Shown: piece by piece, positions 1-64,000 of the stretch
Position numbering within the stretch: the first letter of the stretch is position 1
How the letters are laid out: each line of letters begins with the position of its first letter
Notes under the pieces: generated by a model
What the model saw: the letters and a program-made list of their open reading frames with translations, nothing else
Told to the model about the DNA's origin: nothing
Databases searched by the model: none
Program-made: the position numbers and the translations under genes
Origin: Escherichia phage vB_Eco_F27
Length of the DNA: 64,000 nucleotides
Sequence record: OP870146.1
Direction: 5' to 3' (one strand)

Positions 1-2275
1 ATTCTTCACCTTCTTGAAGCATACGACGAATACATTCTTTAAGAGCTTTCTGTACTGCTTTAGGGGTCGAAGATTTCTGAGTTTCTAGACCCATGATTTT
101 GAGTTTAGGCTCGGCGTAACGAGTACCTTCCATATCCCACACGTTTAATGCATAACGTTTCTTACCAGTCCAGAATCCACCAATACCTTTAGAACCGAGC
201 GGAGGACCAGCGATAGCTTCTCGGTCCATGAACATTAAGTGTTGTTTATTGTTCATGTATTCACACATTTCACGGAAACCTCTATCAATAGCAGGTTCCA
301 TACGTTCACGTGCAAACTTATCTAAGAAGTCTACCCAATGGTTAGTATCGCGGAATTTAGATTCACCGACCTTATCGATAATTTTATCGGCGGATACGTA
401 AATAGAGTCTGTATCACCATAAAGAACGAAAGCTTCACCTTCTGTACCACAAACTTCATTCAGATATTCATTAACTTTACGTTCAATCCACTGTAAAGCC
501 ATTTGACCAAATGTTGTGATTGCAGTTGCATTACGCAAATCGTAATAACGGAACCAAACGTTTCCAAGTGCACCATAAAGCGAGTTGATAAGCAATTTAC
601 GGTTAATTTGTGCAGTCATACCTGCAACTTCAGTACGTTGAGCTCTAAACAACATTTCATTAAGAGATTTAGCAGACAACTTTTTAATCTTTTCTTTAAT
701 CTCATCACTGAAGTCGAAACGATAATCAACATCTAATGGTTCGTCAACAGAAAGATTAGGATTATGCAATGCCTCTTTAATTATTTCGCCATTACGTTGA
801 GCTGCAAGCATGTAACCTTTATGTTCTTTACGTTGATTAAAGACCTTAGTGATTTCAGTTGGAACTACACCATCACGGTCTTTATAATACATCATGCCGT
901 TAGGAGAGCAACTGTACACATCTGAAGGACGTTCAGCGATTGCGTTAATATAATCATGCAGTGGAGCTACTTTAAACGTTCCTGCTATTGTTTCAGGGCT
1001 AATATTCACTTGGCGAATAATACTTGGATACAGAGATGTAAGGTCGAAACTCATTACATATTTGTATCGATTTGGAATAGGTTCCTTAACAAAAGCGCCA
1101 GGATAAGGTTGAACCGGGTGAGAACGACCTTGTGGAATCACCTTGTTCTGCTCTTTAAGGCTATTAAAAATAATAGCATCCCATGTTTTAATTGGACTGA
1201 ACACAGATTGAATCTGAATTTTAGCATAATAACCCATGTCCAAACTCAAGTTGATGAACTGACGCTTAGCATCAATTTGCAATACACGATATACGTCGAT
1301 AATGTTATAAGAAATATATCGTTGGTGATTGCTTTCACGAAGTTTAGAAATAGGACCGTCGTATTTCAGTTTACCAACGTTCAATTCAAATTCTGAAATG
1401 TAATCCAGAGAATACGACGGTTGGTTCGTGAAAGAGAACTTTTTGTAAAGGTCAATGTAATCAAGAACAGAGATACCGAACAATGTAATGATTTCACGAG
1501 AACCATACATGTTTTCGATAACTTTAACACGAGTTTTACGATGTGGTGATAAACGTTTAGCGGTAGATTCGCCAAAAATATTCTTGATTCGGTTATACAC
1601 ATATGGAATATCAAATGACTCAACGTTCCATCCAGTCAAAATGACAGGAGTTTTCTGTTGCCAGAAATTGAGATATTCCATCAATAATTCTTTTTCATTA
1701 TCAAACGGCATATAAACAATTTTGTCGATAATTTCGGATGGAACTTCATCACCACCTTGTTCTTGAAGCTTAGCCGCAATTTCGATAGACCATTCTTCTA
1801 CATTACCATATGGAGAATTCAATAGATCAAATACGTAGAACCTGTCGTCAATTGAGTCATAATGGGTGATAGCATCAATCGGATGTTTTGCTTGTGACGG
1901 CTCAGGGAACCCGTCCGGAGATGTTACTTCGATGTCGAAGTTAGCCACACGAATTTTTGTATGGTCGTATTTGATTTCATAGTTATAAGTGTCAGACAAA
2001 TACGCCAATTTGAAATCGTCCATGCCAAGTGCTTCAAGTCCGATATCTTCCATGCGTTTAATCCATTGTGAGGCATCACGCATATTAGCGAACAACTTAC
2101 GAGTACACGGCTTACCATAGATATCGAAATATTTCGTAGCCTGACTTTCTGGACAATGAGCAAACAGTGATGGTTTATATTCTACTTCACGAGTACGTTC
2201 ACGGCCATTAGAATCGATGTAACGTTCAAAAATTGAATCACCGATCTGTTCAACCGTTAAGTAAAATTCTTTCAT
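1..2275 (-). CDS. 43: DNA polymerase gp43, N-terminal ~758 codons (3' end lies beyond the window edge)
   Basis: Open minus-strand frame runs off the window, so it is absent from the ORF track. ATG at 2275 follows AAGGAA. Hand translation starts MKEFYLTVEQ and reads AVQKALKECIRRMLQEGEE at the edge, as in T4 gp43. Confidence 0.93.
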   Translation of the reverse strand, partial: MKEFYLTVEQIGDSIFERYIDSNGRERTREVEYKPSLFAHCPESQATKYFDIYGKPCTRKLFANMRDASQWIKRMEDIGLEALGMDDFKLAYLSDTYNYEIKYDHTKIRVANFDIEVTSPDGFPEPSQAKHPIDAITHYDSIDDRFYVFDLLNSPYGNVEEWSIEIAAKLQEQGGDEVPSEIIDKIVYMPFDNEKELLMEYLNFWQQKTPVILTGWNVESFDIPYVYNRIKNIFGESTAKRLSPHRKTRVKVIENMYGSREIITLFGISVLDYIDLYKKFSFTNQPSYSLDYISEFELNVGKLKYDGPISKLRESNHQRYISYNIIDVYRVLQIDAKRQFINLSLDMGYYAKIQIQSVFSPIKTWDAIIFNSLKEQNKVIPQGRSHPVQPYPGAFVKEPIPNRYKYVMSFDLTSLYPSIIRQVNISPETIAGTFKVAPLHDYINAIAERPSDVYSCSPNGMMYYKDRDGVVPTEITKVFNQRKEHKGYMLAAQRNGEIIKEALHNPNLSVDEPLDVDYRFDFSDEIKEKIKKLSAKSLNEMLFRAQRTEVAGMTAQINRKLLINSLYGALGNVWFRYYDLRNATAITTFGQMALQWIERKVNEYLNEVCGTEGEAFVLYGDTDSIYVSADKIIDKVGESKFRDTNHWVDFLDKFARERMEPAIDRGFREMCEYMNNKQHLMFMDREAIAGPPLGSKGIGGFWTGKKRYALNVWDMEGTRYAEPKLKIMGLETQKSSTPKAVQKALKECIRRMLQEGEE

Positions 2276-2287
2276 TTAATTTCCTTT

Positions 2288-2303
2288 AGACGAGTTATTG
2301 TCT
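2288..2303 (-). promoter_or_regulatory. gp43 translational-operator-like hairpin
   Basis: Minus-strand RNA AGAC-AAUAACUC-GUCU lies just 5' of the SD AAGGAA of gene 43. The 8-nt loop resembles the T4 gene 43 autogenous operator loop. Confidence 0.45.
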
Positions 2304-2334
2304 TTTGTTTGTTGATGAACTTATTATACTCCAA

Positions 2335-2352
2335 ATGGGACCGAAGTCCCAT
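2335..2352 (-). terminator. UUCG-tetraloop hairpin between regA and 43 (attenuator or stabiliser)
   Basis: Minus-strand AUGGGAC-UUCG-GUCCCAU lies just after the regA stop. Only a short U tract (UUGG) follows, so termination is probably partial. Confidence 0.4.
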
Positions 2353-2356
2353 TGCT

Positions 2357-2725
2357 TTAATTACCAATTGTATATTTTGCTTTCAAAGTCCAGTCATCTT
2401 TCTGTTTAAAAGAGATAACTCGGAAGTTATTAGTCAGGCCAAACAGATCTTCACGAGCAGAGTCTTCAATAACAATCAATCCCCAGTCTTCAAGCAACTG
2501 AGCAATCGAATCACGTCGTTGGTAGTCTTCACCATCGATATCAACTTGACGTCCGTCCATACGCAGCATTTCTTTAAAGTGGACGATATAGTATTTACCT
2601 TGCTTTTGGAGGATATGACAAGACTGGTAAAGGACTTTATCCTTGTTATTAGCGATGCCCATACGGGTCAAAGTCTCTTTGACTTTCAGAAAATCTTCAG
2701 GGTTCTTCAATTTAATTTCAATCAT
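2357..2725 (-). CDS. regA: translational repressor RegA
   Basis: From the internal ATG the product reads MIEIKLKNPEDFLKVKETLTRMGIANN, 122 aa as in T4 RegA. The start overlaps the gene 62 stop. Confidence 0.92.
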   Translation of the reverse strand: MIEIKLKNPEDFLKVKETLTRMGIANNKDKVLYQSCHILQKQGKYYIVHFKEMLRMDGRQVDIDGEDYQRRDSIAQLLEDWGLIVIEDSAREDLFGLTNNFRVISFKQKDDWTLKAKYTIGN

Positions 2726-2727
2726 TT

Positions 2728-3291
2728 TTACCATTCCAATGCTAATTTTTTAAATTGTTTTTGTTCTTTCACATTTTTTGTAACTTCTTTGAGAAACTCA
2801 TCAGTGACCATGGCCTTCAGTTCTTTAAGGACTATTGGCAACTTGTTATTTTTTTCAAGGAGCCGCTTATACACAGTAGCATCATTCATGTTGATTGTGT
2901 AATGTTTCATCAACAGTTTGATAACTAGTAACTCTGAAGTGTCTTCGACTAGTTTAGCCCATTTAGAGAATCGTCGGCCACGTGGAATTGCCGCCATCAT
3001 ATAGTTGAAGTGCGCTTCATCACTTAATTCAGAACCGACCAAGTTCATCATGTAAACTGCGGGCATACATTCTGGAAACTGGGACAATGAGTTTTCAACC
3101 ATAAATTTTGAGTAGTCAACCTGAGCAATTGACATCGATTTCTTTTCATTAATTGCGTTAATGATTTTAAAGAATTCGTTCTCAGGTTTTTCTTTAAACA
3201 TGTCAGCACATTTTTGAATCGCATCAGCGTCGTTAGACTTCCATGCGATTTGGTGCTCGTTAAGTTGGACGTCATCATCAAATAAGTTCAT
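2728..3291 (-). CDS. 62: clamp-loader small subunit gp62
   Basis: 187 aa, the same length and position as T4 gp62 (between 44 and regA). Confidence 0.9.
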
Positions 3292-3292
3292 A

Positions 3293-4255
3293 TTATTTCC
3301 AAGTCAATTCACAAGTCAATTGAAGAAGCATATACATAACATGTAATTCAATATTACTAGCTAGTCCATGAAACTTATTATTTTCACCTGCAATTTCATA
3401 AAGCGAAATAATACTTTTACCTGGTGCGACTTTGTCATAACACTCAGAAACTAATTTATCGATGAACCATGAATAATCAGCGGCATATTTTGGAGCTAAT
3501 GCACGAAGCTGTTTGATATCTTTATTTTTCATTGCTTCTATGACATCATCTACCGTGCCACGATCATTGGTTACAATCGACAAAATACCTGCATCAAGAA
3601 CACCTTTAGACGAGTACTGGTCTAATTGACCAATTGTACGACGAAAGTCCGGGAAGTTCTTTTTAACCAGAGCTGCAACAACTTTCATGTCAGCGATTTC
3701 GATATTTTCGTTCTTACAGATTTCAACCATACGATGAATCATTTTCTTCATCATCGAGATTTTATCTTCTTCGGTTGGACGACCGAATTCGATAACTCGA
3801 CAACGACTACGTAACGGTTCGATAATTCCATCGATGTTGTTGGCAGTAATAATAATAGAACAGTTACTAGAGAATTCTTCCATGAATGTACGAAGGTGTC
3901 GTTGTGATTCAGCAAGGCCACTACGGTCAAATTCATCGATAACGATAACTTTAGGCTTGCCTTCCATTGAGACTGAACGAGCAAATGCAGTTAACGGACC
4001 GCGTACAAAATCAATTTTACAATCAGAACCGTTGACGAACATCATTTCAGCGTTGATATCGTTACATAATGCTTTTGCCACGGTTGTTTTACCGGTACCA
4101 GGAGAAGGAGAGTGTAAAATAATATGAGGAAGTTTTCCTTTAGATACTAAAGACTTGAATGTTTCATGGTCATACGCAGGCAGAATACATTCGTCAATGG
4201 AAGAAGGACGATATTTCTGTTCTAGAATGTGTTCTTTGGAATTGATAGTAATCAT
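3293..4255 (-). CDS. 44: clamp-loader ATPase gp44
   Basis: 320 aa. Walker [11 protein letters not shown], Walker [12 protein letters not shown] motif LRSRC. Sits in the T4 gene 44 position. Confidence 0.93.
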
Positions 4256-4281
4256 GTAATTTTCCTCATTATCATTAAACT

Positions 4282-4297
4282 GGAGGATTTCTCCTCC
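4282..4297 (-). promoter_or_regulatory. GAAA-tetraloop hairpin in the 45-44 intergenic region
   Basis: Minus-strand GGAGGA-GAAA-UCCUCC lies between the gene 45 stop and the gene 44 SD. No U tract follows. Confidence 0.35.
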
Positions 4298-4330
4298 ATA
4301 ATCGTACTACATTAAACGTAAAGCTTTGAC

Positions 4331-5017
4331 TTAGAAGTCGTGAGTAGAATCGGCTTCCATCGCAATAACATAACTTACTTGAGAGCTTTCAAACTTGGCT
4401 GCAACTTTATCACCAGCTCCCCACAACATTACTTTATAGTTACCTGGCTGGATTTTCATATTAGCCATATTGATTACGAAGTTAAAGTTGTTAGAACCAT
4501 CATAATCGGTAAGAGTCAAAGAATACTTAGGACGAGTTAGTCCGGAATCTTCAACTTTATTATAGCCATTGATAACAATTTTACCATCTTTATTTGTAAT
4601 AGCAATTGTATCAATCTGAAGTCCACGTGAAACTCGAAGCAATTGTTGAAGGTCTTCAGCTTTAATTTCAGTAATCACAGAAGCCACTGGGAATTGAATT
4701 GGCTTATTAGGAAAAACAATGGTGCTCTTGTCGGCAGCAGGCCAATAAACTGTGGAACGTGTATCTGCAATTTTAATATTGCCATCAGTATGCATTGAAA
4801 TTTCGGCATCATCAGACACTAGACTCAAAATGCTTAAGAAGCTATTCAAATCATAAAGTGCTACGTCAAAATCAATTTCATCAGAGATATTTGCTTCCGC
4901 ATAAGTGGTGCCATTAACTGCGCGAGTCATAATAAATTTACCTTGACTCAGCAGAATGCCAGAGTTAATAGAGGCAAAGTTTTTCAGAATAGCGATAGTA
5001 TCTTTAGACAGTTTCAT
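4331..5017 (-). CDS. 45: sliding clamp gp45
   Basis: From the second ATG the product reads MKLSKDTIAILKNFASINSGI, 228 aa as in T4 gp45. SD AAAGGAAAU lies upstream. Confidence 0.93.
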   Translation of the reverse strand: MKLSKDTIAILKNFASINSGILLSQGKFIMTRAVNGTTYAEANISDEIDFDVALYDLNSFLSILSLVSDDAEISMHTDGNIKIADTRSTVYWPAADKSTIVFPNKPIQFPVASVITEIKAEDLQQLLRVSRGLQIDTIAITNKDGKIVINGYNKVEDSGLTRPKYSLTLTDYDGSNNFNFVINMANMKIQPGNYKVMLWGAGDKVAAKFESSQVSYVIAMEADSTHDF

Positions 5018-5059
5018 TTTATTTCCTTTCAAGACAATTCAAAGTTTATAACAAATTTA

Positions 5060-5476
5060 TTACGCAGCAACCATCTGCTTTTTAATAGCTTCAGGCAGTG
5101 ATTCAATATATTCTGGAATTTTAGAAGCAACAATTTCGCCAGCTGCAATTAGTTGTTCGTCGGCATCAACACAGTAAAAATCTTCAAGGCGTTCAGAACC
5201 GTCTTTATCAAGAACGATTTTAGCACCTGCTTCGATAGAATCTTTATAGTGCTTACGCATCAAATGAATCCACATATCAGACACATCGTTATCAATAAAA
5301 CCATAAATCATAAAACGAGTTTCTTGTGGCAAAGATTGGAGTTTTTTAGCACTTGCGTCATCACAATGCAGGACCCATGCTTTACGAACACGATTATGGT
5401 TATGTGGGTTAGCGTCAGTACGGATAGAAGTAACTTTCAGATCAGCAGCAGTGAAACCTTTAGCAGTAGTAAACAT
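5060..5476 (-). CDS. rpbA: RNA polymerase-binding protein RpbA (positional call)
   Basis: 138-aa ORF immediately upstream of gene 45, where T4 carries rpbA. Called from position and size only. Confidence 0.6.
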   Translation of the reverse strand: MFTTAKGFTAADLKVTSIRTDANPHNHNRVRKAWVLHCDDASAKKLQSLPQETRFMIYGFIDNDVSDMWIHLMRKHYKDSIEAGAKIVLDKDGSERLEDFYCVDADEQLIAAGEIVASKIPEYIESLPEAIKKQMVAA

Positions 5477-5488
5477 ATTATTTCTCTC

Positions 5489-5689
5489 TTATTCGTAGAA
5501 GTCGGTAACTGTCCATGCGGAATTGCGATTAGACATTATTTTATTATACTCATCTTTAAAAGCAGATTTGAGCATTTGTTCAGTAACAATATGTTCTTCA
5601 CCTGAAAACGTATTGGTCAAAACATATTTTTTAATTTCAGGGACAACGAGAAGATGTTGTCCAGTTGAATACTCCATGTTGTTCTCCAT
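5489..5689 (-). CDS. hypothetical protein (T4 45.2 position)
   Basis: 66-aa ORF tightly packed between gene 46 and rpbA. Confidence 0.6.
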   Translation of the reverse strand: MENNMEYSTGQHLLVVPEIKKYVLTNTFSGEEHIVTEQMLKSAFKDEYNKIMSNRNSAWTVTDFYE

Positions 5690-5731
5690 TTAATTTGATG
5701 TGGTCATTATAACCACATCGTGTTAAAGCGT

Positions 5732-7420
5732 TTATGAAACAGTCATTACAGTAAATCGTCCAACTTTGCTCATTTGCAAATGTTGTCCATAACGTTGAGG
5801 GTCATGGTCCCTATGAGAAATAATGAACACGTTAGTATTTTGTAAACTTCCAAGAATGGTATCTATAGCCTTAACAGCTTCAGAATCAACTGCCCCATCA
5901 AAAACCTCATCAAGAATCAGAGTGTTGATTTTAACACCAGAGACCTTTTCAGCAATATCTCGCCATGTAAACAACAACGCGATATCAATGCGTGCTTTTT
6001 CACCTTGACTAAATGAAGCATAACTAAAATCTTCACGACCACGTGATTTTATAGATTCATTGAATTCTTCATCAATAGAAAACACGTAATCAGCTTCCAT
6101 AATTTTAAGATAATGGTTAATCTGCTTGTTGAACAGAGGCACATATTTTTTAATGATAGCACCTTTAATACCAGAATCTTTTAACATATCTGTGATAATA
6201 CCACGATGGTATTTTTCAAGAACGGTATCCGATTTTGTTTTAATGATTTTATCAAGTTCTTTTTGAAGCAAAGCTATCTCATCGGCATGGTCGATAAATT
6301 CTGCTGAGGCTTGCTCTATTGCAGCTTTAACTTTCTTAGCTTTATCAATAGTGGCAATCATTGCTTGTTTCTTGGTACGAATATCAGATGCAAGGTCCTG
6401 CTTAGTCTTAACATTAGCTCTATATTCATCAACTAGGACACTCAGATTATCTCTGTGACAGGTAAGTTGCTCGAATGAGTGATTACATTCATGAAGCTTA
6501 TCGGTAATCTTAGAGACAATAGGGTCACCCTGGTGCAATTGTGATGCACAAGTAGGACATGTGCCACCGTCATGATACATCTTAATAACTTTGTTATATG
6601 AGTCAATTTTAGATTTAATCAAGAATGCTTCTTGTCCTATCTTATTGAATGCCTCAGTAGGGTCTTCATCAAGAACGATATTAAGTAGTCGCTCATTAGC
6701 TTCTTCGATTTCTGCTTTTAATGAACGAGCTTCTTTGGCTAGGTCGTCATACATATTCTGTAGACGCGCTACATTATCACCAGATAATTTCTTTTGACGT
6801 TCGATATTCTCATTATAAATCTTAATTTGTTGGATAACACCATCTTTCTTGGCATCGAGAACTTGCCCCTGGGAATTAAGTTCGCGAACTTGAGACTTAT
6901 TGATTTTATCCATTTCAGCGAGTGTGCCGACTTCTAAAAGGTCTTCGACAAGTTTTCTACGAGCAGGGGTGCTAAGAGCCATGAAAGGGGTATACCCTGC
7001 CGTCCCAAGCACAACGATCTGTTTAAAAGACGCGTATGACATTCCGATGCTACGTTCAAATTCTTCTTGGAAGTCACGACTGCTGGCAGATTCATCGAGA
7101 CGAACACCGTCAACGGAGATTTCGAAAATATTGGGCTTTTGGCCGCGTCTAATGAAGTATTTTTTATCATCGAATTCCATCCAAAGCTCAACTAAGAGCT
7201 CTTTCTTGTTCGTGCTATTAATGATTTGTCCTTTCTTAACATCACGAAATGGTTTACCGAAAAGTCCGAAAGTAATGGCTTCTAACATCGTAGATTTACC
7301 ACCGCCATTTTTACCAGTGATTAATGTCTTTTGGACTTTATCTAATTGGATATCAATAGGATTCCCACCTACCGACATGATGTTTTGATAACGAACACGA
7401 TTTAATTTAAATGATTTCAT
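5732..7420 (-). CDS. 46: recombination endonuclease subunit gp46 (Rad50/SbcC-like ATPase)
   Basis: 562 aa. N-terminal Walker A GKNGGGKST, long central coiled coil with CPTC zinc hook, signature FSQGE, C-terminal Walker B LILDEVF. Confidence 0.93.
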   Translation of the reverse strand: MKSFKLNRVRYQNIMSVGGNPIDIQLDKVQKTLITGKNGGGKSTMLEAITFGLFGKPFRDVKKGQIINSTNKKELLVELWMEFDDKKYFIRRGQKPNIFEISVDGVRLDESASSRDFQEEFERSIGMSYASFKQIVVLGTAGYTPFMALSTPARRKLVEDLLEVGTLAEMDKINKSQVRELNSQGQVLDAKKDGVIQQIKIYNENIERQKKLSGDNVARLQNMYDDLAKEARSLKAEIEEANERLLNIVLDEDPTEAFNKIGQEAFLIKSKIDSYNKVIKMYHDGGTCPTCASQLHQGDPIVSKITDKLHECNHSFEQLTCHRDNLSVLVDEYRANVKTKQDLASDIRTKKQAMIATIDKAKKVKAAIEQASAEFIDHADEIALLQKELDKIIKTKSDTVLEKYHRGIITDMLKDSGIKGAIIKKYVPLFNKQINHYLKIMEADYVFSIDEEFNESIKSRGREDFSYASFSQGEKARIDIALLFTWRDIAEKVSGVKINTLILDEVFDGAVDSEAVKAIDTILGSLQNTNVFIISHRDHDPQRYGQHLQMSKVGRFTVMTVS

Positions 7421-7656
7421 ATGTATTCTCTTCGAATGAAGTCCTCTACATATTTTAACATGTCATCTCTATCAGCAAAATATTCATCTAGTTCTGCATA
7501 CATAACAACACCTGGTGCGTACTCACAGGTAACATACATTGTTCCAAAGAAACGAGGAGTTGATTCCTCGTAATTCTCAGTCCATTCAACGATACCAATA
7601 TAGCCGTCACCAATACTAAATTCATGACGATGGATTTCATAATCAGTCTTCGTCAT
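7417..7656 (-). CDS. hypothetical protein (T4 46.1 position)
   Basis: ORF 7417..7671. The ATG at 7656 has GAGG 9 nt upstream. The stop overlaps the gene 46 start. Confidence 0.6.
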   Translation of the reverse strand: MTKTDYEIHRHEFSIGDGYIGIVEWTENYEESTPRFFGTMYVTCEYAPGVVMYAELDEYFADRDDMLKYVEDFIRREYI

Positions 7657-7900
7657 TATACGCATCCTCAATACACGCTTCAGCCATTTTAATAATAGAG
7701 CCGGGAGTATCGTTGTCCATTATATTAAAGCTAAATTCAATAGCCCAGTCGGTGCAGACATGAACTGCTTTAACTTCATTGCCTTCAACGCGTAATGGCT
7801 CAATCCAATACTTGATGGTGTTCTCGAATCCATCATCATCTTTAACGTCTATTTCAACTTCAAGCCCGAGCCCAGCATTGTTAAATTCATCTAAAGTCAT
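7643..7900 (-). CDS. hypothetical acidic protein (T4 46.2 position)
   Basis: 85-aa ORF. ATGA start/stop overlap with gene 47. Confidence 0.6.
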   Translation of the reverse strand: MTLDEFNNAGLGLEVEIDVKDDDGFENTIKYWIEPLRVEGNEVKAVHVCTDWAIEFSFNIMDNDTPGSIIKMAEACIEDAYNDED

Positions 7901-8916
7901 TGTGTTGCCTCAATATAAAGTTCGTTGGAATATTTGACCAGCGCTTCTCTGTCTTCGTCTGAGATATCTGGAATCGCGTCAATATATTCTTTAATGATAT
8001 CTTGAAGTGATTTAATCTCGATTTCCTGGTCGTCATCAGATTCAACACTGTTATCAACTTTAGAAACCATACGAAGAGAGTGAACTACTTTTTCAAGTTC
8101 AGATTCAAACTTAGTCAACTCTGAATCAATTTCTGATACTATAACACGTACGGCTAGATTAGTATAATCAGAATAATTAATTTTGCCTTTAAACGGATAA
8201 GTGATTCGTCGATGCCATGTTGTTTCATTAGGAATAAATTCCATACGTTCAACATCAGTGTCAAATACCCAGAATCCGCGTGGGTCGTTCTCATCGCCTG
8301 CAGTAAGGGTCCATGGTGTCCCAATATATTTGACGTTAGCAGCTTCAGAGATTGTGTGGAAGTGGCCGGACCAGACTTGTTTATAGGTCTTTAAGAAATC
8401 AGGTTCAAGCCCATGAGACTTCATTCCTTTATAGAAATAAAAGCCATTCAGTTCCCAGTGACCAACACAATACGCAGCAGAAGAAGTCTTGATGTGCTCT
8501 AATATTTCACCTGTATTTTCTTCACACATCCATGGAACGATATCAATCAGACATCCGTCAAAATCTACAGTAGTCGGATGCTCGTAAATAGTAAAGTTTT
8601 CAAATTGAGTTAACAATTCAGAAACAGTGTTAGGTGTTATTGTATTCTTAAACGCCATGTCATGGTTTCCTATCGTGACATGAACGTGAATGCCTGCTTT
8701 AGAAATCATATCAACGATTTCACGATTGAATTCCATTGTACGATGTGTTATTGCTTTACGGACGTCAAACCAATCACCGTACTGAATCCAAGTTTTAATC
8801 CCGTGTTTCTTAGAGTATTCAATTGCTTGATGAATACCATCACGTTGAATATCTTGAACCCATGGGTCGTCTTGTTTGACTCCGATATGGAAGTCGCCTA
8901 AGTGCAAAATTTTCAT
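7897..8916 (-). CDS. 47: recombination nuclease subunit gp47 (Mre11/SbcD-like)
   Basis: 339 aa as in T4. Phosphoesterase motifs LGDFHIG, GDWFD, GNHD, GHWE and GHFH. Confidence 0.93.
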   Translation of the reverse strand: MKILHLGDFHIGVKQDDPWVQDIQRDGIHQAIEYSKKHGIKTWIQYGDWFDVRKAITHRTMEFNREIVDMISKAGIHVHVTIGNHDMAFKNTITPNTVSELLTQFENFTIYEHPTTVDFDGCLIDIVPWMCEENTGEILEHIKTSSAAYCVGHWELNGFYFYKGMKSHGLEPDFLKTYKQVWSGHFHTISEAANVKYIGTPWTLTAGDENDPRGFWVFDTDVERMEFIPNETTWHRRITYPFKGKINYSDYTNLAVRVIVSEIDSELTKFESELEKVVHSLRMVSKVDNSVESDDDQEIEIKSLQDIIKEYIDAIPDISDEDREALVKYSNELYIEATQ

Positions 8917-8961
8917 ATTATTTCCTCATTAGTTAATTCATTCTATCATCCGTTTATAAAG

Positions 8962-8988
8962 CAAAAAAAGGAACTCCGAAGAGTTCCT
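8962..8988 (-). terminator. intrinsic terminator (UUCG hairpin plus U7)
   Basis: Minus-strand AGGAACUC-UUCG-GAGUUCCU followed by UUUUUUU. The stem overlaps the stop codon of the 57-aa ORF. Confidence 0.7.
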
Positions 8989-9160
8989 ATCCACATAGTA
9001 CACCATACAGAGGCTCATTTGAACTTTTAAATCGAATGGGCTTGTACGTAATAGTTCCTTCGGCTTTAGCTTTATCATAAGACTCTTTAAAACGTCTCAT
9101 TCTTTCTGCTTTGCCTTTACGGATTTTATCGAAATTTTCAGAAGTCGGGATGTTCGTCAT
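8987..9160 (-). CDS. small hypothetical protein, 57 aa (below the ORF-track cutoff)
   Basis: Hand-translated MTNIPTSENFDKIRKGKAERMRRFKESYDKAKAEGTITYKPIRFKSSNEPLYGVLCG. GAGG lies 9 nt upstream of the ATG. Confidence 0.5.
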   Translation of the reverse strand: MTNIPTSENFDKIRKGKAERMRRFKESYDKAKAEGTITYKPIRFKSSNEPLYGVLCG

Positions 9161-9199
9161 GCATAAGCACCTCTCAGAAAATACCTAAACCGATTTCTC

Positions 9200-9406
9200 T
9201 CATTGTTTCCACCATTTCTTAACTTGAAATGAATCAACCCACACGAGTTGTTTTGGGTCTGCCTTTACAATAGGCGGACAAATTTCTGTAATAGAACCGT
9301 CATGATATTCCTTTTCAGAAATTTTAACACAAAGAGGACCTCCCAATTTAAGGGTGAACCCTGCGTTCAGCTTCAGACGTTTAAACTTTGTTTGAACTAG
9401 CGCCAT
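9200..9406 (-). CDS. hypothetical protein
   Basis: ORF 9200..9421. The ATG at 9406 (MALVQTKF) has GAGGA 8 nt upstream and overlaps the end of the upstream ORF. Confidence 0.55.
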   Translation of the reverse strand: MALVQTKFKRLKLNAGFTLKLGGPLCVKISEKEYHDGSITEICPPIVKADPKQLVWVDSFQVKKWWKQ

Positions 9407-9704
9407 TAATGATGTCCTCAATAGCCTGACGAGTAGTAACCCACTGGATTTTAATTAACTTGTCATTATATGGTTGTCGTAGAATATCCCGAGATTTCTT
9501 AATAGCATATTCGTAAGCTTCGAAGTTGTTTTGAATTGCTGCTTCTTGAGCATGTGCATAAAGACGGTTTAGTTCAAAACGATTCTTTTTAAGAATCTTT
9601 TCGGATTTTTTACGTGCTTCAGCTTCATTTTTCTTTTGGATTTCTTGTAGCATTTTAGCTACTGCATCTTCTGCTTCTTTATTTTCAATAATCTCGGTAG
9701 TCAT
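9381..9704 (-). CDS. hypothetical coiled-coil protein
   Basis: 107-aa ORF, K/E-rich helical sequence. Confidence 0.6.
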   Translation of the reverse strand: MTTEIIENKEAEDAVAKMLQEIQKKNEAEARKKSEKILKKNRFELNRLYAHAQEAAIQNNFEAYEYAIKKSRDILRQPYNDKLIKIQWVTTRQAIEDIINGASSNKV

Positions 9705-9705
9705 A

Positions 9706-9921
9706 TTATCTCATTAAATTAAAATAAAAACGTCCGTCCTCTTCAATACAGAACTCGTACTCAACTGGAGTTCCATTTATCGAAAATGACACGTCATGTG
9801 GGTTCAAAGGGTCGATGTCAAAATTAATTTTAAATTCTCGACCCAACAGTTTTACCAAATAAGGGATTGCTTCGTCAAAAGGTTCTTCTAAGTAGTTAGA
9901 GATGTCAATTGTCATCCTCAT
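9706..9921 (-). CDS. hypothetical protein
   Basis: ORF 9706..9999 overlaps the gene 55 3' end. Internal ATGs at 9921 and 9915 lie at the gene 55 stop. Start uncertain. Confidence 0.5.
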
Positions 9922-10462
9922 ATAAAAAATCCAAACTAGGCGAATCGCTAACAACTTCCTTCTTTTCAGCCCCAGGAGCTTTATAAGCGGATTCTTCATA
10001 ATGCGTCATTTTATCGTAGATGTCTTGAATAAACGTTTCATCTACCAACGCTACCATATCATCGTCATGACTGTCGTAGACATTATGAACGAAGTAACTA
10101 TATTTCTTTGCAACTTCCTTACGTTCTTTTTTGATACGTTGGACAAAAGCATTAAAACAAGCTCGAGTTATGTATGCATGTGGGTTATTGTACTTAGTTT
10201 CGTCGAAATTATGAAGTCCCTTAATAGAGGCTTCAATCCCATCTGCAATCATCTCCTGCTTCCAAGACTGGGTATATCCTGAAAAGTTGAAACGTTTGGA
10301 CAGGCCTTCGGCGATAAGCATAATTGCTAAACCGATGGTATCATTCTGACGAATAATTTTGTTTGGGTCTTTATTATTTAAGAGCTCCTTTTTCCATTCG
10401 ATTATAGCGGCGAGAAGCTCTTTATTATTCACATAGTTATTTTTAGGTTTTTGTTCAGTCAT
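9905..10462 (-). CDS. 55: late-transcription sigma factor gp55
   Basis: From the ATG at 10462 (AAGAGG SD) the product is 185 aa. [17 protein letters not shown]...[48 protein letters not shown] is near-identical to remembered T4 gp55. Confidence 0.93.
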
Positions 10463-10503
10463 AAGTACCTCTTGGCTCAATTCATAGGTCTATTATATCA
10501 TAA

Positions 10504-10527
10504 TATTTAGAGACCTATCTTAAAGCA
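10504..10527 (-). promoter_or_regulatory. candidate MotA-dependent middle promoter upstream of 55
   Basis: Minus-strand TGCTTTA (MotA-box-like), then 11 nt, then TAAATA. A TATAAT lies further downstream. Confidence 0.3.
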
Positions 10528-10617
10528 CGAGATACTATCAAAGATACGTAACTTTTATAAAGTTGTCGACTTAAAATTCACCAAACTTTTCTTCGGTTAT
10601 AGTGATTCGAGATAGTT

Positions 10618-10845
10618 TCATTCTATTTCCTTTGCTGCAAATAAGGCAGCATCCAACGAATCAAATTGGTCAACGAAATCAATATTCAACGCATCGTCAA
10701 CCGTAGCATATAACCACCATTGTTTGAATTCGTATTCTAGAATAAATCCAGGACCTTCAATCTGAGGAAGACCTAGGCTATTTGTACCAACTTCGTAACC
10801 AGCTAGACGCAAGTCATTAATCAAAGTTTCTGTTAATACGCTCAT
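10618..10845 (-). CDS. hypothetical acidic protein
   Basis: 75-aa ORF. Start overlaps the upstream stop. Confidence 0.6.
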   Translation of the reverse strand: MSVLTETLINDLRLAGYEVGTNSLGLPQIEGPGFILEYEFKQWWLYATVDDALNIDFVDQFDSLDAALFAAKEIE

Positions 10846-11174
10846 TTTACCGCCTTAACAATTTTCAAGTCAGCGAATTTTTTCTTACGTTGATTTTTCA
10901 TACGACGGATAGTCTTTTCAGAGATTTCATGTTTCTGATAAGCTTTAGATTCAACACCAAATGCAGCAACGTCAAATTCAGAAAGAATATATTGTACTAG
11001 AATTTCGCGAATAGAATTACGTCCAATTTTCTGGTCGTGTTTTTGCATGATTTCATAAAGACGGAATTCCCACGCATCAAGAACTTGAGGAGTAACAATA
11101 TTGCCGGATTCCAGAAGAGCAACAACTTTATCGAAAGCGAAAGAATTAACTACGTTTTTGATTTTAGTAGACAT
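10842..11174 (-). CDS. hypothetical protein
   Basis: ORF 10842..11213. The ATG at 11174 (MSTKIKNV) follows GAGGAAAAUAAU and lies downstream of the promoter at 11212..11241. Confidence 0.6.
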   Translation of the reverse strand: MSTKIKNVVNSFAFDKVVALLESGNIVTPQVLDAWEFRLYEIMQKHDQKIGRNSIREILVQYILSEFDVAAFGVESKAYQKHEISEKTIRRMKNQRKKKFADLKIVKAVK

Positions 11175-11193
11175 ATTATTTTCCTCGGTTATT

Positions 11194-11241
11194 TTATTAT
11201 CCAATGAGAGCATTATACTCTGCTCTCAAGAGTTTGTAAAT
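11194..11241 (-). promoter_or_regulatory. early promoter cassette (PeSL type), near-duplicate of 40442..40489
   Basis: Minus strand: -35 ATTTACA, -10 TATAAT flanked by inverted repeat GAGAGCA/TGCTCTC. 46 of 48 nt are identical to the copy at 40442..40489. Confidence 0.7.
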
Positions 11242-11243
11242 CG

Positions 11244-11444
11244 TTATCCGAACTTTTTAGCGCCTTTCCAGCCTTCGTACATAACTGCGCAAGTCAATAG
11301 CACAGCGTGTTGGCATTCTTTGTATTTGTAAATCCAGAACCAGCGTAAGAAGTCTTCATCCTCAACGCCGTTGAGTTTCATATTGGCAAAGAATTCAGCT
11401 CGTTCTTCGCGAAGTTTTTGAGATAACATAGATTCAGGATTCAT
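11244..11444 (-). CDS. hypothetical protein
   Basis: 66-aa ORF in the gene 55-nrdG spacer region. Confidence 0.55.
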   Translation of the reverse strand: MNPESMLSQKLREERAEFFANMKLNGVEDEDFLRWFWIYKYKECQHAVLLTCAVMYEGWKGAKKFG

Positions 11445-11575
11445 TTTATATTCCAGGCCCCATTTTCATCGATGAACTTAATCCAGTCATTTACAGACCA
11501 TTTAGTTGTATCACCCTTTGGATTAACATTTAAAGTATATAATCCCTGCTTAAAAAGCATTCGTTTGATATTCAT
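11441..11575 (-). CDS. small hypothetical protein (44 aa)
   Basis: The ATG at 11575 (MNIKRMLF) follows GAGGAAAUU. The longer ORF-track form would overlap the upstream gene. Confidence 0.45.
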   Translation of the reverse strand: MNIKRMLFKQGLYTLNVNPKGDTTKWSVNDWIKFIDENGAWNIK

Positions 11576-11582
11576 AATTTCC

Positions 11583-11876
11583 TCAACTGTAACGATAACA
11601 TTCGTTAGCTTTACGTTTGGCTTCAGTATGAGAAGTATTATAATCATACTCTTCTTTACTGTAAACATCTTTTTTCAACTTACGAACTTCTTTGCGGAGT
11701 TGTCGATTCATTTCATTCTTGACTTCAGAATCAACGCCTTTCATACGTTTCCATTTATCTGAGCGGAAAATGTTTTCAACCATGTCTTTGTGGCTAACAC
11801 CGTCAGGAGCTTTACGCTTACCAAAATAGTCGTAATCACGAACTTTCAAATCTTTACGACGATATGTTTTACCCAT
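11583..11876 (-). CDS. hypothetical highly basic protein
   Basis: The ATG at 11876 (MGKTYRRKDLK) follows GAGGUACUU. K/R-rich, 97 aa. Confidence 0.6.
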   Translation of the reverse strand: MGKTYRRKDLKVRDYDYFGKRKAPDGVSHKDMVENIFRSDKWKRMKGVDSEVKNEMNRQLRKEVRKLKKDVYSKEEYDYNTSHTEAKRKANECYRYS

Positions 11877-11883
11877 AAGTACC

Positions 11884-12132
11884 TCAAAGGTTGATTGATA
11901 CAATGCGTTTGATAAAATTCACTTCACTTACTGAAAGGTCTTTAAGACCGATTGATTCTAAACGCTGAGTAAGCGTCAACATCGGGATATAATCCCAATG
12001 AGTTTTATTTGCTTGATAAGTACGAACGCCATTAGCAATTTCAACATACAAATCGGAAATGGTAACGAATACCGGTCGCTCGTCATTAACTTTAAGGGTT
12101 AGAACAACTTTCTTTGAATCTAAACTAATCAT
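11884..12132 (-). CDS. hypothetical protein
   Basis: 82-aa ORF. ATGA overlap with the upstream gene. Confidence 0.6.
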   Translation of the reverse strand: MISLDSKKVVLTLKVNDERPVFVTISDLYVEIANGVRTYQANKTHWDYIPMLTLTQRLESIGLKDLSVSEVNFIKRIVSINL

Positions 12133-12311
12133 GGCTTAATTTCCTTCGCAATTGAACAGAAGATACCACGGTCACAAAGCATTTCACCAATTTCTGGATA
12201 TTTGATTGAACGGTACCAAACATCCAGGCTTGAAACTCTGGTTATCTGTACGGCATTACCATTGACAGAATAGTACTGGTCAACCTTAATTTCTTTATCT
12301 TCAATTGTCAT
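12129..12311 (-). CDS. hypothetical protein (60 aa)
   Basis: The ATG at 12311 (MTIEDKEIKV) follows GAGGAAAAUAAA. The longer track ORF runs through the promoter. Confidence 0.55.
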   Translation of the reverse strand: MTIEDKEIKVDQYYSVNGNAVQITRVSSLDVWYRSIKYPEIGEMLCDRGIFCSIAKEIKP

Positions 12312-12339
12312 TTTATTTTCCTCTATAGTAGATGGTTTA

Positions 12340-12368
12340 ATCTTAACACATCTATTGAGGATGTAAAC
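12340..12368 (-). promoter_or_regulatory. early sigma70-type promoter
   Basis: Minus strand: GTTTAC, 17 nt, TAAGAT. The spacer is partly complementary to the 5' UTR. Confidence 0.55.
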
Positions 12369-12448
12369 TGTTTTATGAAAATATTTTTGATTTGAGAGGG
12401 GCACAAGGAGATAGTGAAGTGAAGATTCCAATGGATTATATTAGAAAT

Positions 12449-12478
12449 GAGATAAAGAAGACCAGGCGGCACCTGGTC
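12449..12478 (-). terminator. intrinsic terminator after the glutaredoxin-like gene
   Basis: Minus-strand GACCAGG-UGCCG-CCUGGUC followed by UUCUUUAUCU. The stop codon lies inside the stem. Confidence 0.55.
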
Positions 12479-12800
12479 AATCTTCTATGATATCAGAGTC
12501 ATATCCTAATGAAATCAAGGACTTTTTAAACTCTGCAATATTCTTTTGTTTCTTATCATTTAAAAATATGACAGGATAACGAATGTTAAGAGATGTGAAT
12601 CCTGCACGTTTAGCAAGAGATACGATTAAAGGACGGTCATATTCAATCTTACCATTATTAGTGAGGACTTTATAAAATGTATAAGGAGCATTGAGCTCCT
12701 TTAAAAGTTTTGTAACAGTATAACATCCTGGACAACGTCCTACTTCTTCAGGGATGCCATAGATTTCAATCTTGTTCTTTAAGTTCGAGTTTTGTTCCAC
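12477..12800 (-). CDS. nrdH: glutaredoxin/NrdH-like redoxin
   Basis: KIEIYGIPEEVGRCPGCYTVTKLL has a CPGC redox motif in a thioredoxin-fold context. No ATG is available, so a GTG at 12800 with AAGGA 10 nt upstream is proposed as the start. Confidence 0.6.
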   Translation of the reverse strand: MEQNSNLKNKIEIYGIPEEVGRCPGCYTVTKLLKELNAPYTFYKVLTNNGKIEYDRPLIVSLAKRAGFTSLNIRYPVIFLNDKKQKNIAEFKKSLISLGYDSDIIED

Positions 12801-13083
12801 AAGAAATAATTCCTTGGTAAGCCCAATAAGGAGGATTAACAGGATCCTCGCCAGAGTTTTCTTCAGGAAAATAAACCTGGATAACGAAGCCGGATTCATC
12901 AAAGGTAAAATAAACCGTAGGCAGTTCACCTAACAAATCGGCACGAGCGTTGATTTCTTCGAGGTCTTGTTCACGTCCAGCCCAGAAGCTTGGGTTCAGA
13001 CTACATTCATAGAAATAATAGTCATTACCGAACATATCAAAACCATTCCAACTCTCTACTACATACCGCTCAAAACTAATCAT
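12766..13083 (-). CDS. hypothetical protein
   Basis: 105-aa ORF. Confidence 0.6.
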   Translation of the reverse strand: MISFERYVVESWNGFDMFGNDYYFYECSLNPSFWAGREQDLEEINARADLLGELPTVYFTFDESGFVIQVYFPEENSGEDPVNPPYWAYQGIISCGTKLELKEQD

Positions 13084-13085
13084 AA

Positions 13086-13301
13086 TTAAGCCTTTTTATC
13101 AAGAACAGAATTCAGTTTATTAGTAATTTTGTCCAAACGTTCATTGAATTCGCTGGAGGATAAACCCTTTTCTGGAGAAATTAAACTAATCACGAAAAAT
13201 ACGCCAGTAAAAGGAATAAGAAAAATAGCTCCAACTGCCATAAACAAAAAGAACGTTACAGTTGTAAGAAAATCAGCTAAACCTTTACGAAATTTGTACA
13301 T
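13086..13301 (-). CDS. small membrane protein
   Basis: 71 aa with one long hydrophobic stretch, FLTTVTFFLFMAVGAIFLIPFTGVFFVISLI. Confidence 0.6.
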   Translation of the reverse strand: MYKFRKGLADFLTTVTFFLFMAVGAIFLIPFTGVFFVISLISPEKGLSSSEFNERLDKITNKLNSVLDKKA

Positions 13302-13411
13302 ATTTACCCTTAATTAACTAAGCATTGATAATCATTAAACTATATTGCGAATAAAATTCTGGACCAAAACGAAAAATCATATCATTTATAGTATCCATAA
13401 TGTAATTCAAT

Positions 13412-13882
13412 TTAATCATGTTTCCACACCCCATCGGTATTTGACCAAAGTCGCTGATTATCTGATCCTCGCCACAGCTTTTTAGTCGGAAGATTTTTCT
13501 CATACTTCCCATCAATAATAACATCAACATATTTAAGCATTTCTAGTTGTTTAATATCTTCAAACTTATATCCTGTCCACAACCAAATGCTTTTATTGGG
13601 ATAAAGATTTTTTACTGTTTGAACAATGCAATGAATAACATCTCGGTTATCAGGATAGAGAGGGTCACCTCCGGTTATAGTTAATCCTTCTATATAATCA
13701 TTATTCAAACATTCAATTAATTGTTCTAGTGTTTCACCAGTGAATGGAACACCATTTCTAGCATTCCATGTTGATTTATTATAACACCCTTCGCATTTAT
13801 GCAAACAACCCGTAACGAAAAGAACGACCCTGCATCCAGGGCCATTCACAAAATCGCAAGGATAAAATCTATCATAATTCAT
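13412..13882 (-). CDS. nrdG: anaerobic ribonucleotide reductase activase NrdG (radical SAM)
   Basis: 156 aa as in T4. Cys cluster GCLHKCEGCYN. Confidence 0.92.
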   Translation of the reverse strand: MNYDRFYPCDFVNGPGCRVVLFVTGCLHKCEGCYNKSTWNARNGVPFTGETLEQLIECLNNDYIEGLTITGGDPLYPDNRDVIHCIVQTVKNLYPNKSIWLWTGYKFEDIKQLEMLKYVDVIIDGKYEKNLPTKKLWRGSDNQRLWSNTDGVWKHD

Positions 13883-15158
13883 TGGTGTTTAACCCTATGC
13901 ATGATTTCTTTATTTTTACCGAGATTAAATCCGCGTTCGTTCGGATTTCCCAAATAACCACATGTTCTTCTTATTGTGTTCATCTTTTTAGGATCAGTTT
14001 CTCCACAAATAGAACAAACAAATCCGTTTTCAGTAGGAGTCATTTCATGGGTACTTCCACATGTAAAACATTTATCTACTGGCATATTAACACCAAAATA
14101 ATCTAAATGTTGTGCAGCATAATCCCATACGGCCTCAAGGCCTTTCAAGTTATTTTTCATATCAGGAAGTTCAACATAAGAAATGTGACCACCTGTCGCA
14201 ATGAAATGATATGGCGCTTCACGAGAAATCTTTTCAAACGGAGTAATATTTTCTTCTACTGAAACATGGAAACTGTTAGTGTACCAACCTTTATCGGTAA
14301 CATCTTTTACGCTTCCATATTTTTCTGTATCAAGTTTACAGAAGCGGTAACAAAGGTTTTCAGCAGGAGTAGAATACAAACTAAAAGCAAATCCAGTTCT
14401 TTCGGACCACTGTTTAAGATGAGCATTCATTTTAGTTAAAATTTCTTGCCCAATATCACGACCGACAAGAATATTCAATTCGTGAATACCAATGTATCCT
14501 AAAGACACTGAACTTCTACCGTTTTTAAATAACTCAATTATGTCGTCATCAGGTTTAAGACGAACCCCGAATGCACCTTCTTGGTAAAGAATAGGAGCAA
14601 CAGTCGCTTTAACACCCTTTAAAGAACTAATTCTACACATCAAGGCTTCAAAACACAGATCCATTCGTTCATTAAACAATTCGATAAATTTCTGTTCATT
14701 GAACTGTGTTCCAATATAAGAATCTAATGCGATACGAGGAAGATTCAGTGTTACAACACCAAGATTATTACGTCCATCAAGAATTTCATTACCGGTTGAA
14801 TCTTTCCACACACTCAAAAAACTGCGGCAACCCATTGGAGAAACAGGAATAGATGAGCCGGTGATAGCTTTATTGTTCTTAGCTGAAATAATATCAGGAT
14901 ACATTCTTTTGCTTGCACATTCTAACGCAAGTTGTTTAATATCATAGTTCGGATCATCTTTATAAAGATTAACACCTTCTTCAACAAACATAACAAGTTT
15001 AGGAAAAATAGGAGTTATTCCATCACGACCAAGGCCTTTAATGCGGTTTTTAAGAATTGCCTTCTGAATCATTCGTTCAGTCCAGTCAGTTCCCGTACCA
15101 AATGTAATTGTTACAAAAGGCGTTTGACCGTTTGAACTGAAAAGTGTATTTACTTCAT
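13879..15158 (-). CDS. nrdD: anaerobic ribonucleotide reductase NrdD, exon 2
   Basis: Frame is open from the proposed 3' splice site at 15158. The C-terminus has the Cys cluster CFTCGS...CSICG and glycyl-radical motif RRTCGYLG. Exon 1 plus exon 2 total 1818 nt, giving 605 aa as remembered for T4 NrdD. Confidence 0.88.
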
Positions 15159-16202
15159 CATTATATTCAGCATGAGTCGCAAATTCATGCCCGTTTATAT
15201 GAAACAACAAAATTTGGATAGTCCATAGATATGCAACGTTCTTTTATAGTGCTAGGATGAAAATTTAGCGCTTTAGCTGCTTCTATATAAGACGTATACT
15301 TAATACCGTCAACAACCACATATTCAGGAACTTTATGAATAGTAGTCTTAATACTCAAAACAAGAGGATGAGTTTCGACTTCACTTTCAGTGCAATTTAA
15401 ATATTCCGCTGCTTTTTTAAAACTTCTAAAAGTTTTATTTTTAAGCTTTATCGATACTTGTTTTTTACTTTTTCGACTATTGATATTATTTTGCACATGT
15501 TCCTTAGATCTTCCGTTTTTAGCATAATATTCAGCTACAGAAGATTTTATATTGTTTTTATGAGATTCGGATAACACTTTACCCTTATGAGCATCTCTTA
15601 ATTTTTGAATATGTTCTTCAGTATCCGGATGCTTATAAAACTTTTTACCGCCTATGGATTTATTTAAACATTTTTTGCTATAAAAATATTTACGTATGAC
15701 CTCTTCTTCATGTTTTAATGCATCTTTATAACTATCAAATGTTTTTAAAATTATCCATTTAGTAGGTGTATCAGTTTTTAAGCGTTCATTTATATACTTA
15801 GATGACGTTGTGTAAGTTTTCCAGTTTGTGGGCTTGTTTTTAATTGTTCTAAATTTTTTATAACCGATATAAATGTCGCCATTAGAAAACTTAACTAAGT
15901 ATGTAAATGCGTCTTTATCTTTTATTTTAGTACAACGTCTTTTATCCATTTCATTGTTTCACCTCGTATTCATAAGATAATCTTATTTATACAAGATGAC
16001 TGCTGCATGTCGCCATGCAGATTAGACTATATCTTCATCTTTCGATGCCGGTCGTTTCGAATAGCATTAGCTTCTATTCTACACCGCTACATTCATCACG
16101 GTTAGTCGTTAGGCATTTAGTTCAAAAGAACATTTAGCACGGGATTGTCTACTAGAGAGGTTCCCCGTTTAGACCGGTTTTACATGAGCCTGAATTAAAT
16201 TA
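15159..16202 (-). mobile_element. group I self-splicing intron in nrdD (sunY-type) carrying a homing endonuclease ORF
   Basis: Exon 1 frame hits a stop at 16195. The 5' part reads CUAAACGGGGAACCUCUCUAGUAGACAAUCCCGUGCUAAAU...AAAUGCCUAACGAC...CGAAACGA...GAUAUAGUCU...CUGCAUGGCGACAUGCAGC, typical of T4 group IA cores. The 5' exon ends in U and the intron ends in G. Splice sites are inferred from frame and product length. Confidence 0.85.
15185..15949 (-). CDS. intron-encoded GIY-YIG homing endonuclease, I-TevII-like
   Basis: 254 aa. YLVKFSNGDIYIGYKK (GIY...YIG-type N-terminus) and the KHEE...IRKYF...LNKSIGG...PEYV...VSYKR pattern match remembered I-TevII. Located in the 3' part of the intron, as in the T4 sunY intron. 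Confidence 0.8.
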   Translation of the reverse strand: MDKRRCTKIKDKDAFTYLVKFSNGDIYIGYKKFRTIKNKPTNWKTYTTSSKYINERLKTDTPTKWIILKTFDSYKDALKHEEEVIRKYFYSKKCLNKSIGGKKFYKHPDTEEHIQKLRDAHKGKVLSESHKNNIKSSVAEYYAKNGRSKEHVQNNINSRKSKKQVSIKLKNKTFRSFKKAAEYLNCTESEVETHPLVLSIKTTIHKVPEYVVVDGIKYTSYIEAAKALNFHPSTIKERCISMDYPNFVVSYKRA

Positions 16203-16740
16203 ACTCATACGCCTGGAACGCGTCATAGACATCTTTTTCTGTTTTAGATTGAGCATAATTCAACGCATCAGCGATTTGCCATTTTTCTGCATCTTCAACA
16301 TGTTTAGCGTATGTGCGTTTAACATAAGGAGAAAGTACTTTATCGACATTCGCAAATGTAGTTCCGCCATACTGGTGTGAAGCAACTTGTGCAGTAATTT
16401 GTGCCATAATTGCAGTAGCAACGCCAATAGATTTAGGCGTTTCAATTTGAGCATTGCCTAATTTAAATCCATTCTCAAGCATCCCCTTTAAATCGACCAA
16501 ACAGCAATTAGTAAACGGAAGAGCAGGAGAATAATCAATATCATGCATGTGAATGATTCCGCTTTCATGCGCATTCATAATAAAAGACGGGACCATATTT
16601 TTGGCAATGTGCTTAGACACAATACCAGCCATAAGGTCCCGTTGAGTTGGAAAAACACGAGAATCTTTATTAGCATTCTCGTTCAAAAGATCTTTATTAG
16701 TTTTATGAATTAATCCTTCAATTTCTTTTTCAATTTTCAT
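16203..16740 (-). CDS. nrdD: anaerobic ribonucleotide reductase NrdD, exon 1
   Basis: MKIEKEIEGLIHKTNKDLLNENANKDSRVF. Reads through to ...AFQAYE then into the intron. Proposed splice after GAGU at 16203. Confidence 0.88.
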
Positions 16741-17210
16741 TTTAAACTCTTTCTAAGCTGCTTTTTGAATGAAGCTATTAATTGTGTTTTAGTATCAGAT
16801 TCATTATATTCAAATCCTCTTTGAAGCATCTCGGCCATCATTTCCTCTTTACCTAGTCTTGAGAACTCTTTAGTTTTGTCTGGAACAAAATTAGGATGGA
16901 TATTATTAGCAGAATAATCTTGTTTCAAATAAGCAAGAAGAGCTTCAAGCCATTCGAGGTAGTCGACATCACGACCTTTAAGACCAGAACGGTTGAACTT
17001 ATGCTTCATTTGTCCTTCTGCTGCGTTGCACAGAGAACAGAGTAATCCACGAACTCTACCGGCTTTTGGCCCGTTTAATTCATGGTCGTGGTCAAGATGG
17101 TTACCTTGAACATCAGGGTCTAATTCACGGTGGCAAATAGGACACTTACCGTTCTGTGCATCATAAAATTTTTGTTTTTCTTCTTTATATTTTGCGCCTG
17201 ATAATAACAT
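16737..17210 (-). CDS. 49: endonuclease VII (Holliday junction resolvase) gp49
   Basis: 157 aa as in T4. CPIC...HLDHDH...CSLCN zinc and H-N-H-type motifs. Confidence 0.92.
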   Translation of the reverse strand: MLLSGAKYKEEKQKFYDAQNGKCPICHRELDPDVQGNHLDHDHELNGPKAGRVRGLLCSLCNAAEGQMKHKFNRSGLKGRDVDYLEWLEALLAYLKQDYSANNIHPNFVPDKTKEFSRLGKEEMMAEMLQRGFEYNESDTKTQLIASFKKQLRKSLK

Positions 17211-17245
17211 GATAAACCCTTACCTTAAATAGATAAGGGTATTTA

Positions 17246-17671
17246 TTAACTTAAACGTCTTTCTAAATATTCAATGTATTCTGCGGCTGCTTGCATCAGG
17301 TTACCTTCATAGCCGTCGTTATTTTCTTGTCCGGCTAATTTAGCTAATGCATAAGAAATTCGTTCACCTTCGAATTCACCAAGTTTACTACCTAGCACAT
17401 CCGCAATATCAGCCGAATCAATTTCTTCGAGTTCATCTATTGAATGTGATTCCCAGAAGCACCAAAGAGAAGTATCACGGTCATAGATGCAAAGTTTCTC
17501 ACCAGTGTTCAACATCACTTCAATAATGCCATGGTCGCCATAACCATCTTCGGTAGTAGTACCAATTACCTTGATGATTGTATCTTTCTTTAATTCAGGA
17601 AACTTGACTTGTAGTTCTTCATCTTCTTTAACAATCTTGAACCATTTACCGCGAGTTTCAGAAATATTCAT
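17246..17671 (-). CDS. hypothetical acidic protein (occupies the T4 pin position)
   Basis: 141-aa ORF adjacent to gene 49. Identity with Pin cannot be verified from memory. Confidence 0.55.
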   Translation of the reverse strand: MNISETRGKWFKIVKEDEELQVKFPELKKDTIIKVIGTTTEDGYGDHGIIEVMLNTGEKLCIYDRDTSLWCFWESHSIDELEEIDSADIADVLGSKLGEFEGERISYALAKLAGQENNDGYEGNLMQAAAEYIEYLERRLS

Positions 17672-17672
17672 A

Positions 17673-17843
17673 TCAATATTCTCTATAAAAGTTATGATGA
17701 GAACGTTTAGCTTTGCGAAGCTGACGTTTAGTAGGACGAACTGTAAATGGTTGTCCGGAGAAAAAATTTGGTTCAGTTTTAATCAACACATACCAATCGT
17801 GTTCGCCACTTTTTAATAAACGGTATAACAATTTAACTTGCAT
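17673..17843 (-). CDS. small basic hypothetical protein
   Basis: The ATG at 17843 (MQVKLLYRLL) lies downstream of the promoter at 17893..17922. GGAAGAG lies upstream. Confidence 0.5.
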   Translation of the reverse strand: MQVKLLYRLLKSGEHDWYVLIKTEPNFFSGQPFTVRPTKRQLRKAKRSHHNFYREY

Positions 17844-17892
17844 AATAATCTCTTCCCATTTCCAAATCAATTATATCGTTTACTGTAGGTTC

Positions 17893-17922
17893 ATTATAAC
17901 ACGTTTCTTCGTCGTTGTAAAC
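17893..17922 (-). promoter_or_regulatory. early sigma70-type promoter
   Basis: Minus strand: GTTTAC, 18 nt, TATAAT. Confidence 0.6.
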
Positions 17923-17971
17923 TGTTTCGACGTCTGGCTCGACAGTTTCCCATCGAGCCGAATACCATGGT

Positions 17972-18328
17972 TTAGCCCCGGAGTTTATTGAGCTCTTCAT
18001 AATCAATCCAGGATTCTAGCCCTGACGGCAGGTCACATTCAATGTTCCACAGAAGCTCTTCAATGGCTTGCAGGCGATTATATTCTTCAACGGTAATGGT
18101 AACCATTGGTGCAACCGGTTCTGCCTTTTTAACCATCATATCGTTCATCAGGACGTAAAGGTCATCACGAACGTCAGTGTCGTTCCAACCCCATGATTTG
18201 GCTTCGTAAGCTAATGATGAAGTGAGCACATTTAAAACTTCAATAATAGTTGGAGCATCAGGACCAAGTTCATTGGCACAAACTTCGTATACATCTTGGA
18301 AATCTTTAAGATTTAATGAATATGTCAT
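17972..18328 (-). CDS. hypothetical acidic protein
   Basis: 118-aa ORF. Start overlaps the nrdC stop region. Confidence 0.6.
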   Translation of the reverse strand: MTYSLNLKDFQDVYEVCANELGPDAPTIIEVLNVLTSSLAYEAKSWGWNDTDVRDDLYVLMNDMMVKKAEPVAPMVTITVEEYNRLQAIEELLWNIECDLPSGLESWIDYEELNKLRG

Positions 18329-18588
18329 TTAAAATATTCTCGTAGTTGGTCAAAGCCACCGATCGAAGTTCCATCAGGAGCAAACACCTGAGGCATCGTC
18401 AATCCAACATGTGTTTCACGTCCAAGCTTAGCCAGAAGCTCAGCAATTTTTTCTTCATCGAATACACCTTTTTCTGGCATAACATTAATGAATTCGAACG
18501 GCTGTTTCTTAACAGTCAGCAATCGTTTCGCATTATCACAATAAATGCATTTATGAATAGTAGAGTCATACCCGTACACTTTAAACAT
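18325..18588 (-). CDS. nrdC: phage glutaredoxin (T4 thioredoxin) NrdC
   Basis: From MFKVYGYDSTIHKCIYCDNAKRLL the product is 87 aa with a CxxC active site, as in T4 NrdC. Confidence 0.9.
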   Translation of the reverse strand: MFKVYGYDSTIHKCIYCDNAKRLLTVKKQPFEFINVMPEKGVFDEEKIAELLAKLGRETHVGLTMPQVFAPDGTSIGGFDQLREYFK

Positions 18589-18994
18589 TATTTTTCCTTT
18601 CATCGATTAAATATGCAATGCCAAATACAATACATGTAATAAAACCTGTGATACAGATAGAGACCAACAACACTGTACCAAAGAACCAAATCAAGTTATC
18701 TTTAGTAGTTTGTTTGATATCCATCTCACGAATTTCTATAGCTATCGTATCACCTTTATTCAGAAGCGTATAAAATGATGGAGATACACGCCTGTCAAAA
18801 ACTCGTCCTTGCTCATCTTTATAGACTGCAATAAATTCTAATTTAGAATATTTTCCTGTAGATTGGCCTGAGATTAATTCCACTACCTCCACAGGAATTA
18901 CTTTAGTTTCCATGTAAGTATTCTGACTGTTCCAAATGAATGGAATAATGGCAAAAACTAAAGCTGCGATAAAACAACGAAGACTATATCTCAT
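18581..18994 (-). CDS. membrane protein (nrdC.1 position)
   Basis: 137 aa with N- and C-terminal hydrophobic helices. Confidence 0.6.
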   Translation of the reverse strand: MRYSLRCFIAALVFAIIPFIWNSQNTYMETKVIPVEVVELISGQSTGKYSKLEFIAVYKDEQGRVFDRRVSPSFYTLLNKGDTIAIEIREMDIKQTTKDNLIWFFGTVLLVSICITGFITCIVFGIAYLIDERKNNV

Positions 18995-19299
18995 TATAAT
19001 GTTCTCTCAAATTTGTGGAAGCATTTACGGCATTTCAATTTCAAGTTATCAGTGGTCCAGTTAACCAGTTGGACTTGGATAGTTCCACATTCTGGGCATG
19101 GATGTTTTGCTGCCGATTTGGCAGCATTTTCACGTCGTTCAACCATTTTCATTATTTCGTTCCATGCCGGAGGAACGAACTCTTCTTCACCGTGGATTTT
19201 ATCTCGCTGAACAAATTCAATCTTTGAACTATCGCCAATAAACTTAACCAAGCGGTGATTAGTGTTCATATCAATATCCTCTAAAAGACGTAGTTTCAT
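18994..19299 (-). CDS. zinc-ribbon protein
   Basis: 101 aa. CPECG...CRKCFHKF pair of CxxC motifs. Confidence 0.6.
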   Translation of the reverse strand: MKLRLLEDIDMNTNHRLVKFIGDSSKIEFVQRDKIHGEEEFVPPAWNEIMKMVERRENAAKSAAKHPCPECGTIQVQLVNWTTDNLKLKCRKCFHKFERTL

Positions 19300-20249
19300 T
19301 ATAATACCTCAATGGCATTTCGTAAACCATCCGCTTTTGCATTCAGAGCTTTTAATGATTTAGTTTGTTCTGCAATTTGGGCTTCGACTTCTTTCAGACG
19401 AGATTTGAGATATTCGCGTTCTTCAGCCATGATATCGACCTTTTCTGCTTTAGGTTCTTTAATAAGCTTAGGTTTATACGTATTAGGGTTCTTCAGCTTA
19501 ATTCGGGTACGAGAACTGAATAACATTGAACCGTTATCTTCGGTTTCGTCGAACATTTCAACAACATCCATAGTCTCTAACAATGTAATAAGTTTATAAG
19601 ACAACGAACGAATAGTTTTGTTGTGCTTATTAATTTCTTCGGCTTTCATGGTACCGAGATTACGTGAGTAATAATAAGGAACCTGGATATCAATTGATAA
19701 TGATGCGTTACCATTACCGGTTGGTTTGAATACTGCAGTAACCCAATCTTTAACATGAACTTTATTTGTACGACCATCACCGCCTGTGAATAATTTACGA
19801 GAATGTTTAAAAAGCATATTCACTTGTTTATTGAATTCACAAGCAAATTTATCAGCAAATTTAGTTTCAGGAATGGTAGTTAACCAATCAGCCAAATGAG
19901 TCTTTTTAACATCGTTAATAATAGTGAATTCAACCAAATCGGTTTTAGACGTCACAGATTTAATAAAACTCGGCTTCATAAAGTTTTTAATGTTATCGCG
20001 AGCTACAGTAGAAGATAATAAACGAGAACGTTTGAACCATTGAAGCAACGTCCCTAACGAATGAGAATACGCATTTTGAGTATCTTTACAGATATGATTT
20101 TCTTGGCCTATGTATGTACCAAAATCGCGAAGAATACCACTTACCACATCTCGGTGTGGAACATCAAATCCTAGTGCACCAGAAGCGCGCTGAGCATGAA
20201 CGTTAGCGATAAGACCTGCAAAATAATCAATGTAATGTGAACGTGTCAT
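19299..20249 (-). CDS. hypothetical protein with C-terminal coiled coil
   Basis: 316-aa ORF. The last ~45 aa are heptad-like (EEREYLKSRLKEVEAQIAEQTKSLKALNAKADGLRNAIEVL). Confidence 0.65.
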   Translation of the reverse strand: MTRSHYIDYFAGLIANVHAQRASGALGFDVPHRDVVSGILRDFGTYIGQENHICKDTQNAYSHSLGTLLQWFKRSRLLSSTVARDNIKNFMKPSFIKSVTSKTDLVEFTIINDVKKTHLADWLTTIPETKFADKFACEFNKQVNMLFKHSRKLFTGGDGRTNKVHVKDWVTAVFKPTGNGNASLSIDIQVPYYYSRNLGTMKAEEINKHNKTIRSLSYKLITLLETMDVVEMFDETEDNGSMLFSSRTRIKLKNPNTYKPKLIKEPKAEKVDIMAEEREYLKSRLKEVEAQIAEQTKSLKALNAKADGLRNAIEVL

Positions 20250-20277
20250 AATATTTTCCTCTCGTTAAGATAGAAAG

Positions 20278-20307
20278 ATTATACTCCAACCATCCTTGGT
20301 TGTACAT
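20278..20307 (-). promoter_or_regulatory. early promoter cassette, related to 40959..40988
   Basis: Minus strand: ATGTAC, 18 nt, TATAAT. The spacer contains CAACCA-AGGA-TGGTTG. It shares CCATCCTTGGT..TGTACATCATT with the cassette at 40965..40992. Confidence 0.55.
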
Positions 20308-21302
20308 CATTCCTTAAGAAGTTTTACTACTTGAATAAGATTAGCTCGTTCTGTTTTATTTTTACCGTTTAAGCCTGCTAATCGTGAGATTTCATCGTCA
20401 GTCTGTTGAATAGTTACATTAAGTTCGTTAATCAAAGCTTCAAAGTATTTGATTTGCTCAGCATGTTTTGATTCAAATTTCTGAACCGGAATAACGTCTT
20501 GATTCAGTTCATCAATAAGGTCTTTAAGAGCATCTTCTTGGTTGATATCATATTCAACTTCTTTTATTTCTTCAACGAGCTCGTCTTTATATCTAACGTC
20601 TTTTAGTCCTGGAGCTGGTCCTAAAATCTCTTCTTTAAGAGTACAAACATATCCAATACGATATCCAGTGCCGTCTCGCTTGATATCAACTTCGTCGATA
20701 AATCCACAATGTTTAAGACCAGAGCCGATTAGGTTAAAATATCCTTGACGTCGTCCTTCAAACGTTACGCGAACTACTAAGACAGTTTTACCTGCAACCT
20801 TTTGAAGCTCACATTTATAAAAGTCAGTTGAACCTGAATAACGTGGATGAGTTTTAAAGTTCATCTGACGATCTAGGCCCATTTGTAAACGTGCTGATAC
20901 GGCCAGAAAACGTGTTTGGTTCTCGTTAAGATGAGCAACAATCTGTTTCAAAGGCATTTTACCATGTTCACGACCGAACAAATCAGTACGTCCTAAATTA
21001 CGCAGGATATTGTTAGAGTTAATCATCGACAGAACGTTAAGTTTATTCAGCGCGCTGAAGATTCCATCAGCCATTGATTTTCCATAACCTTTACACGCTT
21101 TAATAAGTGCTCGCGGCAGATTAGTATAGATTTCAGACGGCATATGAAAATCAAATTTACTAACCAGTAATTGATGAACTTGGATAGAAATTTGTTCATA
21201 ATTAAGTGCTCTGCGATCATTATGGTCTTTAAACCACACTTTAATCTGTGAAGCACATAAACCATTAATTTCATGTTTTACCGCATCAGATGTAATGCTC
21301 AT
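20307..21302 (-). CDS. hypothetical protein with C-terminal coiled coil
   Basis: 331-aa ORF. The C-terminal ~90 aa are acidic and heptad-like. Confidence 0.65.
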   Translation of the reverse strand: MSITSDAVKHEINGLCASQIKVWFKDHNDRRALNYEQISIQVHQLLVSKFDFHMPSEIYTNLPRALIKACKGYGKSMADGIFSALNKLNVLSMINSNNILRNLGRTDLFGREHGKMPLKQIVAHLNENQTRFLAVSARLQMGLDRQMNFKTHPRYSGSTDFYKCELQKVAGKTVLVVRVTFEGRRQGYFNLIGSGLKHCGFIDEVDIKRDGTGYRIGYVCTLKEEILGPAPGLKDVRYKDELVEEIKEVEYDINQEDALKDLIDELNQDVIPVQKFESKHAEQIKYFEALINELNVTIQQTDDEISRLAGLNGKNKTERANLIQVVKLLKE

Positions 21303-21337
21303 AACTATTTCCTCAGATTGAATTGGAACTCAAAACC

Positions 21338-21363
21338 ATTATAACCCGTCCTTGGGTAAAGCG
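21338..21363 (-). promoter_or_regulatory. candidate MotA-dependent middle promoter
   Basis: Minus strand: CGCTTTA (MotA-box-like), 13 nt, TATAAT. The spacing is too short for a -35/-10 pair. Confidence 0.35.
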
Positions 21364-21364
21364 T

Positions 21365-21889
21365 TTATGCGTGAACCGTCTTTAAACGTTCTTCAAATTT
21401 CCGAAGAAGTGCTTGGCGTTCTGCTCGTTGTTCCATATAAGTTTTAATACGACCTGAAGTGAGGGCGTATTGTTCGTTTACCGATTCCTTCATAAAATCA
21501 GGAATCTCACGACAAGTTTTGATTTCGTCGAACTTGTCAATAACTGCTTGTTGTTCTGCAATCAGATTATTGTAGTATTCGATATCTGATTTAATGTTTT
21601 GGATATCAGACTCAGTAGGCATGTTACGTGCTTTACGTTTTGCCTGATATTCTGCGTTTGTAGCACGACTCCAGTGAAGAGTACGTTTTTTGTTAGTGTT
21701 TTTGTAGACTTCCACAATTCCAACTGAATCGATGATAACAATCCAATTCCAGCGAGATTTGAAAATCTGACCTCCGTCCACGGTAATCTCGTTACCATAA
21801 GCAACATCATTAAAGAACTTGCTTTGTGCTTCAGATTTAAATTTACCGTCGTTATAATTTACCAGGTTGAAAATATCTTTAGCGTTCAT
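21365..21889 (-). CDS. hypothetical protein with C-terminal coiled coil
   Basis: 174-aa ORF. Confidence 0.65.
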   Translation of the reverse strand: MNAKDIFNLVNYNDGKFKSEAQSKFFNDVAYGNEITVDGGQIFKSRWNWIVIIDSVGIVEVYKNTNKKRTLHWSRATNAEYQAKRKARNMPTESDIQNIKSDIEYYNNLIAEQQAVIDKFDEIKTCREIPDFMKESVNEQYALTSGRIKTYMEQRAERQALLRKFEERLKTVHA

Positions 21890-21916
21890 GTTTTACCTCC
21901 AGTAGTTGATAGGTCT

Positions 21917-21945
21917 ATAATAACATAACCGTAGACCTTGTAAAC
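21917..21945 (-). promoter_or_regulatory. early promoter cassette (PeSL type)
   Basis: Minus strand: GTTTAC, 17 nt, TATTAT. Inverted repeat AGGTCTA/TAGACCT brackets the -10. Confidence 0.65.
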
Positions 21946-21947
21946 AA

Positions 21948-22235
21948 CTAAAAGAAACTTTTTTCGGTATTTTTTCCACTGAACCAAACAGACTTCGGTA
22001 TTTTCTGTAATTTTTCAGATTTAAGTTTCTCTTCCCGTTCTTTCTTATATACACCCTTGTCGTACTGGAGCATCTCTATGGCATTCTTTTGCAAACGATC
22101 TAAGGTAATTAAGGCTTTAGTTTTTCCTTTCAAGGAAGAGTCCTGGCGAACCTCCTCGCTATATTGCATTGTAGAACTAACCATATGATGAGCATAGAGT
22201 TCGACTGCGGCTTTAATTTTTTGCATAAAATCCAT
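21948..22235 (-). CDS. hypothetical protein
   Basis: 95-aa ORF. Confidence 0.55.
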   Translation of the reverse strand: MDFMQKIKAAVELYAHHMVSSTMQYSEEVRQDSSLKGKTKALITLDRLQKNAIEMLQYDKGVYKKEREEKLKSEKLQKIPKSVWFSGKNTEKSFF

Positions 22236-22373
22236 AACATATCCTCTTTGATTTGTACATCATTATTTTTAAATATTTCTATGCCCTAAGTAGGTTCCTG
22301 GTGTCCTTCTTTGAGGTAAGCCATATGATTATTCATCTTTATGGCTTTTGTTACCTCAGAACTTCCTATAAGC

Positions 22374-23375
22374 TTATTTCAGTAAAGTTACTTCAGAGAT
22401 TTCCTCCCAACCATCTTTATCAGTTGAAATAAAATCTGCTACATAAAGAGCCGTACGTAATGATACATTGCGAAGACGAGATACGTTAGCCTTCATCCAG
22501 GACAATGCTTTATACGTTTCTGCATCCGTCAGACCACGTTTCTGCATCATGTCAGTAGATAATATTACATCTTCAACTCGAACCATAATCTCTTCATTAG
22601 AGTGTACTCCAAGGTCGAGATACACTGAACGAGATACTAAAGCTTGAAGGTGCGGAGCAAGTTTCGAACCGCGTTCTAACTCTTTATCGATATCAACGTT
22701 TGTAATGAAAACGATAGTACCTTCAAACTCAAATTCTTTATCAATACCCTTATCATCGAGATAAGATGACGCAGTGCTCCAACAAACTTTGCGTTTATCT
22801 CCGGTATCTAATGCTGCTTTAAGAAGGTTCAAGATGTCCATATCTGAGAATACATCAACGTCGTCGATTAAGAGAACGCTGTCTGCATCACGGTTGAGCC
22901 AAAGTTGTTCGTAAAGGCCAATACCAGAGATTTTACCATTAATGCTTTTGTATTTGATGAAACCATTATCATTAGCATTATTAAGTGCTTTATCCAGAGA
23001 ATACGTCTTACCAATACCGGCTGCACCTGAAATAATGAGTGAACGAATTTTGCCATCGATAATGCCATTCGTCATCATGTTCATTACTTTAAAGCGTTTG
23101 TTGATACGAGTTTTCATATCTTCAGTGCTTTCAACAACTGCAACTGGTGGTGTCTCAACTCCTTCCATTACGATGTCTGATTTGAAGACCCATACTCCAC
23201 GTTCAGAACCATCAATCATAACGAAAATTTTACCATCACCTAAGTGGGAACATTCAGGATTAAGCTTTGCCGGGAACCATGTCTTTGTGGCAACATAAGA
23301 ACCAGAGATTTCGTTATTACGATAGATACCTTTTTTGATTTGAACGTTGAACATTTTATTCTCCAATTTACTCAT
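22374..23375 (-). CDS. AAA+ family ATPase
   Basis: 333 aa. Walker A GAAGIGKTYS, Walker B VLLIDDVD, sensor-1-like IVFITN. The N-terminal ~100 aa form an extra domain. Confidence 0.75.
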   Translation of the reverse strand: MSKLENKMFNVQIKKGIYRNNEISGSYVATKTWFPAKLNPECSHLGDGKIFVMIDGSERGVWVFKSDIVMEGVETPPVAVVESTEDMKTRINKRFKVMNMMTNGIIDGKIRSLIISGAAGIGKTYSLDKALNNANDNGFIKYKSINGKISGIGLYEQLWLNRDADSVLLIDDVDVFSDMDILNLLKAALDTGDKRKVCWSTASSYLDDKGIDKEFEFEGTIVFITNVDIDKELERGSKLAPHLQALVSRSVYLDLGVHSNEEIMVRVEDVILSTDMMQKRGLTDAETYKALSWMKANVSRLRNVSLRTALYVADFISTDKDGWEEISEVTLLK

Positions 23376-23392
23376 TTCGTTTCGATAGGTCT

Positions 23393-23421
23393 ATAATAAC
23401 ATGTTTAAAGCAAAAGTAAAC
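23393..23421 (-). promoter_or_regulatory. early promoter cassette
   Basis: Minus strand: GTTTAC, 17 nt, TATTAT, then AGACCTATC. Confidence 0.65.
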
Positions 23422-23423
23422 AA

Positions 23424-23642
23424 TTATTTGCGACGAGATTTTTTGGTAAGAGGTTGAAAGAACACTGCTTTACCTGCTGGGGATAAGGTGACTCGTAATG
23501 CATTACCGATTCCTAAGGATGCTTTAACTAAACCTTTAGCTTTCAGTTCACCAAATGCTTGACGTTGGTCTGCATCACGAGTGTTAACCATAAGACCTTT
23601 ATCACCTGCTTCACGAATCATTTCTAACATTTTGGTTTTCAT
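23424..23642 (-). CDS. small basic protein, possible winged-helix DNA binder
   Basis: The ATG at 23642 (MKTKMLEMIREAGDKGL) follows AGAGGAGAA. The longer track ORF crosses the promoter. Confidence 0.5.
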   Translation of the reverse strand: MKTKMLEMIREAGDKGLMVNTRDADQRQAFGELKAKGLVKASLGIGNALRVTLSPAGKAVFFQPLTKKSRRK

Positions 23643-23669
23643 TTTGTTCTCCTCTTGTTTTGATAGGTC

Positions 23670-23698
23670 TATAATAACATATCCTAAAAGCATGTACA
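23670..23698 (-). promoter_or_regulatory. early promoter cassette
   Basis: Minus strand: GTGTAC, 17 nt, TATTAT, then AGACCTATCAAAAC. Confidence 0.55.
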
Positions 23699-23711
23699 CT
23701 ACTTTTTAAAA

Positions 23712-23746
23712 ATATTTTAACCCCCTAAAGGGACCCGAAGGTCCCC
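23712..23746 (-). terminator. UUCG-hairpin terminator module
   Basis: Minus-strand GGGACC-UUCG-GGUCCC followed by UUUAGGGGGUU...AUUUUU. Same architecture as 41378..41408. Confidence 0.6.
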
Positions 23747-23750
23747 ACAT

Positions 23751-24032
23751 TTACTTATCGCACTTAGCAACATAATTAGGCATATCACAGAATACGGAGC
23801 GAGTAACTACTCGGCCCTTTGACCATGCTTCAGTTGCTTGTCCGGCCGTGCTATTAATATAGCTTGATTTGATATTCTCAATACCCTGAGAATGTGATGC
23901 ATTTACCGAACCATTAGAAGGCCCAGAAGACTGGTTACCACCAGCTCCTGCACTACCGCTAGCTGCACCTGTGGTAGCGCCAACAGAGAATGCCATCATT
24001 ACTGCGAATAAACCAATTACTAATTTTTTCAT
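23751..24032 (-). CDS. secreted small protein (signal peptide)
   Basis: MKKLVIGLFAVMMAFSVGA is followed by a G/S/A-rich segment. Two C-terminal Cys residues. Confidence 0.65.
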   Translation of the reverse strand: MKKLVIGLFAVMMAFSVGATTGAASGSAGAGGNQSSGPSNGSVNASHSQGIENIKSSYINSTAGQATEAWSKGRVVTRSVFCDMPNYVAKCDK

Positions 24033-24063
24033 ATTTACCTCAAGTTAAGGGTTATTTATCTAC

Positions 24064-25053
24064 TTATTTATAGTAAGAATTATGATTTTCGAGATAGACT
24101 TGTTCAAGGAAGTCATCCCAGAAACTCATATCTACTTTTTGTTGCATACCGTTCTTAGTGGCTTGTTCCGATGCTTGTTCAACTTGGTCAACGATATCTT
24201 CTAGGAATTCTTGTACAGTTTTAAACGTATGTTTACCAAGCTTAACATCGAGAATAAATGGAGCATCCTGAAGTGGGTAAACCAGGTCGCCGGTTTTGTA
24301 AATTTCCAATAGTTGAAGTCCACCACGACATGCATGACTCAATGCTTTCCAGTCAATACCTTCGTTGGCTTCTGCCTTACGAGCACGTTCACCATAGTTC
24401 TCTTCCAGTTTAACCAGGATGGCATTGAACTCTTTATTGGTTAACGTGTCTTGGAATTTACGGTCTAACAGATTATAGAATGTTTGCTTACCTGTTTTCT
24501 CGTTTTCGGTTTCAACCCACGAAGCAAATTCACCTACAGGCAGAACATTCTTCATATGTGATAAACGAATTACTGCACCATTATCAAAGTATTGTCCCCA
24601 TTCATTAGAACGTTTAAGGGCTTGACGAAGAACAGCCAGTCGAGAACCCTTGACACCGTATTTAGAAGCTTGCTTACGGACATACCCTAAATAAGATTTC
24701 ATGTTAGTAGTATAGAAACGAGACCTGTTGTCTTGAATATACTTCCACACGTCAGGCAAATCAGATTTAACTACTAGACTTGGTGGAGTGTGAAGCATAT
24801 CTAATGCGACGGTTTCACCATCCGCAGCTAGTTTAAAGAAATATTTGAGACTATACAACTCATGGTCCACGTCGTCTTTTGTGTTCTTAGAAGATGTGTT
24901 ATTCGTGTTCTTGCTCATGTGTTCTTTAACGTTACCGGTCAAGATATCACGAGCATGAGGGACATAAATTTCTTTAAAATCGACGTCAGATTCAGGAGTA
25001 GACGTTCCATAAAGGTGGCTACCAAAGTAGCCTTTCATAATTGTTTTCATCAT
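24064..25053 (-). CDS. nucleotidyltransferase-fold protein (pol-beta superfamily)
   Basis: 329 aa. N-terminal FGSHLYGTSTPESDVDFKEIY fits the hG[GS]-x(9-13)-DhDh minimal NTase motif. Confidence 0.6.
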   Translation of the reverse strand: MMKTIMKGYFGSHLYGTSTPESDVDFKEIYVPHARDILTGNVKEHMSKNTNNTSSKNTKDDVDHELYSLKYFFKLAADGETVALDMLHTPPSLVVKSDLPDVWKYIQDNRSRFYTTNMKSYLGYVRKQASKYGVKGSRLAVLRQALKRSNEWGQYFDNGAVIRLSHMKNVLPVGEFASWVETENEKTGKQTFYNLLDRKFQDTLTNKEFNAILVKLEENYGERARKAEANEGIDWKALSHACRGGLQLLEIYKTGDLVYPLQDAPFILDVKLGKHTFKTVQEFLEDIVDQVEQASEQATKNGMQQKVDMSFWDDFLEQVYLENHNSYYK

Positions 25054-25523
25054 TTAGCCTTATATTCAAGAGTAGGACAGACTTTTTCTTTACGAGCTTT
25101 AAGGTATTCGCCTATTAATGATTTCTTACGTTCAATAGGCTCAAGTCCATTTTTAATTCGTTCTTGGTTTTGTGCAATGAGCTCAATTTCTTTATAATAT
25201 TTTCTGTCGTTATATTTGTCTAACAACCAAGACGGACCAATTACCAACCCGGTAGCAATAAAAGCCATGACTGCTACAATTAAAACGCCTACACCAATTG
25301 AGGCTGGAACTAATGTCCATAGACTGCTAAAAACAAAGAATTTAGTTAAAATTTCCTGGCCAATGATTGTGACTGCTGCTAAAATCGCAAATCCAATAAT
25401 TGAAACAGCTAATACCGGGATTAGCGTTTTCCAAAAATAAGCACACAACGTTTTCGGACGATTCCATGTACTATTGAACGCGGCATAAATTTTAAAGTGC
25501 CAAGAGTTTTCATTGATAATCAT
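25050..25523 (-). CDS. membrane protein
   Basis: 157 aa with three or four hydrophobic helices and a basic C-terminal tail. Confidence 0.6.
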   Translation of the reverse strand: MIINENSWHFKIYAAFNSTWNRPKTLCAYFWKTLIPVLAVSIIGFAILAAVTIIGQEILTKFFVFSSLWTLVPASIGVGVLIVAVMAFIATGLVIGPSWLLDKYNDRKYYKEIELIAQNQERIKNGLEPIERKKSLIGEYLKARKEKVCPTLEYKAK

Positions 25524-25532
25524 AATAATTCC

Positions 25533-26063
25533 TTATTTCAAAGTTGGGATAATAGAATCGAGATAAGCTTTAAGAGCAACTGCTTCATCTTTGTCTAATG
25601 TAATGATATGTTGACGAAGGTCATCAATTTGGCGAATAACTACGACATCACCGTCTTCATAAGAAGGATTAACGCCTAGGACTGTTGTATAGTCAGGGCG
25701 GTCCTGATTTGTAATAAAAGCATTACGGCATTTAGCCCATTGAAGTTTGGCCTTTTTGGCTGTTTCAGATTCCATTAATTCTTTCACCTTAGTGACGAAT
25801 GTTTTCCAATTATTGATAGAAAGGCATTCATCTTCTGTTTCGATATTAACCCCACTATAAAGACCGTGATAAAAACGAACTTGAAGGTCTTCATCAATGT
25901 TAATTACAGATGCATGGCCGGGCGGATTGAGTTTCAAAATCTTGTCCAGTTCCATAGGAAGAATAGTAACAGCATCATCTTCTTGTGTCAGAACGTAAGC
26001 ATAACCACGTTTTTCGATACATAAATCACCAAACAACTCAGTCGTTTCAATTACAGTTTTCAT
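25533..26063 (-). CDS. hypothetical protein
   Basis: ORF 25533..26075. The ATG at 26063 (MKTVIETTE) is preferred over the upstream TTG. Confidence 0.6.
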   Translation of the reverse strand: MKTVIETTELFGDLCIEKRGYAYVLTQEDDAVTILPMELDKILKLNPPGHASVINIDEDLQVRFYHGLYSGVNIETEDECLSINNWKTFVTKVKELMESETAKKAKLQWAKCRNAFITNQDRPDYTTVLGVNPSYEDGDVVVIRQIDDLRQHIITLDKDEAVALKAYLDSIIPTLK

Positions 26064-26314
26064 ATTATTCACCAATTAAAGTTTCAACAAAATTCACTAA
26101 AGCATTCTGGCAAGCATCAACCTGATTTCTATAAAAATTAAATAAGATCCATCAATTTATTAGCTTGTTCACGAGTCATTTTACCATGCTCGCTTCAATA
26201 AGATTCATTACACCATTTACCATGTTATAGGTAAACATCGGATAATTGTATTGTACTACAACATAAGCGATAAGCAAAAGTTTCATTTTGTTCTCCATTT
26301 GTTTTGGTAGGACT

Positions 26315-26344
26315 ACTATAACATAGTCCTACCAAGTTGTAAAC
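26315..26344 (-). promoter_or_regulatory. early promoter cassette (PeSL type)
   Basis: Minus strand: GTTTAC, 18 nt, TATAGT. Inverted repeat TAGGACTA/TAGTCCTA surrounds the -10. Confidence 0.65.
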
Positions 26345-26550
26345 TACCGATTGTGTTTTAAATGTTGATAAAGCTCTTCAACTTGTTTAGGGTCCAAAAC
26401 AATTAAGTCATTTTCTTGACGAAGATAAATCCATCCCTTATCCCCAGGACCATTTTTACAAAACATCACCACCATATCATCATCTTCAGCGCTTTCAGGT
26501 AAAAGTTCAAGTACACCGTCTTCAGATTTTCCAGTATAATCGTAAAGCAT
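26344..26550 (-). CDS. hypothetical acidic protein
   Basis: The ATG at 26550 (MLYDYTGKSE) follows GAGGAUAUU. Confidence 0.55.
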   Translation of the reverse strand: MLYDYTGKSEDGVLELLPESAEDDDMVVMFCKNGPGDKGWIYLRQENDLIVLDPKQVEELYQHLKHNR

Positions 26551-26557
26551 AATATCC

Positions 26558-26737
26558 TCACATAATCTCGTTAACATACATTTGCAATTCGGTGTGGGCG
26601 TCAGCCATCTTTTTCATAGCTCTGTTAATGTCGATGTCTCCATCTTCGCAACCATGAGCATTTTCCCAATCAGATACCGCATTAGCGTACTCTTCAATCA
26701 AAAACATTAACTTAGAAATTTTTTCTTTACGTGACAT
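26558..26737 (-). CDS. small hypothetical protein
   Basis: The ATG at 26737 (MSRKEKISKL) follows AGAGGAGAAC and lies downstream of the promoter at 26765..26793. Confidence 0.55.
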   Translation of the reverse strand: MSRKEKISKLMFLIEEYANAVSDWENAHGCEDGDIDINRAMKKMADAHTELQMYVNEIM

Positions 26738-26764
26738 AACGTTCTCCTCTAGTAAGTAAGGTTT

Positions 26765-26793
26765 ACTATAACACAACCTGAGGAGAAGTAAAC
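26765..26793 (-). promoter_or_regulatory. early promoter cassette
   Basis: Minus strand: GTTTAC, 17 nt, TATAGT. The spacer TTCTCCTC is complementary to GAGGAGAA in the 5' UTR. Confidence 0.65.
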
Positions 26794-26804
26794 TGATAGA
26801 TGCC

Positions 26805-26832
26805 AAAAAGCCCCAACCTTTCGGAAGGGGCT
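26805..26832 (-). terminator. intrinsic terminator after rI, identical copy at 42073..42101
   Basis: Minus-strand AGCCCCUUCC-GAAA-GGUUGGGGCU followed by U5. The 28-nt sequence recurs exactly at 42074..42101. Confidence 0.75.
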
Positions 26833-26838
26833 AGTAAA

Positions 26839-27141
26839 TTAGATAGATGTAGGCTCTAATTTTATTTTCATGAACTCGGCAAATTGTCTGGCAGTTTTTA
26901 TGCCTTGTTCATGACATTCAAATGCATCATCACAGGGGCTATTTTTGTAATGCTTTGCCATATACTTATAGAATTTTTCAGAATTCTCGACATTTTGAAT
27001 TTCAAACAAAGTATATACGTTTTTAATCCCTGATTCCATAAAGTTATCAAAATATGGGTCGATATATGCAGTACCAACGATAGGAGTTGTTGCTGCAAAA
27101 AACCCCAGCATCGCCATGACAGCTATCGCTCTTAAGGCCAT
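26839..27141 (-). CDS. rI: lysis-inhibition regulator rI (antiholin)
   Basis: 100 aa. The signal-anchor N-terminus and DPYFDNFMESGIKNVYTLFE...PCDDAFEC...IKLE align with remembered T4 RI. Confidence 0.85.
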   Translation of the reverse strand: MALRAIAVMAMLGFFAATTPIVGTAYIDPYFDNFMESGIKNVYTLFEIQNVENSEKFYKYMAKHYKNSPCDDAFECHEQGIKTARQFAEFMKIKLEPTSI

Positions 27142-27153
27142 ATAGGCCTCCTG

Positions 27154-27366
27154 TTAATTTTGGCCAGTATTTATTTTTCGCCTTTGGACGGCCTTAACAT
27201 CTGTGAGGTATTTTTCCAGCTTGCGCTTGCGTGTATAATCAGCTTTAGAACCAGTTTGACGGATATCCTCGTTTAAATGAGAAATAGAATGTCCTAATTC
27301 TCTTCGGATTTCATCCAATTTGGTTACAGTAAGATTACGAAGTTGTCTTTCGTTTAATTGCTGCAT
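27154..27366 (-). CDS. hypothetical basic protein (rI.1 position)
   Basis: 70-aa ORF between tk and rI. Confidence 0.6.
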
Positions 27367-27393
27367 ATATACCTCTTGGTTAGATATTAGTAT

Positions 27394-27975
27394 TTATAAC
27401 AACCCTGTCAAATCGTTCCAATGCTTCCGGCATAATGACACATATCTATCGGTATCACCAATTTCAATTTGACTGCCATCTGTAATTGGAAGTCCGTCTT
27501 CCGTGACTCTAGCTACCATTGTGGCCTTTTTACCGCAATGACAGACACCTTTAAGTTCAACAAGCTTATCGGCAATAGCCATTAATGCTTGAGAACCTTC
27601 AAATAGATTACCTTTAAAATCTGTTCGTAGTCCATATGCCATTACCGGCACATTGTATACGTCAACAATACGACTAAGTTGATACACCTTTTCAGTAGTT
27701 AAGAACTGAGCTTCGTCAACAAATACGCAGTGAATATCCTTTTGTGCTGCAGCCCATTTATAGAATTCAAAGATATCCATGTCTTTTGTAATTATATTGG
27801 CGTCCTGGCGAATACCAATACGAGAGACTATTTCACCTTTTGAATCGCGAGTATCAATAGCCGGTTTAAGAACTAATACACCCATGCCACGTTCTTTATA
27901 GTTATGTGCGGCAGTAAGTAATGAAGCAGACTTACCAGCGTTCATAGCGGCATAGGTAAAAATTAAACTAGCCAT
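27394..27975 (-). CDS. tk: thymidine kinase
   Basis: 193 aa as in T4. P-loop AMNAGKS, FVDEAQF, zinc motif CHCG...CRKH. Confidence 0.93.
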   Translation of the reverse strand: MASLIFTYAAMNAGKSASLLTAAHNYKERGMGVLVLKPAIDTRDSKGEIVSRIGIRQDANIITKDMDIFEFYKWAAAQKDIHCVFVDEAQFLTTEKVYQLSRIVDVYNVPVMAYGLRTDFKGNLFEGSQALMAIADKLVELKGVCHCGKKATMVARVTEDGLPITDGSQIEIGDTDRYVSLCRKHWNDLTGLL

Positions 27976-27984
27976 AAGAGTCCC

Positions 27985-28167
27985 TTATAGTGAATTCACG
28001 TAGTCAATGAGTTCTTGTTCTTTCCTGTCAAATGATTCCAACAATGCTTGATATTCTTCGTCCGTCAAAGGAGCATATTCATCATACGCATTGGTGGCTG
28101 CTTGCTCATCCAATAGGTCATGGATAAGTTCAAACAGTTTAGTTTTCTCTTCTTTAGTCAATTTCAT
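27985..28167 (-). CDS. small acidic hypothetical protein
   Basis: 60-aa ORF (tk.1 position). Confidence 0.55.
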   Translation of the reverse strand: MKLTKEEKTKLFELIHDLLDEQAATNAYDEYAPLTDEEYQALLESFDRKEQELIDYVNSL

Positions 28168-28376
28168 TTAGGTTCACCTTCTTTAACGAAATCTGGGTAA
28201 GGGTAAAATCCTGAGTAAAACCCTTCACCTTTATGATTGCTACAACCTTTGTTCGAACAGTAACACCAATAATCAAAATCACAAGCCATTTCGTCATTGC
28301 ATAAAGCAAAAACTACAGGCCATTCGCATTTTTCGCATTTAGCACCTGTAAGAATTTTTGTTTGACTCATAGCCAT
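28164..28376 (-). CDS. Cys-rich small protein
   Basis: The ATG at 28376 (MAMSQTKIL). Contains CEKCEW...CNDEMAC...CYCSNKGCSNH. Confidence 0.55.
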   Translation of the reverse strand: MAMSQTKILTGAKCEKCEWPVVFALCNDEMACDFDYWCYCSNKGCSNHKGEGFYSGFYPYPDFVKEGEPK

Positions 28377-28579
28377 GTCACCTTTAAGCAATATTCTTCT
28401 ACATGTTGTTTACGGCCTTTCTTATCAATAAAGGTATATTCAACGAATGTTCCGATGTAGTCTTTATCTACATCATGTGGACTATTAATTGGACATTTAG
28501 TACGACAAATGCGTTCCCATTGACGAATAATTACTGCCTTATTCTTTGGATCATATGGATGTGGATAATGTATATTCAT
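28367..28579 (-). CDS. hypothetical protein
   Basis: The ATG at 28579 (MNIHYPHPYDP) overlaps the stop of the macro-domain gene (ATGA). Confidence 0.55.
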   Translation of the reverse strand: MNIHYPHPYDPKNKAVIIRQWERICRTKCPINSPHDVDKDYIGTFVEYTFIDKKGRKQHVEEYCLKVTWL

Positions 28580-29043
28580 AATAACGGTTCCCAATCAACA
28601 ATCACAATTTCTAGTTTAGTGGAATACGTATCTAAAATCTCTTCGATGACATCCCAGTTTCCACCACCAATACCTGCACCAATTCTTGGCATATAAATTA
28701 CAGGCTTTGTTATCTTATTCTTTCCGAATTCATTTAATTCTATTATACAATTCATTAAAGCAGAGTACTCAAAATTAGGTCCCGGCTCAAACTGTGTATA
28801 AAGATTAAAGCAATAAGCTTTATGGGTCTTAAAATATTTTTCATAAACCGAATAAGTCCAGAGTTTAGACTTGTCTCCGAATTCGGTTTGAAGTTTATCG
28901 GCTTCCAGAATTTTTGGATAAGCCTTTGCTAATTGCCCTGCCACACCAGCGCCCATTGTATGAAAACAATTACACCCATGAGCAATATTATTACCTTTAG
29001 AAAACAGGGCGACAATATCGCCCTTGATATAGTTTTTAATCAC
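28576..29043 (-). CDS. macro-domain protein, TARG1/OARD1-like
   Basis: IKGDIVALF...AHGCNCFHTMGAGVAGQL...MPRIGAGIGGGNWDVIEEIL parallels the human TARG1 blocks (KGDLF, [28 protein letters not shown]). Start is uncertain: GTG at 29043 with AGAGGA upstream, or TTG at 29073. Confidence 0.6.
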   Translation of the reverse strand: MIKNYIKGDIVALFSKGNNIAHGCNCFHTMGAGVAGQLAKAYPKILEADKLQTEFGDKSKLWTYSVYEKYFKTHKAYCFNLYTQFEPGPNFEYSALMNCIIELNEFGKNKITKPVIYMPRIGAGIGGGNWDVIEEILDTYSTKLEIVIVDWEPLL

Positions 29044-29383
29044 TTGCTGCAAGTCCTCTATTATAAGAGTCAACTAAACGGTCCACCATAGAATTGCATG
29101 CTGCCTTATCTTTAGGTTCCGCCACCGAGCATTCTAATATTTGCCATTTTTTATAGTATCTTTTAATTAAGGTAGACGCCTTGAACCTACTAGACGCCCC
29201 ATCTTTTTCTCCGTCTTTATAAGCGTATAACAATTTTTGTGAAAAATCTACTTTACACTCTTGACTTTTACCACAATAATCAGACGCCGTTCTGTTTGTA
29301 TACTCCGTTACATCAGTATATGTAGTATTAGCAAGAGCGTTAAATGAAACCAAGCCAACTATTAAAGCCAACATTTTGGTCAT
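29036..29383 (-). CDS. secreted protein (T4 vs position, same 115-aa length)
   Basis: Signal peptide MTKMLALIVGLVSFNALA. Four Cys residues. Assignment to vs is positional only. Confidence 0.5.
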   Translation of the reverse strand: MTKMLALIVGLVSFNALANTTYTDVTEYTNRTASDYCGKSQECKVDFSQKLLYAYKDGEKDGASSRFKASTLIKRYYKKWQILECSVAEPKDKAACNSMVDRLVDSYNRGLAASD

Positions 29384-29922
29384 TCTTTTATTTCCAGTAG
29401 TTTATTTGATTTAAGGTAATTAGCCTTTTCTAGGACTTCAGAAGCATATTTACTTCCAGCACTTGTCTTCCATCCCGCATTATATGAGGATATAGCTTTT
29501 CTTATATCCCCGTTATGTATATTTAACCAATAAGAAAATTCGATATAAGCCCATCTGGTTGAATTAGACCGCTTAGATAGCATTTTCTTAATTTGGGCAT
29601 CAGTCATATTATAACCAAGCTGGTTAATTCTTGCCCTCATTGTTGGTAGATAATTTTGGAACATTCCATACGCATGGTGACCTTTCTTATCTTTAAGATT
29701 AATACCGGCAGATGATTCCTGCCATAGTATTGCGGCCATTATGTATCCAAGTCCTTTCTTATGCATATTTTCATGCGTTTTAAATTTTCCATCCTTAGAA
29801 AACTGTTCCCCAAACTGATAAGCATAATTCAAGTTATCGAGTTGGACATTACTAAAAGTATGCTCGGAGCTATGTGCTGATAACGAAAGAGCAAATAGAC
29901 CAGCGAGTAGTGCTTTTCTCAT
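29380..29922 (-). CDS. secreted soluble lytic transglycosylase (SLT) domain protein (vs.1 position)
   Basis: Signal peptide MRKALLAGLFALSLSA. SLT motifs WQESS, GMFQ and SYNAGW. Confidence 0.75.
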   Translation of the reverse strand: MRKALLAGLFALSLSAHSSEHTFSNVQLDNLNYAYQFGEQFSKDGKFKTHENMHKKGLGYIMAAILWQESSAGINLKDKKGHHAYGMFQNYLPTMRARINQLGYNMTDAQIKKMLSKRSNSTRWAYIEFSYWLNIHNGDIRKAISSYNAGWKTSAGSKYASEVLEKANYLKSNKLLEIKE

Positions 29923-29930
29923 GTTTACCT

Positions 29931-30389
29931 CTAGATTTTAATCACTGCTTTAGAAGCTTTTCCTGGTAGTCGTTTACTGTTAATAATAGCCATTCTGCAT
30001 TGAAGAGTCTTCATTTTGAATGCTGGATTTTCGCGACAAACTGTAAGTCCTAACCAAAGATTTCCGTCAGTTATTTCTAAACGGCCTGGACGATACTCGA
30101 CACCTTCGACAAAATCTTCATCAACATCTGGACGGGCCGGCATTGATAAAAATTCTGCAACTTCTTTAACATGATTTTTTACTTTATGAAATAATTCAAA
30201 AACGTAATTCTCATCTATTTCTCTCTGGATGGCACGATCTAAGAGATGTTGAGAATACTTGATATGAAAGCCTGGTAGTCCAAGAGACTTTGCAGCATCT
30301 TTTATACTGGCATTTATTTTGCGGAACTCCGTTTCAAAGATTCGACGGAGTTTATTACGGCGGATAAAAACGTCTGAATTGATAGTCAT
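29931..30389 (-). CDS. regB: sequence-specific endoribonuclease RegB
   Basis: 152 aa. MTINSDVFIRRNKLRR...HLLDRAIQREIDE.YVFELFHK...GVEYRPGRLEITDGNLWLG...RLPGKASKAVIK matches remembered T4 RegB. Confidence 0.9.
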   Translation of the reverse strand: MTINSDVFIRRNKLRRIFETEFRKINASIKDAAKSLGLPGFHIKYSQHLLDRAIQREIDENYVFELFHKVKNHVKEVAEFLSMPARPDVDEDFVEGVEYRPGRLEITDGNLWLGLTVCRENPAFKMKTLQCRMAIINSKRLPGKASKAVIKI

Positions 30390-30417
30390 TTTGATTTCTC
30401 CTCTAGTTGACAGGTCT

Positions 30418-30446
30418 ATAGTAACACAACTAGAGGAGAAGTAAAC
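30418..30446 (-). promoter_or_regulatory. early promoter cassette of regB with SD-sequestering inverted repeat
   Basis: Minus strand: GTTTAC, 17 nt, TACTAT. The spacer TTCTCCTCTAGTTG (30427..30440) is perfectly complementary to CAACTAGAGGAGAA (30397..30410), which contains the regB SD. Confidence 0.7.
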
Positions 30447-30449
30447 TGC

Positions 30450-30659
30450 TTATTCTTGGAATGGTGTGAGTTTTCCAGCTATCGAACAAATTTCTACCAT
30501 TGCAGGATAAAACTCTTTCACTTGTTCAAGGCGCTGGACAGCGTACCGCATTTCGCCTTCTTCAAGACAAGCCACCTGGTCATCGAGCAAATATTTGTGG
30601 TAACCAGTACAGGCTTCACTAATGATACGTTGGAATTCTTGCAAACTTTCAATTTTCAC
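30450..30659 (-). CDS. hypothetical protein (vs.3 position)
   Basis: ORF 30450..30701. A GTG at 30659 (KIESLQEF...) with GAGGA 9 nt upstream avoids a 43-nt overlap. Confidence 0.5.
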   Translation of the reverse strand: MKIESLQEFQRIISEACTGYHKYLLDDQVACLEEGEMRYAVQRLEQVKEFYPAMVEICSIAGKLTPFQE

Positions 30660-30925
30660 TAGTATTTTTCCTCGGGTCGAAATACTGCACGACATGCCCA
30701 CATGCTGGCTTCTTTTAGATGTTGCTTAGCATACTTAAGAGCCTGTACTGCATCCATATCTTCTTTGGTTTGTTGCTCTGTTTCATTTTCTTTCAAGATA
30801 TATGCTTCTTCAATCAGAGCATCAAACAACAATCCAAGACGGACTTCTGCATCTTTAATAGCGTTCACTTTACCGATTTTATCGTCGGTATGTGGCTTGT
30901 AGCCTTTAATATCTTCAATCGACAT
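30659..30925 (-). CDS. vs.4: Acb2-like cyclic-oligonucleotide sponge (T4 vs.4 homolog)
   Basis: From the ATG at 30925 the product is 88 aa, MSIEDIKGYKPHTDDKIGKVNAIKDAEVRLG...LKYAKQHLKEASMWACRAVFRPEEKY. Both the vs.4 position and the ...EA.MWA.RA... C-terminal helix are typical of Acb2. Called from memory only. Confidence 0.55.
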   Translation of the reverse strand: MSIEDIKGYKPHTDDKIGKVNAIKDAEVRLGLLFDALIEEAYILKENETEQQTKEDMDAVQALKYAKQHLKEASMWACRAVFRPEEKY

Positions 30926-31139
30926 AAGGAATTTCCTCATCGGTGGCAAGGTCATATTCGACCAATTGGATAGGCTCATTAATACCATATCCACGTACAG
31001 TGATATCAGTTGCCGGATAGTTTCCAGTAATATCACCCATTCTAAATGCTTCAGTGAATGATTGCTCGCCTGAGCAACTAAACCAGGCGGCAAAACATTT
31101 TAAAACATCTTCAGACCCTTCTATAATCAATTTAGCCAT
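30915..31139 (-). CDS. hypothetical acidic protein (vs.5 position)
   Basis: 74-aa ORF. Confidence 0.6.
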   Translation of the reverse strand: MAKLIIEGSEDVLKCFAAWFSCSGEQSFTEAFRMGDITGNYPATDITVRGYGINEPIQLVEYDLATDEEIPYVD

Positions 31140-31501
31140 TATAGACTCTCAGTAAAGGTACGAGCGATAACGTCGCGCTGCTGTTCCGGAGTCAGAGAGT
31201 TAAAGCGAACTGCATAACCGGATACACGGATGGTCAGCTGCGGATATTTTTCCGGATGCTTAACTGCATCTTCCAGAGTTTCGCGACGCAGAACGTTAAC
31301 GTTCAGGTGTTGACCACCTTCAATTTTAACTTTAGGTTGATGTTCAATTTCAATTTCACGGGCATGCAAACCGTAGAAAATTTCCGGGTCTACAATAGAG
31401 TCTTCTTTAAAAGTCTTAGAGACGATAATCCGGGCTTGAGTACCGTCTTCAAAATAAATAGTGCCTTTATGTGTACCTTCAAGAATTTGATATGCTTTCA
31501 T
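31139..31501 (-). CDS. autonomous glycyl-radical cofactor (GrcA/YfiD-like; T4 Y06I homolog)
   Basis: 120 aa. The C-terminal [29 protein letters not shown] carries the RVSGYAV glycyl-radical motif of PflB and GrcA. Confidence 0.85.
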
Positions 31502-31507
31502 ATAACC

Positions 31508-31816
31508 TCAATTAGAAAATAAATTTATCCAAGATTTTTCTTTAATCAAAAATGGGTCGGAATTAAACGCCATTAAACTTTGAGTGATTAATCCCTTAAA
31601 TGGCCCATCAATAAATTCCATTTTGAAATGTGGAATACTAGTCATCAACCGTGCATTAGGAGCAGTACAAAGAACATGCTGCCCTGCGAACGGACCTTTA
31701 GTTAAACGATATCGTTTAGGTTTAAAATGGTAAATCTCGTAATTTTCTACAAGAGCCCTTTTATTGCATACTGGGCTGTTATAACAATACTCAAAAACTT
31801 CAATAGTGGTCATCAT
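31508..31816 (-). CDS. hypothetical protein
   Basis: 102-aa ORF. Confidence 0.6.
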   Translation of the reverse strand: MMTTIEVFEYCYNSPVCNKRALVENYEIYHFKPKRYRLTKGPFAGQHVLCTAPNARLMTSIPHFKMEFIDGPFKGLITQSLMAFNSDPFLIKEKSWINLFSN

Positions 31817-32352
31817 TGCATTCCAATCACAAAAAATTGAGGACGAGCATTACCGCCGATGCAATATTTGCTTTTGCAGCAGTGCTGTACTGTTTTAATG
31901 TGGACATTGTAAATCTTATCCATATCAGGAGCTTTAATAGGCTCGTCAATTATATACAGAATACGAGAAAGCGTTAATCCACGGAATTTAGAACCTTCAT
32001 TGCCAATAAAACTACGAACAGAATCAGTAAATAAACGGAATCGAATATCATCGCTAGAATAACGAGAAAATTCTTTTTTAATGTTGCCAGCAGAAATTTT
32101 AGCATAAGCTGAAGTATTAGAAAGAACAATAACTGTTCCACCATCATATAGCCAATTAACAGCAAAATTAGTTACTGCGGACGATTTACCTGATTGTCTG
32201 CCGCCGTCTAAACGAAGTGTACAGTACTGCTTGAGTACGTCTTCAAATGGTGGGGCATAACCGTTCTTACAAATTTCTTCTACTCTAGCATCAGAATGGT
32301 GTGTAAAAGCATTCATCAGGGATAGATAAGGTCCAGTTAAAAATGTTCTCAT
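31813..32352 (-). CDS. P-loop NTPase
   Basis: 179 aa. Walker A GGRQSGKSS, Walker B LYIIDEP. Confidence 0.65.
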   Translation of the reverse strand: MRTFLTGPYLSLMNAFTHHSDARVEEICKNGYAPPFEDVLKQYCTLRLDGGRQSGKSSAVTNFAVNWLYDGGTVIVLSNTSAYAKISAGNIKKEFSRYSSDDIRFRLFTDSVRSFIGNEGSKFRGLTLSRILYIIDEPIKAPDMDKIYNVHIKTVQHCCKSKYCIGGNARPQFFVIGMQ

Positions 32353-32433
32353 TTAGTTTCTCTTTTAGGTTGGGCCATTCCGTGGCGCATGAATTGTCCA
32401 TTTCTGTATTTACCCCTCCAAGTAATTATGAAT

Positions 32434-32462
32434 ATACTATCACAATTCTAGGAGATGTAAAC
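32434..32462 (-). promoter_or_regulatory. early promoter
   Basis: Minus strand: GTTTAC, 17 nt, TAGTAT. The -35 abuts the stop of the upstream internal-protein gene. Confidence 0.55.
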
Positions 32463-32861
32463 TTATTTGTAGGTTTTCATCCAATTCTTGAACAAAGCCG
32501 CGACGTCTTTCTCTTTAACGTTCAGTTTAATGTCCAACATTTTACCGCCCGCTGCTCTCGTTTGACGAATCTTAGCAGTACCGGTTTCACCATTCCACTC
32601 AACATAATATTGCCCAGTGTTCATAGCGATACCGTTGCCAAAGTCTTCGTTATTAGAAGTAGTGAATGCCAACTTCATGGTCTTAGAGACACGGGCCGGC
32701 ATGCCTGTCTGAAGGGCATTACGAACGCGAATAACCTGAGGAGTGGCCTGGGTCAGGTTCTCATTCAGTTCTTCGGTGAACTCTTCAGATTCAAACATCG
32801 CCAAAAGTTCTTTAGATGCAGGAATTACATTCTCTGCGATAAATTCTTTATATGTTTTCAT
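32463..32861 (-). CDS. capsid-targeted internal protein (IP-A)
   Basis: The N-terminus MKTYKEFIAE-N is the T4 capsid targeting sequence, with an I-x-E prohead-protease site at residue 10. Sits in the ipII/ipIII neighbourhood next to e. Confidence 0.75.
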   Translation of the reverse strand: MKTYKEFIAENVIPASKELLAMFESEEFTEELNENLTQATPQVIRVRNALQTGMPARVSKTMKLAFTTSNNEDFGNGIAMNTGQYYVEWNGETGTAKIRQTRAAGGKMLDIKLNVKEKDVAALFKNWMKTYK

Positions 32862-32892
32862 TTTTTGTTTCCTTGTTTGTTTTGATAGAGTA

Positions 32893-32922
32893 ATTATACC
32901 ATATTAATACTTAAGCGTAAAC
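32893..32922 (-). promoter_or_regulatory. early promoter
   Basis: Minus strand: GTTTAC, 18 nt, TATAAT. Confidence 0.6.
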
Positions 32923-32925
32923 CGT

Positions 32926-33186
32926 TTAAGCTTTACCGCCAGAAATAATTCCGAAGTTGTTAAAATCGTATCCAATATCGTCAACATCTACTTTAGGACT
33001 TACTACAACATAAGCAATTTCACTACGTTTTGCATAGGTGTTTATTTCTTTACCATCACCACCTAAGAAAGAATACCCATTACGTTTTAATGAGCCAAAG
33101 TCTTCCGCATCACCAATGAAAGCTTTAACTTTAAATTTAGGACCTTTGGCATCTGCTTCAACGATAAATTCTTGATACATTTTCAT
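32926..33186 (-). CDS. capsid-targeted internal protein (IP-B)
   Basis: N-terminus MKMYQEFIVE-A (CTS plus I-x-E site). 86 aa. Confidence 0.7.
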   Translation of the reverse strand: MKMYQEFIVEADAKGPKFKVKAFIGDAEDFGSLKRNGYSFLGGDGKEINTYAKRSEIAYVVVSPKVDVDDIGYDFNNFGIISGGKA

Positions 33187-33192
33187 TTTTCC

Positions 33193-33303
33193 TTAGTAAA
33201 TTGATTTACCATAGTATTTGTACCAAGTCGGACGTTGAGCAATTTTTTCATCTAAGCGTGCTTGATTTATCGCAATGGACGCTTCGGACGGGTCATAATT
33301 TCC
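33193..33303 (-). pseudogene. denV: denV (endonuclease V, pyrimidine-dimer glycosylase) 3' remnant
   Basis: The translated tail [36 protein letters not shown] matches the C-terminus of T4 endonuclease V ([37 protein letters not shown]). The upstream ~100 codons are missing and no in-frame ATG remains. A promoter cassette abuts the break. Confidence 0.8.
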
Positions 33304-33323
33304 TCCAAGTAGTTGATGAATGT

Positions 33324-33353
33324 ATAGTATCAAAACCCTTGGAGGAAGTAAAC
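33324..33353 (-). promoter_or_regulatory. early promoter cassette at the denV breakpoint
   Basis: Minus strand: GTTTAC, 18 nt, TACTAT. The spacer TTCCTCCAAG (rc of 33338..33347) is complementary to CTTGGAGGAA (rc of 33300..33309). Confidence 0.6.
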
Positions 33354-33355
33354 AA

Positions 33356-33637
33356 CTATTTTTCTGAAGCGCCTGAAATATATTTTTCAAGACGTTGTTT
33401 CATTAAAGAGCCGTTCTTAGCGATTTCTTCCGGTTTATCGCACATACGCAACAAGGCTTCGAGCTTAACGATATCGCTGGTACGTTCAAATTTGCGAGTA
33501 TCTATCTTACTAGCAAGTTCAGAAATACGTGCTAATAGACTTTCGGCTTCAACCAAAGCTGCACCTAGCTTAGTTGCAAATGTGTCAGTAGCTTCGTTAA
33601 GAATAGATTCTGATAAAAATTCACTATATGTTTTCAT
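33356..33637 (-). CDS. capsid-targeted internal protein (IP-C)
   Basis: From the ATG at 33637 (ATGA overlap with the e stop) the N-terminus is [11 protein letters not shown] (CTS plus L-x-E site). 93 aa. Confidence 0.7.
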
Positions 33638-34122
33638 ATATACGCTTTCCAAGTTCCTGTTTTAAATGTTGAGATTACGCGTTTCGCGCGATTAGGTGTC
33701 TGACGATACCATTTAGATTGGGCTAGATTTACTGCCGCTTCGTCCCAACGTTTCTGTTGAAGCATACGAAGAGAATTAGTAAAACCGGCAACGCCTGCTA
33801 CGCCCATTTGGAAGACCATATTGACCAATGCACATCGACGAACAGCATCTAAAGAATCATATACCGGTTTAAGTTTAGCATTACCCAAGATTCCGCGAAC
33901 GGCTTTATCAACGTCTTCATTAAATAGCTTTTCAGCCTCATCAAGGGTAATTGTACCGTTGCATTTACGACCGATCATTCTGTCAAGTTCAGCTTTAGCT
34001 ACGGCTAAAGAAGGGTTCTTTGTTACTAAATGGCCTATGCCAATCGTCCAAAAGCCTTCAGTGTCTTTGTATAAAGTCAGTCTAAGACCTTCGTCATTAC
34101 GAAGCATTTCAAATATATTCAT
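33634..34122 (-). CDS. e: lysozyme (endolysin) e
   Basis: [32 protein letters not shown]...[56 protein letters not shown] is near-identical to T4 lysozyme. 162 aa. Confidence 0.95.
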
Positions 34123-34150
34123 AATACCTCCCACGTTTATAGGAGGTATT
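34123..34150 (-). promoter_or_regulatory. SD-sequestering hairpin of gene e
   Basis: Minus-strand AAUACCUCC-UAUAAACGUG-GGAGGUAUU lies immediately before the e ATG. The 9-bp stem buries the SD, and a late-promoter-like TATAAAC sits in the loop. T4 controls e translation this way. Confidence 0.7.
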
Positions 34151-34156
34151 TATTAC

Positions 34157-34612
34157 TTATAGGAGGGTAGTGAGCACCTTATATAATGATTTGCCCATTA
34201 CATATTCCCATTGAGAAGGTTTAATTAAAGCGAATGCATCAAATTCAGGAATCTGACGTCCGTCTGGGAATGTATGATAGGAATTACAAACACTGTTTCT
34301 GAATTGCTCGTGCTCTACAGGGATGGTATATAGGAACAGATGAATATTCTTATTGTCTGAGTAATGATGTTCACCTAGGTCTTTCAGGAAGGCAGGGTCA
34401 TATTGTGTAAACCCAGTTTCTTCTTCGCATTCACGAATAGCGGCTTCAATAGGAGATTCGCCAGGTTCGACACGGCCTTTAGGAATATCCCACCGATGAG
34501 CTAATGCACCTTTAGGACGAGAACCAGTTACACGGCCCATGAATAATTCTTTATCTTTTGTCATGAAGATAATACCAGCGGACAACTCTTTCACTTTATT
34601 TTTCTTACTCAT
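34157..34612 (-). CDS. nudE: Nudix hydrolase NudE (e.1)
   Basis: Nudix box GRVEPGESPIEAAIRECEEETG. 151 aa from the second ATG, adjacent to e as in T4. Confidence 0.88.
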   Translation of the reverse strand: MSKKNKVKELSAGIIFMTKDKELFMGRVTGSRPKGALAHRWDIPKGRVEPGESPIEAAIRECEEETGFTQYDPAFLKDLGEHHYSDNKNIHLFLYTIPVEHEQFRNSVCNSYHTFPDGRQIPEFDAFALIKPSQWEYVMGKSLYKVLTTLL

Positions 34613-34841
34613 CATCTCGGTCCCATGATTTGGCCATTAATTCGGACATAAATTCTTCAATGCGCGTTTCTTTAGATGGACTTTCACTATTAGAGACCGC
34701 AAGTTTGTAATCTGCAATAGGACAGAACATATCAAGGTCCATATTAAGGTCGTCTTTGATTTTTTCTTCTGACACATCTTTATCGTATGTGTACAGATAA
34801 CTATCACATGATTCTGATTTAATGTAAATTGCTATACTCAT
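34605..34841 (-). CDS. hypothetical acidic protein
   Basis: The ATG at 34841 (MSIAIYIKSE) has AGGAA 8 nt upstream. That SD is encoded within the ..ECRN.. tail of the upstream gene. Confidence 0.55.
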   Translation of the reverse strand: MSIAIYIKSESCDSYLYTYDKDVSEEKIKDDLNMDLDMFCPIADYKLAVSNSESPSKETRIEEFMSELMAKSWDRDDE

Positions 34842-35329
34842 CTCAAATTCCTGCATTCGGTAATAAAACGTTCAACTTCATTATTCTTGGCCTTTATCTT
34901 GTCTTTACGTTCCTGTAAACTACTTTTAACAAGATTAATAATGATGCCTACAGTACCTCCACCAATAATACCACCAATAATACTTACAATAGTAGATGCT
35001 AATAAGATAGCGATAATATCTAGTACAGCAAAGGCACTTACTTTAGTACTAAAAAACCATACCGACGGTACAAATATAATCCATCCTGTTATCCATTGGC
35101 ACTTATTGAAAAACTTTTCAAGCTCAGCTTGAGTTGTTCGTATTACTTCATCGATAGGTTGATATCCATTAATGTATCTGTTCACAATAATACCTGCTGG
35201 CTGGTCGATTTTAAATTCTTGGCAAATATGTTTCACTAAGTAGGATGGACATCCTGTCCAATCTACCGAATAATACGAAATACCTTCGTTGCCATCGTCT
35301 ATATTAGACCAATATGTTTTGTTAATCAT
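34838..35329 (-). CDS. membrane protein with ERFITECR C-terminal tail
   Basis: The ATG at 35329 overlaps the upstream TAA. Two TM helices (WIIFVPSVWFF..., LDIIAILLASTIVSIIGGIIGGGTVGIII). Ends ...NNEVERFITECRNLR. Confidence 0.6.
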   Translation of the reverse strand: MINKTYWSNIDDGNEGISYYSVDWTGCPSYLVKHICQEFKIDQPAGIIVNRYINGYQPIDEVIRTTQAELEKFFNKCQWITGWIIFVPSVWFFSTKVSAFAVLDIIAILLASTIVSIIGGIIGGGTVGIIINLVKSSLQERKDKIKAKNNEVERFITECRNLR

Positions 35330-36015
35330 TACCAACCTTCCATAGGGAATTCCAGATAAACTTGGGCATTGACACGAATTTCATTGGTAATCTTTTTAAC
35401 TCGGTCTGTATTACGAGATACACGTCCGAACCAACGCCATCCATTACTAATTGCACGAGAACCAGTGTGCCATGTTTGCCAATCAAACTGAAGAAGAGTA
35501 CGATCTGGAGCTTCCCATTTCTCTAGTTCACCTTTTTCAATTTTTTCGAGGACTTCTTTGTGCCACTGGCGATAGATAAGTTCGCCATCAGGAATCTGAC
35601 TGAACTCTGCAGTTCCTGTTGCAAAATGAGTAGGACACACATCAGCGTTAACAAGACCAAGAATATGTTCAGACAAATAGCGAGGATTGTCATAATCAGG
35701 TTGTCCTGCAGTAATAAAATGTTGTCCTGTTGGAATATCTGGGCGTGGTACGTCATCATGGTGATATCCAGGAATAGCAGGGTACCAACCAGGCATCAAC
35801 ATGTGGACTCGTGAATCAAATACTACATCCGAGTCTTTCCAATCGTCAGGGAGATTTTGAATAAAGCTACGAGTAATTGGGCCGCCATTATCAAAAGCAA
35901 AATTCAAATCGCAGTTAAAGAACATAGGCTCGTTTTTAATCTGGTCGTTTTTAATCGCATGAGCAAAACCACCTACTGCACGAGCTTGACTATTAAACAC
36001 TTTAGAACTATTCAT
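35329..36015 (-). CDS. hypothetical protein, possible Fe(II)/2-oxoglutarate dioxygenase fold
   Basis: 228 aa. PGYHHDD (HxD-like), a distal WHTG His, then GRVS (RxS) 14 residues later. This is the pattern of the 2OG-oxygenase facial triad plus 2OG-binding Arg. Motif-level evidence only. Confidence 0.35.
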   Translation of the reverse strand: MNSSKVFNSQARAVGGFAHAIKNDQIKNEPMFFNCDLNFAFDNGGPITRSFIQNLPDDWKDSDVVFDSRVHMLMPGWYPAIPGYHHDDVPRPDIPTGQHFITAGQPDYDNPRYLSEHILGLVNADVCPTHFATGTAEFSQIPDGELIYRQWHKEVLEKIEKGELEKWEAPDRTLLQFDWQTWHTGSRAISNGWRWFGRVSRNTDRVKKITNEIRVNAQVYLEFPMEGW

Positions 36016-36016
36016 A

Positions 36017-36322
36017 TTATTTTCCTCGACATTCTTTAATGAAATTTTCTAGATTGGTAGATTCAATAGCTTTTTTACGAGCTTCAACATGTTCTTCTTC
36101 AGACAATTTACATTTATAATTGACCCAGACATTATGGTCGAAACTAGTCGTGGCATATAATAACAAAGCTCCGACGAATAATAAAAACGGTGATAAGAAT
36201 ATACAACCAGGCACACCATCCATACTGTAAGCCTTTTGTAATACTGCAACAGAAAGAGTTGCGTAAAAAAGTGATGCAAATATTGTTAAAAGACCAATTC
36301 GGTTGGTTTCGCCTAATTTCAT
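36017..36322 (-). CDS. membrane protein with ENFIKECR C-terminal tail
   Basis: 101 aa with two TM helices. Ends ...STNLENFIKECRGK. The next gene's ATG lies 2 nt after the stop. Confidence 0.6.
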   Translation of the reverse strand: MKLGETNRIGLLTIFASLFYATLSVAVLQKAYSMDGVPGCIFLSPFLLFVGALLLYATTSFDHNVWVNYKCKLSEEEHVEARKKAIESTNLENFIKECRGK

Positions 36323-36350
36323 AATATTCTCCTCATGTTTTAATAGGACT

Positions 36351-36380
36351 ACTATAACATAGTCCTATAATTGTGTAAAC
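36351..36380 (-). promoter_or_regulatory. early promoter cassette (PeSL type)
   Basis: Minus strand: GTTTAC, 18 nt, TATAGT. Inverted repeat ATAGGACTA/TAGTCCTAT surrounds the -10. Confidence 0.65.
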
Positions 36381-36392
36381 AGTTTTGCGAAA

Positions 36393-37349
36393 TTATTTGA
36401 AAGGTTTTACCATATGGAAATTTTGTTTGAAACGTTTGACGTAATCGTCATGTCCTAAGCTTTGGTACATACTTACTACTTTGCTGTAGTTTTCCCAGGC
36501 GTATTCACGGAACCAACCGGAGGTGATGCTTGTGCAGACTTTTTCTAATGCCATCATGAAACTGGCTTCAGGGTTAATTTTAAAGTCATTAGGAATCTGA
36601 GAACGTTCTAATGCTAGTACACATGATTCTTCATATACACCGGCCAATTTGACCATTTCTGGTAACGATTCGAACTTCTCGCGTGAGGTCATGACTTCAG
36701 AACCGTCTTTCATATAAAATGTATAAGCCGGACGGTCTGTTAGTGCAATGGCTTCATGAATAGTATCATGGTCATATGTATAGATGTCATCTTTAAAGAA
36801 CGCACTTTTAGAAGTGTCAAGAACCGGGTGAGCATAGTTCAAGGTTTCTTTCTGGCGTTTCAGCATAATTTCAGTAAGTTCATCGTTCAGTGTAACACCT
36901 TTACCACGAAGATACTGAATATGGTTCATAGTCTTTAAAAAGAATGGATTATTTTTCTTGAAACGATGAGACATCTTAATTGCAAGACATATCTCAGGAG
37001 TTGCCCAGTAAAACCCGTTCAAACGGTCTTTAGTCAAATTTTTCTTGGCGTATTTTAAAAGGTCATAAGAAGACGTGAAATCTTCAGGAGTGAGTTCACC
37101 GACTAATTCACGGACATTAGTGATTGCCGGAACAATATATGCTTCAAAATGAGTTTCGCGTCCATTATGGAAGCATTTGAAAACTTGGACATCAGGGTTA
37201 TCTTGGTGAACATATACACCCATCATTTGATTTTTGAATGCATTCCAAGAACCTTGGTCCGCAATAAAGTCCCAATCGCTATTTTTGATAGCGCTAGAAT
37301 CAATAAGACCATGATAGTGAAGTGCACGAGAACCAATAACTAACATCAT
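36393..37349 (-). CDS. hypothetical protein, possible nucleotidyltransferase-fold N-terminus
   Basis: 318 aa. VIGSRALHYHGLIDSSAIKNSDWDFI loosely fits G[GS]-x(n)-DxD. Confidence 0.4.
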   Translation of the reverse strand: MMLVIGSRALHYHGLIDSSAIKNSDWDFIADQGSWNAFKNQMMGVYVHQDNPDVQVFKCFHNGRETHFEAYIVPAITNVRELVGELTPEDFTSSYDLLKYAKKNLTKDRLNGFYWATPEICLAIKMSHRFKKNNPFFLKTMNHIQYLRGKGVTLNDELTEIMLKRQKETLNYAHPVLDTSKSAFFKDDIYTYDHDTIHEAIALTDRPAYTFYMKDGSEVMTSREKFESLPEMVKLAGVYEESCVLALERSQIPNDFKINPEASFMMALEKVCTSITSGWFREYAWENYSKVVSMYQSLGHDDYVKRFKQNFHMVKPFK

Positions 37350-37377
37350 AATATTTTCCTCGGATTAATTCATTAAC

Positions 37378-37617
37378 TTAAATTTCACGACATGCGATAT
37401 TATATTCGTCCCAGAGGTCATCGTGTGAAGCCTCTACCAATGGAACGATTGTACCGTTTATGTCTTCATTATAAGGGCAAATTGTACAGTGCGCATCTTC
37501 GAATCGGATGCCTTTGTGTTCAGATTTTTTATAACGCATATCGAATATCTTTGCAAACTTTTCACGAGTAATGGTTTTAGCAACCACTTTGGTTCCGATA
37601 CTTTCGTAATAAATCAT
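37378..37617 (-). CDS. hypothetical protein
   Basis: The ATG at 37617 (MIYYESIG) has GGAG 7 nt upstream. The first ATG at 37629 lacks an SD. Confidence 0.55.
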   Translation of the reverse strand: MIYYESIGTKVVAKTITREKFAKIFDMRYKKSEHKGIRFEDAHCTICPYNEDINGTIVPLVEASHDDLWDEYNIACREI

Positions 37618-37645
37618 TGTGGACTCCATTTAATTTGATAGGACT

Positions 37646-37675
37646 ACTATAACATAGCCCTATCTTGTTGTAAAC
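37646..37675 (-). promoter_or_regulatory. early promoter cassette (PeSL type)
   Basis: Minus strand: GTTTAC, 18 nt, TATAGT. Inverted repeat ATAGGGCTA/TAGTCCTAT. Confidence 0.65.
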
Positions 37676-37679
37676 TGTT

Positions 37680-37877
37680 TTAGCAAGAATAACTAGATGA
37701 TACCCAGCCTTGAACAGTGATACTATTATGGGATAATGAGATCGCGTCCTGGAGATTCAGACCTGCGTTATCTTCAATCCATAATGTAACTTCTTCGCGT
37801 TCTTCTGTTGCAATTTGGAACAGGTTTTCCAGAGCAGCTACTGCCGTACGTACAGCACAATCTAATTCACGAGACAT
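37680..37877 (-). CDS. WVSS-x-x-C tail family protein, paralog 1
   Basis: 65 aa ending GWVSSSYSC-stop. Third member of a tandem paralog triplet. Confidence 0.65.
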   Translation of the reverse strand: MSRELDCAVRTAVAALENLFQIATEEREEVTLWIEDNAGLNLQDAISLSHNSITVQGWVSSSYSC

Positions 37878-37886
37878 ATTGTTTCC

Positions 37887-38159
37887 TTAGCAAGTGTGAG
37901 AAGATGCGACCCAACCACCAGTTTCGAGGCTCAGGTTGTAGTCGTATTGGTAAACGTCAGCCCATTCAGCATAGCCGTTTTTTGTACAACGTTCAAGATC
38001 GGCTTTAAGATGTCCGGGTGAATGATAGGTTCCACCCATACCATAAGCTGGATACAAGTCGAATGTTGTGTTTTGTTTATCAGCAATTTCTTTGGCAGCC
38101 TCAATAGCTGCATAGATTTTTGCTACAGCTTCAGCCAGTTCGGTTTGTTCTTTAGACAT
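37887..38159 (-). CDS. WVSS-x-x-C tail family protein, paralog 2
   Basis: 90 aa ending GGWVASSHTC-stop. Shares the A..I...I..A..IAD....F......YG.G.TY..G core with paralog 3. Confidence 0.65.
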   Translation of the reverse strand: MSKEQTELAEAVAKIYAAIEAAKEIADKQNTTFDLYPAYGMGGTYHSPGHLKADLERCTKNGYAEWADVYQYDYNLSLETGGWVASSHTC

Positions 38160-38168
38160 AATGATTCC

Positions 38169-38474
38169 TTAGCACAACGCAGAAGACGAAACCCAAGCAC
38201 CTTCAGTAATAACGTAACCATTACCTTCACGCTTAACATCGCCACCATTATTTTCAATTTCATCTTTCATCCACTGGGATACGATTTCACCCTTAGGATA
38301 ATAAGTACGACCACTACCATAATCACCTACAGAAAATGATACGGCATATTGGTCTGCGATCTTTGTTGCTTCTTCTTCGATACGTTCAGCTTGATTCAGA
38401 AGTTTATAAATTGCATCTGAAGCGGATTTGGCATCATTAAACTCTGGTACTTTAATTTCAATAATCTTACTCAT
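38169..38474 (-). CDS. WVSS-x-x-C tail family protein, paralog 3
   Basis: 101 aa ending GAWVSSSALC-stop. Confidence 0.65.
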   Translation of the reverse strand: MSKIIEIKVPEFNDAKSASDAIYKLLNQAERIEEEATKIADQYAVSFSVGDYGSGRTYYPKGEIVSQWMKDEIENNGGDVKREGNGYVITEGAWVSSSALC

Positions 38475-38830
38475 TTTCTACATTCCTTAATAAAGTTTTC
38501 GATTGTTTCATTTTCACGTCTAGCTAGGAGTTCATTATAACTAATCGTTTGAGAAGCGTAAACCTTTTTATTTTTCTTGTTGTGGTTTATAAAATCGTAG
38601 TAAAAATAGACTACAGTACAAAATGATGCGATGGATGCAAAGGCTTGGGTATACCGTAAGTCCTGCCATTGGTCTGTGAATCCACCAGTGTTCCCTATAA
38701 ATCCTAACACAACGCCGTCAATAAGAAATCCAACTAATCCAAAGGCAAATCCCATGCCAATACTCATAATAAAAATTAGAATGTTCTCACCAAGAGAAGG
38801 CCATACGGTTAAGAGTTGAGGCTTTTGCAT
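38471..38830 (-). CDS. membrane protein with ENFIKECR C-terminal tail
   Basis: 119 aa with three hydrophobic helices. Ends ...ENETIENFIKECRK, and the stop overlaps the next ATG (AAAUGA). Confidence 0.6.
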   Translation of the reverse strand: MQKPQLLTVWPSLGENILIFIMSIGMGFAFGLVGFLIDGVVLGFIGNTGGFTDQWQDLRYTQAFASIASFCTVVYFYYDFINHNKKNKKVYASQTISYNELLARRENETIENFIKECRK

Positions 38831-39204
38831 CTTATTTCCTTAACGAATTCCATAGCTTCTTCATATTCATACTTTTTAACAGCTTCATCATACTGAGCTT
38901 GGGCTTTTGCGCACTGAACTTTCCATTCGCGTACTCGAGCTCTATAATGACGGCCTTGGTGCCAATATCCTGCCCAATTAATAGGCATTAATAAAAATGG
39001 CACAATAAACGGCCCGGCTATAATAAGTAAAAACACTGCATCAGACGATATAACTTCACTAGAATCTAAAACAGCTCCTATAATCATAAAGATTAAAAAT
39101 GCTAAAGCTAAAATAGGGCCAAATAGTACTTCATTTGGGATTAATTTACGTTTGTATTCGTATGCCCAGGGCTTAATTGGCATGTACAGGGTTGGCTTTG
39201 ACAT
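38809..39204 (-). CDS. membrane protein with EFVKEIRC C-terminal tail
   Basis: The ATG at 39204 (MSKPTLYMPIK). Two TM helices. Ends ...YEEAMEFVKEIRCKSLNS with the next ATG embedded in the tail. Confidence 0.55.
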   Translation of the reverse strand: MSKPTLYMPIKPWAYEYKRKLIPNEVLFGPILALAFLIFMIIGAVLDSSEVISSDAVFLLIIAGPFIVPFLLMPINWAGYWHQGRHYRARVREWKVQCAKAQAQYDEAVKKYEYEEAMEFVKEIRCKSLNS

Positions 39205-39775
39205 ATTCTCTACATTCCATAATAAATTGCTCAAGGATTAAATTGTTAGTGAAATTAGGACTAACAACCATAGTTTCATAAAGCGCATCAATAGCACTTA
39301 AAGCATCAACTCTTTTAAGCAAAGGCTTGCCTTCATACATAGTTTCAGAATCGATGATTAACGTAAAGTAATATTTTTTATTATCGACTAGAACTTCCGT
39401 ATCGATATAAAACATATTAGACCTCAGAAGCTTATCTCTAAAACCATAATAATCTTCAGAGCGTTCGCTGATATATTCCCATTCAGTGTTTAAACAACAA
39501 ACAGACCATGTAGGAGCAACGAAATCGGTGAATCTAATATCATGGTCTGCAACTAGTTTAGCAATAGCTCCGATATCATGAATCATAATACCTGGGGCTA
39601 ATAAAGATTTTCTGCTATGGCTAGCCGTTTTCTCAGTAGTCTCATAAGAAGACGACCAGTACCATTTACGTCCAGTTGCAACATATCGTAATGAATCAAC
39701 TAAAGATGTAGGTGGATTTACCTTATCTCGGAACTCTTCGAACATTGAGTCAATATCATTATTTTGGTTTCGCAT
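39173..39775 (-). CDS. hypothetical protein with QFIMECR near the C-terminus
   Basis: The ATG at 39775 follows AAGGAG. 200 aa ending ...LILEQFIMECREYVKANPVHAN. The next gene's ATG lies just after ECRE. Confidence 0.6.
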   Translation of the reverse strand: MRNQNNDIDSMFEEFRDKVNPPTSLVDSLRYVATGRKWYWSSSYETTEKTASHSRKSLLAPGIMIHDIGAIAKLVADHDIRFTDFVAPTWSVCCLNTEWEYISERSEDYYGFRDKLLRSNMFYIDTEVLVDNKKYYFTLIIDSETMYEGKPLLKRVDALSAIDALYETMVVSPNFTNNLILEQFIMECREYVKANPVHAN

Positions 39776-39792
39776 GTTAACTCCTTTATTAT

Positions 39793-39816
39793 CCAAAAGG
39801 AGGACCGGAGTCCTCC
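39793..39816 (-). terminator. hairpin terminator
   Basis: Minus-strand GGAGGAC-UCCG-GUCCUCC followed by UUUUGG, 8 nt after the stop of the PspA-like gene. Confidence 0.55.
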
Positions 39817-39824
39817 GTATTATT

Positions 39825-40418
39825 TTATTTCAAAGAGTTAATATATTCTTGTACATCAGCAGAAGTGGTTTCGACGCCGGCTGGAGTGCCATTGAACGTT
39901 TCAACACGAGTCAGAGTGTCTTCGATATCAACCTTAGTCAGTGCAGCGATTTCAATTACATCATCGGCCGTAGAGATACCAAGGGCATTGGCTGCTCGAG
40001 TTTCACGAATGTATTCGAGTTTGATTGCCAGGTTCTGACGAGCATCGTCAAGTTCAACCACCTTACGAGCAATTTCAATTCGCATAGCGGCATACCCGTC
40101 AGCTTTTGTATTAAGTTGTTCGGCAGTTCGACGATACAGAAGACCAAGCTTAGCATGCATGGTAACATCTTGTCCTTCAGCCAGGAGCTTACGAATTTCA
40201 CGTTCCTTAGAAGCGGCTTGCTTGTTCTTTTCATTAACAAGTTCGCGAATACGTTTTTCTTCATTAATAGATTTAACAGAAGCCGTTTTTAGTTCTTTGA
40301 TTTGGGTAATCAACTTATCTGCAGCTGCGTTATACTGTTCTTCGACAGTCAGATTTTTAGCCATAGCAGTACCAAGTTTAGTGCGGATGAATTCAACAAG
40401 TTTCTTCAGTGTGTTCAT
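39825..40418 (-). CDS. long coiled-coil protein, PspA/IM30-like
   Basis: 197 aa from the ATG at 40418. Continuous heptad-rich helices resemble PspA in size and layout (compare [13 protein letters not shown] with PspA LSETRARQQALML). Similarity judged by eye only. Confidence 0.35.
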
Positions 40419-40441
40419 ATTATTACCTTTCAATTGGTGGT

Positions 40442-40489
40442 TTATTATCCAACGAGAGCATTATACTCTGCTCTCAAGAGATTGTAAAT
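40442..40489 (-). promoter_or_regulatory. early promoter cassette, near-duplicate of 11194..11241
   Basis: Minus strand: ATTTACA, then TATAAT flanked by GAGAGCA/TGCTCTC. 46 of 48 nt are identical to the copy at 11194..11241. Confidence 0.7.
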
Positions 40490-40716
40490 TATTTTTTAAT
40501 CAAATTGACATAAAACTCGGCGTCTTCCGGGTGCATGCCTTCGCAGTATTCTTCAACCATGAACTTCTTAACAGCTTCATAAGGACCGCTCAGATTAAGC
40601 TCAGTTGTCCAGAACTTGGAATCTTGGACCGAATCGATACGAACTTCAGGGTGACGGTTGCGAATAACTTCTTCAGTGTATTCATAATCAACGACATCAA
40701 TACTAACTGTAGCCAT
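40489..40716 (-). CDS. hypothetical acidic protein
   Basis: 75-aa ORF. AGAGGAGAAAC lies upstream. Confidence 0.6.
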   Translation of the reverse strand: MATVSIDVVDYEYTEEVIRNRHPEVRIDSVQDSKFWTTELNLSGPYEAVKKFMVEEYCEGMHPEDAEFYVNLIKK

Positions 40717-40745
40717 TTTGTTTCTCCTCTTGATTTGATGTGATT

Positions 40746-40775
40746 ACTATAACATAAACGTACTTAGATGTAAAT
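40746..40775 (-). promoter_or_regulatory. early promoter
   Basis: Minus strand: ATTTAC, 18 nt, TATAGT. Confidence 0.55.
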
Positions 40776-40928
40776 TATTTCAACGTCACCTTTAGCGGCT
40801 TTATAACCTTCAGCCCAAGATACAACAGAGTTTTTATCCGAGGATTCAAATTCAGGCATTGGACTTTCACCAATATTCACACAGTATGTTTCTTCATTTT
40901 CATCGAACCAAATAATTAAAGTAGTCAT
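40764..40928 (-). CDS. small hypothetical protein, 54 aa (below the ORF-track cutoff)
   Basis: Hand-translated MTTLIIWFDENEETYCVNIGESPMPEFESSDKNSVVSWAEGYKAAKGDVEIIYI. AGAGGAGUAAAC lies upstream, downstream of the promoter at 40959..40988. Confidence 0.5.
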   Translation of the reverse strand: MTTLIIWFDENEETYCVNIGESPMPEFESSDKNSVVSWAEGYKAAKGDVEIIYI

Positions 40929-40958
40929 TTTGTTTACTCCTCTGTAGTTGATAAGTCT

Positions 40959-40988
40959 ATAGTATCACCATCCTTGGTGCTTGTACAT
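40959..40988 (-). promoter_or_regulatory. early promoter cassette, related to 20278..20307
   Basis: Minus strand: ATGTAC, 18 nt, TACTAT. The spacer contains CACCAAGGATGGTG. Confidence 0.55.
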
Positions 40989-40996
40989 CATTATTT

Positions 40997-41302
40997 TTAA
41001 TTTTTCCAACTTAACAACTTGTAGTGTCCTTCATTCATACGTGGTTTATCCCAAGAAATACTAATATATGATTCGCTGTCAATAGAAGTCGCCGGGTTTT
41101 TCTCTACCGTAAGACCTTCACTTTCCAGCCATTCAATAGTATTTGCGCATAAATCAGAAGAACACCTAATCGGAAACCGGCAAGATTTTTCACCTTTAGC
41201 TGCAGTGTTATACATCTTTTCTAAAATACGCTTTTGCACGTTTTTAAAAATAGTTTCAGCAGATTCTTCAGATTTTTTATTCAGTTCAGTGTAAAGACTC
41301 AT
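40997..41302 (-). CDS. hypothetical protein
   Basis: 101-aa ORF. GAGGAGAAUAUU lies upstream. Confidence 0.6.
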   Translation of the reverse strand: MSLYTELNKKSEESAETIFKNVQKRILEKMYNTAAKGEKSCRFPIRCSSDLCANTIEWLESEGLTVEKNPATSIDSESYISISWDKPRMNEGHYKLLSWKN

Positions 41303-41330
41303 AATATTCTCCTCATGTTTTGATAGGTCT

Positions 41331-41359
41331 ATAGTAACACATCTAGGGAAGAAGTAAAC
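41331..41359 (-). promoter_or_regulatory. early promoter cassette
   Basis: Minus strand: GTTTAC, 17 nt, TACTAT, then AGACCTATCAAAAC. Confidence 0.65.
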
Positions 41360-41377
41360 AACTTTTTCAGTAAGTTA

Positions 41378-41408
41378 TAAACCCCCTAATGGGGACCGAA
41401 GTCCCCAT
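41378..41408 (-). terminator. UUCG-hairpin terminator module
   Basis: Minus-strand AUGGGGAC-UUCG-GUCCCCAU followed by UAGGGGGUUU. Same architecture as 23712..23746. Confidence 0.6.
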
Positions 41409-41411
41409 TCT

Positions 41412-42038
41412 TTACTTACGAGTTTTTGCATATTGAGCAGCGTCAGCAGCCAAACGACCTGCCTGACGAAGTTTTTCTTTAATCGCATCGTGAAGTGGTT
41501 GAGTGTACTTCAAACCTTCGATAGTCAAATAAAGACGATAAAGGTCCGGGGTATCAAGGTTGTTGATATGTTGGCCATTACGAAGAATATTGAATTCACG
41601 AACGAGTGAAGATGTATCGGATTCAATATCACGAACAAGCGAAGATAGTTGTTTATATTTTTTTTCCAGACTAGAAGTATCAAACTTAAGAGCAGGAGCT
41701 TTAGGAGTTGCTTTTACTTCAGGCTTAGGCTCAGGTTTTGCTATTGCTTTAGGGGTCGCAGGTTTAGGAATGGAAGGAGTAGGTTTTACTTTAGGCGAAC
41801 CCGATTTAGCAGAAACACCACCACTAACAATATCTTTGAATGCTTTAGAAGCTCTGTAATATTCTTTTTGGCTGGAAGTGTCGATACCGTACATGGCTTG
41901 AACGTTTTTGAAAAACTCTGTACTAGTTTTTGTACCAGAAATAGCATCGTAAGCAGCTTGCCATTTCTCTTTTGTCATACGTACACCGGCTTCGGTGATT
42001 ACTTCCGTTTCGGCTAAAAATTCATTAAAAGTATACAT
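41412..42038 (-). CDS. capsid-targeted internal protein (IP-D) with a Lys/Pro/Ala-rich tract
   Basis: N-terminus MYTFNEFLAE-T (CTS-like, L-x-E site). Central KVKPTPSIPKPATPKAIAKPEPKPEVKATPKAPALK. A late promoter lies directly upstream. Confidence 0.65.
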   Translation of the reverse strand: MYTFNEFLAETEVITEAGVRMTKEKWQAAYDAISGTKTSTEFFKNVQAMYGIDTSSQKEYYRASKAFKDIVSGGVSAKSGSPKVKPTPSIPKPATPKAIAKPEPKPEVKATPKAPALKFDTSSLEKKYKQLSSLVRDIESDTSSLVREFNILRNGQHINNLDTPDLYRLYLTIEGLKYTQPLHDAIKEKLRQAGRLAADAAQYAKTRK

Positions 42039-42063
42039 CGATGGTCCTTAGAAAGTAGGTTTA

Positions 42064-42071
42064 TTGTTTAC
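42064..42071 (-). promoter_or_regulatory. late promoter (TATAAATA)
   Basis: Exact minus-strand TATAAATA, 26 nt upstream of the IP-D ATG and directly after the terminator. Confidence 0.7.
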
Positions 42072-42072
42072 T

Positions 42073-42101
42073 ATATTTATACAAAAAAGCCCCAACCTTT
42101 C
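42073..42101 (-). terminator. intrinsic terminator closing the tRNA/stable-RNA unit (identical to 26805..26832)
   Basis: Minus-strand AGCCCCUUCC-GAAA-GGUUGGGGCU followed by U6. Confidence 0.75.
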
Positions 42102-42144
42102 GGAAGGGGCTATATACCTTGTCGGGGTTTCCACCTACTAAGGC

Positions 42145-42236
42145 AAGTGTTTGTACGAAACGCCGGGATTCGAACCCGGTTATTGAGTAGTTGACGCTAC
42201 TCAATATTTTTAAAAGGCCATATCTCGACCATATCC
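42145..42236 (-). ncRNA. tRNA-like stable RNA (candidate counterpart of T4 rnaC/rnaD species)
   Basis: Has a 7-bp acceptor-like stem (CGGAACG/CGUUUCG), a canonical T arm (CCGGG-UUCGAAU-CCCGG) and a 10-bp hairpin (UAUUGAGUAG-CGUCAA-CUACUCAAUA). No normal anticodon arm is present. Lies at the 3' end of the tRNA unit, as the T4 species 1 and 2 RNAs do. Confidence 0.5.
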
Positions 42237-42410
42237 GAACGTTCCGTCAAAAACGCTACTCGGCTTACGGCAAAGATATTTCCTCGAATCGATAATTCGG
42301 TGCGCCGTTTCTGCTGTGATGTAAGGGGATATTAACAAATCGTAAAGATTTATTAAGACCAGTCCTTACTCAGGGAACATCAGTCCGACGACTTACCGGT
42401 AGCGACCCGG
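42237..42410 (-). ncRNA. non-coding transcribed spacer or second stable RNA candidate
   Basis: 174 nt lacks any ORF and lies between the ORF at 42415 and the tRNA-like RNA. It contains the small hairpin CGAAU-UAUCG-AUUCG. Boundaries unknown. Confidence 0.3.
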
Positions 42411-42414
42411 CTTC

Positions 42415-42759
42415 TTATTTTGGCATATCATCAATTTGCTCTCGACGCCGACGCCATAGATTAATCGCTTCATAAACACATTCTGCGTTTGGTATATGAC
42501 GGCAATAATATAATGATTCGCGTTTCTGGAATCGATGTTGCAATGGGATTTCGTTTAAAAGGTCTTTACGGTCAAAGTATTCAAAACTAGTTAACCCGGA
42601 ACGGTTTTTAATGAACTTCCAATGACCAAATTCATTTTGAACATAGATGTAATCTGCATGTTGGTATAACAAATTAATCAATCGGTCTGAAATAACTGTA
42701 TCATGTTCGTTAAAATAAAACGTTAAATCATGAACTACTAAGTAAACATTACCTTTCAT
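42415..42759 (-). CDS. hypothetical protein embedded in the tRNA region
   Basis: The ATG at 42759 (MKGNVYLVVHD) follows GUGAGGAAAAU. The longer track ORF would overlap tRNA-Arg. Confidence 0.6.
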   Translation of the reverse strand: MKGNVYLVVHDLTFYFNEHDTVISDRLINLLYQHADYIYVQNEFGHWKFIKNRSGLTSFEYFDRKDLLNEIPLQHRFQKRESLYYCRHIPNAECVYEAINLWRRRREQIDDMPK

Positions 42760-42777
42760 ATTTTCCTCACTTAAAAT

Positions 42778-42854
<77 letters not shown>

Positions 42855-42954
42855 ATGATGCGGCTTTGGGTGTTTCAGTGTTACTCGTTTGTAGGTTCTA
42901 CTTTTAACCCTTATTCGAACAACTTACCTACCTAAGAGCGTACTCACCGCGAAT

Positions 42955-43029
42955 TGGTGGCCCTGGCTGGTTTCGATCCAGCTACCTATCAGTTATGAGC
43001 TGACAGCTCTCCCATTGAGCTACAGGGCC
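42955..43029 (-). tRNA. tRNA with CAU anticodon (Ile2-type AUA reader after lysidine modification, or Met)
   Basis: Cloverleaf: GGCCCUG UA GCUC AAUGGGA GAGC U GUCAG CUCAUAA CUGAU AGGUA GCUGG AUCGAAA CCAGC CAGGGCC ACCA. The C4-G69 and C5-G68 pairs and the GCUGG/CCAGC T stem resemble E. coli tRNA-Ile2. The T loop is unusual (A54). Confidence 0.8.
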
Positions 43030-43091
43030 TAAATAAATTTCTATTATGAAAGGCCCTTGAGGGAGCACCTTTGGTAATAGAGGGTAGATTA

Positions 43092-43118
43092 ATAATAACA
43101 CATAATTCTTAAAGCAAA
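43092..43118 (-). promoter_or_regulatory. MotA-dependent middle promoter for the tRNA unit
   Basis: Minus strand: TTTGCTTTA (MotA box), 12 nt, TATTAT, about 60 nt upstream of the first tRNA. Confidence 0.55.
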
Positions 43119-43125
43119 TTACGTT

Positions 43126-43416
43126 TTACCGTACCATATTAATGTAGTTATATTCAATGCAACGTAATTTCAAAGGGTTCTTGAAAATATCATATTCAAG
43201 AGGGCCTTTTTCTGTTTCAATAAAGAAATCAAAGTTAACTGTGTTAAATTTAACGTCTTCACAGAGTAATTTAACTTGTGAAGATGAACGGTCGATATAA
43301 ACCTTTTCAACCTCAAAGATAGTCAGAATACCGTAGTCATTAACCAGTGCTTTAGCTGCACGTTGGTCGCTTTCATATCCGTTCTCAATGGACGATACTT
43401 TAGCATAAAGAATCAT
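43126..43416 (-). CDS. hypothetical protein
   Basis: 96-aa ORF. ATGA overlap with the upstream gene. Confidence 0.6.
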   Translation of the reverse strand: MILYAKVSSIENGYESDQRAAKALVNDYGILTIFEVEKVYIDRSSSQVKLLCEDVKFNTVNFDFFIETEKGPLEYDIFKNPLKLRCIEYNYINMVR

Positions 43417-43775
43417 GAATGTTCCACCATTTCAAAGGTATGAGCATCAACAATATGATACCAGTCAAAATTTTCTTCCGCGTTTTTATAAATTTCGCGA
43501 AGAGCTTCAACAGTTTTTCCTGTAGCAACAAGATCGTCAATACCACCAAGAGGATAACAGTAATAACCAGCAAACAGAAGGAAATTAATAGTTTCTGTAG
43601 GTTCTGGATGCAGAACACCGTTATCGTCTACCACTTCAAAGAAAGTGTAAGAAGGAGTACAAGTTTTAATCCAAGCCCATGCTTGAGCTGCTGAATCAAA
43701 TGGTCTGCGTATCAAACGACAATCAGGGTCTTTAGAAGGATTTGCTTCAAAATCCGCATATACGTGATATTTCAT
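43413..43775 (-). CDS. hypothetical protein
   Basis: The ATG at 43775 (MKYHVYADFEANP) follows GGUGAGUAAA. Confidence 0.6.
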   Translation of the reverse strand: MKYHVYADFEANPSKDPDCRLIRRPFDSAAQAWAWIKTCTPSYTFFEVVDDNGVLHPEPTETINFLLFAGYYCYPLGGIDDLVATGKTVEALREIYKNAEENFDWYHIVDAHTFEMVEHS

Positions 43776-43776
43776 T

Positions 43777-43983
43777 TTACTCACCTTTTGCAATTTTATC
43801 CATAACGATAGCGATTAAGCCGATTAGAAATGCTACTACCAATGAGATAGAGTTTTCAGTTGTTGTCAGTAGTCCACAAATGAATCCTACAAACATCGAA
43901 AAACTAAAAGCCATTGAAGCAATTACTACAGCAACATTACGAATCAGTTCAGCGCGTTTCATTTTATTTCTCCATTTACTCAT
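43777..43983 (-). CDS. small membrane protein
   Basis: 68 aa with two hydrophobic helices (VAVVIASMAFSFSMFVGFICGLL, SLVVAFLIGLIAIVM). Confidence 0.6.
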   Translation of the reverse strand: MSKWRNKMKRAELIRNVAVVIASMAFSFSMFVGFICGLLTTTENSISLVVAFLIGLIAIVMDKIAKGE

Positions 43984-43999
43984 TTGTTTTGATAGGACT

Positions 44000-44029
44000 A
44001 CTATAACATATCCCTATAGGCTTGTATAC
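44000..44029 (-). promoter_or_regulatory. early promoter cassette (PeSL type)
   Basis: Minus strand: GTATAC, 18 nt, TATAGT. Inverted repeat ATAGGGATA/TAGTCCTAT. Confidence 0.55.
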
Positions 44030-44031
44030 CT

Positions 44032-44295
44032 TTATTTCAAATATATTGCGTATTTTTTATAGCCACCAGGCTCGTGTCGAAGACCTTTATCATTCGCAAA
44101 ACGTTGAATGTTATTGAACTGATTTTCATCAAGTTCGGATGTGTCAAATATGAAAAAGTTTCGTTTGTTGCCAAGCGTGATATGCGGAGTTAAGTCAATG
44201 TTATACAAATTAAGAATATCAGCAATAACCTGATTGACCGCTTTGTTAATTTTCACACCAGACGATTCTGAGATGAATTCGTTGAAAGTTTTCAT
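44032..44295 (-). CDS. capsid-targeted internal protein (IP-E)
   Basis: From the ATG at 44295 the N-terminus is MKTFNEFISE-S (CTS plus I-x-E site). 87 aa. Sits at the ipI locus next to 57B. Confidence 0.65.
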   Translation of the reverse strand: MKTFNEFISESSGVKINKAVNQVIADILNLYNIDLTPHITLGNKRNFFIFDTSELDENQFNNIQRFANDKGLRHEPGGYKKYAIYLK

Positions 44296-44327
44296 TTTAG
44301 GTTCCATTTGGTTGTTTTGATAGGACT

Positions 44328-44357
44328 ACTATAACATAATCCTATCGTGTTGTAAAT
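44328..44357 (-). promoter_or_regulatory. early promoter cassette (PeSL type)
   Basis: Minus strand: ATTTAC, 18 nt, TATAGT. Inverted repeat GATAGGATTA/TAGTCCTATC. Confidence 0.6.
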
Positions 44358-44668
44358 TATTTTATGCCTTTAGAAGAAATGGTGTTTTGGCGTTTGGTCC
44401 CTGTTTGTGAAAAATCGTGGTTATCGATTTGGTCGACTCGCATAACACCAAATGCAGATTTAATTTTAGCCTTTGAACCTTTTTTGATACTAATTATCAT
44501 ATAAGTATCATTTTTCTTATATTCGAAATTTGTTACTTCAACGCCTTGATTAGAAATTGACTTAATAATAGCATTAGCGTATTCATCATCTAACGGACCG
44601 GTGGTGTTAATAATAAAATTTTTATCGGCTTTAGTAGCTTCAGCGATAAACTCTTGATAAGTTTTCAT
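44357..44668 (-). CDS. capsid-targeted internal protein (IP-F, ipI position)
   Basis: From the ATG at 44668 the N-terminus is MKTYQEFIAE-A, the canonical T4 CTS. 103 aa. The longer track ORF runs through the promoter. Confidence 0.7.
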   Translation of the reverse strand: MKTYQEFIAEATKADKNFIINTTGPLDDEYANAIIKSISNQGVEVTNFEYKKNDTYMIISIKKGSKAKIKSAFGVMRVDQIDNHDFSQTGTKRQNTISSKGIK

Positions 44669-44704
44669 TTGTTTTTTCCGTTTGGTTTGAGATTTGATAG
44701 GATG

Positions 44705-44734
44705 ATAGTAACACACCATCATCCTTATGTAAAC
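44705..44734 (-). promoter_or_regulatory. early promoter cassette (PeSL type)
   Basis: Minus strand: GTTTAC, 18 nt, TACTAT. Inverted repeat AGGATGAT/ATCATCCT. Confidence 0.65.
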
Positions 44735-44747
44735 TGTTTTGTGAAAA

Positions 44748-45433
<686 letters not shown>

Positions 45434-45437
45434 TTTA

Positions 45438-46172
45438 TTACCTTAAGATTGTTTCAATTTTAGAATAAAGCTCTTCTAAAGAGCCGTCGTTTGTAATAAC
45501 TAAATCGCCTTCTTCAATAGGCAACCCAGCTTCTGTAATATGTTTATCAGTGGATTCCGTACCAGAGCGAACCACATGAATAACTGTAGCACCCATCGCT
45601 CTAGCGGTTTCCATTTCATGGACTTGGCGTGTATCGGTTACAACATAGTAATCGAAATCACTTCCAATATAATCCATATAGTTTAATGCAAAAAGCTTAA
45701 CCCAATACATACGGTCAAATAAATTAACGACAACATCCGTACCGAGGGCTTGCATAAGACGGCGGATTGACCATGTGTCGTTGATATTATTTATAGCTTC
45801 ACGCAGGGCTTCATATGGTTTAATATCTAGATATGAATACCCACCTTCTAATGATGATAATACTTTAACATTATTAATTGGTAAATATTGACTTTGTAAA
45901 TAAATTAGCGCTTCTTCCAATAATTCAATAACATCCAACTTATTGATATTTAATGGTGTTTCACGGTCATATCCGACACCTTCAAAGTATTCGTATTTCA
46001 ACTCTGTGAATACATCAGGATCTTCAGCATGTTTACGTCCCCAGGCTATTGCTAGAGCGTCTTTAATCGGATATGCCAATTGGTATTTTACGGATTTAAA
46101 GTTTGAATTGATGTAATCAGCAGTAGTGTCTTTACCACTACGTTTGATGCCGCTTAAAAAGATTAGCTCCAT
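45438..46172 (-). CDS. 1: deoxynucleoside monophosphate kinase gp1
   Basis: 244 aa. P-loop LSGIKRSGKDT. WSIRRLMQALGTD...RMYWVKLFAL...DTRQ.HEM..ARAMGATVIHVVR...ITNDGSLEEL matches T4 gp1. Confidence 0.92.
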   Translation of the reverse strand: MELIFLSGIKRSGKDTTADYINSNFKSVKYQLAYPIKDALAIAWGRKHAEDPDVFTELKYEYFEGVGYDRETPLNINKLDVIELLEEALIYLQSQYLPINNVKVLSSLEGGYSYLDIKPYEALREAINNINDTWSIRRLMQALGTDVVVNLFDRMYWVKLFALNYMDYIGSDFDYYVVTDTRQVHEMETARAMGATVIHVVRSGTESTDKHITEAGLPIEEGDLVITNDGSLEELYSKIETILR

Positions 46173-46225
46173 AGGTTTTCCTCATATAATTTATGAGTGA
46201 TTATAACATACGGAGCTAGAAGCGA

Positions 46226-46810
46226 TTAACGCAAAGAAGGGTGTCTAGAAATGGATTTAGATTCGGCTGCCTGACGTGGTTGTTGAGATACAATGACTTC
46301 ACCATCTTTTTCTATCGTCATATACGCATAGTGAATAGTTGCTACGCACGTAACAGCAGGGTCAGAGTCTTCAGTGTAACTAAATTCAATTTCACTCAAA
46401 TCAGAAATCCATGGTTTATAGAAATTTGCCGTCAAAACGACTTCAGTCTTATTGTTGTTTAAAATGTGCAAAGTAACAAACTCAGGACCATCGGAGTGGG
46501 CTGTATTATGTCCGGTTATATAGTTATTAGTGCTGAGCATCCATTTATACATGTTCATCCAGGACGTCATGTCTTCATCAACTATAAATCGTACAACAAA
46601 AGGGTCATATTCAAATGTGGTGCCTGCACGCATTGCACGCCCTAACCCCATTGTGCCTGTCACAGTTTCAACAACAGGAATTCTCACACCTGGCAATGGT
46701 GCCGTTTGGGCATTGAGCACAAAACCTGAAGTTCGTGTACTATCCGGGATATCCACAACAAAGTTTGTTATATTTGTTTGGTTAAAAATCTGTCTCGTTG
46801 GACGAGTCAT
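46226..46810 (-). CDS. 3: tail completion / tail-tube terminator gp3
   Basis: ORF between genes 1 and 2 in the T4 gene 3 position. The ATG at 46810 follows GAGGUGCUU. Called mainly by synteny. Confidence 0.7.
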   Translation of the reverse strand: MTRPTRQIFNQTNITNFVVDIPDSTRTSGFVLNAQTAPLPGVRIPVVETVTGTMGLGRAMRAGTTFEYDPFVVRFIVDEDMTSWMNMYKWMLSTNNYITGHNTAHSDGPEFVTLHILNNNKTEVVLTANFYKPWISDLSEIEFSYTEDSDPAVTCVATIHYAYMTIEKDGEVIVSQQPRQAAESKSISRHPSLR

Positions 46811-46912
46811 AAGCACCTCAAAAACGCTTTAATAAAAATGCAGTATAATGGTTTTAGGTCTCTTCCATTAATCTGGTTCAACAGAATATCAGAAGAACGG
46901 AAGAGAATAGAA

Positions 46913-47734
46913 TTAAGATTTCCAAACAGTATTCGCAGAGAAACGTTTTCCTTTTGACATAAACTGCTGAGTAGGTAACATGATTATGTTAGCCCAGTCT
47001 TTAGGAGCTATTTCTGTTATTGTTCCTCTAATGTGGCCTGGCAGGTATGCTTTAATCATTTTGTCAGCACCTTGAAATCCTTTCACCTTGCTCCAGTCTA
47101 TCTTCAACTTTGTGTTATTAGTAATAGTAGTTGTGCTAGCGTATTGCTTCAGCAATTCTTCAAGAAACTGTTGACGTGCTTTAGGTGGGATATAGTGCAA
47201 GTTTAACCCGTACATCAAATTATGTTTACCTAATCCCAAATAAATAATTAAAGGATATCGGTCCCAGTATGGCAGAGTATCTTTATGTTTAGCATCATAC
47301 ATGTAAGTATAAATTTTGCCTGGCGTAGGCTTGACTACTTTATGACCCTTTACACTTTTCTTAATTGTTTCAGCAAACCACTTAGATGATTTGTTGTTTA
47401 CTGCTGCGCCTTCATTTCTAATCTTTTCTCGTATTGAACTGCGAAACGAGTTTATCATCAGAAGTTGACGTTCTTGCTTATTGAGTTTATTTTTAGGTTT
47501 AGATTCAAGCGTTTCAATTTTCTGTGCAGTCTTAATAGATGATGCATATCTAGACATTGCGGATGTAAACGACGAGTATTTTATTCCTTTTGATTCTGCA
47601 AATGCTTTTGCAGTGATTCCTTTCTCTTTAGCTTTCTTGTATTCTAATCCTATCTCAATCCATTTTCTTTCATTCATAGACTGAGCAATCTTAGGGGCTT
47701 GTACGCCTTCAGATATAATTTGGAATATGCTCAT
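46913..47734 (-). CDS. 2: DNA end-protector protein gp2
   Basis: 273 aa (about 274 in T4). Sits between genes 3 and 4. Confidence 0.8.
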
Positions 47735-47736
47735 AA

Positions 47737-48186
47737 TTACCCCTTGTATCCGAGTTTTCTAAGACCATCTTCGGTTAGAACTCGAAATTTTATATTTCTC
47801 TTTTCAGCAACAGCTGAGGCAGCTTTCCATTTGTCACAGTTCACAGACCACGTGTAGATTTCATTCATATAACGTTTCTTTGCTGCAGTCGTAAGATTTG
47901 CAGGCTTAATAGGTGGTTGAGTTTCTTTCTTTGGTTTTATTTCTACAAAGAACTCTTGACCTGATGCATCTTTCATCCATATGTCCATATAGTATCGACG
48001 TTTCTTACCTTCAGCATTACAAAAATATGGAATTACTGCTGTTTCACTACCCCATGCAATAATTTCTGGATTTTTATCTAACCATTCGAAAAAGAATTTT
48101 TCCCAGTTTGAACGATACGTTATTTTGGTATGGTCTCCACGGTATTTTTTTAAATTTTTTGGGACCCATTTACCAGAGTAGGCCAT
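47737..48186 (-). CDS. 4: head completion protein gp4
   Basis: From the ATG at 48186 the product reads [53 protein letters not shown], near-identical to T4 gp4. Confidence 0.92.
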
Positions 48187-48197
48187 GTTGTCCTCCT

Positions 48198-48205
48198 TAT
48201 AAATA
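48198..48205 (+). promoter_or_regulatory. late promoter (TATAAATA) for gene 53 and the baseplate operon
   Basis: Exact TATAAATA 43 nt upstream of the gene 53 start. Confidence 0.75.
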
Positions 48206-48212
48206 GTATTAT

Positions 48213-48220
48213 TATTTATA
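48213..48220 (-). promoter_or_regulatory. late promoter (TATAAATA) for genes 4, 2, 3
   Basis: Exact minus-strand TATAAATA 27 nt upstream of the gene 4 ATG, divergent from the gene 53 promoter. Confidence 0.75.
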
Positions 48221-48247
48221 CCAATTTCATATTGGAAGGAGACTATC

Positions 48248-48823
48248 TTGTTATTTACATTCTTCGACCCAATAGGATATAGTGCTAAAACAGTTAATAA
48301 GAATGCACCTACTATTCCTATGACAGACATATTTCGTAATTATAAAGAGTACTTTAAGCGTGTGGCTGCCAATTATAGATTACGTTCTTATTATATTAAA
48401 GGCTCTCCACGTCCTGAAGAACTAGCGAATATCATTTATGGCAACCCGCAATTATACTGGGTTCTTTTGATGTGTAATGATAACTATGATCCGTATTATG
48501 GTTGGATTACATCTCAGGAAGCAGCGTATCAAGCTTCTATTCAGAAATATGCTAATGCCGGCGGCGACCAAATTCTTTATCATATTAACGAGAACCGTGA
48601 GAAATTTTACAATTTAGTTTCATATCCTGACGAGCCTTTAGTGTGGTACGATAAAGGTGATGAAGCTCGTAAGTATCCGCAATATAAAGGACCTTTAGCT
48701 GCAGTAGATATTTATGAAGCGGCTGTATTAGATAACGAAAAACTTCGTAAAATAAAAATTGTTGCAAAAGAAGATATAAACTCGTTTATTACTGATTTGA
48801 TTCGTGAGATGGAGATTGCATAA
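48248..48823 (+). CDS. 53: baseplate wedge protein gp53
   Basis: MLFTFFDPIGYSAKTVNKNAPTIPMTDIFRNYK matches T4 gp53. The start codon here is TTG, preceded by GGAGACUAUC. Confidence 0.9.
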   Translation: MLFTFFDPIGYSAKTVNKNAPTIPMTDIFRNYKEYFKRVAANYRLRSYYIKGSPRPEELANIIYGNPQLYWVLLMCNDNYDPYYGWITSQEAAYQASIQKYANAGGDQILYHINENREKFYNLVSYPDEPLVWYDKGDEARKYPQYKGPLAAVDIYEAAVLDNEKLRKIKIVAKEDINSFITDLIREMEIA

Positions 48824-50556
48824 TGGAAATGATTAGCAGTAGCCTTAATTGGTTCGTGGGTGTTGTCGAGGACAGAATGGACCCATTAAAACAAGGGCGA
48901 GTTCGAGTTCGAGTCGTTGGTCTTCATCCAGCACAGAGAGCACAAGGTGATGTACAAGGTATTCCTACAGAAAAACTTCCATGGATGACTGTTATTCAAC
49001 CTATTACGTCTGCATCAATGTCAGGTATTGGTGGTTCTGTTACAGGTCCTGTTGAAGGAACTCGAGTATATGGTCATTTCTTAGACAAATGGAAAACAAA
49101 CGGGATTGTACTTGGTACATACGGCGGAATCGTACGTGAAAAGCCTAATAGACTTGAAGGTTTTTCAGACCCGACAGGCCAATATCCGCGACGTTTAGGT
49201 AATGATACGAACGTATTAAACCAAGGTGGTGAAGCTGGTTATTATTCGAACTCTAACGTAATTCAAGATAACAACTTGGATTATGGTATAAACCCAGACG
49301 ATACAGATTTAGCAAATATTCCAGAAGATGATGACCCTAATTTTACAATAACAGAAATGTTACGTCGTGACGAAGGTCTTCGTGATAAAGTGTATTGGGA
49401 CCATCTCGGATATCCTACCGTAGGTATTGGACACCTTATCGTAATGGAAAAGACCAGAGATATGTCTCGAATTAATAAATTGTTATCCGATCAAGTAGGG
49501 CGTGAAGTAACAGGAAATCCGGGAACTATTACATTAGAAGAAGCAACAGCGTTATTTGAGAAAGACCTTGCTAAGATGCAGAAAGACATTCGTTCTAATT
49601 CTAAAGTAGGTCCTGTTTATGCTAAAATGAACAGGTCTCGTCAAATGGCATTAGAAAACATGTGTTTCCAAATGGGCGTTGGTGGTGTAGCAAAATTCAA
49701 TACTATGCTTAAAGCAATGGCCACAGGCGATTGGAAAACTGCATACAAATCTGGACGCGATTCATTATGGTTCCAACAGACTAAAGGACGCGCTTCACGT
49801 GTAACAACAATTATTTTAACCGGTAACATGGAATCATACGGTGTTCCTGTTAAAACTCCGCCTTCACCAGGAGTTGGTGCCGATTTAGTTACTAGAAATA
49901 CCGATCCAGAAGACCCGGCCGGTCCTCCTGTTCCATTAGATTCACGTATCCTTTTTAAAGAACCAGAATCAAGTTATCGTGGTGAGTATCCATACGTTCA
50001 TGCTATGGAAACAGAAAGTGGTCATATCCAAGAATTTGACGATACTCCAGGTAATGAACGTTATCGCTTAGTTCATCCAACAGGGTCATATGAGGAAGTT
50101 TCTCCATCCGGCCGTCGTACTCGTAAAACTGTAGAAGACCTTTTTGACATCACTAATGGCGATGGGAACTTTTTGATTTCTGGCGATAAGCTTGTTAACG
50201 TTGGTGCTAATGAAATATATTATAACATGGCAGACCGCCTCCATCAAATAGACGGCAATGACACAATCTTTATTCGTGGTAACCAATCTAAAACTGTTGA
50301 AGGCGATGGAACTCTTTACGTTAAGGGTAATATCAAAATAGTTGTTGACGGAAATGCAGATATTCTTGTTAAAGGTGATGCTAAAACTCAGGTCGAAGGG
50401 AATCATGATTACACCGTCAACGGAAACGTTAAATGGACTGTTAATGGTAATGTTGATATGACTGTTGCCGGGGATTGGGCAGAAACAATGTCTACAATGA
50501 GCTCAGTAGCTTCAGGACAATACACCGTTGACGGATCTCGTATTGATATTGGGTAA
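48823..50556 (+). CDS. 5: baseplate hub / cell-puncturing device with lysozyme domain gp5
   Basis: 577 aa. N-terminal OB domain (VGVVEDRMDPLKQGRVRVRV), central T4-lysozyme-like domain (EMLRRDEGLRDKVYWDHLGYPTVGIGHL) and C-terminal VxGxxxxx beta-helix repeats. Confidence 0.95.
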   Translation: MEMISSSLNWFVGVVEDRMDPLKQGRVRVRVVGLHPAQRAQGDVQGIPTEKLPWMTVIQPITSASMSGIGGSVTGPVEGTRVYGHFLDKWKTNGIVLGTYGGIVREKPNRLEGFSDPTGQYPRRLGNDTNVLNQGGEAGYYSNSNVIQDNNLDYGINPDDTDLANIPEDDDPNFTITEMLRRDEGLRDKVYWDHLGYPTVGIGHLIVMEKTRDMSRINKLLSDQVGREVTGNPGTITLEEATALFEKDLAKMQKDIRSNSKVGPVYAKMNRSRQMALENMCFQMGVGGVAKFNTMLKAMATGDWKTAYKSGRDSLWFQQTKGRASRVTTIILTGNMESYGVPVKTPPSPGVGADLVTRNTDPEDPAGPPVPLDSRILFKEPESSYRGEYPYVHAMETESGHIQEFDDTPGNERYRLVHPTGSYEEVSPSGRRTRKTVEDLFDITNGDGNFLISGDKLVNVGANEIYYNMADRLHQIDGNDTIFIRGNQSKTVEGDGTLYVKGNIKIVVDGNADILVKGDAKTQVEGNHDYTVNGNVKWTVNGNVDMTVAGDWAETMSTMSSVASGQYTVDGSRIDIG

Positions 50557-50559
50557 TAT

Positions 50560-51075
50560 ATGGCACAAATACTTCCTTTAAATACCGACTTAGGAGAAGA
50601 CATGGAAGGGGCGTCTATTGACGTCCTTTTTACTCCACAGTTAGAAACAACCGAAACTTTAGTGTCAATAAATATAACAGATTATGAACCGACACAAGGC
50701 ATTACGGTAGATGGTAATCGTTTATATGGAACATATGAAAGTGTGTTTAGCTTTTCTTCGGACGCATTGAAATACCGATTAAATGATGATTTTGAAACTG
50801 CATCTTCATGGGATGATTTACCAAAAGATGAGTCTACACAGTTATATTTGTGGAGAGCTCCTCAGAATCTTCGTAAAGTGTTTAGTTATACGGTTGAAAT
50901 GATTTATAACTACCAAGAAGAAAGTTCATCAGGCGGTTCTAGAAGTGACTCTGGTACAGAACCTCCACCGGCTCCAGTACAAAAAACTCTTACTAAGGTT
51001 TATACAAAAACTATAGTAGGAAATTGGAGCAAATGGGCTCATCAATTACGAAACTATGTTTATGTGAGGCCGTGA
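50560..51075 (+). CDS. 5.1: gp5.1 (baseplate-operon protein of unknown function)
   Basis: 171-aa ORF directly after gene 5, as in T4. Confidence 0.75.
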
Positions 51076-51077
51076 AA

Positions 51078-51371
51078 ATGTCTGGCTTAAGTTACGACAA
51101 GTGCGTTACAACAGGTCATAAAGCATGGCCTCCTACTGTAATAAATGCTTCCCAATCTAAAGTGTTCACCGGCGGTATTCCTGTTCTTGTGGCAGGAGAC
51201 CAAATAACACCTCATACAGAAATTAAAAAACCATACGAGACTCATGGAGGTGTTACTGAACCTCGTACATCTAAAGTATACGTCACCGGTAAAAAGGCCG
51301 TTCAAATGGCTGACCCAATTTCATGCGGGGATACTGTTTCTCAGGCCTCGTCAAAAGTCTTTATAAAATAG
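51078..51371 (+). CDS. 5.4: PAAR-repeat spike-tip protein gp5.4
   Basis: From the ATG at 51078 the product is 97 aa as in T4 gp5.4. [14 protein letters not shown]...[10 protein letters not shown]...HGG... Confidence 0.85.
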
Positions 51372-51379
51372 GAATTAAA

Positions 51380-53353
51380 ATGGCAAACACTCCTGTAAAT
51401 TATCAATTAACACGAACAGCGAATGCTATTCCCGAGATTTTTATCGGGGGCACATTTGCCGAAATCAAACAGAACATTATCGAATGGCTCAATGGACAGA
51501 ATGAATTTCTTGATTATGATTTTGAAGGTTCACGCTTAAACGTATTGTGCGACCTTTTAGCATATAACACTCTTTACATCCAACAGTTCAGTAATAGTGC
51601 AGTGTATGAAAGTTTTATGCGTACTGCAAACTTGCGTAGTTCTGTTGTACAAGCGGCTCAAGATAACGGATATCTGCCTTCATCTAAATCAGCAGCACAA
51701 ACAGAAATTATGCTCACATGTACAGATGCATTAAATAGAAACTATATCACCATTCCACGTGGCACTCGTTTCTTAGCATACGCTAAAGATACTTCTGTTA
51801 ACCCGTATAACTTTGTTTCTACTGAAGATGTCATTGTAGTTAAAGACAAAAATAACCAATATTTTCCACGTCTTCGATTAGCTCAAGGACGTATTGTTCG
51901 CACTGAATTAACATTTGATAGATTAAAACCTATCATTATTCGTGATAAGAATATTGACCGTAATTTGGTTAAGTTGTATGTTGACGGAGCAGAATGGATT
52001 AACTGGACTCGTAAGTCGATGGTTCACGCTGGTTCTACGTCAACAATCTATTATATGCGTGAAACAGTTGATGGGAACACCGAATTTTATTTTGGTGAAG
52101 GCGAAATCTCTATTAACACATCAGAAGGTGCGTTAACATCTAACTATATTGGTGGCCTTAAACCTGTTCAGGGTTCTAAAATCGTAATTGAGTATATTTC
52201 TACTAATGGCGCAGATGCTAACGGTGCTGTAGGATTTTCTTATGCTGATACATTAGCTAATATCACGGTAATCGATATTAACGAGAACCCTAGCAATAAC
52301 CCAGACTTTGTCGGGGCCATCGGCGGCGGTGACCCTGAAGATATTGAACGTATCCGCGAATTAGGCACAATTAAACGCGAAACTCAACAACGTTGTGTAA
52401 CCGCTTCCGACTATGACACATTCGTCTCTGAGCGGTTTGGTTCTATTATTCAAGCGGTTCAAACATTCACAGATTCATCTAAACCAGGGTACGCATATAT
52501 TGCTGCTAAGCCTAAATCTGGATTGTATTTGACTTCTGTCCAACGCGATGATATCAAAAACTATTTGAATGATTATAACTTAGGGACTATTACACCTGTT
52601 GTTATTTCGCCTGATTATTTGTTTATCAAAATGAATATCAAAGTTACATACGCGTTGAATAAACTCCAAGAATCAGAACAATATCTTGAAGGGCAGATTA
52701 TTAATAAAATAGACCGTTATTATATTGAAGATGTAGAAATTTTTAACTCATCGTTTGCAAAATCTAAAATGCTAACTTATGTCGATGATGCAGATATTTC
52801 TATTATTGGTTCTTCAGCTACTATTCAAATGGTTCGCGAAGTACAAAACTTCTATAAAACGCCTGAGGCCGGTATTAAATACAATAATCAGATTAAAGAT
52901 AGATCGATGGAATCTAATATATTCTCGTTTGATTCGCACAGACCTAATCCAGAAAATGTAAATGAAACTATTAAATACGGTGTTCGCATAGTATCTTCTG
53001 ACCGTAATGATCGTGGCATAGGTCAAGTTATTATTGGTCCATTTGCAGACGGTGATGTTGTTGAAAACGAAAATATACAACCTTATACAGGTAATGATTT
53101 TAATAAACTTACTGTTACTGACGGACGAAACAAATACTATTCAATTGGTGAAGTGAATTATCCTGCCGATTCGATTTATTGGAACATTGCTAAAATTGAC
53201 CTCACTTCAGACCGTTTTGAAGTTCAAACAATTGAACTTTATTCCGACCCTGCAGATGATATTATTTTTACAAAGGATGGTTCTTTAATCGTATTCGAAA
53301 ATGACTTACGTCCTCAGTACTTAACTATAGATTTGGAGCCTATTTCACAATGA
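51380..53353 (+). CDS. 6: baseplate wedge protein gp6
   Basis: Starts MANTPVNYQLTRTANAIPEIF. 657 aa (about 660 in T4). Confidence 0.92.
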   Translation: MANTPVNYQLTRTANAIPEIFIGGTFAEIKQNIIEWLNGQNEFLDYDFEGSRLNVLCDLLAYNTLYIQQFSNSAVYESFMRTANLRSSVVQAAQDNGYLPSSKSAAQTEIMLTCTDALNRNYITIPRGTRFLAYAKDTSVNPYNFVSTEDVIVVKDKNNQYFPRLRLAQGRIVRTELTFDRLKPIIIRDKNIDRNLVKLYVDGAEWINWTRKSMVHAGSTSTIYYMRETVDGNTEFYFGEGEISINTSEGALTSNYIGGLKPVQGSKIVIEYISTNGADANGAVGFSYADTLANITVIDINENPSNNPDFVGAIGGGDPEDIERIRELGTIKRETQQRCVTASDYDTFVSERFGSIIQAVQTFTDSSKPGYAYIAAKPKSGLYLTSVQRDDIKNYLNDYNLGTITPVVISPDYLFIKMNIKVTYALNKLQESEQYLEGQIINKIDRYYIEDVEIFNSSFAKSKMLTYVDDADISIIGSSATIQMVREVQNFYKTPEAGIKYNNQIKDRSMESNIFSFDSHRPNPENVNETIKYGVRIVSSDRNDRGIGQVIIGPFADGDVVENENIQPYTGNDFNKLTVTDGRNKYYSIGEVNYPADSIYWNIAKIDLTSDRFEVQTIELYSDPADDIIFTKDGSLIVFENDLRPQYLTIDLEPISQ

Positions 53354-56300
53354 CAGTAAAAGCGCCAGCAGTCACAAGTCTCAGAATATCCAAGTTGTCC
53401 GCTAACCAAGTTCAAATACGCTGGGATGACGTTGGTGCTAATTTCTACTATTTTGTAGAAATCGCTGAGACTAAAACGGCAGACGGGGAAATAATTCCCA
53501 CTGCCAGCTACAGATGGATAAATTTAGGATATACTCCTAATAGCAACTGGTTCGAAAGTAGCTTAGACCCATTAACTTCTTATATTATTCGTGTATCAAC
53601 TGCCGCCGAAGGCTTCGAGAGATCTGATTGGGTATATACCGAAATATTTGAATCATTTCAGACTAACGCGTATACATTTCAACATATGATTGAAATGCAA
53701 TTGGCTAACACTTTTATTAGAGAAAAATTTACAAATAACAACATGGCTTATGTCGATTTTAATACCGACACTATAATGGCAGCTCTAATGAATGAATCGT
53801 TCCAATTTAGCCCTGCTTATGCGGATATTTCATCTATTAAAAATTTCATTATTGGCGAAAATGAGTATCATGAAATTCAAGGTTCGATTCAACAGGTGTG
53901 TCATGATATAAACCGTGTTTATTTGATGGAATCCGAAGGAATTCTTTATTTGTTTGAACGGTATCAGCCTGTGGTTAAAGTCTCTAATGATAAGGGACAA
54001 ACCTGGAAATCGGTTAAATTGTTTAATGACCGTGTAGGGTACCCTGTATCAAGAACAGTGTATTACCAGACAGATTATACCACGTATGTTCTTGGGTACG
54101 ATAAATTATTTTACGGTCGTAAATCAACTGACGTTCGTTGGTCTGCTGATGATGTGAGATTTAGTTCTCAAGATATAACATTTGCTAAAATTGGTGACCA
54201 GTTAAATTTAGGATTTGATGTAGAAATATTTGGTAACTATGCATCATTACCTGCTAACGTATCACGTATTGCAGAAGCTATCGTTTGCAATGACGATTAT
54301 GTATACGTTGCTGCTCGAGATAAAGTTCGTTTTATTAAAACTAGTAATGCCCCTATTGATTCAGACCCGTTATCTCCGACATATTCCGAACGTTTGTTTG
54401 AACAAGAAACATTTAACATCACAGGTAACCCTAAGGCAGTTTGCTATAAAATGGATTCTGTCGGTGGTAAGATATTTGCACTGATTATCGGTGAAGTTGT
54501 TAATCTTAACGATGACCCGAGGACTACTCCTATTGTTGATTCTTCTGATAAGGGTATTTACGTTCTAGACCATGACGCTGGCACATTTAAACGTGTGTTT
54601 GGTAATACTGAAGAAGAACGTCGCCGTATTGAACCAGGGTACACCAGTATGTCTACTGATGGTGTTGAGTTATCTATTTCATCTAGTAATTTTAAATTTC
54701 TAGAATCAGATATTGTTGATGACCCAAAAACACAAGTCAAGTACGGTTTAATCGGTGCTGTTAAATATGAGTATCCTCGTGAATGGCTGGCTGATAAACA
54801 TTACCATATGATGGCATTTATTTCAACTGAAGACTCTCAATGGGAATCGTTCACTCCCCAACCGATGGAATACTATGCCGAGCCGTTCTTTAGTTATTCT
54901 AGAAAGTCTGGTACTCGTTGTTGGATTAATAACTCAGACAAGGCCGTTGTAATTTATTCTGATTTACTTTACACTAAGGTTATTGAGAATCATCCACTTA
55001 GTTCTTCAGACCGTGAAGTTCATGAATATTGGAAGGACGGTGACTGTACAATAGTGATGCCTAACGTAGATTTCACCGGATTTAAAAAATATGCATCCGG
55101 CATGATTTTCTATAAATCATCAGGTGAGATTATTTCTTATTATGATTTTAGTTATCGTGTTAGAGATAATGTTTCTATAATTTGGAAGCCTACTAATATA
55201 TTCTTAACAGCATCATTACAAAACCAAGAAAAAGATACCACATGGACTCCTGTGGAAGAGAATGGTATTGCGGACCCAGATTTACGACCATTGCTCACTA
55301 CAATGATGCCGGAGTCTTATCTTTTAGATAATACAAACTTCGAAGCATTCTGCGAGGCTTATATTCAGTATCTTTCTGACGGTTATGGGACCCATTATAA
55401 CAACCTTTTGAATCTTATTAAAAATCAATATCCGCGCGAAGAACATGCGTGGGAATACTTATGGTCTGAGATTTATAAACGAAACATTTACTTAAACGCC
55501 GAAAAACGCGATTTAGTGTCTCGTTTCTTTGAATCAAGAAGTTATGACTTCTATTCAACTAAAGGAACTGAAGCATCGTATAAATTCTTGTTTAAAGTGC
55601 TTTATAACGAAGATGTTGAAATTGAAATTGAATCTAGTTCCGGGACCGAATATGATATCATCATTGAATCTGATTCGCTGACAGAAGATTTGGTCGGACA
55701 AACCATATACACCGCGACAGGACGTTGTAATGTGACGTATATCGAGAGAAGTTACTCTAAAGGTAAATTACAATGGACTGTAACAATTCACAACCTCTTA
55801 GGTCGTTTAATCCAAGGACAGGAAGTTAAAGCTGAAAGACTCCCTGGTTTTGAAGGTGAAATTGTTCGTGGTATTAAAGGTAAAGAGCTTTCTCAGAACA
55901 ACATCGATTACATAAATCGTGGTAGAGCATACTACGTAATGAAGATTAAATCTAAACTTCCATCATCTCGTTGGAAATCAGACGTATTACGTTTTGTTCA
56001 TCCGGTTGGATTTGGATTTATCGCAATTACACTTCTCACAATGTTTATTAACACCGGTTTAACACTTAAACATGTTGAAACCATTATTAATAAATACAAA
56101 AACTATAAGTGGGATTCTGGATTACCGACTAAATATGCAGACCGAGTGGCTAAATTAGACCCACAAGGAAATGTTGAGTTTGACCCTATTACAGGTAAAG
56201 CGATATATGAAATAGGCCCTATGGCTGGTCAAGATTATCCATTACCTGAAGATTATAACGCTGAAAACAATAACTCCATATTTCAAGGTCAACTTCCATC

Positions 56301-56448
56301 GGAACGACGTAAACTGATGAGCCCATTATTTGATGCGTCCGGAACAACATTCTCTAGATTTAGAGATTTGGTTGAACAACGGTTAATCGATAATGTAGGA
56401 AATCCAAGAGACCCCGTGAATCCACCACAGGTTAAATTAGATGAATGA
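53350..56448 (+). CDS. 7: baseplate wedge protein gp7
   Basis: 1032 aa, the same length as T4 gp7. ATGA overlap with gene 6. Confidence 0.92.
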   Translation: MTVKAPAVTSLRISKLSANQVQIRWDDVGANFYYFVEIAETKTADGEIIPTASYRWINLGYTPNSNWFESSLDPLTSYIIRVSTAAEGFERSDWVYTEIFESFQTNAYTFQHMIEMQLANTFIREKFTNNNMAYVDFNTDTIMAALMNESFQFSPAYADISSIKNFIIGENEYHEIQGSIQQVCHDINRVYLMESEGILYLFERYQPVVKVSNDKGQTWKSVKLFNDRVGYPVSRTVYYQTDYTTYVLGYDKLFYGRKSTDVRWSADDVRFSSQDITFAKIGDQLNLGFDVEIFGNYASLPANVSRIAEAIVCNDDYVYVAARDKVRFIKTSNAPIDSDPLSPTYSERLFEQETFNITGNPKAVCYKMDSVGGKIFALIIGEVVNLNDDPRTTPIVDSSDKGIYVLDHDAGTFKRVFGNTEEERRRIEPGYTSMSTDGVELSISSSNFKFLESDIVDDPKTQVKYGLIGAVKYEYPREWLADKHYHMMAFISTEDSQWESFTPQPMEYYAEPFFSYSRKSGTRCWINNSDKAVVIYSDLLYTKVIENHPLSSSDREVHEYWKDGDCTIVMPNVDFTGFKKYASGMIFYKSSGEIISYYDFSYRVRDNVSIIWKPTNIFLTASLQNQEKDTTWTPVEENGIADPDLRPLLTTMMPESYLLDNTNFEAFCEAYIQYLSDGYGTHYNNLLNLIKNQYPREEHAWEYLWSEIYKRNIYLNAEKRDLVSRFFESRSYDFYSTKGTEASYKFLFKVLYNEDVEIEIESSSGTEYDIIIESDSLTEDLVGQTIYTATGRCNVTYIERSYSKGKLQWTVTIHNLLGRLIQGQEVKAERLPGFEGEIVRGIKGKELSQNNIDYINRGRAYYVMKIKSKLPSSRWKSDVLRFVHPVGFGFIAITLLTMFINTGLTLKHVETIINKYKNYKWDSGLPTKYADRVAKLDPQGNVEFDPITGKAIYEIGPMAGQDYPLPEDYNAENNNSIFQGQLPSERRKLMSPLFDASGTTFSRFRDLVEQRLIDNVGNPRDPVNPPQVKLDE

Positions 56449-57445
56449 TTCAAGTGTTATCTATCGTGCAATAGTTACATCAAAATTTAGAACAGAAAAA
56501 ATGCTGAATTTTTATAATTCAGTTGGGGATGGAGATGATAAGAACTCCATTTATATTACGTTTGGACGTTCAGAGCCTTGGGCGTCAAATGAAAATGAGG
56601 TGGGCTTCGCCCCACCTTATCCTACAGATTCTGTTCTTGGTGTTACTGATATGTGGACCCATATGATGGGTACCGTTAAAGTTTTACCTTCAATGTTAGA
56701 TTCTGTTATTCCTAGACGTGATTGGGGAGATGTGCGATATCCAGACCCTTACACGTTTAGAATTAATGATATAGTCGCATGTAATACTGCTCCGTACAAC
56801 GCGACAGAAGTTGGAGCCGGTTGGTTAATTTACCGTTGTTTAGATGTCCCTGACGTAGGGCTCTGTTCAATAGAATCTTTAGATAATAAAGATGAATGTC
56901 TTAAATTGGGTGGTAAATGGACTCCGTCTGTTCGTTCTATGTCTCCTCCTGAAGGCAGAGGCGATGCTAATGGGGTTATCGAAACCGGTGATGGATATAT
57001 TTGGGAATATCTTTACGAGATTCCTGCCGATGTGTCAATTAACCGTTGCACTAATGAATATCTTGTAGTTCCGTGGCCGGAAGAAATTAAAGAAGACCCC
57101 ACCCGTTGGGGATATGAAAATAACTTAACTTGGCAACAAGACGACTACGGCTTGATTTACCGTGTTAAAGCTAATACGATGCGGTTTAAAGCATATTTTG
57201 ATTCTGTTTATTTCCCTGAGGCAGCTTTGCCTGGTAACAAGGGTTTTAGACAGATATCAATTATCGCAAACCCGTTAGAAGCTAAGAAAAATCCAAATGA
57301 CCCTAATGTTAAAGCAGAAAAGGATTATTATGACCCTAGAGACCTGCAACGTCATTCTGGTGAAATGATTTATATGGAAAACCGACCACCTGTTATTATG
57401 GCAATGGACCAAACAGAAGAAATTAACATTTTGTTTATGTTTTAA
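56441..57445 (+). CDS. 8: baseplate wedge protein gp8
   Basis: 334 aa, the same as T4 gp8. Confidence 0.92.
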   Translation: MNDSSVIYRAIVTSKFRTEKMLNFYNSVGDGDDKNSIYITFGRSEPWASNENEVGFAPPYPTDSVLGVTDMWTHMMGTVKVLPSMLDSVIPRRDWGDVRYPDPYTFRINDIVACNTAPYNATEVGAGWLIYRCLDVPDVGLCSIESLDNKDECLKLGGKWTPSVRSMSPPEGRGDANGVIETGDGYIWEYLYEIPADVSINRCTNEYLVVPWPEEIKEDPTRWGYENNLTWQQDDYGLIYRVKANTMRFKAYFDSVYFPEAALPGNKGFRQISIIANPLEAKKNPNDPNVKAEKDYYDPRDLQRHSGEMIYMENRPPVIMAMDQTEEINILFMF

Positions 57446-57448
57446 TTA

Positions 57449-57472
57449 GGGAGCCTTCGGGCTCCCATTTTT
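57449..57472 (+). terminator. intrinsic terminator after gene 8
   Basis: GGGAGCC-UUCG-GGCUCCC followed by AUUUUU. Confidence 0.75.
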
Positions 57473-57477
57473 GTATC

Positions 57478-57485
57478 TATAAATA
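57478..57485 (+). promoter_or_regulatory. late promoter (TATAAATA) for gene 9
   Basis: Exact TATAAATA 33 nt upstream of the gene 9 ATG. Confidence 0.75.
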
Positions 57486-57517
57486 GAATATAATATCGGA
57501 CAACAAAAGGCAGAATT

Positions 57518-58390
57518 ATGGCATTTTTTAAGCAAACTCCTAAACAATTAATCGATACCGGCGAAATTGGTAATGCCTCAACAGGTGATATCTTATTCGA
57601 CGGTGGTAATAAAATAAATGACGATATCAACGCTATTTACAATGCATTTGGCGATCAACGTAAAATGGCCGTGGCAGATGGAACCGGACCTACAGGTCAA
57701 ACTATTCATGCCACAGGTTATTATCAAAAAGGAAAGGCGGTCGATTATCAAACTCCTATTAAACCAGGCACTATGCATGATATTGATGCTTCTGATGGTG
57801 GTGTGATTGTTATTATTGACCGTCCTGAATTAGGTGACTCTGTAGAATTCATAAACTCTAATGGGTCTATTTCTGTTAACAATCCTTTAAGTATCCAAGT
57901 AACCGATGGTTCGATTAAAGGTGTTCTTAATAATCTTGTTATTTCCACCCCTTATACCCATGTTGTTCTTCGTTGTGTTGAAATTAATGGGCCAACTTCA
58001 GTATGGAATTATTCTACTGATAGCATGTTTGGGCAGAAAGAATCTCCTGTTGATGGGACTTGGAGTCTTACAGGAAACTCAGTTTCTATTCCTCTGTTTT
58101 ATCGCACAGATTATAACATGGCTAAATTGCTTGTTACATGCCAATCCGCCGACGGTAGAAAAATAAAAACATGTGAAATAAATATTCTAATAGATACAAT
58201 TAACTCAGAAGTTCTTTCTACCGAATTTGCAGTAATGCGAGTTGGTAATGTAGATGAAACCGACGAGATTGCTAATATTAGCTTTAGTATTATTAACAAC
58301 TTTGCTACTATGACGATTACATCCGATATTATTGGATTACGTTCAGCAGTTAAAATTATCTCAACTCAGAAAATTGGGGTCGCTCAATAA
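57518..58390 (+). CDS. 9: baseplate protein gp9 (long-tail-fibre socket)
   Basis: 290 aa (288 in T4). Starts MAFFKQTPKQLIDTGEIGNASTGDILFDGGNKINDD. Confidence 0.9.
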   Translation: MAFFKQTPKQLIDTGEIGNASTGDILFDGGNKINDDINAIYNAFGDQRKMAVADGTGPTGQTIHATGYYQKGKAVDYQTPIKPGTMHDIDASDGGVIVIIDRPELGDSVEFINSNGSISVNNPLSIQVTDGSIKGVLNNLVISTPYTHVVLRCVEINGPTSVWNYSTDSMFGQKESPVDGTWSLTGNSVSIPLFYRTDYNMAKLLVTCQSADGRKIKTCEINILIDTINSEVLSTEFAVMRVGNVDETDEIANISFSIINNFATMTITSDIIGLRSAVKIISTQKIGVAQ

Positions 58391-60195
58391 TGAAACAAAA
58401 TATTAAAATTGGTAACGTCGTTGATGACGGACAAGGCGATTACCTTCGTCGAGGTGGTGAAAAAATAAATGAGAACTTTGACGAAATCTATTATGAATTA
58501 GGTGATGGTGAAGTTCCTTATGCCGCTGGTGCATGGAAGACTTATGATGCGGCTGATGGTCTTAATCTTAAGGCTGCTTGGGGTAAATCTTATGCAATTA
58601 ATACTACTTCTGGGCGAGTTTCGGTAAATCTTCCTAAAGGGACAATTGCAGACTATAATAAAGTTATTCGTGCTCGTGACGTATTTGCAACTTGGAACAT
58701 TAACCCTGTTACTTTAATTCCGGCAAACGGAGACACGATTAAAGGTTCTTCATCTCCGGTAGAAATTAACGTTCAGTTCTCTGATTTAGAATTAGTTTAT
58801 TGTGCTCCTGGACGTTGGGAATACATCAAGAACAAACAAATTGACAAAATAGTTAGCTCTGACATTAGTAACGTTGCTCGTAGAGAATATCTGGTTGAAA
58901 CCCAAGGTCAGACCGATTTCATGGATGTTTTTAACGGGACCTCTTATAACGTTAACAACATTCGCGTAAAACATCGTGGCAACGAATTGTACTATGGTGA
59001 TGTATTCAGTGATAACAGTGATTTTGGTTCTCCAGGCGCTAATCCTGGTGAACTGGTTGCACTTGATGGATTTAATATTAGATTACGCCAACCATGTAAT
59101 GTTGGAGACACTGTACAAATTGAGACATTCCTAGATGGTGTTTCTCAGTGGCGTAGTTCATATACTCGTCGCCAAGTTCGCATTTTAGATAGTAAATTGA
59201 CTGCTAAAAAGTCTATTGACGGAAGTATTTACGTCACCGATTTGAGTACTTTCCGGTCTATTCCATTTACAGCATTTGGTATTAATCCTACGGAACCACC
59301 TAACCCAAATTCATTAGAAGTTCGCTTCAATGGTATTCTCCAAGAATTAGCTGGTACTGTTGGAACTCCTATTTTCCGTTGTGAAGGTGTGGATGCTGAT
59401 TCTGAAGAGTCATGCGCTAATCTCGGTGGGACATGGACCCAATCATATACAGATTATGCGATTGAATATACTGATAATATCCCTAGCGCAATTCTGTTTG
59501 ACCGTCAATTTGAAGACCAAGACATTATTACCATCACATGGTTTAATAACGATTTAGGAACTCTTCTTGAAATGGAAGAAATCCTTGATGTCGCTGATGA
59601 GAAATATGTTTCTCAAGGGTCTAACATTGAAATTACTGGTGACGTTGCATTAACCGATTTCGATAAAATTGGATGGCCTAATGTAGAACCTGTTCCTAAG
59701 TATGAACGTGAATTCTCGACTATCTCAGCAATATTTGACACAATTTATCCTGTCGGGACTATTTACGAAAATGCGGTTAACCCTAATAATCCGGCCACTT
59801 ATTTAGGTTTTGGTTCGTGGAAAATTTGGGGACAAGGCAAAGTATTAGCAGGTTGGAATGACGACGCGGCGGATCCTAATTTTGCATTAAATAATAATGA
59901 CCTTGACGTCAATGGTAACCCTACTCATACCGCAGGTGGTACTGTTGGTGTAACAACTATCACATTAGAAAATGCTGATTTACCAGCTACACAAACCGAT
60001 GAAAAGGTTCTTATTTCTGATGATAATGGTACGGTAATTATAGGCGGTTGCCAATATGACCCGGATGCAGAAGGTCCTATTTACACTAAATATCGTGAAG
60101 ACCATGCAAAGACTAATGGATCTCATGTTCCAGCGCGTTCTATAACTAATATTCAGCCATCTATAACTGTATACCGTTGGGTAAGGATTGCATAA
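58390..60195 (+). CDS. 10: baseplate wedge / tail-pin protein gp10
   Basis: 601 aa (602 in T4). Starts [32 protein letters not shown]. Confidence 0.9.
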
Positions 60196-60854
60196 TGACT
60201 GTACTTAATACAAAGGCTGGAGTTATTTCCCGTCATGCTGATTTTTTGAATTACAGAAAAAATCCAGCTCAAATTGATGTTTTAAACAACCAAGCTGTAG
60301 GTTCCGTGACTATTTCTCAGTTAGCTCGCGGTTTTTATGATGCTAACGTAGAATCTGCAATAAATGATGTCCATAATATGGCACGAGCTGATATTGGTAC
60401 TGTTGTCACAAACACTTCAGGCATATCGCCTGAAGGTACAGCACAAGTTGATTATTGGACTTTTTCTGGTGATGTTCTCGACGATACTTTGGCCCCTGGA
60501 ACGCCGGTCGTTATTAACGTATTTGGACTTGCTGTTAAAGCAACAATCGGTATGACTGATAACGAATTAACGGCACAAGTTCGTATAGCTTTACAAGAAG
60601 CCATTGCTAATCAAATCGCTATTTCTTCTTATAAAGACCATCCGTCTGAAGGTAATAAACTTCAGGTGACATATTTAGATAACCAACGTCATGTGTTGCC
60701 AACATATGCTTCGTTTGGTGTAACAATTTCGCAAGAAATTTTGTCTGAAGCAAAATCCGGATACGGAACATGGAATTTATTGGGTGCCCAAACGGTTACT
60801 CTTGATAACCATGATACTCCTACCGTTTTCTACCACTTTGTGAGAGCCTCATGA
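60195..60854 (+). CDS. 11: baseplate wedge / tail-pin protein gp11
   Basis: From the ATG at 60195 (TAATG overlap) the product is 219 aa as in T4. [17 protein letters not shown]...[16 protein letters not shown]...[24 protein letters not shown]. Confidence 0.92.
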
Positions 60855-62434
60855 GTAATAACAATACATACCAACACGTTTCAAACGAATCCATTTACGT
60901 TGAATTCGACCCTACGGGGTCGAATTTTCCAGATACAGTCACTAATGTCCAAGCCGCATTAGCTGCTATTTCTCCTTCAGGTGTTAATGGCGTACCAGAA
61001 GCAACAACTACCACACCTGGAATTATTCAAATAGCTACTCCACAAGAAGTTATTGATGGATTAGATAATAGTAAAGCTGTTACTCCGGCAACACTGAATG
61101 CTCGTCTACAATATCCTAATGCAACCGAAACTCAATATGGCTTAACTCGTTATGCTACTGAAGATGAAGCAGTAACAGGAACTATTGACGATGCATCAAT
61201 TACTCCGCTTAAATTGAATCAAAAAATAGACGATGTATTTCAGACAAAAGTGTCAACAGAAGCAACAAATGGTGTAATTAAAATTTCAACTTCTGCTGCG
61301 GCATTAGCTGGTTCTGATGATACAACGGCAATGACCCCGTTAAAAACACAACAATTAGCAATTAAACTTATTTCACAAATTGCTCCAAATAATAGTGACG
61401 CCACCGAATCTATTACCGGTGTTGTTCGTTTAGCTACAGTTGCACAAGCACAACAAGGCACCCTGCGTGAAGGCTATGCAATTTCACCTTATACCTTTAT
61501 GAATTCAGTAGCATCAGAAACTAATAAAGGTGTCGTTAAACTAGGGACCCAGACTGAAGTAAATAGTAACAACTCTTCAGTTGTAGTGACCGGCGCAACA
61601 TTAAACGGGCGTGGGGCTACAACTTCTTTACGTGGAGTTGTTCGTTTAACTACACAAGCGGGTAACCAATCAGGTGGTGATGGTTCTTCTGCCCTTGCTT
61701 GGAATGCTGATGTTATCCACCAACGAGGCGGACAAACTATTAATGGCACGCTTCGCGTTAATAATACGTTGACGGTTGGTTCTGGCGGTGCTAATATAAC
61801 GGGTAATGTCAATATGACTGGTGGTTATATTCAAGGCAATCGTATTGTGACTCAAAACGAATTAGACCGAATTCTTCCAGTTGGCGCTATTACAATGTGG
61901 GCTGCAGATAGTTTACCAAGTTCTGATTGGCGCTTCTGCCACGGTGGGACCGTTTCTGCTTCAGAATGTCCGGTATATGCTTCCAGAATTGGGACACGAT
62001 ATGGTGGTAGTTCTTCTAACCCAGGCTTGCCTGATATGCGTGGATTATTTGTTCGCGGCTCAGGTCGTGGTAACCATTTAACTAACCCTAATGTTAATGG
62101 TAATGACCAATTCGGTAAGCCTCGACTGGCAGTAGGTTGTACTGGTGGATATGTCGGTGAAGTGCAAAAACAACAGATGTCGTATCATAAGCATGCTGGT
62201 GGTTTTGGCGAACATGACGATTCCGGTGCATTTGGTAATACTCGTCGTTCAAACTTTGTTGGTACTCGTAAAGGACTTGACTGGGATAACCGTTCATATT
62301 TTACTAACGAAGGATATGAAATTGATCCAGCGTCTCAGCGTAACTCTAAATATACCATGAATCGTCCAGAATTAATTGGAAATGAAACTCGTCCATGGAA
62401 TATTTCTTTAAACTATATCATTAAGGTAAAATAA
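60851..62434 (+). CDS. 12: short tail fibre gp12
   Basis: 527 aa, the same as T4 gp12. Repeated [11 protein letters not shown] / [10 protein letters not shown] / ITGVVRLAT / NKGVVKLGT / LRGVVRLTT motifs. Confidence 0.93.
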
Positions 62435-63882
62435 TGGCTGATATAACTCTGGTAGATTTACCATATGTTGACGGCCCGCCAGACGCGGGTCAGAGTCGTA
62501 TTGAATGGATTAAAAACGATGAAGAAATAACAGGTGCTGACACAAAATACGGTTCTGAAGGTGTAATGAACCGTCCTATTGTTGAAGTTCAACGTAACGT
62601 AGAAGCGTTAGATGTTAATATTAAAACTATAGCATCTTCTTTGAATACGGCCAATGAAGATATCAAAGTTATTCAAGGTATTTTAGATGTTTCTGGGGAT
62701 GTTGATGCTCTTGCACAGATAGGCCAGAACACCCAAGATATCGATGTCATTAAAGTCACAGTTCAAACCCATGCCAGTGAATTGAATGATTTGAATGAAC
62801 ATATTGATGCGAATACTGATGATATTGGTGTTTATAATCAGGAAACAGATTCAGTTTATAGAACGGTTCGTAACGACCTGCTTTGGATTAAAAATGAATT
62901 AGGACAATATACTGGTCAAGATATTAATGGGGTTCCTACTCCAGGAAATGATAGCACTGGTATGAAACGCCGTATTATGTCTAATAGCTCCGTAATTGTT
63001 GACCATGGTGTTCGATTAACTGATTTAGAAACTAAATTTGCTGATTCTGATGTTGGCTCTTTAACTACTGAAGTCGAACACTTGCGTGAAGAAATGGGAC
63101 CTCGCACTTCTTTCACTACTCCAGTGTTTAGTCGTCTTTCTAGTATTGATTTAACTTTGTCGCGTCAAAATGCTGACTTGGATGGCATTAAACAGTCTAT
63201 TGGGTATCCTAATATGACTTCTATTATTACTACCACTAATGCAAATAGTTCAGCAATAAATGACATTAATCTTGAGCTCAATCAATCCGGTGGTATTAAA
63301 CCTCGTTTGACTACAGTAGAAACTGCCATTGGCGCCGATGATTTGCCTACTACAATCCAAGGACGTATTAAACTAAATACTGATGCTATCGGAGCATTGA
63401 ACACTGTTGTCGGCTCTGATTCTTCTTCAGGATTGCGTTTTAATGTGTCATGGTTAAATAACGTAGTTGGTGTTGACGCTTCAGGTGGGAAACCGGAACC
63501 AGACGGCTCTTTGCTTTATCGTACTCGAGAGCTTGAAGGAACTATCAGTGGGATGAGTAATGACATCCAGAACATTCAAACTGATGTTGGGACTAATTCC
63601 ACAGGAATTAAGGGTTCTGTAAACACATTAAATACTCTTATAAACGGCACCCACCCAAATGGTTCGACTGTTGAAGAACGCGGTATATTGCCTACAGTTA
63701 AAAGTCATGATACGACAATTAATGGTTTAACTTCTAGAATTGCTACTCTTGAAACTGATTTGGCCGCTGCAGAAGCTGAAATCCAAACTCTTAAGGACGC
63801 TGGATATATTGAAGATGCTCCTTCAGACGGTAAATTCTATGTTCGCAAAGATGGTGCATGGGTTGAACTTCCTACAGCTTAA
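62434..63882 (+). CDS. wac: fibritin (whiskers) Wac
   Basis: 482 aa (487 in T4). Segmented coiled coil. The C-terminal foldon GYIEDAPSDGKFYVRKDGAWVELPTA matches T4. Confidence 0.93.
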   Translation: MADITLVDLPYVDGPPDAGQSRIEWIKNDEEITGADTKYGSEGVMNRPIVEVQRNVEALDVNIKTIASSLNTANEDIKVIQGILDVSGDVDALAQIGQNTQDIDVIKVTVQTHASELNDLNEHIDANTDDIGVYNQETDSVYRTVRNDLLWIKNELGQYTGQDINGVPTPGNDSTGMKRRIMSNSSVIVDHGVRLTDLETKFADSDVGSLTTEVEHLREEMGPRTSFTTPVFSRLSSIDLTLSRQNADLDGIKQSIGYPNMTSIITTTNANSSAINDINLELNQSGGIKPRLTTVETAIGADDLPTTIQGRIKLNTDAIGALNTVVGSDSSSGLRFNVSWLNNVVGVDASGGKPEPDGSLLYRTRELEGTISGMSNDIQNIQTDVGTNSTGIKGSVNTLNTLINGTHPNGSTVEERGILPTVKSHDTTINGLTSRIATLETDLAAAEAEIQTLKDAGYIEDAPSDGKFYVRKDGAWVELPTA

Positions 63883-63887
63883 TGAAA

Positions 63888-63903
63888 AGGGCCTTCGGGC
63901 CCT
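63888..63903 (+). promoter_or_regulatory. UUCG hairpin after wac
   Basis: AGGGCC-UUCG-GGCCCU lies 6 nt after the wac stop. No U tract follows, so it may act as a stabiliser or weak terminator. Confidence 0.45.
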
Positions 63904-63905
63904 AA

Positions 63906-64000
<95 letters not shown>

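Follow-up and report, generated by a model that had tools for sequence, protein, structure and literature searches.

An ortholog of T4 tk.4 (adfM) in a Mosigvirus encodes a stand-alone macrodomain with glutamine at the catalytic lysine position and a probable role against DarTG2

Introduction

DarTG systems halt phages through ADP-ribosylation of phage DNA. T4 lacking both adfA and adfN was still resistant to DarTG2, indicating a further anti-DarTG2 factor (PMC11825919). In a preprint, transposon screening with a DarTG2-carrying host gave tk.4 as its sole significant gene, and tk.4 was named adfM (anti-DarT factor Macrodomain); its clean deletion rendered T4 sensitive to DarTG2, and enzymatic removal by T4 AdfM was graded as "seems likely" (bioRxiv 10.1101/2025.11.20.689424). 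The phenotype has thus been demonstrated by others, for the T4 allele only. Our literature searches found no other papers on tk.4 function, and full-text matches to "AdfM" were mostly unrelated. The same name was given independently to PhiKZ gp104, a chimallivirus DarG2-like antitoxin that is likewise a stand-alone phage macrodomain directed against DarTG2; this unrelated protein strips thymidine-linked ADP-ribose in vitro (PMC13309987).

Among cellular macrodomains, SCO6735 of Streptomyces coelicolor (PDB 5E3B) is a proven lysine-independent hydrolase of ADP-ribose attached to thymidine in DNA; it leaves guanosine-linked ADP-ribose in place and protects E. coli against DarT, and its activity is lost with Q85A and almost lost with N27S (PMC9411070). 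The other described relatives considered here are BT1257 of Bacteroides (PDB 2FG1), human TARG1/OARD1 (PDB 4J5S), DarG of M. tuberculosis and T. aquaticus (PDB 5M3I, 5M31), and the yeast ADP-ribose-1''-phosphate phosphatase Poa1p (PDB 6LFQ), which acts on a small-molecule substrate. In this study, we compared with these systems a gene of Escherichia phage vB_Eco_F27 (OP870146.1), located in a 64,000-nucleotide stretch of DNA that we call the window.

Results

Orthology and genomic context

The gene is the Mosigvirus (RB69-like T-even phage) ortholog of tk.4 of T4, itself a Tequatrovirus. The two proteins are of equal length and 84% identical over 155/155 aa (T4 Tk.4, NP_049723), differing by 25 substitutions, and the window protein matched PHROG 335 with an E-value of 3e-64. 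Both genes occupy the same slot between vs and tk.3, and both proteins carry the same conserved motifs; one difference lies in the phosphate loop, where K127 of T4 Tk.4 corresponds to Gly, the family consensus (108/120 homologs). The macrodomain identity and, for T4 tk.4, the anti-DarTG2 role were already known, since the former is in public annotation and both are reported for T4 tk.4. In GenBank, the product is labelled "macro domain protein" in some records and "phosphatase" in others.

The ortholog lies between tk (27394-27975) and regB (29931-30389), as the sequence-only reading had placed it, in the order regB-vs.1-vs-tk.4-tk.3-tk.2-tk.1-tk found in T4; the order regB-vs.1-(vs)-tk.4-...-tk was kept in 42/80 related viral loci. 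The start of tk.4 overlaps the end of vs (stop TAA, 29036-29038) by 8 nt, whereas T4 tk.4 begins with ATG and overlaps vs by 4 nt; this arrangement suggests translational coupling. At the other end, the TGA stop of tk.4 and the ATG of tk.3 share an ATGA overlap. An Rfam scan of 27000-31000 gave no significant match. The coordinates of all features are given in Table 1.

No DarT toxin gene lies beside the tk.4 ortholog, its neighbours being vs and tk.3, and no DarT-family (DUF4433) Pfam annotation was present among the neighbours at the three homolog loci that we looked up. A link to antitoxins through bacterial homologs standing beside a DarT gene was accordingly rejected, as none of the neighbours on the three contigs examined bears such an annotation. 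These three contigs themselves look like phage DNA, carrying a vs.1-like SLT-domain gene, a T4-type RNA ligase, a Dda-like helicase and DUF4326.

Table 1. Features of the tk.4/adfM ortholog and its surroundings in the window
Feature	Position	Strand	Basis or description
tk.4/adfM ortholog CDS, stand-alone macrodomain	28576..29043	-	155 aa, 17.5 kDa, GTG start, TGA stop
GTG start codon	29041..29043	-	aligned with the ATG start of T4 tk.4
GAGGA Shine-Dalgarno	29054..29058	-	10 nt upstream of GTG, within the end of vs; read from sequence
8-bp GC-rich RNA hairpin AGGGCGAU-AUU-GUCGCCCU, codons 7-13	29006..29024	-	followed by a U-rich stretch
HGCNC substrate-binding loop motif, codons H22-G23-C24-N25-C26	28966..28980	-	conservation and alignments
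Codons N80-L81-Y82-T83-Q84	28792..28806	-	Q84 at the catalytic Lys position
Phosphate-binding loop, codons P119-W130 (PRIGAGIGGGNW)	28654..28689	-	conservation, TARG1 alignment
vs (valyl-tRNA synthetase modifier), upstream gene	29036..29383	-	position as annotated in T4 and mogra; synteny
tk.3 (DUF7202), downstream gene	28367..28579	-	Pfam DUF7202 2e-38; T4 annotation

Start codon and translation signals

The minus-strand ORF with a non-ATG start that the sequence-only reading had proposed at 28576-29073 was confirmed; it encodes 165 aa from TTG and 155 aa from GTG. The GTG at 29043 is most likely the start, judging from the alignments. GTG is also the start codon in the closest IMG/VR relatives, and ATG in T4-type relatives. 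We rejected TTG 29073 because a 1-nt indel shortly upstream of where ATG and GTG align puts T4 in a different frame, so that the 10-codon extension is not conserved, and because phage mogra, at 99.6% identity the nearest public record, is annotated with the same 468-nt CDS in its 155-aa form. A Shine-Dalgarno sequence of the form (G)AGG(A/G/T) was kept in T4 and other syntenic relatives. The dN/dS against T4 tk.4 was 0.075 with synonymous sites near saturation, and the gene is therefore protein-coding and under strong purifying selection.

Within the first codons lies a conserved hairpin, which appeared as a terminator-like match in the terminator scan; this hairpin excepted, the counts of the promoter and terminator scans did not exceed those of shuffled sequence. 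Its sequence is identical in T4 despite the saturated synonymous sites. Among 10 distinct variants, rare C-ending codons were fixed, and AAG/CTN and AAA/TTR covaried. Fold predictions had the hairpin and U-tract sequestering the Shine-Dalgarno in the window and two relatives, not in T4. The hairpin may control expression.

Macro fold and class

We then assessed the fold and class of the protein. Pfam Macro (PF01661) matched it with 24.8 bits (cut-off 22, E 2.2e-5) over profile positions 2-117 of 118, placing it in the macro superfamily, and fused relatives scored up to 41.5 bits. Single-sequence comparison with TARG1 gave E = 1e-3, and HMMER reproduced over the full length all three TARG1 blocks that had been aligned by eye. 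The family profile matched BT1257 (4e-17), TARG1 (1.2e-15), SCO6735 (1e-14), M. tuberculosis DarG (1.2e-13; hhalign probability 98.2%) and Poa1p (2.6e-13). The AlphaFold model reached pLDDT 95.7 and pTM 0.91. The protein has the macro fold of three alpha/beta/alpha layers, including the GxG and PxxGxG loops that bind ADP-ribose; Foldseek placed TARG1 on top (1.3e-9), and BT1257 was the best PDB match in sequence and fold. In both sequence and structure, the protein is nearer to ALC1/TARG1-like members than to the MacroD, PARG, macroH2A or viral X-domain classes. These results place the protein among the ALC1/TARG1-like macrodomains (TARG1, DarG, SCO6735, BT1257), and the suggestion made from the sequence of a TARG1-like macrodomain in the class of DarG holds at the sequence, profile and fold levels.

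DarG was the sole NCBIfam match and the sole PADLOC match. The DarG equivalog model NF048014, whose cut-off is 250, gave a score of 26.1 bits over profile positions 4-146 of 338; the 155 aa of the window protein are the length of a macrodomain only, and the C-terminal DarT-binding domain of DarG is absent. We rejected assignment to DarG proper, as the protein has no catalytic Lys, no C-terminal domain and no partner toxin.

The existing labels point to another activity. T4 RefSeq describes tk.4 as "phosphatase; contains A1pp phosphatase motif" (the macro idea is thus not new, the A1pp/macro annotation standing already in that record), and PHROG 335 is labelled "phosphatase". The protein could accordingly process small ADP-ribose molecules, either removing phosphate from ADP-ribose-1''-phosphate as Poa1p does or deacetylating O-acetyl-ADP-ribose, and so clear ADP-ribose derivatives that arise from infection or host immune signalling. 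The Poa1p alignment, which is confident by sequence in the N-terminal third only, sets H22 against His23, a mutagenesis target in PDB 6lfs, and the HxCNC motif is common to both. Our search of longer homologs for domain fusions gave one faint TRAM match and one informative fusion, to DUF4326. This domain, which has been suggested to work on ADP-ribose derivatives at their terminal ribose phosphates, occurs with part of the family either as a fusion or as a neighbour, and soluble ADP-ribose derivatives are the favoured targets of phage macro domains in Iyer et al. 2022 (PMC9503650). Against this, the "phosphatase" label is inherited from the old domain name A1pp, with no assay behind it, the Asn/Gln pair is that of the DNA-specific SCO6735, and the only tk.4 phenotype reported in the literature searched is sensitivity to DarTG2, which ADP-ribosylates DNA. 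Such an activity could also coexist with the main function without being the main function, and we consider small-molecule processing an unlikely principal role.

Active site

To describe the active site, we used conservation counts from 260 homologs, a diverse set described as at most 50% identical. Q84 was invariant (260/260). HMM and hhalign alignments place it where TARG1 and DarG have their catalytic Lys (K84 and K80, respectively); SCO6735 has Gln85 at this position, and BT1257 has Gln as well. N25 was kept in 258/260 homologs and H22 in 254/260; N25 corresponds to N27 of SCO6735 (H24-V25-C26-N27, by sequence and the published numbering) and to N22 of DarG (hhalign). In the phosphate-binding loop, P119, I121, G122 and G124 were invariant and W130 nearly so, while G126 aligned with D125 of TARG1, a position that holds A or G across the family.

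Compared with TARG1, to which it is about 23% identical, the window protein therefore has Gln for K84, Gly for D125 and Asn for the S26 equivalent, so the covalent Lys/Asp mechanism of TARG1 cannot operate in it. TARG1 proper was rejected, since its catalytic dyad Lys84/Asp125 is replaced by Q84/G126. The sequence-only reading had regarded missing catalytic residues as grounds for giving up the macrodomain assignment; for TARG1 they are literally missing, and the assignment nevertheless stands, because the Gln/Asn pair matches the competent SCO6735 type (PMC9411070) and the loss re-assigns the subclass instead. PhiKZ AdfM, which enters the phage nucleus by import, has a DarG-type active site (N23, K78; PMC13309987), whereas that of the T-even protein is Gln-type.

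With Q84 and N25, the window protein has the Gln/Asn pair that marks the Gln-type subclass of SCO6735 and BT1257, both of which share with it the Gln, the stabilising Asn and the HxCN motif, at about 25-29% identity. The two differ from it in a "mobile loop", said to mark the subclass, that is 5-6 residues longer; it is described as exceeding the loop of DarG/TARG1 by five residues and as bearing Lys89 and Lys93. From Q84 to S93 this loop has 8 residues in the window protein, as in TARG1 and DarG, whose loops are also short, and 14 in BT1257; the 8-residue form occurred in 102/120 word-search homologs and in 70/140 representatives at 50% identity. The loop of the window protein contains no lysine, and K34, K89 and K93, which aid DNA binding in SCO6735, are absent from the T-even protein. 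The T-even protein is also less basic (pI 6.3, family median 6.1, against 8.5-9.7 for SCO6735, TaqDarG, TARG1 and BT1257), and it has invariant residues of its own, namely D49, Y82 and C26. Full membership of the SCO6735/BT1257 subclass was rejected, as the long mobile loop is missing.

The absence of the canonical catalytic Lys also fits a protein that does not catalyse at all and instead blocks DarT2 by stoichiometric binding of the toxin or of ADP-ribosylated DNA. Dead mutants of SCO6735 (Q85A), DarG (K80A) and TARG1 (K84A) inhibit DarT in vitro by direct interaction, SCO6735 most strongly (PMC9411070), and because catalytically dead macrodomains can do so, the knockout phenotype alone is no proof of hydrolysis. 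However, N25, Q84, G33 and P119-G124 are conserved across the 260 homologs, and an ADP-ribose-binding and active site so constant is more readily understood if the protein catalyses a reaction on one unchanging small ligand than if it binds fast-evolving toxins. Moreover, the protein has no DarG-type DarT-binding domain and scores 26 against 250 on the NCBIfam DarG model, and catalysis by SCO6735 is fast with this same Gln (PMC9411070). We regard non-catalytic inhibition as quite unlikely.

Discussion

We found that the window gene is an ortholog of T4 tk.4/adfM whose product, an ALC1/TARG1-like macrodomain, has Gln in place of the catalytic Lys. We consider it rather probable that this ortholog serves counter-defence against DarTG2 by removing ADP-ribose from DNA, probably through SCO6735-like chemistry; the removal and its mechanism are what we infer for the window protein by analogy. 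Of the roles proposed in the sequence-only reading, reversal of DarT-type DNA ADP-ribosylation matches the genetics of the T4 ortholog, deletion of which leaves the phage DarTG2-sensitive (bioRxiv 10.1101/2025.11.20.689424). For the other two, degradation of immune signals and tuning of Alt/ModA/ModB, we looked for evidence and found none.

Counter-defence would be the likeliest job of the protein, which, as a 155-aa stand-alone macrodomain, would be expressed from the regB-vs-tk operon in the early phase of infection. Host DarT2 (of DarTG2) places ADP-ribose on thymidine of single-stranded phage DNA and thereby blocks replication. The phage enzyme would take the ADP-ribose into the macrodomain cleft and hydrolyse the N-glycosidic bond between ribose and thymine, restoring normal DNA. 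The chemistry would probably be lysine-independent, as in SCO6735, and would differ from that of DarG and TARG1, which relies on Lys: Gln84, held by Asn25, may position the distal ribose, and a water held by the backbone may start the cleavage.

T-even phages encode three ADP-ribosyltransferases (Alt, ModA and ModB in T4); an eraser of ADP-ribose on proteins or RNA could tune the modifications that they make or else reverse host RNA marks of the uracil-linked or CmdT type. TARG1-class enzymes including SCO6735 do hydrolyse Glu/Asp-linked ADP-ribose on proteins and uracil-linked ADP-ribose on RNA as well (PMC9411070, PMC13036486). However, the chief target of Alt, ModA and ModB is arginine (PMC9503650 and its references), whereas the activities reported for the class are on Glu/Asp-, thymidine- and uracil-linked, not arginine-linked, ADP-ribose (PMC9411070, PMC13036486). 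TARG1 removes ester-linked ADP-ribose from proteins by means of a Lys/Asp dyad that the window protein does not have, the adenine mark made by CmdT has been described as one that cannot be reversed (PMC13036486), and the literature searched yielded no genetic or biochemical link between tk.4 and such substrates. A protein or RNA eraser is in our view highly unlikely.

Several features do not sit easily with DNA de-ADP-ribosylation by SCO6735-like chemistry: the Lys with which DarG and TARG1 catalyse, Asp125 of TARG1, and the long loop and lysines of SCO6735 are all missing from the protein, and its pI is near neutral. T-even Tk.4/AdfM might represent a separate catalytic type, the third among ALC1/TARG1-like macrodomains and carried essentially by phages, lysine-less like SCO6735, with a short loop of the DarG/TARG1 type and with its own invariant H22, C26, D49 and Y82, at least one of which would possibly be catalytic or base-recognising; its substrates may be different or wider, and the hairpin may control its expression. 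We put this forward tentatively, as rather unlikely. If it were true, the substrates could include RNA-borne, uracil-linked ADP-ribose, or ADP-ribose metabolites on which it would act together with DUF4326 proteins.

As an element, the gene is of a kind already described. What is added here is the Gln for Lys at the catalytic position of the T-even proteins, from which SCO6735-like, lysine-independent chemistry would be predicted for them; that chemistry is not taken up in the preprint. Phage erasers of DNA ADP-ribose help to explain the DarTG2 resistance seen in T-even phages, and phage ADP-ribose erasers bear on the host range of phages in therapy and on the evolution of erasers.

Identity and start codon of the tk.4 gene

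The ORF studied here lies exactly at the position of T4 tk.4, because its neighbors regB, vs.1 and vs on one side, and tk.3, tk.2, tk.1 and tk on the other, match those of T4. Its 155-aa product read from GTG aligned with T4 Tk.4 at 84% identity and without gaps. The sequence-only reading had offered two start codons, and the comparisons favor GTG 29043 over TTG 29073: the T4 ATG falls on this GTG in the DNA alignment, a Shine-Dalgarno GAGGA at 29058-29054 is conserved, and the closest match among public records, Escherichia phage mogra of the genus Mosigvirus (99.6% identity), carries the same 468-nt CDS under the label 'macro domain protein'. Protein-level conservation does not extend to the 10 extra codons of the TTG form, since T4 carries a 1-nt indel just before the aligned start codon.

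Features of the tk.4 locus in transcription order
Feature	Coordinates	Strand	Place	Basis
regB		minus	first	Pfam REGB_T4, 2e-69
vs.1 counterpart (SLT-like ORF)	29380-29922	minus	second	
vs		minus	third, directly before the tk.4-type ORF	gene order as in T4
tk.4-type ORF	29073 (TTG) or 29043 (GTG) to TGA 28576-28578	minus		ORF reading of the window
RNA hairpin, 8 bp, GC-rich: AGGGCGAU-AUU-GUCGCCCU, then a U-rich tract	29024-29006	minus	codons 7-13 of tk.4	
tk.3		minus	right after the tk.4-type ORF	DUF7202
tk.2		minus	after tk.3	phage zinc-binding domain
tk.1		minus	after tk.2	DUF7438
Thymidine kinase (tk)		minus	last	gene order as in T4

The vs stop and the GTG overlap by 8 nt, and the tk.3 ATG overlaps the TGA (ATGA), the arrangement that T-even phages usually show for translational coupling. 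Comparison with T4 tk.4 gave a dN/dS of 0.075 with pS of 0.61, a sign that the protein is under strong purifying selection.

The vs.1 ortholog has a signal-peptide-like N-terminus and a weak SLT lytic-transglycosylase match under the Pfam cut-off (19.4 vs 21.3 bits); an SLT-type gene like vs.1 goes with tk.4 homologs elsewhere too, including on a distant MAG contig. In mogra, several CDSs around this locus (the equivalents of vs.1, vs.3 and vs.6-vs.8) are labeled 'endoribonuclease RegB' and tk.3 is labeled 'putative ABC transporter ATP-binding protein'; these look like errors passed between annotations. Only two tRNA genes, Arg-TCT and Met-CAT (42778-43029, minus strand), turned up in the 64-kb window, which showed no larger tRNA cluster.

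Tk.4 is a TARG1-like macrodomain

At class level, the Tk.4-type protein is a TARG1-like macrodomain. Pfam Macro matched at 24.8 bits, above the gathering cut-off of 22, which bears out the assignment made by eye, and all three blocks then aligned with TARG1 lie inside the full-length HMM alignment. As a single sequence, the protein matched the PDB entries BT1257 (5e-10), Poa1p (3e-8), SCO6735 (8e-5), TARG1 (1e-3) and DarG (1e-2). A family profile built from 62 homologs gave BT1257 at 4e-17, TARG1 at 1.2e-15, SCO6735 at 1e-14, Mtb DarG at 1.2e-13, Poa1p at 2.6e-13 and Taq DarG at 1e-11, and reached coronavirus Mac1 and other macrodomain classes only near 1e-3. The AlphaFold model was very confident (pLDDT 95.7, pTM 0.91), and its best Foldseek match was TARG1 (1.3e-9). 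DarG was the only NCBIfam match and the only PADLOC match, both far under full-length thresholds.

Many T-even records label the gene 'macro domain protein' or 'Poa1p-like', PHROG 335 covers it, and the T4 RefSeq record reads 'phosphatase; contains A1pp phosphatase motif'. It is unlikely that Tk.4 is a Poa1p-like enzyme with a small molecule, ADP-ribose-1''-phosphate or OAADPr, as its substrate, and this reading found no direct support.

The active site lacks the catalytic lysine

The PDB sequences of Mtb DarG, Taq DarG, BT1257 and SCO6735 were taken from alignments, and DarG, BT1257 and SCO6735 were aligned to the family HMM together with 260 family members, including 140 representatives sharing <=50% identity with each other. 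The results showed Gln84 at the catalytic-lysine position (TARG1 K84, DarG K80) in 260/260 homologs, and hhalign confirmed the register, with DarG N76..T79-K80 opposite N80..T83-Q84 (probability 98.2%). Opposite the second catalytic residue, TARG1 D125, stands Gly126, a position that holds Ala or Gly throughout the family. Asn25, the counterpart of DarG N22 and of the BT1257 Asn, is kept in 258 of the 260. The sequence-only reading had tied its assignment in part to the catalytic residues: the TARG1 pair is absent, while Asn25 and Gln84 are present as in SCO6735 and BT1257. It is highly improbable that Tk.4 removes ADP-ribose from protein or RNA, or in this way tunes Alt/ModA/ModB: the linkage in Alt/Mod targets is to arginine, and Tk.4 has no TARG1 dyad. 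No direct support for this reading was found either.

The Asn25/Gln84 site has the same make-up as that of SCO6735 and BT1257; in the numbering of PMC9411070, SCO6735 H24-V25-C26-N27 matches H22-G23-C24-N25 and Q85 matches Q84. SCO6735 has no catalytic Lys or Asp, with Gln85 in place of the Lys; the substitutions Q85A and Q85E abolish activity, and N27S nearly does (PMC9411070). It removes ADP-ribose linked to thymidine, though not to guanosine, more quickly than DarG or TARG1 do, and it protects E. coli against DarT; the authors proposed a water-initiated, backbone-assisted mechanism (PMC9411070).

T-even Tk.4 proteins, however, depart from SCO6735 in several ways. The lysines with which SCO6735 binds DNA (K34, K89 and K93) are absent, the 'mobile loop' after the Gln has 8 residues, as in TARG1 and DarG, rather than the 14 of BT1257, and the pI is near-neutral (6.3; family median 6.1) compared with 8.5-9.7 for SCO6735, Taq DarG, TARG1 and BT1257. 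Asp49 (codon at 28895-28897) is invariant in all 260 proteins, whereas DarG and BT1257 have Tyr there and TARG1 a gap. Y82 is likewise invariant and specific to the family; C26, nearly invariant, also occurs in Mtb DarG. The present analysis shows orthology, fold and class, and the make-up of the active site.

A conserved RNA hairpin within the coding sequence

The hairpin is identical in T4, although synonymous sites are saturated. All 10 distinct variants encoding KGD[IL][VI]AL use the rare codons GGC, GTC/ATC and GCC without exception (usage 16%, 13% and 14% in the window phage; product 0.003), while the codon in the loop and the third position of Leu are free to vary. Lys and Leu codons covary across these T-even lineages, AAG with CTN and AAA with TTR, and lineages with Lys, Glu or Gln for Ala12 have neither the stem nor this codon constraint. 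These patterns suggest a selected RNA structure, which could be an attenuator, a stabilizer or a translational control element. Fold predictions paired the Shine-Dalgarno region with the U-tract for some lineages; for T4 they did not. Where sequence matches cover the hairpin region, some GenBank records carry a 'terminator' feature.

Distribution and gene neighborhoods

By blastn, tk.4 occurs in >1000 phage records, each from a T-even-like phage that infects enterobacteria; an IMG/VR scan gave 523 relatives, and an exhaustive profile search 1241 clusters (50% identity) at E <=1e-30. Of 80 viral loci, 42 preserve the gene order regB-vs.1-(vs)-tk.4-...-tk, and more distant members occupy other phage contexts. 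Across the IMG/VR loci, tk.1, tk.2 and tk.3 (27985-28594 in the window) form a variable cassette; T-even lineages differ in the subset or in other inserts, with tk.4 and tk as constant anchors. Three 'MAG'/metagenome contigs with Tk.4 homologs appear to be phage DNA, and no DarT-family gene was found among the neighbors on them.

A few family members are fused to DUF4326 (homolog P0184) or lie a few genes from one, beside a T4-type RNA ligase 1 and a Dda-like helicase (locus L085:69-371). For DUF4326, which resembles rhodanese phosphatases, Iyer et al. (2022) proposed a role in processing the ribose phosphates of ADP-ribose derivatives.

Anti-DarTG2 function in T4 and probable role of this protein

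T4 without adfA and adfN remains DarTG2-resistant, and a further factor was predicted (PMC11825919). In the HIDEN-SEQ preprint (20 Nov 2025), tk.4 was the single significant transposon-depleted gene of T4 on a DarTG2 host, and a clean knockout was sensitized to DarTG2; Tk.4 was found structurally similar to Mtb DarG, the gene was renamed adfM, and enzymatic ADP-ribose removal from DNA was stated only as likely (bioRxiv 10.1101/2025.11.20.689424). This phenotype comes from the work of others and covers T4 only. The name AdfM was also given, independently, to another phage macrodomain, PhiKZ gp104, which removes thymidine-linked ADP-ribose in vitro and keeps the DarG-type site N23/K78 (PMC13309987), in contrast to Gln84 of T-even Tk.4.

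The first function proposed from sequence, reversal of DarT-type ADP-ribosylation, is therefore already published; the observation of a macrodomain gene was confirmed and its interpretation supported. Since gene, domain and anti-DarTG2 role are all in the public record, we judged the gene already known.

Stoichiometric inhibition of DarT2 seems quite unlikely, slightly more so than small-molecule turnover, and no direct support for it emerged. We consider it probable that Tk.4 is an eraser: made early in infection as a stand-alone enzyme, it would hydrolyze the ADP-ribose that DarT2 puts on thymidine of phage ssDNA, through a lysine-free Gln84/Asn25 chemistry that we infer.

Follow-up and report, generated by a model that had tools for sequence, protein, structure and literature searches.

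A Shine-Dalgarno-pairing element in a subset of T4-type early promoters, clearest at regB, as a candidate translational gate

The early promoter of regB in an RB69-like phage lies within a perfect inverted repeat, one arm of which occupies the spacer between the -35 and -10 boxes while the other holds the Shine-Dalgarno (SD) sequence of the gene, and this raises the question of whether regB can be translated from RNA that started further upstream. The window, by which we mean the whole 64-kb stretch of DNA that was analyzed, comes from a Mosigvirus, an RB69-like phage of the T4 type. Over 29.0-33.5 kb it is 98% identical to phage moha, its RegB protein is 100% identical to RB69 RegB, and the minus-strand genes follow the T4 order (denV, vs.8 ... 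vs.3-like, regB, vs.1, vs, tk), with early promoters at 32462, 32922, and 33353 upstream of regB. Searching the window with Rfam 15 at the gathering score returned two tRNAs only, and at the regB site there were merely sub-threshold matches to miRNA hairpins and no curated RNA family.

The regB promoter, GTTTAC-N17-TACTAT, is of the T4 early type, and its start was placed according to the geometry of T4-type early promoters (PMC1524935). The first-pass annotation had claimed a perfect 14-bp pairing between the promoter spacer and the segment that contains the SD. The pairing of TTCTCCTCTAGTTG with CAACTAGAGGAGAA and the coordinates of the 5' arm were correct, but the 3' arm is at 30396-30409 and not at 30397-30410, and the motif past the -10 box reads AGACCTGTC rather than AGACCTATC (Table 1). 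The 5' arm is present in the read-through RNA only, and the 3' arm is separated from the ATG (30389-30387) by ATCAAA. When folded in the read-through form (beginning 30 nt ahead of the -35 box and ending at ATG+30), the regB RNA reached -21.6 kcal/mol with a z score of -4.45, none of 200 dinucleotide shuffles being as stable, while the local form, folded from the predicted start at the 7th nucleotide past the -10 box, was unstructured (-3.7 kcal/mol, z of +0.96). The unpaired probability of the SD was 0.37 in the local RNA and 0.00 in the read-through RNA. The stop codon of the upstream ORF stands 9 nt ahead of the 5' arm, so that a terminating ribosome, given its presumed reach, should leave the stem unmelted.

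Table 1. Coordinates and sequences of the promoter cassettes, hairpin arms, and comparators
Feature	Coordinates	Strand	Sequence or remark
regB -35 box	30446-30441	-	GTTTAC; cassette identical in RB69
regB 5' arm	30427-30440	-	TTCTCCTCTAGTTG; anti-SD, occupies spacer nt 1-14
regB -10 box	30423-30418	-	TACTAT, TGT before it; within hairpin loop
Segment between regB -10 box and 3' arm		-	AGACCTGT
Predicted regB transcription start	30411	-	7th nt past -10 box, G of GTC
regB 3' arm	30396-30409	-	CAACTAGAGGAGAA; holds SD GGAG 30401-30398
regB CDS	29931..30389	-	Protein identical to RB69 RegB
Stop codon of ORF upstream of regB	30450..30452	-	TAA; 9 nt ahead of 5' arm
denV-remnant cassette	33300..33353	-	-35 box 33353-33348; -10 box 33329-33324; start codon 33296
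denV-remnant arms	33347-33338 / 33309-33300	-	TTCCTCCAAG / CTTGGAGGAA
Cassette 26793	26741..26793	-	Precedes ORF starting 26737 (MSRKEKISKLM...)
Cassette 26793 arms	26787-26780 / 26748-26741	-	TTCTCCTC / GAGGAGAA
Cassette 12368	12319..12368	-	Precedes 55.6-like ORF (ATG 12311); two-part stem
Cassette 12368, stem part	12361-12357 / 12323-12319	-	UCCUC / GAGGA
Cassette 12368, stem part	12354-12349 / 12334-12329	-	UAGAUG / CAUCUA
Cassette 32462	32408..32462	-	Precedes 36-aa ORF (ATG 32401); UCUCC 32455-32451 / GGAGG 32419-32415
Cassette 26344 (contrast)	26280..26344	-	PeSL-type 13-bp stem over -10 box and start region only
Gene e (lysozyme) hairpin	34123..34150	-	AAUACCUCCUAU / GUGGGAGGUAUU; canonical, hides SD; comparator
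regB arms, RB69 type			5' TTCTCCTCTAGTTG; 3' CAACTAGAGGAGAA
regB arms, T4 type			5' TTTTCCTCTTGACTG; 3' CAGTTAAGAGGAGAA; two G-U pairs
regB arms, L028			5' TTTCTCCTCTTTATG; 3' CATAAAGAGGAGAAA
regB arms, L038			5' ATCTCCTGTAG; 3' CTACAGGAGAT
regB arms, L030			5' ATCTCCTTTTAGT; 3' ACTAAAAGGAGAT
regB arms, L044			5' ATCCTCATTTGATTGTG; 3' CACAAACAAATGAGGAT; one mismatch
regB arms, L046			5' CCTCCTTT; 3' AAAGGAGG

The regB promoter is one of a series. The minus strand of the window has 18 occurrences of GTTTAC-N16-19-TAnnnT and the plus strand has one. With a tolerance of one mismatch in the -35 box, and with an SD and an ORF required downstream, we curated 23 cassettes, 18 of which have the exact GTTTAC. 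More than 20 promoters of a single design had been proposed, which holds for the promoter itself at this tolerance but not for the whole motif, since AG(A/T)CCT past the -10 box accompanies the full design in 7 cassettes with an exact -35 box and in about 10 with one mismatch. The cassettes are intergenic, the early promoter being followed by the next gene's SD and start codon, as in the PeSL cassettes of other T4-type phages. A stem-loop between or across the promoter boxes, likewise a PeSL trait, was found in 13 of the 23. In these 13 the spacer forms a perfect stem of 6 bp or more with sequence further downstream, where shuffled spacers give an expectation of 2.97 cassettes; for stems of 8 bp or more the count was 5, with 0.19 expected.

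To only some of these stems does the SD belong. We assigned a cassette to class A when the loss of SD accessibility in the read-through form exceeded that in no fewer than 94% of 100 controls whose upstream sequence had been dinucleotide-shuffled, and five of the 23 qualified: regB, cassettes 26793, 12368, and 32462, and the denV remnant. In the 18 class B cassettes the SD is open, and these either lack a stem or have one of the PeSL type that encloses the -10 box; many of the latter stems are as strong as those of class A but reach no further than the -10 box and start region, as in cassette 26344, where a fold of -20.6 kcal/mol (z of -4.95) leaves the SD unpaired. CTCC or CCTC occurs in the spacer of all five SD-occluding cassettes and in none of the other 18 (5/23 against a background of 3.8%; P = 1.4e-3). 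The five include the three cassettes for which spacer pairing with the SD segment had been put forward as a minimum, and cassettes 12368 and 32462 had been overlooked.

The evidence differs among the four cassettes that join regB. At the denV remnant, the 10-bp pairing of TTCCTCCAAG with CTTGGAGGAA has the position and sequence reported earlier, and the gene is a true remnant in that ATG ACC CGT ... TAA gives a 9-codon ORF, with the denV C terminus in another frame; the read-through fold reached -19.1 kcal/mol (z of -4.19), the local-start RNA had a z score of +0.28, and the probability of an unpaired SD went from 0.09 to 0.00. The hairpins of regB and the denV remnant are thus more stable than shuffled controls, as they should be if the earlier proposal is correct, and the local-start RNAs are not. 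Both stems are also stronger than the canonical hairpin of gene e in the same window (-16.3 kcal/mol, z of -4.32), which serves as a calibration; in T4, the gene e hairpin lowers lysozyme synthesis 100-fold (PMC3014915). Cassette 26793 was only partly borne out as a gated example. The pairing of TTCTCCTC with GAGGAGAA exists as described and the SD is occluded (0.53 to 0.00, beyond 98% of the shuffled controls), but the hairpin, at -14.2 kcal/mol and a z score of -1.33, is not significantly stable. In cassette 12368 the unpaired probability fell from 0.70 to 0.01 with a fold of -12.0 kcal/mol (z of -2.47), and the RB69 counterpart likewise occludes its SD. Cassette 32462, which is homologous to the ipII/ipIII promoter cassettes of T4, has an inner stem in addition and a paired -35 box, and its unpaired probability fell from 0.81 to 0.07 (-20.0 kcal/mol, z of -3.90). 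In line with the proposal that read-through RNA hides the SD and locally started RNA exposes it, the unpaired probability drops from 0.37-0.81 to at most 0.07 in four cassettes, and it also drops, from its lower start, in the denV remnant. A further candidate, cassette 41359, seemed by eye to contain an anti-SD (TTCTTCCC), and was rejected on a predicted fold that leaves the SD unoccluded.

A pyrimidine-rich spacer could pair by chance with a purine-rich SD and have no function. Such pairing is common: in the shuffled controls the mean probability of an unpaired SD was just 0.2-0.6, so shuffled upstream sequence often pairs the SD to some extent, and the weak z score of the 26793 hairpin would fit this explanation. 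We nevertheless regard chance as very improbable for the set, given that regB has 14 perfect base pairs where 0.01 cassettes would be expected to reach 10 bp or more, and given also the conservation of the regB stem with changes on both sides and the excess in T4, both described below.

A more substantial alternative is that the stems are terminators or attenuators, as proposed for the PeSL elements of RB49 and phi1, and that an SD is included by accident in a compact, AT-rich cassette. One RB49 stem-loop reduces expression of a downstream lacZ as a strong terminator would (PMC2839356), more than half of the window cassettes have a stem, and most of these stems (class B) miss the SD yet are equally stable. 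However, no U tract follows the stems and no terminator-like site was found at any of the cassettes, and across 25500-34500 there were 8 such sites against 5.9 in shuffles, which is no excess. At regB the stem is followed by AUCAAAAUG, which is not the combination of a GC-rich stem and a U tract that marks an intrinsic terminator, and the sole minus-strand terminator-like site between the upstream promoters and regB (31857-31842) has a weak stem of 5 pairs. The lack of a U-tract terminator at the cassettes makes read-through plausible. The 5' UTR is moreover 21-23 nt long in classes A and B alike, so that use of the SD is not forced by the geometry of the cassette. Together with the gene-specific pattern of SD inclusion across phages and the two denV geometries that we describe below, this leads us to consider termination an unlikely account of the SD-occluding stems, although class B stems may act in this way.

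The pairing of the regB SD is kept in most T4-type lineages, T4 included. RegB is encoded in roughly 1,100 phage genomes. We collected 43 regB loci from viral contigs, which gave 33 unique cassettes over the 60 nt upstream of the start codon, and in the minimum-energy folds of the great majority of these GGAG pairs with spacer nucleotides 3-6 (plus or minus one), even though at least 10 different arm sequences are in use (examples in Table 1). The pairing is absent in L045/47/48, in L052/53, and in the Aeromonas phage L058, and in the Aeromonas-type cassettes L059-L061 the SD is partly paired with the end of the spacer as its partner. For covariation, 21 distinct regB cassettes were aligned without gaps and anchored on GGAG and its partner. 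Changes on both sides were found in 12 of 15 pairs, 76% of the alignment cells were paired while shuffled controls reached 65% and slid partners 43-50%, and the covariation score of 0.315, against 0.132, was reached by none of 500 shuffles; the anchoring favors structure in the core of such an alignment but not in the distal pairs, which hold most of the covariation. RNAalifold on a MAFFT alignment of 15 regB cassettes found no pairs, which we attribute to misalignment of the SDs. The earlier interpretation is thus supported at regB by the persistence of the pairing, with compensatory changes, across T4-type genera.

Complementarity would also persist if the inverted repeats act as DNA, either as substrates for recombination or gene conversion in the shuffling of PeSL cassettes or as cruciforms, with both arms being copied together. 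For RB49 and phi1, exchange by way of PeSL elements has been demonstrated, and near-identical cassettes precede denV in T4 and both regB and denV in L038-L043; the T4 denV cassette also resembles the regB and denV cassettes of the L065-L069 phages. Since cassettes have apparently been copied between genes, some of the differences that look compensatory may reflect replacement of a whole cassette and not stepwise coevolution. The numbers of G-U and A-C oppositions in the stems (5 and 4) do not favor RNA and do not separate RNA-level from DNA-level structure. Copying explains how cassettes spread but not why the arms are complementary in each of at least 10 arm pairs, and structure at the DNA level leaves the presence of the SD in the 3' arm at regB and denV unexplained. 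Stem-weakening changes on one side alone are few and slight, being limited to L027 and L029. Loops of 16-20 nt also disfavor cruciform extrusion. For these reasons we judge a role purely as DNA to be decidedly unlikely.

The denV orthologues give a second view of SD occlusion, in that the SD is occluded in 23 of 30 unique cassettes, by two geometries. In the first, the 5' arm lies in the spacer (TTCCTCCAAG/CTTGGAGGAA, TCTCCTGTAG/CTACAGGAGA, ATCTCCGTTTG/CAAACGGAGAT), and in the second, the 3' half of the -10 box and the discriminator pair with the SD and the AUG (ATGATGTCTTCC/GGAGGACATCAT). In both, the 5' strand is upstream of the predicted start, and the intact denV genes of RB69 and T4 have a hairpin of the same kind. 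The earlier interpretation is supported at denV as well, where SD pairing has been kept by different means. As a control we used e.6, where the promoter stems, when present, exclude the SD in every lineage sampled. The stems of regB and denV include the SD and those of e.6 do not, which indicates that the class of stem is a property of the gene and not a random draw from the pool of cassettes.

The pattern is not confined to RB69-like phages. In T4 itself, the hairpins of regB and denV have predicted energies of -22.4 and -18.0 kcal/mol, and in a survey covering three quarters of the T4 genome and 33 GTTTAC cassettes, the SD was occluded beyond a 5% shuffle threshold in 8 cassettes, compared with 1.65 expected (P = 1.8e-4), an excess that also speaks against chance complementarity. 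The mean SD accessibility over all early cassettes in T4 was not shifted (0.35 against 0.39) and the distribution was bimodal; the unshifted mean indicates that the effect is confined to a subset. The occluding set includes regB, denV, e.8, and cassettes that apparently drive dexA and nrdC.8, these two genes being assigned by map position alone; regB, denV, and dexA all code for nucleases. The e.8 cassette occludes the SD in both T4 and RB69; an e.8 orthologue was looked for at the expected place in the window and not found. A looser criterion, by which the SD pairs with anything upstream at a probability above 0.5, flagged 16 of the 33 T4 cassettes and was rejected as too permissive because shuffled sequences often pair as well. 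About a quarter of the early promoters (5/23 in the window and 8/33 in T4) thus carry an element that pairs with the SD, and regB is the clearest case.

We propose that this subset of early promoters probably works as a translational gate, such that the genes behind them would be translatable solely from the RNA of their own early promoter. The anti-SD element lies upstream of the gene's own predicted start, usually in the 10-15 nt of spacer that directly follow the -35 box, and would be transcribed only by a polymerase that initiated at an upstream promoter. In the resulting read-through RNA, it would pair with the SD segment 20-30 nt downstream in a hairpin of 11-15 bp with a predicted energy of -14 to -22 kcal/mol, and this hairpin would block binding of the 30S subunit and, at regB, presumably also cleavage of GGAG by RegB. 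The local RNA, predicted to start between the arms, would lack the 5' arm and expose the SD. If so, the purpose may be that a gated gene is translated in the first minutes of infection only.

At regB the same hairpin could have another use, namely, to shield the internal GGAG of long polycistronic RNAs from RegB so that vs.1, vs, and tk stay expressed, with the silencing of regB being secondary. RegB cleaves its own SD, and secondary structure inhibits it (PMC3014915, PMC1702504); in a T4 study, the sixteen RNAs that resisted RegB were the ones with the capacity to form stable structures containing GGAG. Because RegB is inhibited by structure and cuts its own SD where this is exposed, read-through regB RNA should be both silent and RegB resistant, and the shield is compatible with the gate rather than exclusive of it. 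As the main role of the hairpins, however, we find shielding unlikely. The T4 denV SD is RegB resistant through its 3' context (PMC1702504), and yet most denV cassettes have the hairpin, and several of the occluded SDs (GAGGA, GGAGG) are in genes not known as RegB targets.

The gate at early promoters is undescribed in the accessible literature, while its logic is known from the T4 late genes e and soc. In e, soc, 49, and I-TevI (and also in segB and Aeh1 mobE) the SD and/or the AUG is in the 3' strand of a hairpin, the 5' strand of which is upstream of the start of an internal promoter, so that long transcripts are silent and promoter-proximal ones are translated. The same arrangement is predicted here, with the SD in a stable helix of the long transcript at regB and four more cassettes and with the promoter inside the structure (at regB, the 5' arm is in the promoter spacer and the predicted start falls between the two arms), and we infer that the same logic applies. 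The differences are that the e/soc class embeds a late promoter recognized with gp55 (TATAAATA), in contrast to the sigma-70-type early promoter found here; that the 5' strand at regB occupies the promoter spacer itself; and that translation is delayed to late times in the e/soc class, whereas here it would be confined to an immediate-early burst. The cases of ribosome-binding-site sequestration listed in reviews are all late genes (PMC2988022, PMC3014915), and regB is an early gene with a GGAG SD that is conserved in T4-related phages. A regB hairpin is mentioned neither in the reviews of RegB nor in the paper on the RB69 genome. Valerie et al. in 1986 reportedly noted potential stem-loops before ipIII, ipII, denV, and orf61.9, and in view of denV and orf61.9 the stems themselves are probably not new.

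The PeSL cassettes (RB49/phi1, PST, and nt-1) are the closest relatives in architecture, each with a strong early promoter, a stem-loop, an SD, and a start codon, repeated between genes, and as in our window their stems sit between the two promoter boxes or span them and the cassettes have apparently been copied from gene to gene. The likeness to PeSL cassettes drawn in the first-pass annotation is correct to this extent, but the PeSL papers give the stems a role as terminators and recombination sites and draw the SD outside, in contrast to the gene-specific subset with the SD inside that we find here; translation is never mentioned in the two PeSL papers. Bacterial sequestrators of the SD, such as the platforms of translational riboswitches and RNA thermometers, also use a CUCC-type strand to pair with the SD, but they switch by ligand or temperature, whereas the two states proposed here would be set by the promoter from which the RNA originates. 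The known autoregulation of regB, in which RegB cuts its own GGAG, concerns the same gene and the same SD but takes place on the proximal transcript, where the SD is exposed, and the hairpin would add a second layer to self-cleavage that acts on read-through RNA.

A wider version of the proposal, which we put forward only tentatively, is that about a quarter of T4-type early promoters carry a spacer anti-SD that tags each RNA with its promoter of origin and insulates the units of long early polycistronic RNAs from one another. RegB, DenV, and DexA might then be made only from the immediate-early promoters of their own genes, and read-through copies might be silent, RegB resistant, and, for want of translation, possibly exposed to Rho. 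Because the tag is inside a mobile PeSL cassette, transcription start, translational gate, and SD would move together as one module of about 60 bp.

In conclusion, if the gate holds, it would be a third layer of regB control beside the shut-off of early promoters and self-cleavage, and it would offer one concrete explanation for the RegB resistance of some GGAG sites within long T4 transcripts. A part of the PeSL stem-loops would then have a translational and not a terminator role, and promoter spacers, usually deemed free sequence, would be able to hold information at the RNA level. T4 and RB69 are tractable phages in which the gate can be tested directly. If read-through copies are silent, operon structure alone would be insufficient to assign a gene to an expression class, which would matter for both the annotation and the engineering of these phages.

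Across the 33 early cassettes (promoter, SD and start codon) at three T4 loci (L153, L062 and L154), SD accessibility was bimodal. In the predicted folds of read-through RNA, the SD was strongly occluded in 8 cassettes, and in 13 it was modeled as more open than in at least 75% of the shuffled controls, which together hints at selection acting in both directions on the accessibility of the SD.

The lysozyme gene e carries an SD-hiding hairpin of the canonical form, with a predicted energy of -16.3 kcal/mol (z, -4.32). The exact late promoter TATAAATA was not found upstream of gene e on the minus strand, and the late-promoter-like motifs 5′ of it were all degenerate (TATAAGTA, AATAAATA, and TATAAACG).

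Location of the features discussed
Feature	Location	Strand	Remarks
Gene e SD-hiding hairpin	window 34123-34165	minus	AAUACCUCCUAU/GUGGGAGGUAUU; gene e start at 34122
MKTY(Q/K)EFI/MKMYQEFI ORFs	window 32861, 33186; ORF starts after promoters at 44357 and 44734	minus	
denV remnant	window 33193-33353	minus	ORF at 33296-33267
ipII/ipIII-type cassette	window 32399-32462	minus	36-aa ORF at 32291-32401
Noncoding stretch	window 42080-42450	minus	after ORF ending at ~42415
T4 denV promoter/SD cassette	L062 35332-35395		GTTTACATCTCCTGTAGGTATGATACTATAGACCTATCAACTACAGGAGA

The noncoding stretch contains a tRNA-like T-arm (GGTTCGAATCCCGG) and ends in a strong terminator (gccccttccgaaaggttggggcttttttgt); neither ARAGORN nor Rfam called a tRNA there, and e.8, expected at this place from RB69, is missing there. 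The stretch may be the counterpart of the T4 stable RNAs C and D, which adjoin tRNA genes.

Several small ORFs start with MKTY(Q/K)EFI or MKMYQEFI, the sequence that targets the internal proteins (Ip) of T4 to the capsid. These N termini indicate a variable set of Ip genes, every member of which has its own early-promoter cassette upstream. The cassette that has the ipII/ipIII promoters of T4 as its homologues is now followed only by a 36-aa ORF, which overlaps the start of vs.8, and in the related phage moha this position is occupied by an IpIII gene, so that the cassette seems to have been orphaned by a deletion in the window phage.

The denV gene of the window is a pseudogene remnant that has wholly kept its promoter/SD hairpin cassette. 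The remnant ORF is short (ATG ACC CGT CCG AAG CGT CCA TTG CGA TAA), and the DenV C terminus is found downstream of its TAA in a different frame; in RB69 and moha, denV is intact. The T4 denV cassette is near-identical to the regB cassette of another phage group (upstream regions of L038-L043 and L065-L069) and likewise nearly matches the denV cassette of that group. This likeness suggests that entire cassettes are copied from gene to gene and from genome to genome.

Follow-up and report, generated by a model that had tools for sequence, protein, structure and literature searches.

What are the three small genes that follow the lysozyme gene in Escherichia phage vB_Eco_F27, and what might their products do? 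They lie in a stretch of 64,000 nucleotides of sequence record OP870146.1, referred to here as the window, which belongs to a genome of the Mosigvirus (RB69-like) type. The original prediction, made from the letters of the DNA, had them encode three different capsid-targeted internal proteins (IPs) with novel bodies, which would be candidates for injected anti-defence effectors. The underlying observation was confirmed and its interpretation was partly supported, but the novelty of the bodies was not. It is considered quite probable that the three genes, designated A, B and C in the order in which they follow gene e, are three cassettes of the hypervariable internal-protein locus of T-even phages, which extends from gene e to the vs genes, and that they encode likely anti-restriction proteins swapped by recombination. 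The features of the locus, and of a second IP locus in the same window, are collected in Table 1.

Table 1. Features of the two IP loci in the window (↓, predicted cleavage by the prohead protease).
Feature	Position	Strand	Description
Linker after C	32390..32462	-	Early promoter GTTTAC, 17 nt, TAGTAT, in stem-loop; fold -8.8 kcal/mol, z = -3.0
ipC (C)	32463..32861	-	132-aa IP precursor, leader MKTYKEFIAE↓N; matches phrog_15461 'unknown function'
B-C linker	32862..32925	-	Early promoter TTTACG, 17 nt, TATAAT, with TG; promoter scan 10/12
ipB (B)	32926..33186	-	86-aa IP precursor, leader MKMYQEFIVE↓A; matches phrog_2667 'internal head protein' and phrog_35655
denV remnant	33193..33296	-	Endonuclease V; aligned with the intact 137-aa denV of mogra and with that of JM17, which has the same deletion
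Linker after A	33297..33355	-	T4 early-promoter-like GTTTAC, 18 nt, TACTAT, in stem-loop TTCCTCCAAG...CTTGGAGGAA
ipA (A)	33356..33637	-	93-aa IP precursor, ten-residue leader ↓S; RB69 ORF127c family
Gene e	33634..34122	-	T4-type lysozyme/endolysin, ORF MNIFEMLR...; orthologues annotated lysozyme or endolysin in JM17, HMD-9 and T4
Second IP locus	44032..44668	-	Downstream of 57B; two further leader-bearing genes, D and E
E	44032-44295	-	87 aa, leader MKTFNEFISE; matches phrog_7673 'internal head protein'
D	44357-44668	-	103 aa, leader MKTYQEFIAE; matches phrog_2667 'internal head protein'

The three predicted ORFs are all present, on the minus strand, and each begins with a T4-type capsid-targeting leader that carries [IL]-x-E at residue 10. 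In T4, the leader of both IPII and IPIII is MKTYQEFIAE. Residues 1–7 are MKTYSEF in A, MKMYQEF in B and MKTYKEF in C, and the deviations from the T4 consensus are T3M in B and I8L and A9S in A. Mutagenesis has shown that Y4 and F7 govern targeting, that positions 8 and 10 are critical for processing, and that the propeptide comprises 10–19 residues with the site at its end (PMC9026906). Both targeting residues are kept in A, B and C, and the L/I-x-E motif of the prohead protease gp21 is present as L8-S-E10 in A, I8-V-E10 in B and I8-A-E10 in C, which indicates putative sites from the presence of the motif. A second L-x-E site occurs in A (L13-N-E15, followed by A) and in C (L32-N-E34, followed by N), so that cleavage after residue 10 may be one of two possible events in these proteins, the other being after E15 or E34. 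Translated in six frames, the window contains five matches to the motif MK.[YF].[ED]F[ILVM].E, against none in 200 shuffles. All five matches are starts of minus-strand ORFs, three at the e locus and two in the second IP locus. Within each family, the leader is conserved even where the bodies fall to 32–50% identity. By these features, A, B and C have the sequence characteristics of T4-type capsid-targeted internal proteins.

The adjoining lysozyme gene, also part of the prediction, is the orthologue of T4 e, and its TGA stop overlaps the ATG of A (ATGA). The gene order in the window is nudE, e, A, denV remnant, B, C and a vs.8-like gene, and the succession nudE-e-IPs-(denV)-vs agrees with that of T4. 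The three genes are sited in the canonical e-denV IP locus, downstream of e. As had been stated, T4 has ipIII and ipII at the same position. With D and E, the phage has five IPs in total, none of which is an orthologue of IPI, IPII or IPIII. A dead remnant of denV, which the prediction had not mentioned, lies between A and B. Its start codon is kept and is followed by a 310-bp out-of-frame deletion between AATTATG microhomologies, which leaves the coding sequence for only the last ~35 residues; judged from its sequence, the remnant is non-functional.

The content of the locus was compared among relatives. The order after e is IPIII, IPII, denV in T4; A, denV, B, IPIII, IPII in mogra; A, denV, B, IPII in LF82-1; A, dead denV, B, IPII in JM17; A, denV, B, C, IPIII in HMD-9; A, dead denV, B, C in the window; IPIII, C, denV, D-like in JS98; and C, IPII, denV, IPIII, D-like in Klebsiella phage R3_1. 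Phages whose flanks have about 97% identity thus differ in the IP cassettes that they carry, and the order A-B-C pre-exists in HMD-9. As described in PMC2839356, the hyperplastic IP locus of Repoila et al. (1994) holds leader-bearing ORFs that vary in number, order and identity and lie between conserved early-promoter blocks, which were proposed to drive recombinational shuffling within and between both loci; the same paper gives more than 30 IP variants according to Comeau (2007). The conserved leader on diverse defence-related bodies was published in 1994, 2008 and 2010 (PMC3012670, PMC2839356). The window is the same phenomenon as the polymorphic T-even IP loci, with no difference in kind; it adds to them base-level crossovers for the exchange of IPII for C, and the Mosigvirus-specific series A, dead denV, B, C.

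Downstream of the leader, the bodies of A, B and C are mutually unrelated, as had been claimed: BLASTP of the leader-stripped proteins gave no match and all hhalign probabilities were below 3%. The prediction had named as its own refutation the case that the bodies are simply diverged IPII and IPIII. The position occupied by A, B and C, which is that of ipIII and ipII, speaks for such an origin, but the mature regions have no similarity to T4 IPI, IPII or IPIII in BLASTP (none better than E = 0.7) or in profile comparison by hhalign (at most 2.7%), and their lengths differ. True IPII and IPIII orthologues are 85–97% identical across Tequatrovirus, Mosigvirus, Dhakavirus and Klebsiella phages, and real IPII or IPIII coexist with A, B or C in mogra, HMD-9, JS98 and R3_1. 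That A, B and C are orthologues of IPII or IPIII whose bodies have diverged strongly is given a probability of next to nil. For IPI*, a GmrSD inhibitor, an NMR structure has been solved. No sequence match to A, B or C was found in the PDB, and nothing significant in Pfam or NCBIfam. A PADLOC match of C to JukA (14 bits, E = 0.007) was treated as noise. AlphaFold2 models computed from the family alignments of C and B have mean pLDDT values of 40 and 50 and are unreliable. The three genes are under purifying selection, with dN/dS of 0–0.15 (about 0 for A against HMD-9, 0.15 for B and 0.07–0.10 for C).

The novelty claimed for the bodies did not hold. The A family is that of RB69 ORF127c and is found in 496 phage records, that of B in 217 and that of C in 49; A and B are often annotated as internal head protein already, with which their RefSeq and UniRef names agree. 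A clusters at 90% identity with RB69 ORF127c (RefSeq NP_861817.1, 'internal head protein [RB69]') and matches phrog_3499 'internal head protein' with E = 1e-46. Its mature body is ~8.6–9.2 kDa and net neutral. A relative of A with 47% identity and a propeptide of 15 residues occurs in the 57B-ipI locus of a Tequatrovirus, that is in the other IP locus, which indicates movement between loci. The mature body of B has 76 residues (about 8.1 kDa), is net neutral and is predicted to be β-rich. The B family, often named internal head protein, is spread over Mosigvirus, VR7/SP18-like and S16-like phages (~200 records). In the annotation of some relatives the second Met is used as the start; the first ATG, which yields MKMYQ, is supported by other members of the family that read MKTYQ, MKTYP or MKTYE. 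Kinship of B and D, suggested by their common match to phrog_2667, was rejected, as neither leader-stripped BLASTP nor hhalign shows any similarity. In the absence of similarity between these bodies, the match to phrog_2667 is either driven by the leader or due to a heterogeneous cluster.

C is identical to protein F27_0121 of phage vB_Eco_F27. It consists of the leader, an acidic helical segment (residues 11–34) that ends at the second site, and a conserved basic core of ~98 residues; trimmed at E34, it would have a pI of 10.1. Members of the family are found in JS98-like, Klebsiella, Erwinia and Serratia phages, and distant leader-bearing relatives adjoin e in Erwinia and Serratia phages. 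As all 49 records carry the annotation 'hypothetical protein', the reading as an IP from leader and locus adds to annotation; among A, B and C, it is C alone that has lacked the IP label to date. Apart from three large proteins, a sensitive profile search with the C family returned short phage relatives alone. These three were rejected as compositional noise, since Pfam identifies them as unrelated β-repeat proteins (Por-secretion, β-propeller and Listeria-Bacteroides repeats). The C-terminal MKTYK of C was considered as a fossil leader and rejected: the homologue of Erwinia phage Cronus ends in ...SWLK before the stop, and others have MKTHK, MKVHK and the like. It is probably a coincidence.

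The slot of C is that of IPII in close relatives. Aligned with JM17, the window is identical to about nucleotide 27 of the leader, then wholly divergent through the body, and the two sequences rejoin at GTTTAC right after the stop codon. This comparison shows IPII replaced by C, with crossovers inside the leader and at the downstream early-promoter block. The downstream crossover point is the linker after C, of which T4 has a near-identical counterpart upstream of ipIII. In JM17, the linker between B and C recurs unchanged ahead of IPII.

T4 early promoters (GTTTAC/TATAAT-like) flank the genes after A, between B and C, and after C. Significant stem-loops were found by DNA folding in three of the six linker blocks, namely after A (-10.2 kcal/mol, z = -5.2), after C (z = -3.0) and upstream of D (z = -2.1); in the B-C, D-E and after-E linkers, a stem-loop is absent or non-significant. 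In the B-C linker, where folding gave no significant stem-loop, the promoter is followed by a CTATCAAAACAAACAAGGAAAC leader region, a motif common to the regions upstream of D and E. The canonical late promoter TATAAATA was not found in the IP locus, and late expression of A, B and C would rest on degenerate e promoters or on early transcripts. As T4 ipIII and ipII also have no late promoter of their own, its absence says little. The arrangement partly resembles the PeSL cassettes of RB49 and phi1 (promoter-early plus stem-loop mobile regulatory cassettes; Arbiol et al. 2010, PMC2839356), in which small accessory ORFs are likewise bounded by recombination linkers with a promoter, there combined with a stem-loop. 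However, PeSLs have a sigma-70 consensus and polyG/polyC stems, whereas T4-type early promoters (GTTTAC as -35) and AT-rich stems are found here, and the 5' crossover lies inside the coding leader, unlike in PeSLs. Arbiol et al. termed the elements of the IP locus analogues, not homologues, of PeSLs (PMC2839356).

At the same locus of a distant, metagenomic T4-like contig, a single ORF consists of one leader, a B-like body and a C-like body, with a putative protease site L-T-E↓S between the two bodies. This possible polyprotein suggests a multi-effector precursor. A functional link between B and C was also considered from the fusion and is unsupported by co-occurrence, as the two families overlap in HMD-9 alone among the records listed. 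It is possible, although we hold it only tentatively, that C (phrog_15461) is an unrecognised injected IP directed against a still-uncharacterised modification-dependent nuclease, and that the design of leader and L-x-E sites delivers more than one effector per precursor.

In T4, targeting by the capsid-targeting sequence (CTS), cleavage by gp21, injection, and inhibition of GmrSD by Ip1–3 are established. By analogy, we infer that A, B and C are packaged, cleaved and injected and that they have an anti-restriction target. Through its short N-terminal CTS, in which targeting would depend mainly on Y4 and F7, each precursor would be docked on the scaffolding core while the prohead assembles. 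Cleavage by gp21 after the Glu of L/I-x-E would follow, at E10 and possibly also at E15 (in A) and E34 (in C). Once released, the bodies would remain in the head with the DNA, probably in tens to hundreds of copies, and would be injected ahead of the genome or along with it. Injection with the genome would allow A, B and C to work ahead of all phage gene expression. Each body would most likely serve to block, by binding, a single host nuclease directed against sugar-modified phage DNA, for example a Type IV enzyme of the GmrSD type. While T4 DNA contains glucosyl-hmC, the DNA of this phage probably contains arabinosyl-5-hydroxycytosine, as judged from its genus, since arabinosylated 5-hydroxycytosine is found in RB69-type phages (PMC13326640). 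The nucleases relevant to Mosigvirus would be those that recognise arabinosylated cytosine derivatives, and the target of C in this genus could be such a nuclease. On this reading, the repertoire changes by swaps of whole cassettes through homologous recombination and not by point mutation, with the upstream crossover in the conserved leader and the downstream one in the early-promoter linker blocks, with or without a stem-loop.

The anti-defence idea of the prediction accords with the literature, in which Ip1, Ip2 and Ip3 are inhibitors of three different GmrSD enzymes and the same role is proposed for all proteins of both Ip loci (Silas et al. 2025, PMC12373910). The T4 IPI/IPII/IPIII (Ip1–3) and the proteins described here share the leader, the L/I-x-E site, the loci (e-denV and 57B-tRNA), the small size and the early-promoter flanks. 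However, the T4 IPs are basic while A and B are net neutral, which makes a different behaviour inside the head possible. A, B and C are also unrelated in sequence to the GmrSD inhibitors Ip1–3 taken as models. No virion proteomics for the three families was found in a literature search.

Other functions can be proposed for the same proteins. They may be packaged and injected, and yet have a target other than Type IV restriction, such as Type I/III restriction-modification, BREX, RecBCD-like nucleases, abortive-infection sensors or host takeover functions. As the bodies are unlike IPI, IPII and IPIII, there is no sequence basis for the same class of target. Another protein packaged by T4 is Alt, an ADP-ribosyltransferase acting on host proteins (PMC9026906), and in a scan of IMG/VR for the leader, which returned at least 110 distinct ORFs, the leader was found on at least about 50 unrelated clusters of bodies, reaching 600 residues in some. 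On the other hand, every IP of known target (Ip1, Ip2 and Ip3) inhibits an enzyme of the GmrSD type (PMC12373910), A, B and C gave no match to an enzymatic domain, and their small size of 8–14 kDa fits stoichiometric inhibitors, so that a target outside Type IV restriction is rather unlikely.

A mainly structural role, in head assembly, DNA condensation or charge balance and with no action on the host, would agree with the slower head assembly and lower burst size upon loss of T4 IPIII (PMC9026906), with the contacts of IP lysines with DNA phosphates (PMC3012670) and with the strongly basic character of C cut at E34. It is nevertheless improbable, as mature A and B carry no net charge, T4 can do without its IPs on laboratory strains (PMC9026906), and cassettes that vary among ~97% identical phages form the pattern of an accessory arms race and not that of structural parts. 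The leader could also be a vestige carried along by recombination, one or more of the three being unpackaged cytoplasmic early proteins. The early promoters directly upstream of C and of B (the latter via the denV remnant), the absence of a canonical late promoter, and the substitutions in the leaders of A and B point in this direction. Yet A, B and C retain all the residues on which targeting and processing critically depend, the leader has been kept in each family while the bodies diverged, and T4 ipII and ipIII have the same promoter layout. A vestigial leader is accordingly given very little credence, and packaged anti-restriction proteins encoded by exchangeable cassettes are the preferred reading.

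The conceptual gain is small, as the literature and the databases already contained the idea, the locus and the families of A and B. What is new here is the mapped replacement of IPII by C, the dead denV and the contig with the leader-B-C fusion. In practice, the annotation of the C family can be changed to internal protein, and a replacement of one cassette by another between genera, mediated by leader and promoter, is documented at base level. The targeting tag is also seen to be flexible from the possible two-body polyprotein, a property relevant to the engineering of T4-based protein delivery. The IP locus is a catalogue of small proteins delivered ahead of phage gene expression. As conserved and constrained orphans in a genus with arabinosylated DNA, A, B and C are reasonable probes for host nucleases that sense arabinosylation.

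The window phage is T4-like and belongs to Mosigvirus (RB69 group); over the region 31800-34700 it shares about 97.6% identity with mogra, JM17, LF82-1 and other phages. Every gene of the region is carried by the minus strand. As originally predicted, three open reading frames next to the lysozyme gene e, termed A, B and C, begin with the T4 capsid-targeting sequence (CTS, the leader), the ATG of A overlapping the TGA stop of e. When the window was translated in all six frames, the leader motif turned up five times, versus none in 200 shuffles, so that its occurrence is beyond chance. All five are starts of open reading frames on one strand: A, B and C, and two further genes, D and E, at the position occupied by ipI in T4. 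D is 43% identical to JS98 orf112. The dN/dS values against orthologues (0.07-0.10 for C, 0.15 for B and about 0 for A) indicate that A, B and C are real genes. Five internal-protein (IP) candidates are encoded within the window, none of them orthologous to T4 IPI, IPII or IPIII.

Genes of the two internal-protein loci of the window and their neighbors
Feature	Coordinates	Strand	Length	Remarks
nudE	34157-34615	-		first in transcription order
lysozyme gene e	33634-34122	-		second, after nudE
A	33356-33637	-	93 aa	3' of e
denV remnant	33193-33296	-		between A and B
B	32926-33186	-	86 aa	starts MKMYQEFIVE
C	32463-32861	-	132 aa	starts MKTYKEFIAE
vs.8-like gene		-		after C in transcription order
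D	44357-44668	-	103 aa	MKTYQEFIAE; just downstream of 57B
E	44032-44295	-	87 aa	MKTFNEFISE; just downstream of 57B

Mutagenesis of IPIII has assigned CTS residues 4 and 7 to targeting, and residues 8 and 10 to processing at the L/I-x-E motif of the prohead protease gp21; propeptides are 10-19 residues long (PMC9026906). With Y4, F7, I/L8 and E10 kept in all three proteins, the initial reading of A, B and C as capsid-targeted internal proteins is sound, and they are very probably genuine CTS-directed head proteins. A second candidate gp21 site is present in A (L-N-E|A, residue 15). It aligns with the I-T-E|S that ends the propeptide of a 47%-identical Tequatrovirus relative in Escherichia phage KarlGJung/Bas37 (L009 1771-2028; one low-identity record examined), in which the body, meaning the part that follows the leader, is joined to a 15-residue propeptide of the IPI type (MKTFKEFATKTTITE|S). 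By this comparison, A of the window may undergo maturation at E15 (SILNE|A), either in place of E10 or in addition to it. As the relative lies in the 57B-ipI locus, shuffling of the A family between the two IP loci is also suggested. In C, a second candidate site (L-N-E|N, residue 34) ends an acidic helical segment that is missing in the homologue of Erwinia phage Cronus and shortened to 'AEELNE|N' in another relative. Trimming at E34 would raise the calculated pI of C from 8.9 to 10.1. The mature forms of A and B have no net charge, whereas T4 IPI*, IPII* and IPIII* have pI values of 9.0-9.7.

The C-terminus of C (...NWMKTYK*, 32463-32480) repeats the first five residues of the leader, with ATGAAAACCTACAAATAA in the DNA versus ATGAAAACATATAAAGAA in the leader. 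This ending is conserved as MK[TSIV][YH]K in phages of E. coli and Klebsiella. It was considered as a fossil leader and is probably a coincidence, the Cronus homologue ending in ...SWLK*.

Once stripped of their leaders, A, B and C displayed no BLASTP similarity to one another or to T4 IPI, IPII and IPIII, and profile-profile comparison of the bodies gave a probability below 3% for every pair. The three bodies are mutually unrelated, as was proposed. The alternative named by the original prediction, that they are no more than diverged forms of IPII and IPIII, is excluded by these negative comparisons and by the existence of true IPII/IPIII orthologues, which keep 85-97% identity in four genera and occur alongside A, B or C within the same genomes. 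The proposed novelty of the bodies did not hold, as the families of A and B already bear the name internal head protein. The body of A is found in 496 phage records, which fall into a close set of 238 (identity of at least 90%) and a distant set of 258 (about 47%); it clusters with RB69 ORF127c (RefSeq 'internal head protein') and matches phrog_3499. That of B is found in 217 records, often under the name 'internal head protein'. That of C is found in only 49, with identities of 92-97% in JS98-like Dhakaviruses, about 84% in Klebsiella phages and about 50% in Serratia and Erwinia phages. All contexts examined place C inside the e-denV IP locus; it is always annotated 'hypothetical protein' (phrog_15461, 'unknown function'); its exact match is WBF80418.1, 'hypothetical protein F27_0121', of Escherichia phage vB_Eco_F27 (168,845 bp). 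Among the records listed, the distributions of B and C overlap only in HMD-9, and the two are not linked in general.

Order of genes following e in the phages compared
Phage	Order after e
T4	IPIII, IPII, denV
mogra	A, denV, B, IPIII, IPII
LF82-1	A, denV, B, IPII
JM17	A, dead denV, B, IPII
HMD-9	A, denV, B, C, IPIII
Window	A, dead denV, B, C
JS98	IPIII, C, denV, D-like
Klebsiella R3_1	C, IPII, denV, IPIII, D-like

The order A, B, C pre-exists in the published genome of HMD-9. When the window is compared with JM17, identity runs through the intergenic block upstream and on into the leader for about 27 nt, the bodies diverge completely (C versus IPII), and the match resumes at GTTTAC directly after the stop codon. 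The DNA of the C body is 88.5% identical to that of JS98 and 93.5% to that of HMD-9, A and B being 97-98% identical to HMD-9. Judged from these alignments, this is an inter-genus cassette replacement that maps to the leader and promoter block. The linker blocks are T4-type early promoters, and the CCTATCAAAACAA... leader region is common to those of both IP loci. The block 3' of C is nearly identical to that upstream of T4 ipIII, and significant stem-loops were predicted in three of the six blocks. An architecture of conserved leader and ~70-bp blocks with an early promoter, proposed to mediate shuffling both inside each IP locus and from one to the other, is attributed to Repoila et al. 1994 (PMC2839356). 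The window locus has the same architecture. Arbiol et al. 2010 regarded IP-locus blocks as analogues of PeSL cassettes, and noted more than 30 known IP variants (PMC2839356).

The denV gene (endonuclease V, UV repair) is dead, with a 310-bp out-of-frame deletion between AATTATG microhomologies that spares the start codon and the codons of the last ~35 residues. The deletion is identical in JM17, and denV is intact in mogra, LF82-1 and HMD-9. The window phage is expected to be UV-sensitive unless another denV copy is present outside the window. Upstream of e, T4 has two canonical late promoters, TATAAATA. At the corresponding spots of the window (~34123-34170, minus strand) are the degenerate sites AATAAATA and TATAAACG; the exact TATAAATA is absent from the coding strand over 32300-34700.

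A profile search yielded P0029, a single open reading frame of 194 aa on a distant T4-like metagenomic contig (L131 4041-4625, Logan SRR14654591_561). It occupies the equivalent position, overlapping the stop of e with its start and preceding denV. A leader-like MKSFDQYIME|S is followed by a B-like body (32% identity, E=8e-13), then by a C-like one (49% identity, E=3e-30). The [LI]-x-E motif occurs just twice, at residue 10 and at residue 98 (L-T-E|S), the B/C boundary. The junction is cleanly in frame, the two alternative frames being closed by stops, and shows no sign of a frameshift. On this single contig, P0029 is possibly a polyprotein, in which one leader would deliver two bodies separated by gp21. 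Beyond the window, IMG/VR was scanned for the leader coding sequence ATGAAAACNTAYNNNGARTTYATHNNNGAR, which was found in at least 120 stretches (L010-L129), many on environmental contigs, although some matches may be due to chance or stem from non-T4-like phages. At least 110 distinct leader-bearing open reading frames of 52-610 aa were recovered, with at least about 50 unrelated body clusters. The pool of bodies carried by the leader may be larger than the literature count.

The locus is a classic, well-documented hyperplastic locus, and its finding here is a re-discovery. The additions made here are modest: members of the C family are recognizable as internal proteins, one cassette exchange between genera has been mapped, and a two-body precursor is possible.

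No significant match to A, B or C was found in Pfam, NCBIfam or PDB sequences, and a PADLOC match of 14 bits was treated as noise. The AlphaFold2 models of C and B are unreliable (mean pLDDT of 40 and 50). With the C family as query, a sensitive profile search brought up short relatives from phages and some beta-repeat noise, and nothing else. Since the searches provided neither fold nor target, function is approached by analogy. IPI* inhibits GmrSD, and Silas et al. 2025 showed that Ip2 blocks one GmrSD variant and Ip3 another, without cross-protection; these authors proposed that every protein of the two Ip loci targets variants of GmrSD systems (PMC12373910). By this analogy, the chances are about even that each of A, B and C is an inhibitor of a modification-dependent nuclease. 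Action on other early host targets is rather unlikely, and a mainly structural role is very improbable. The DNA of RB69-type phages contains arabinosylated 5-hydroxycytosine, not glucosyl-hmC (PMC13326640). The nucleases encountered by Mosigvirus internal proteins may therefore differ from those encountered by T4, a point inferred for the window phage from its genus.
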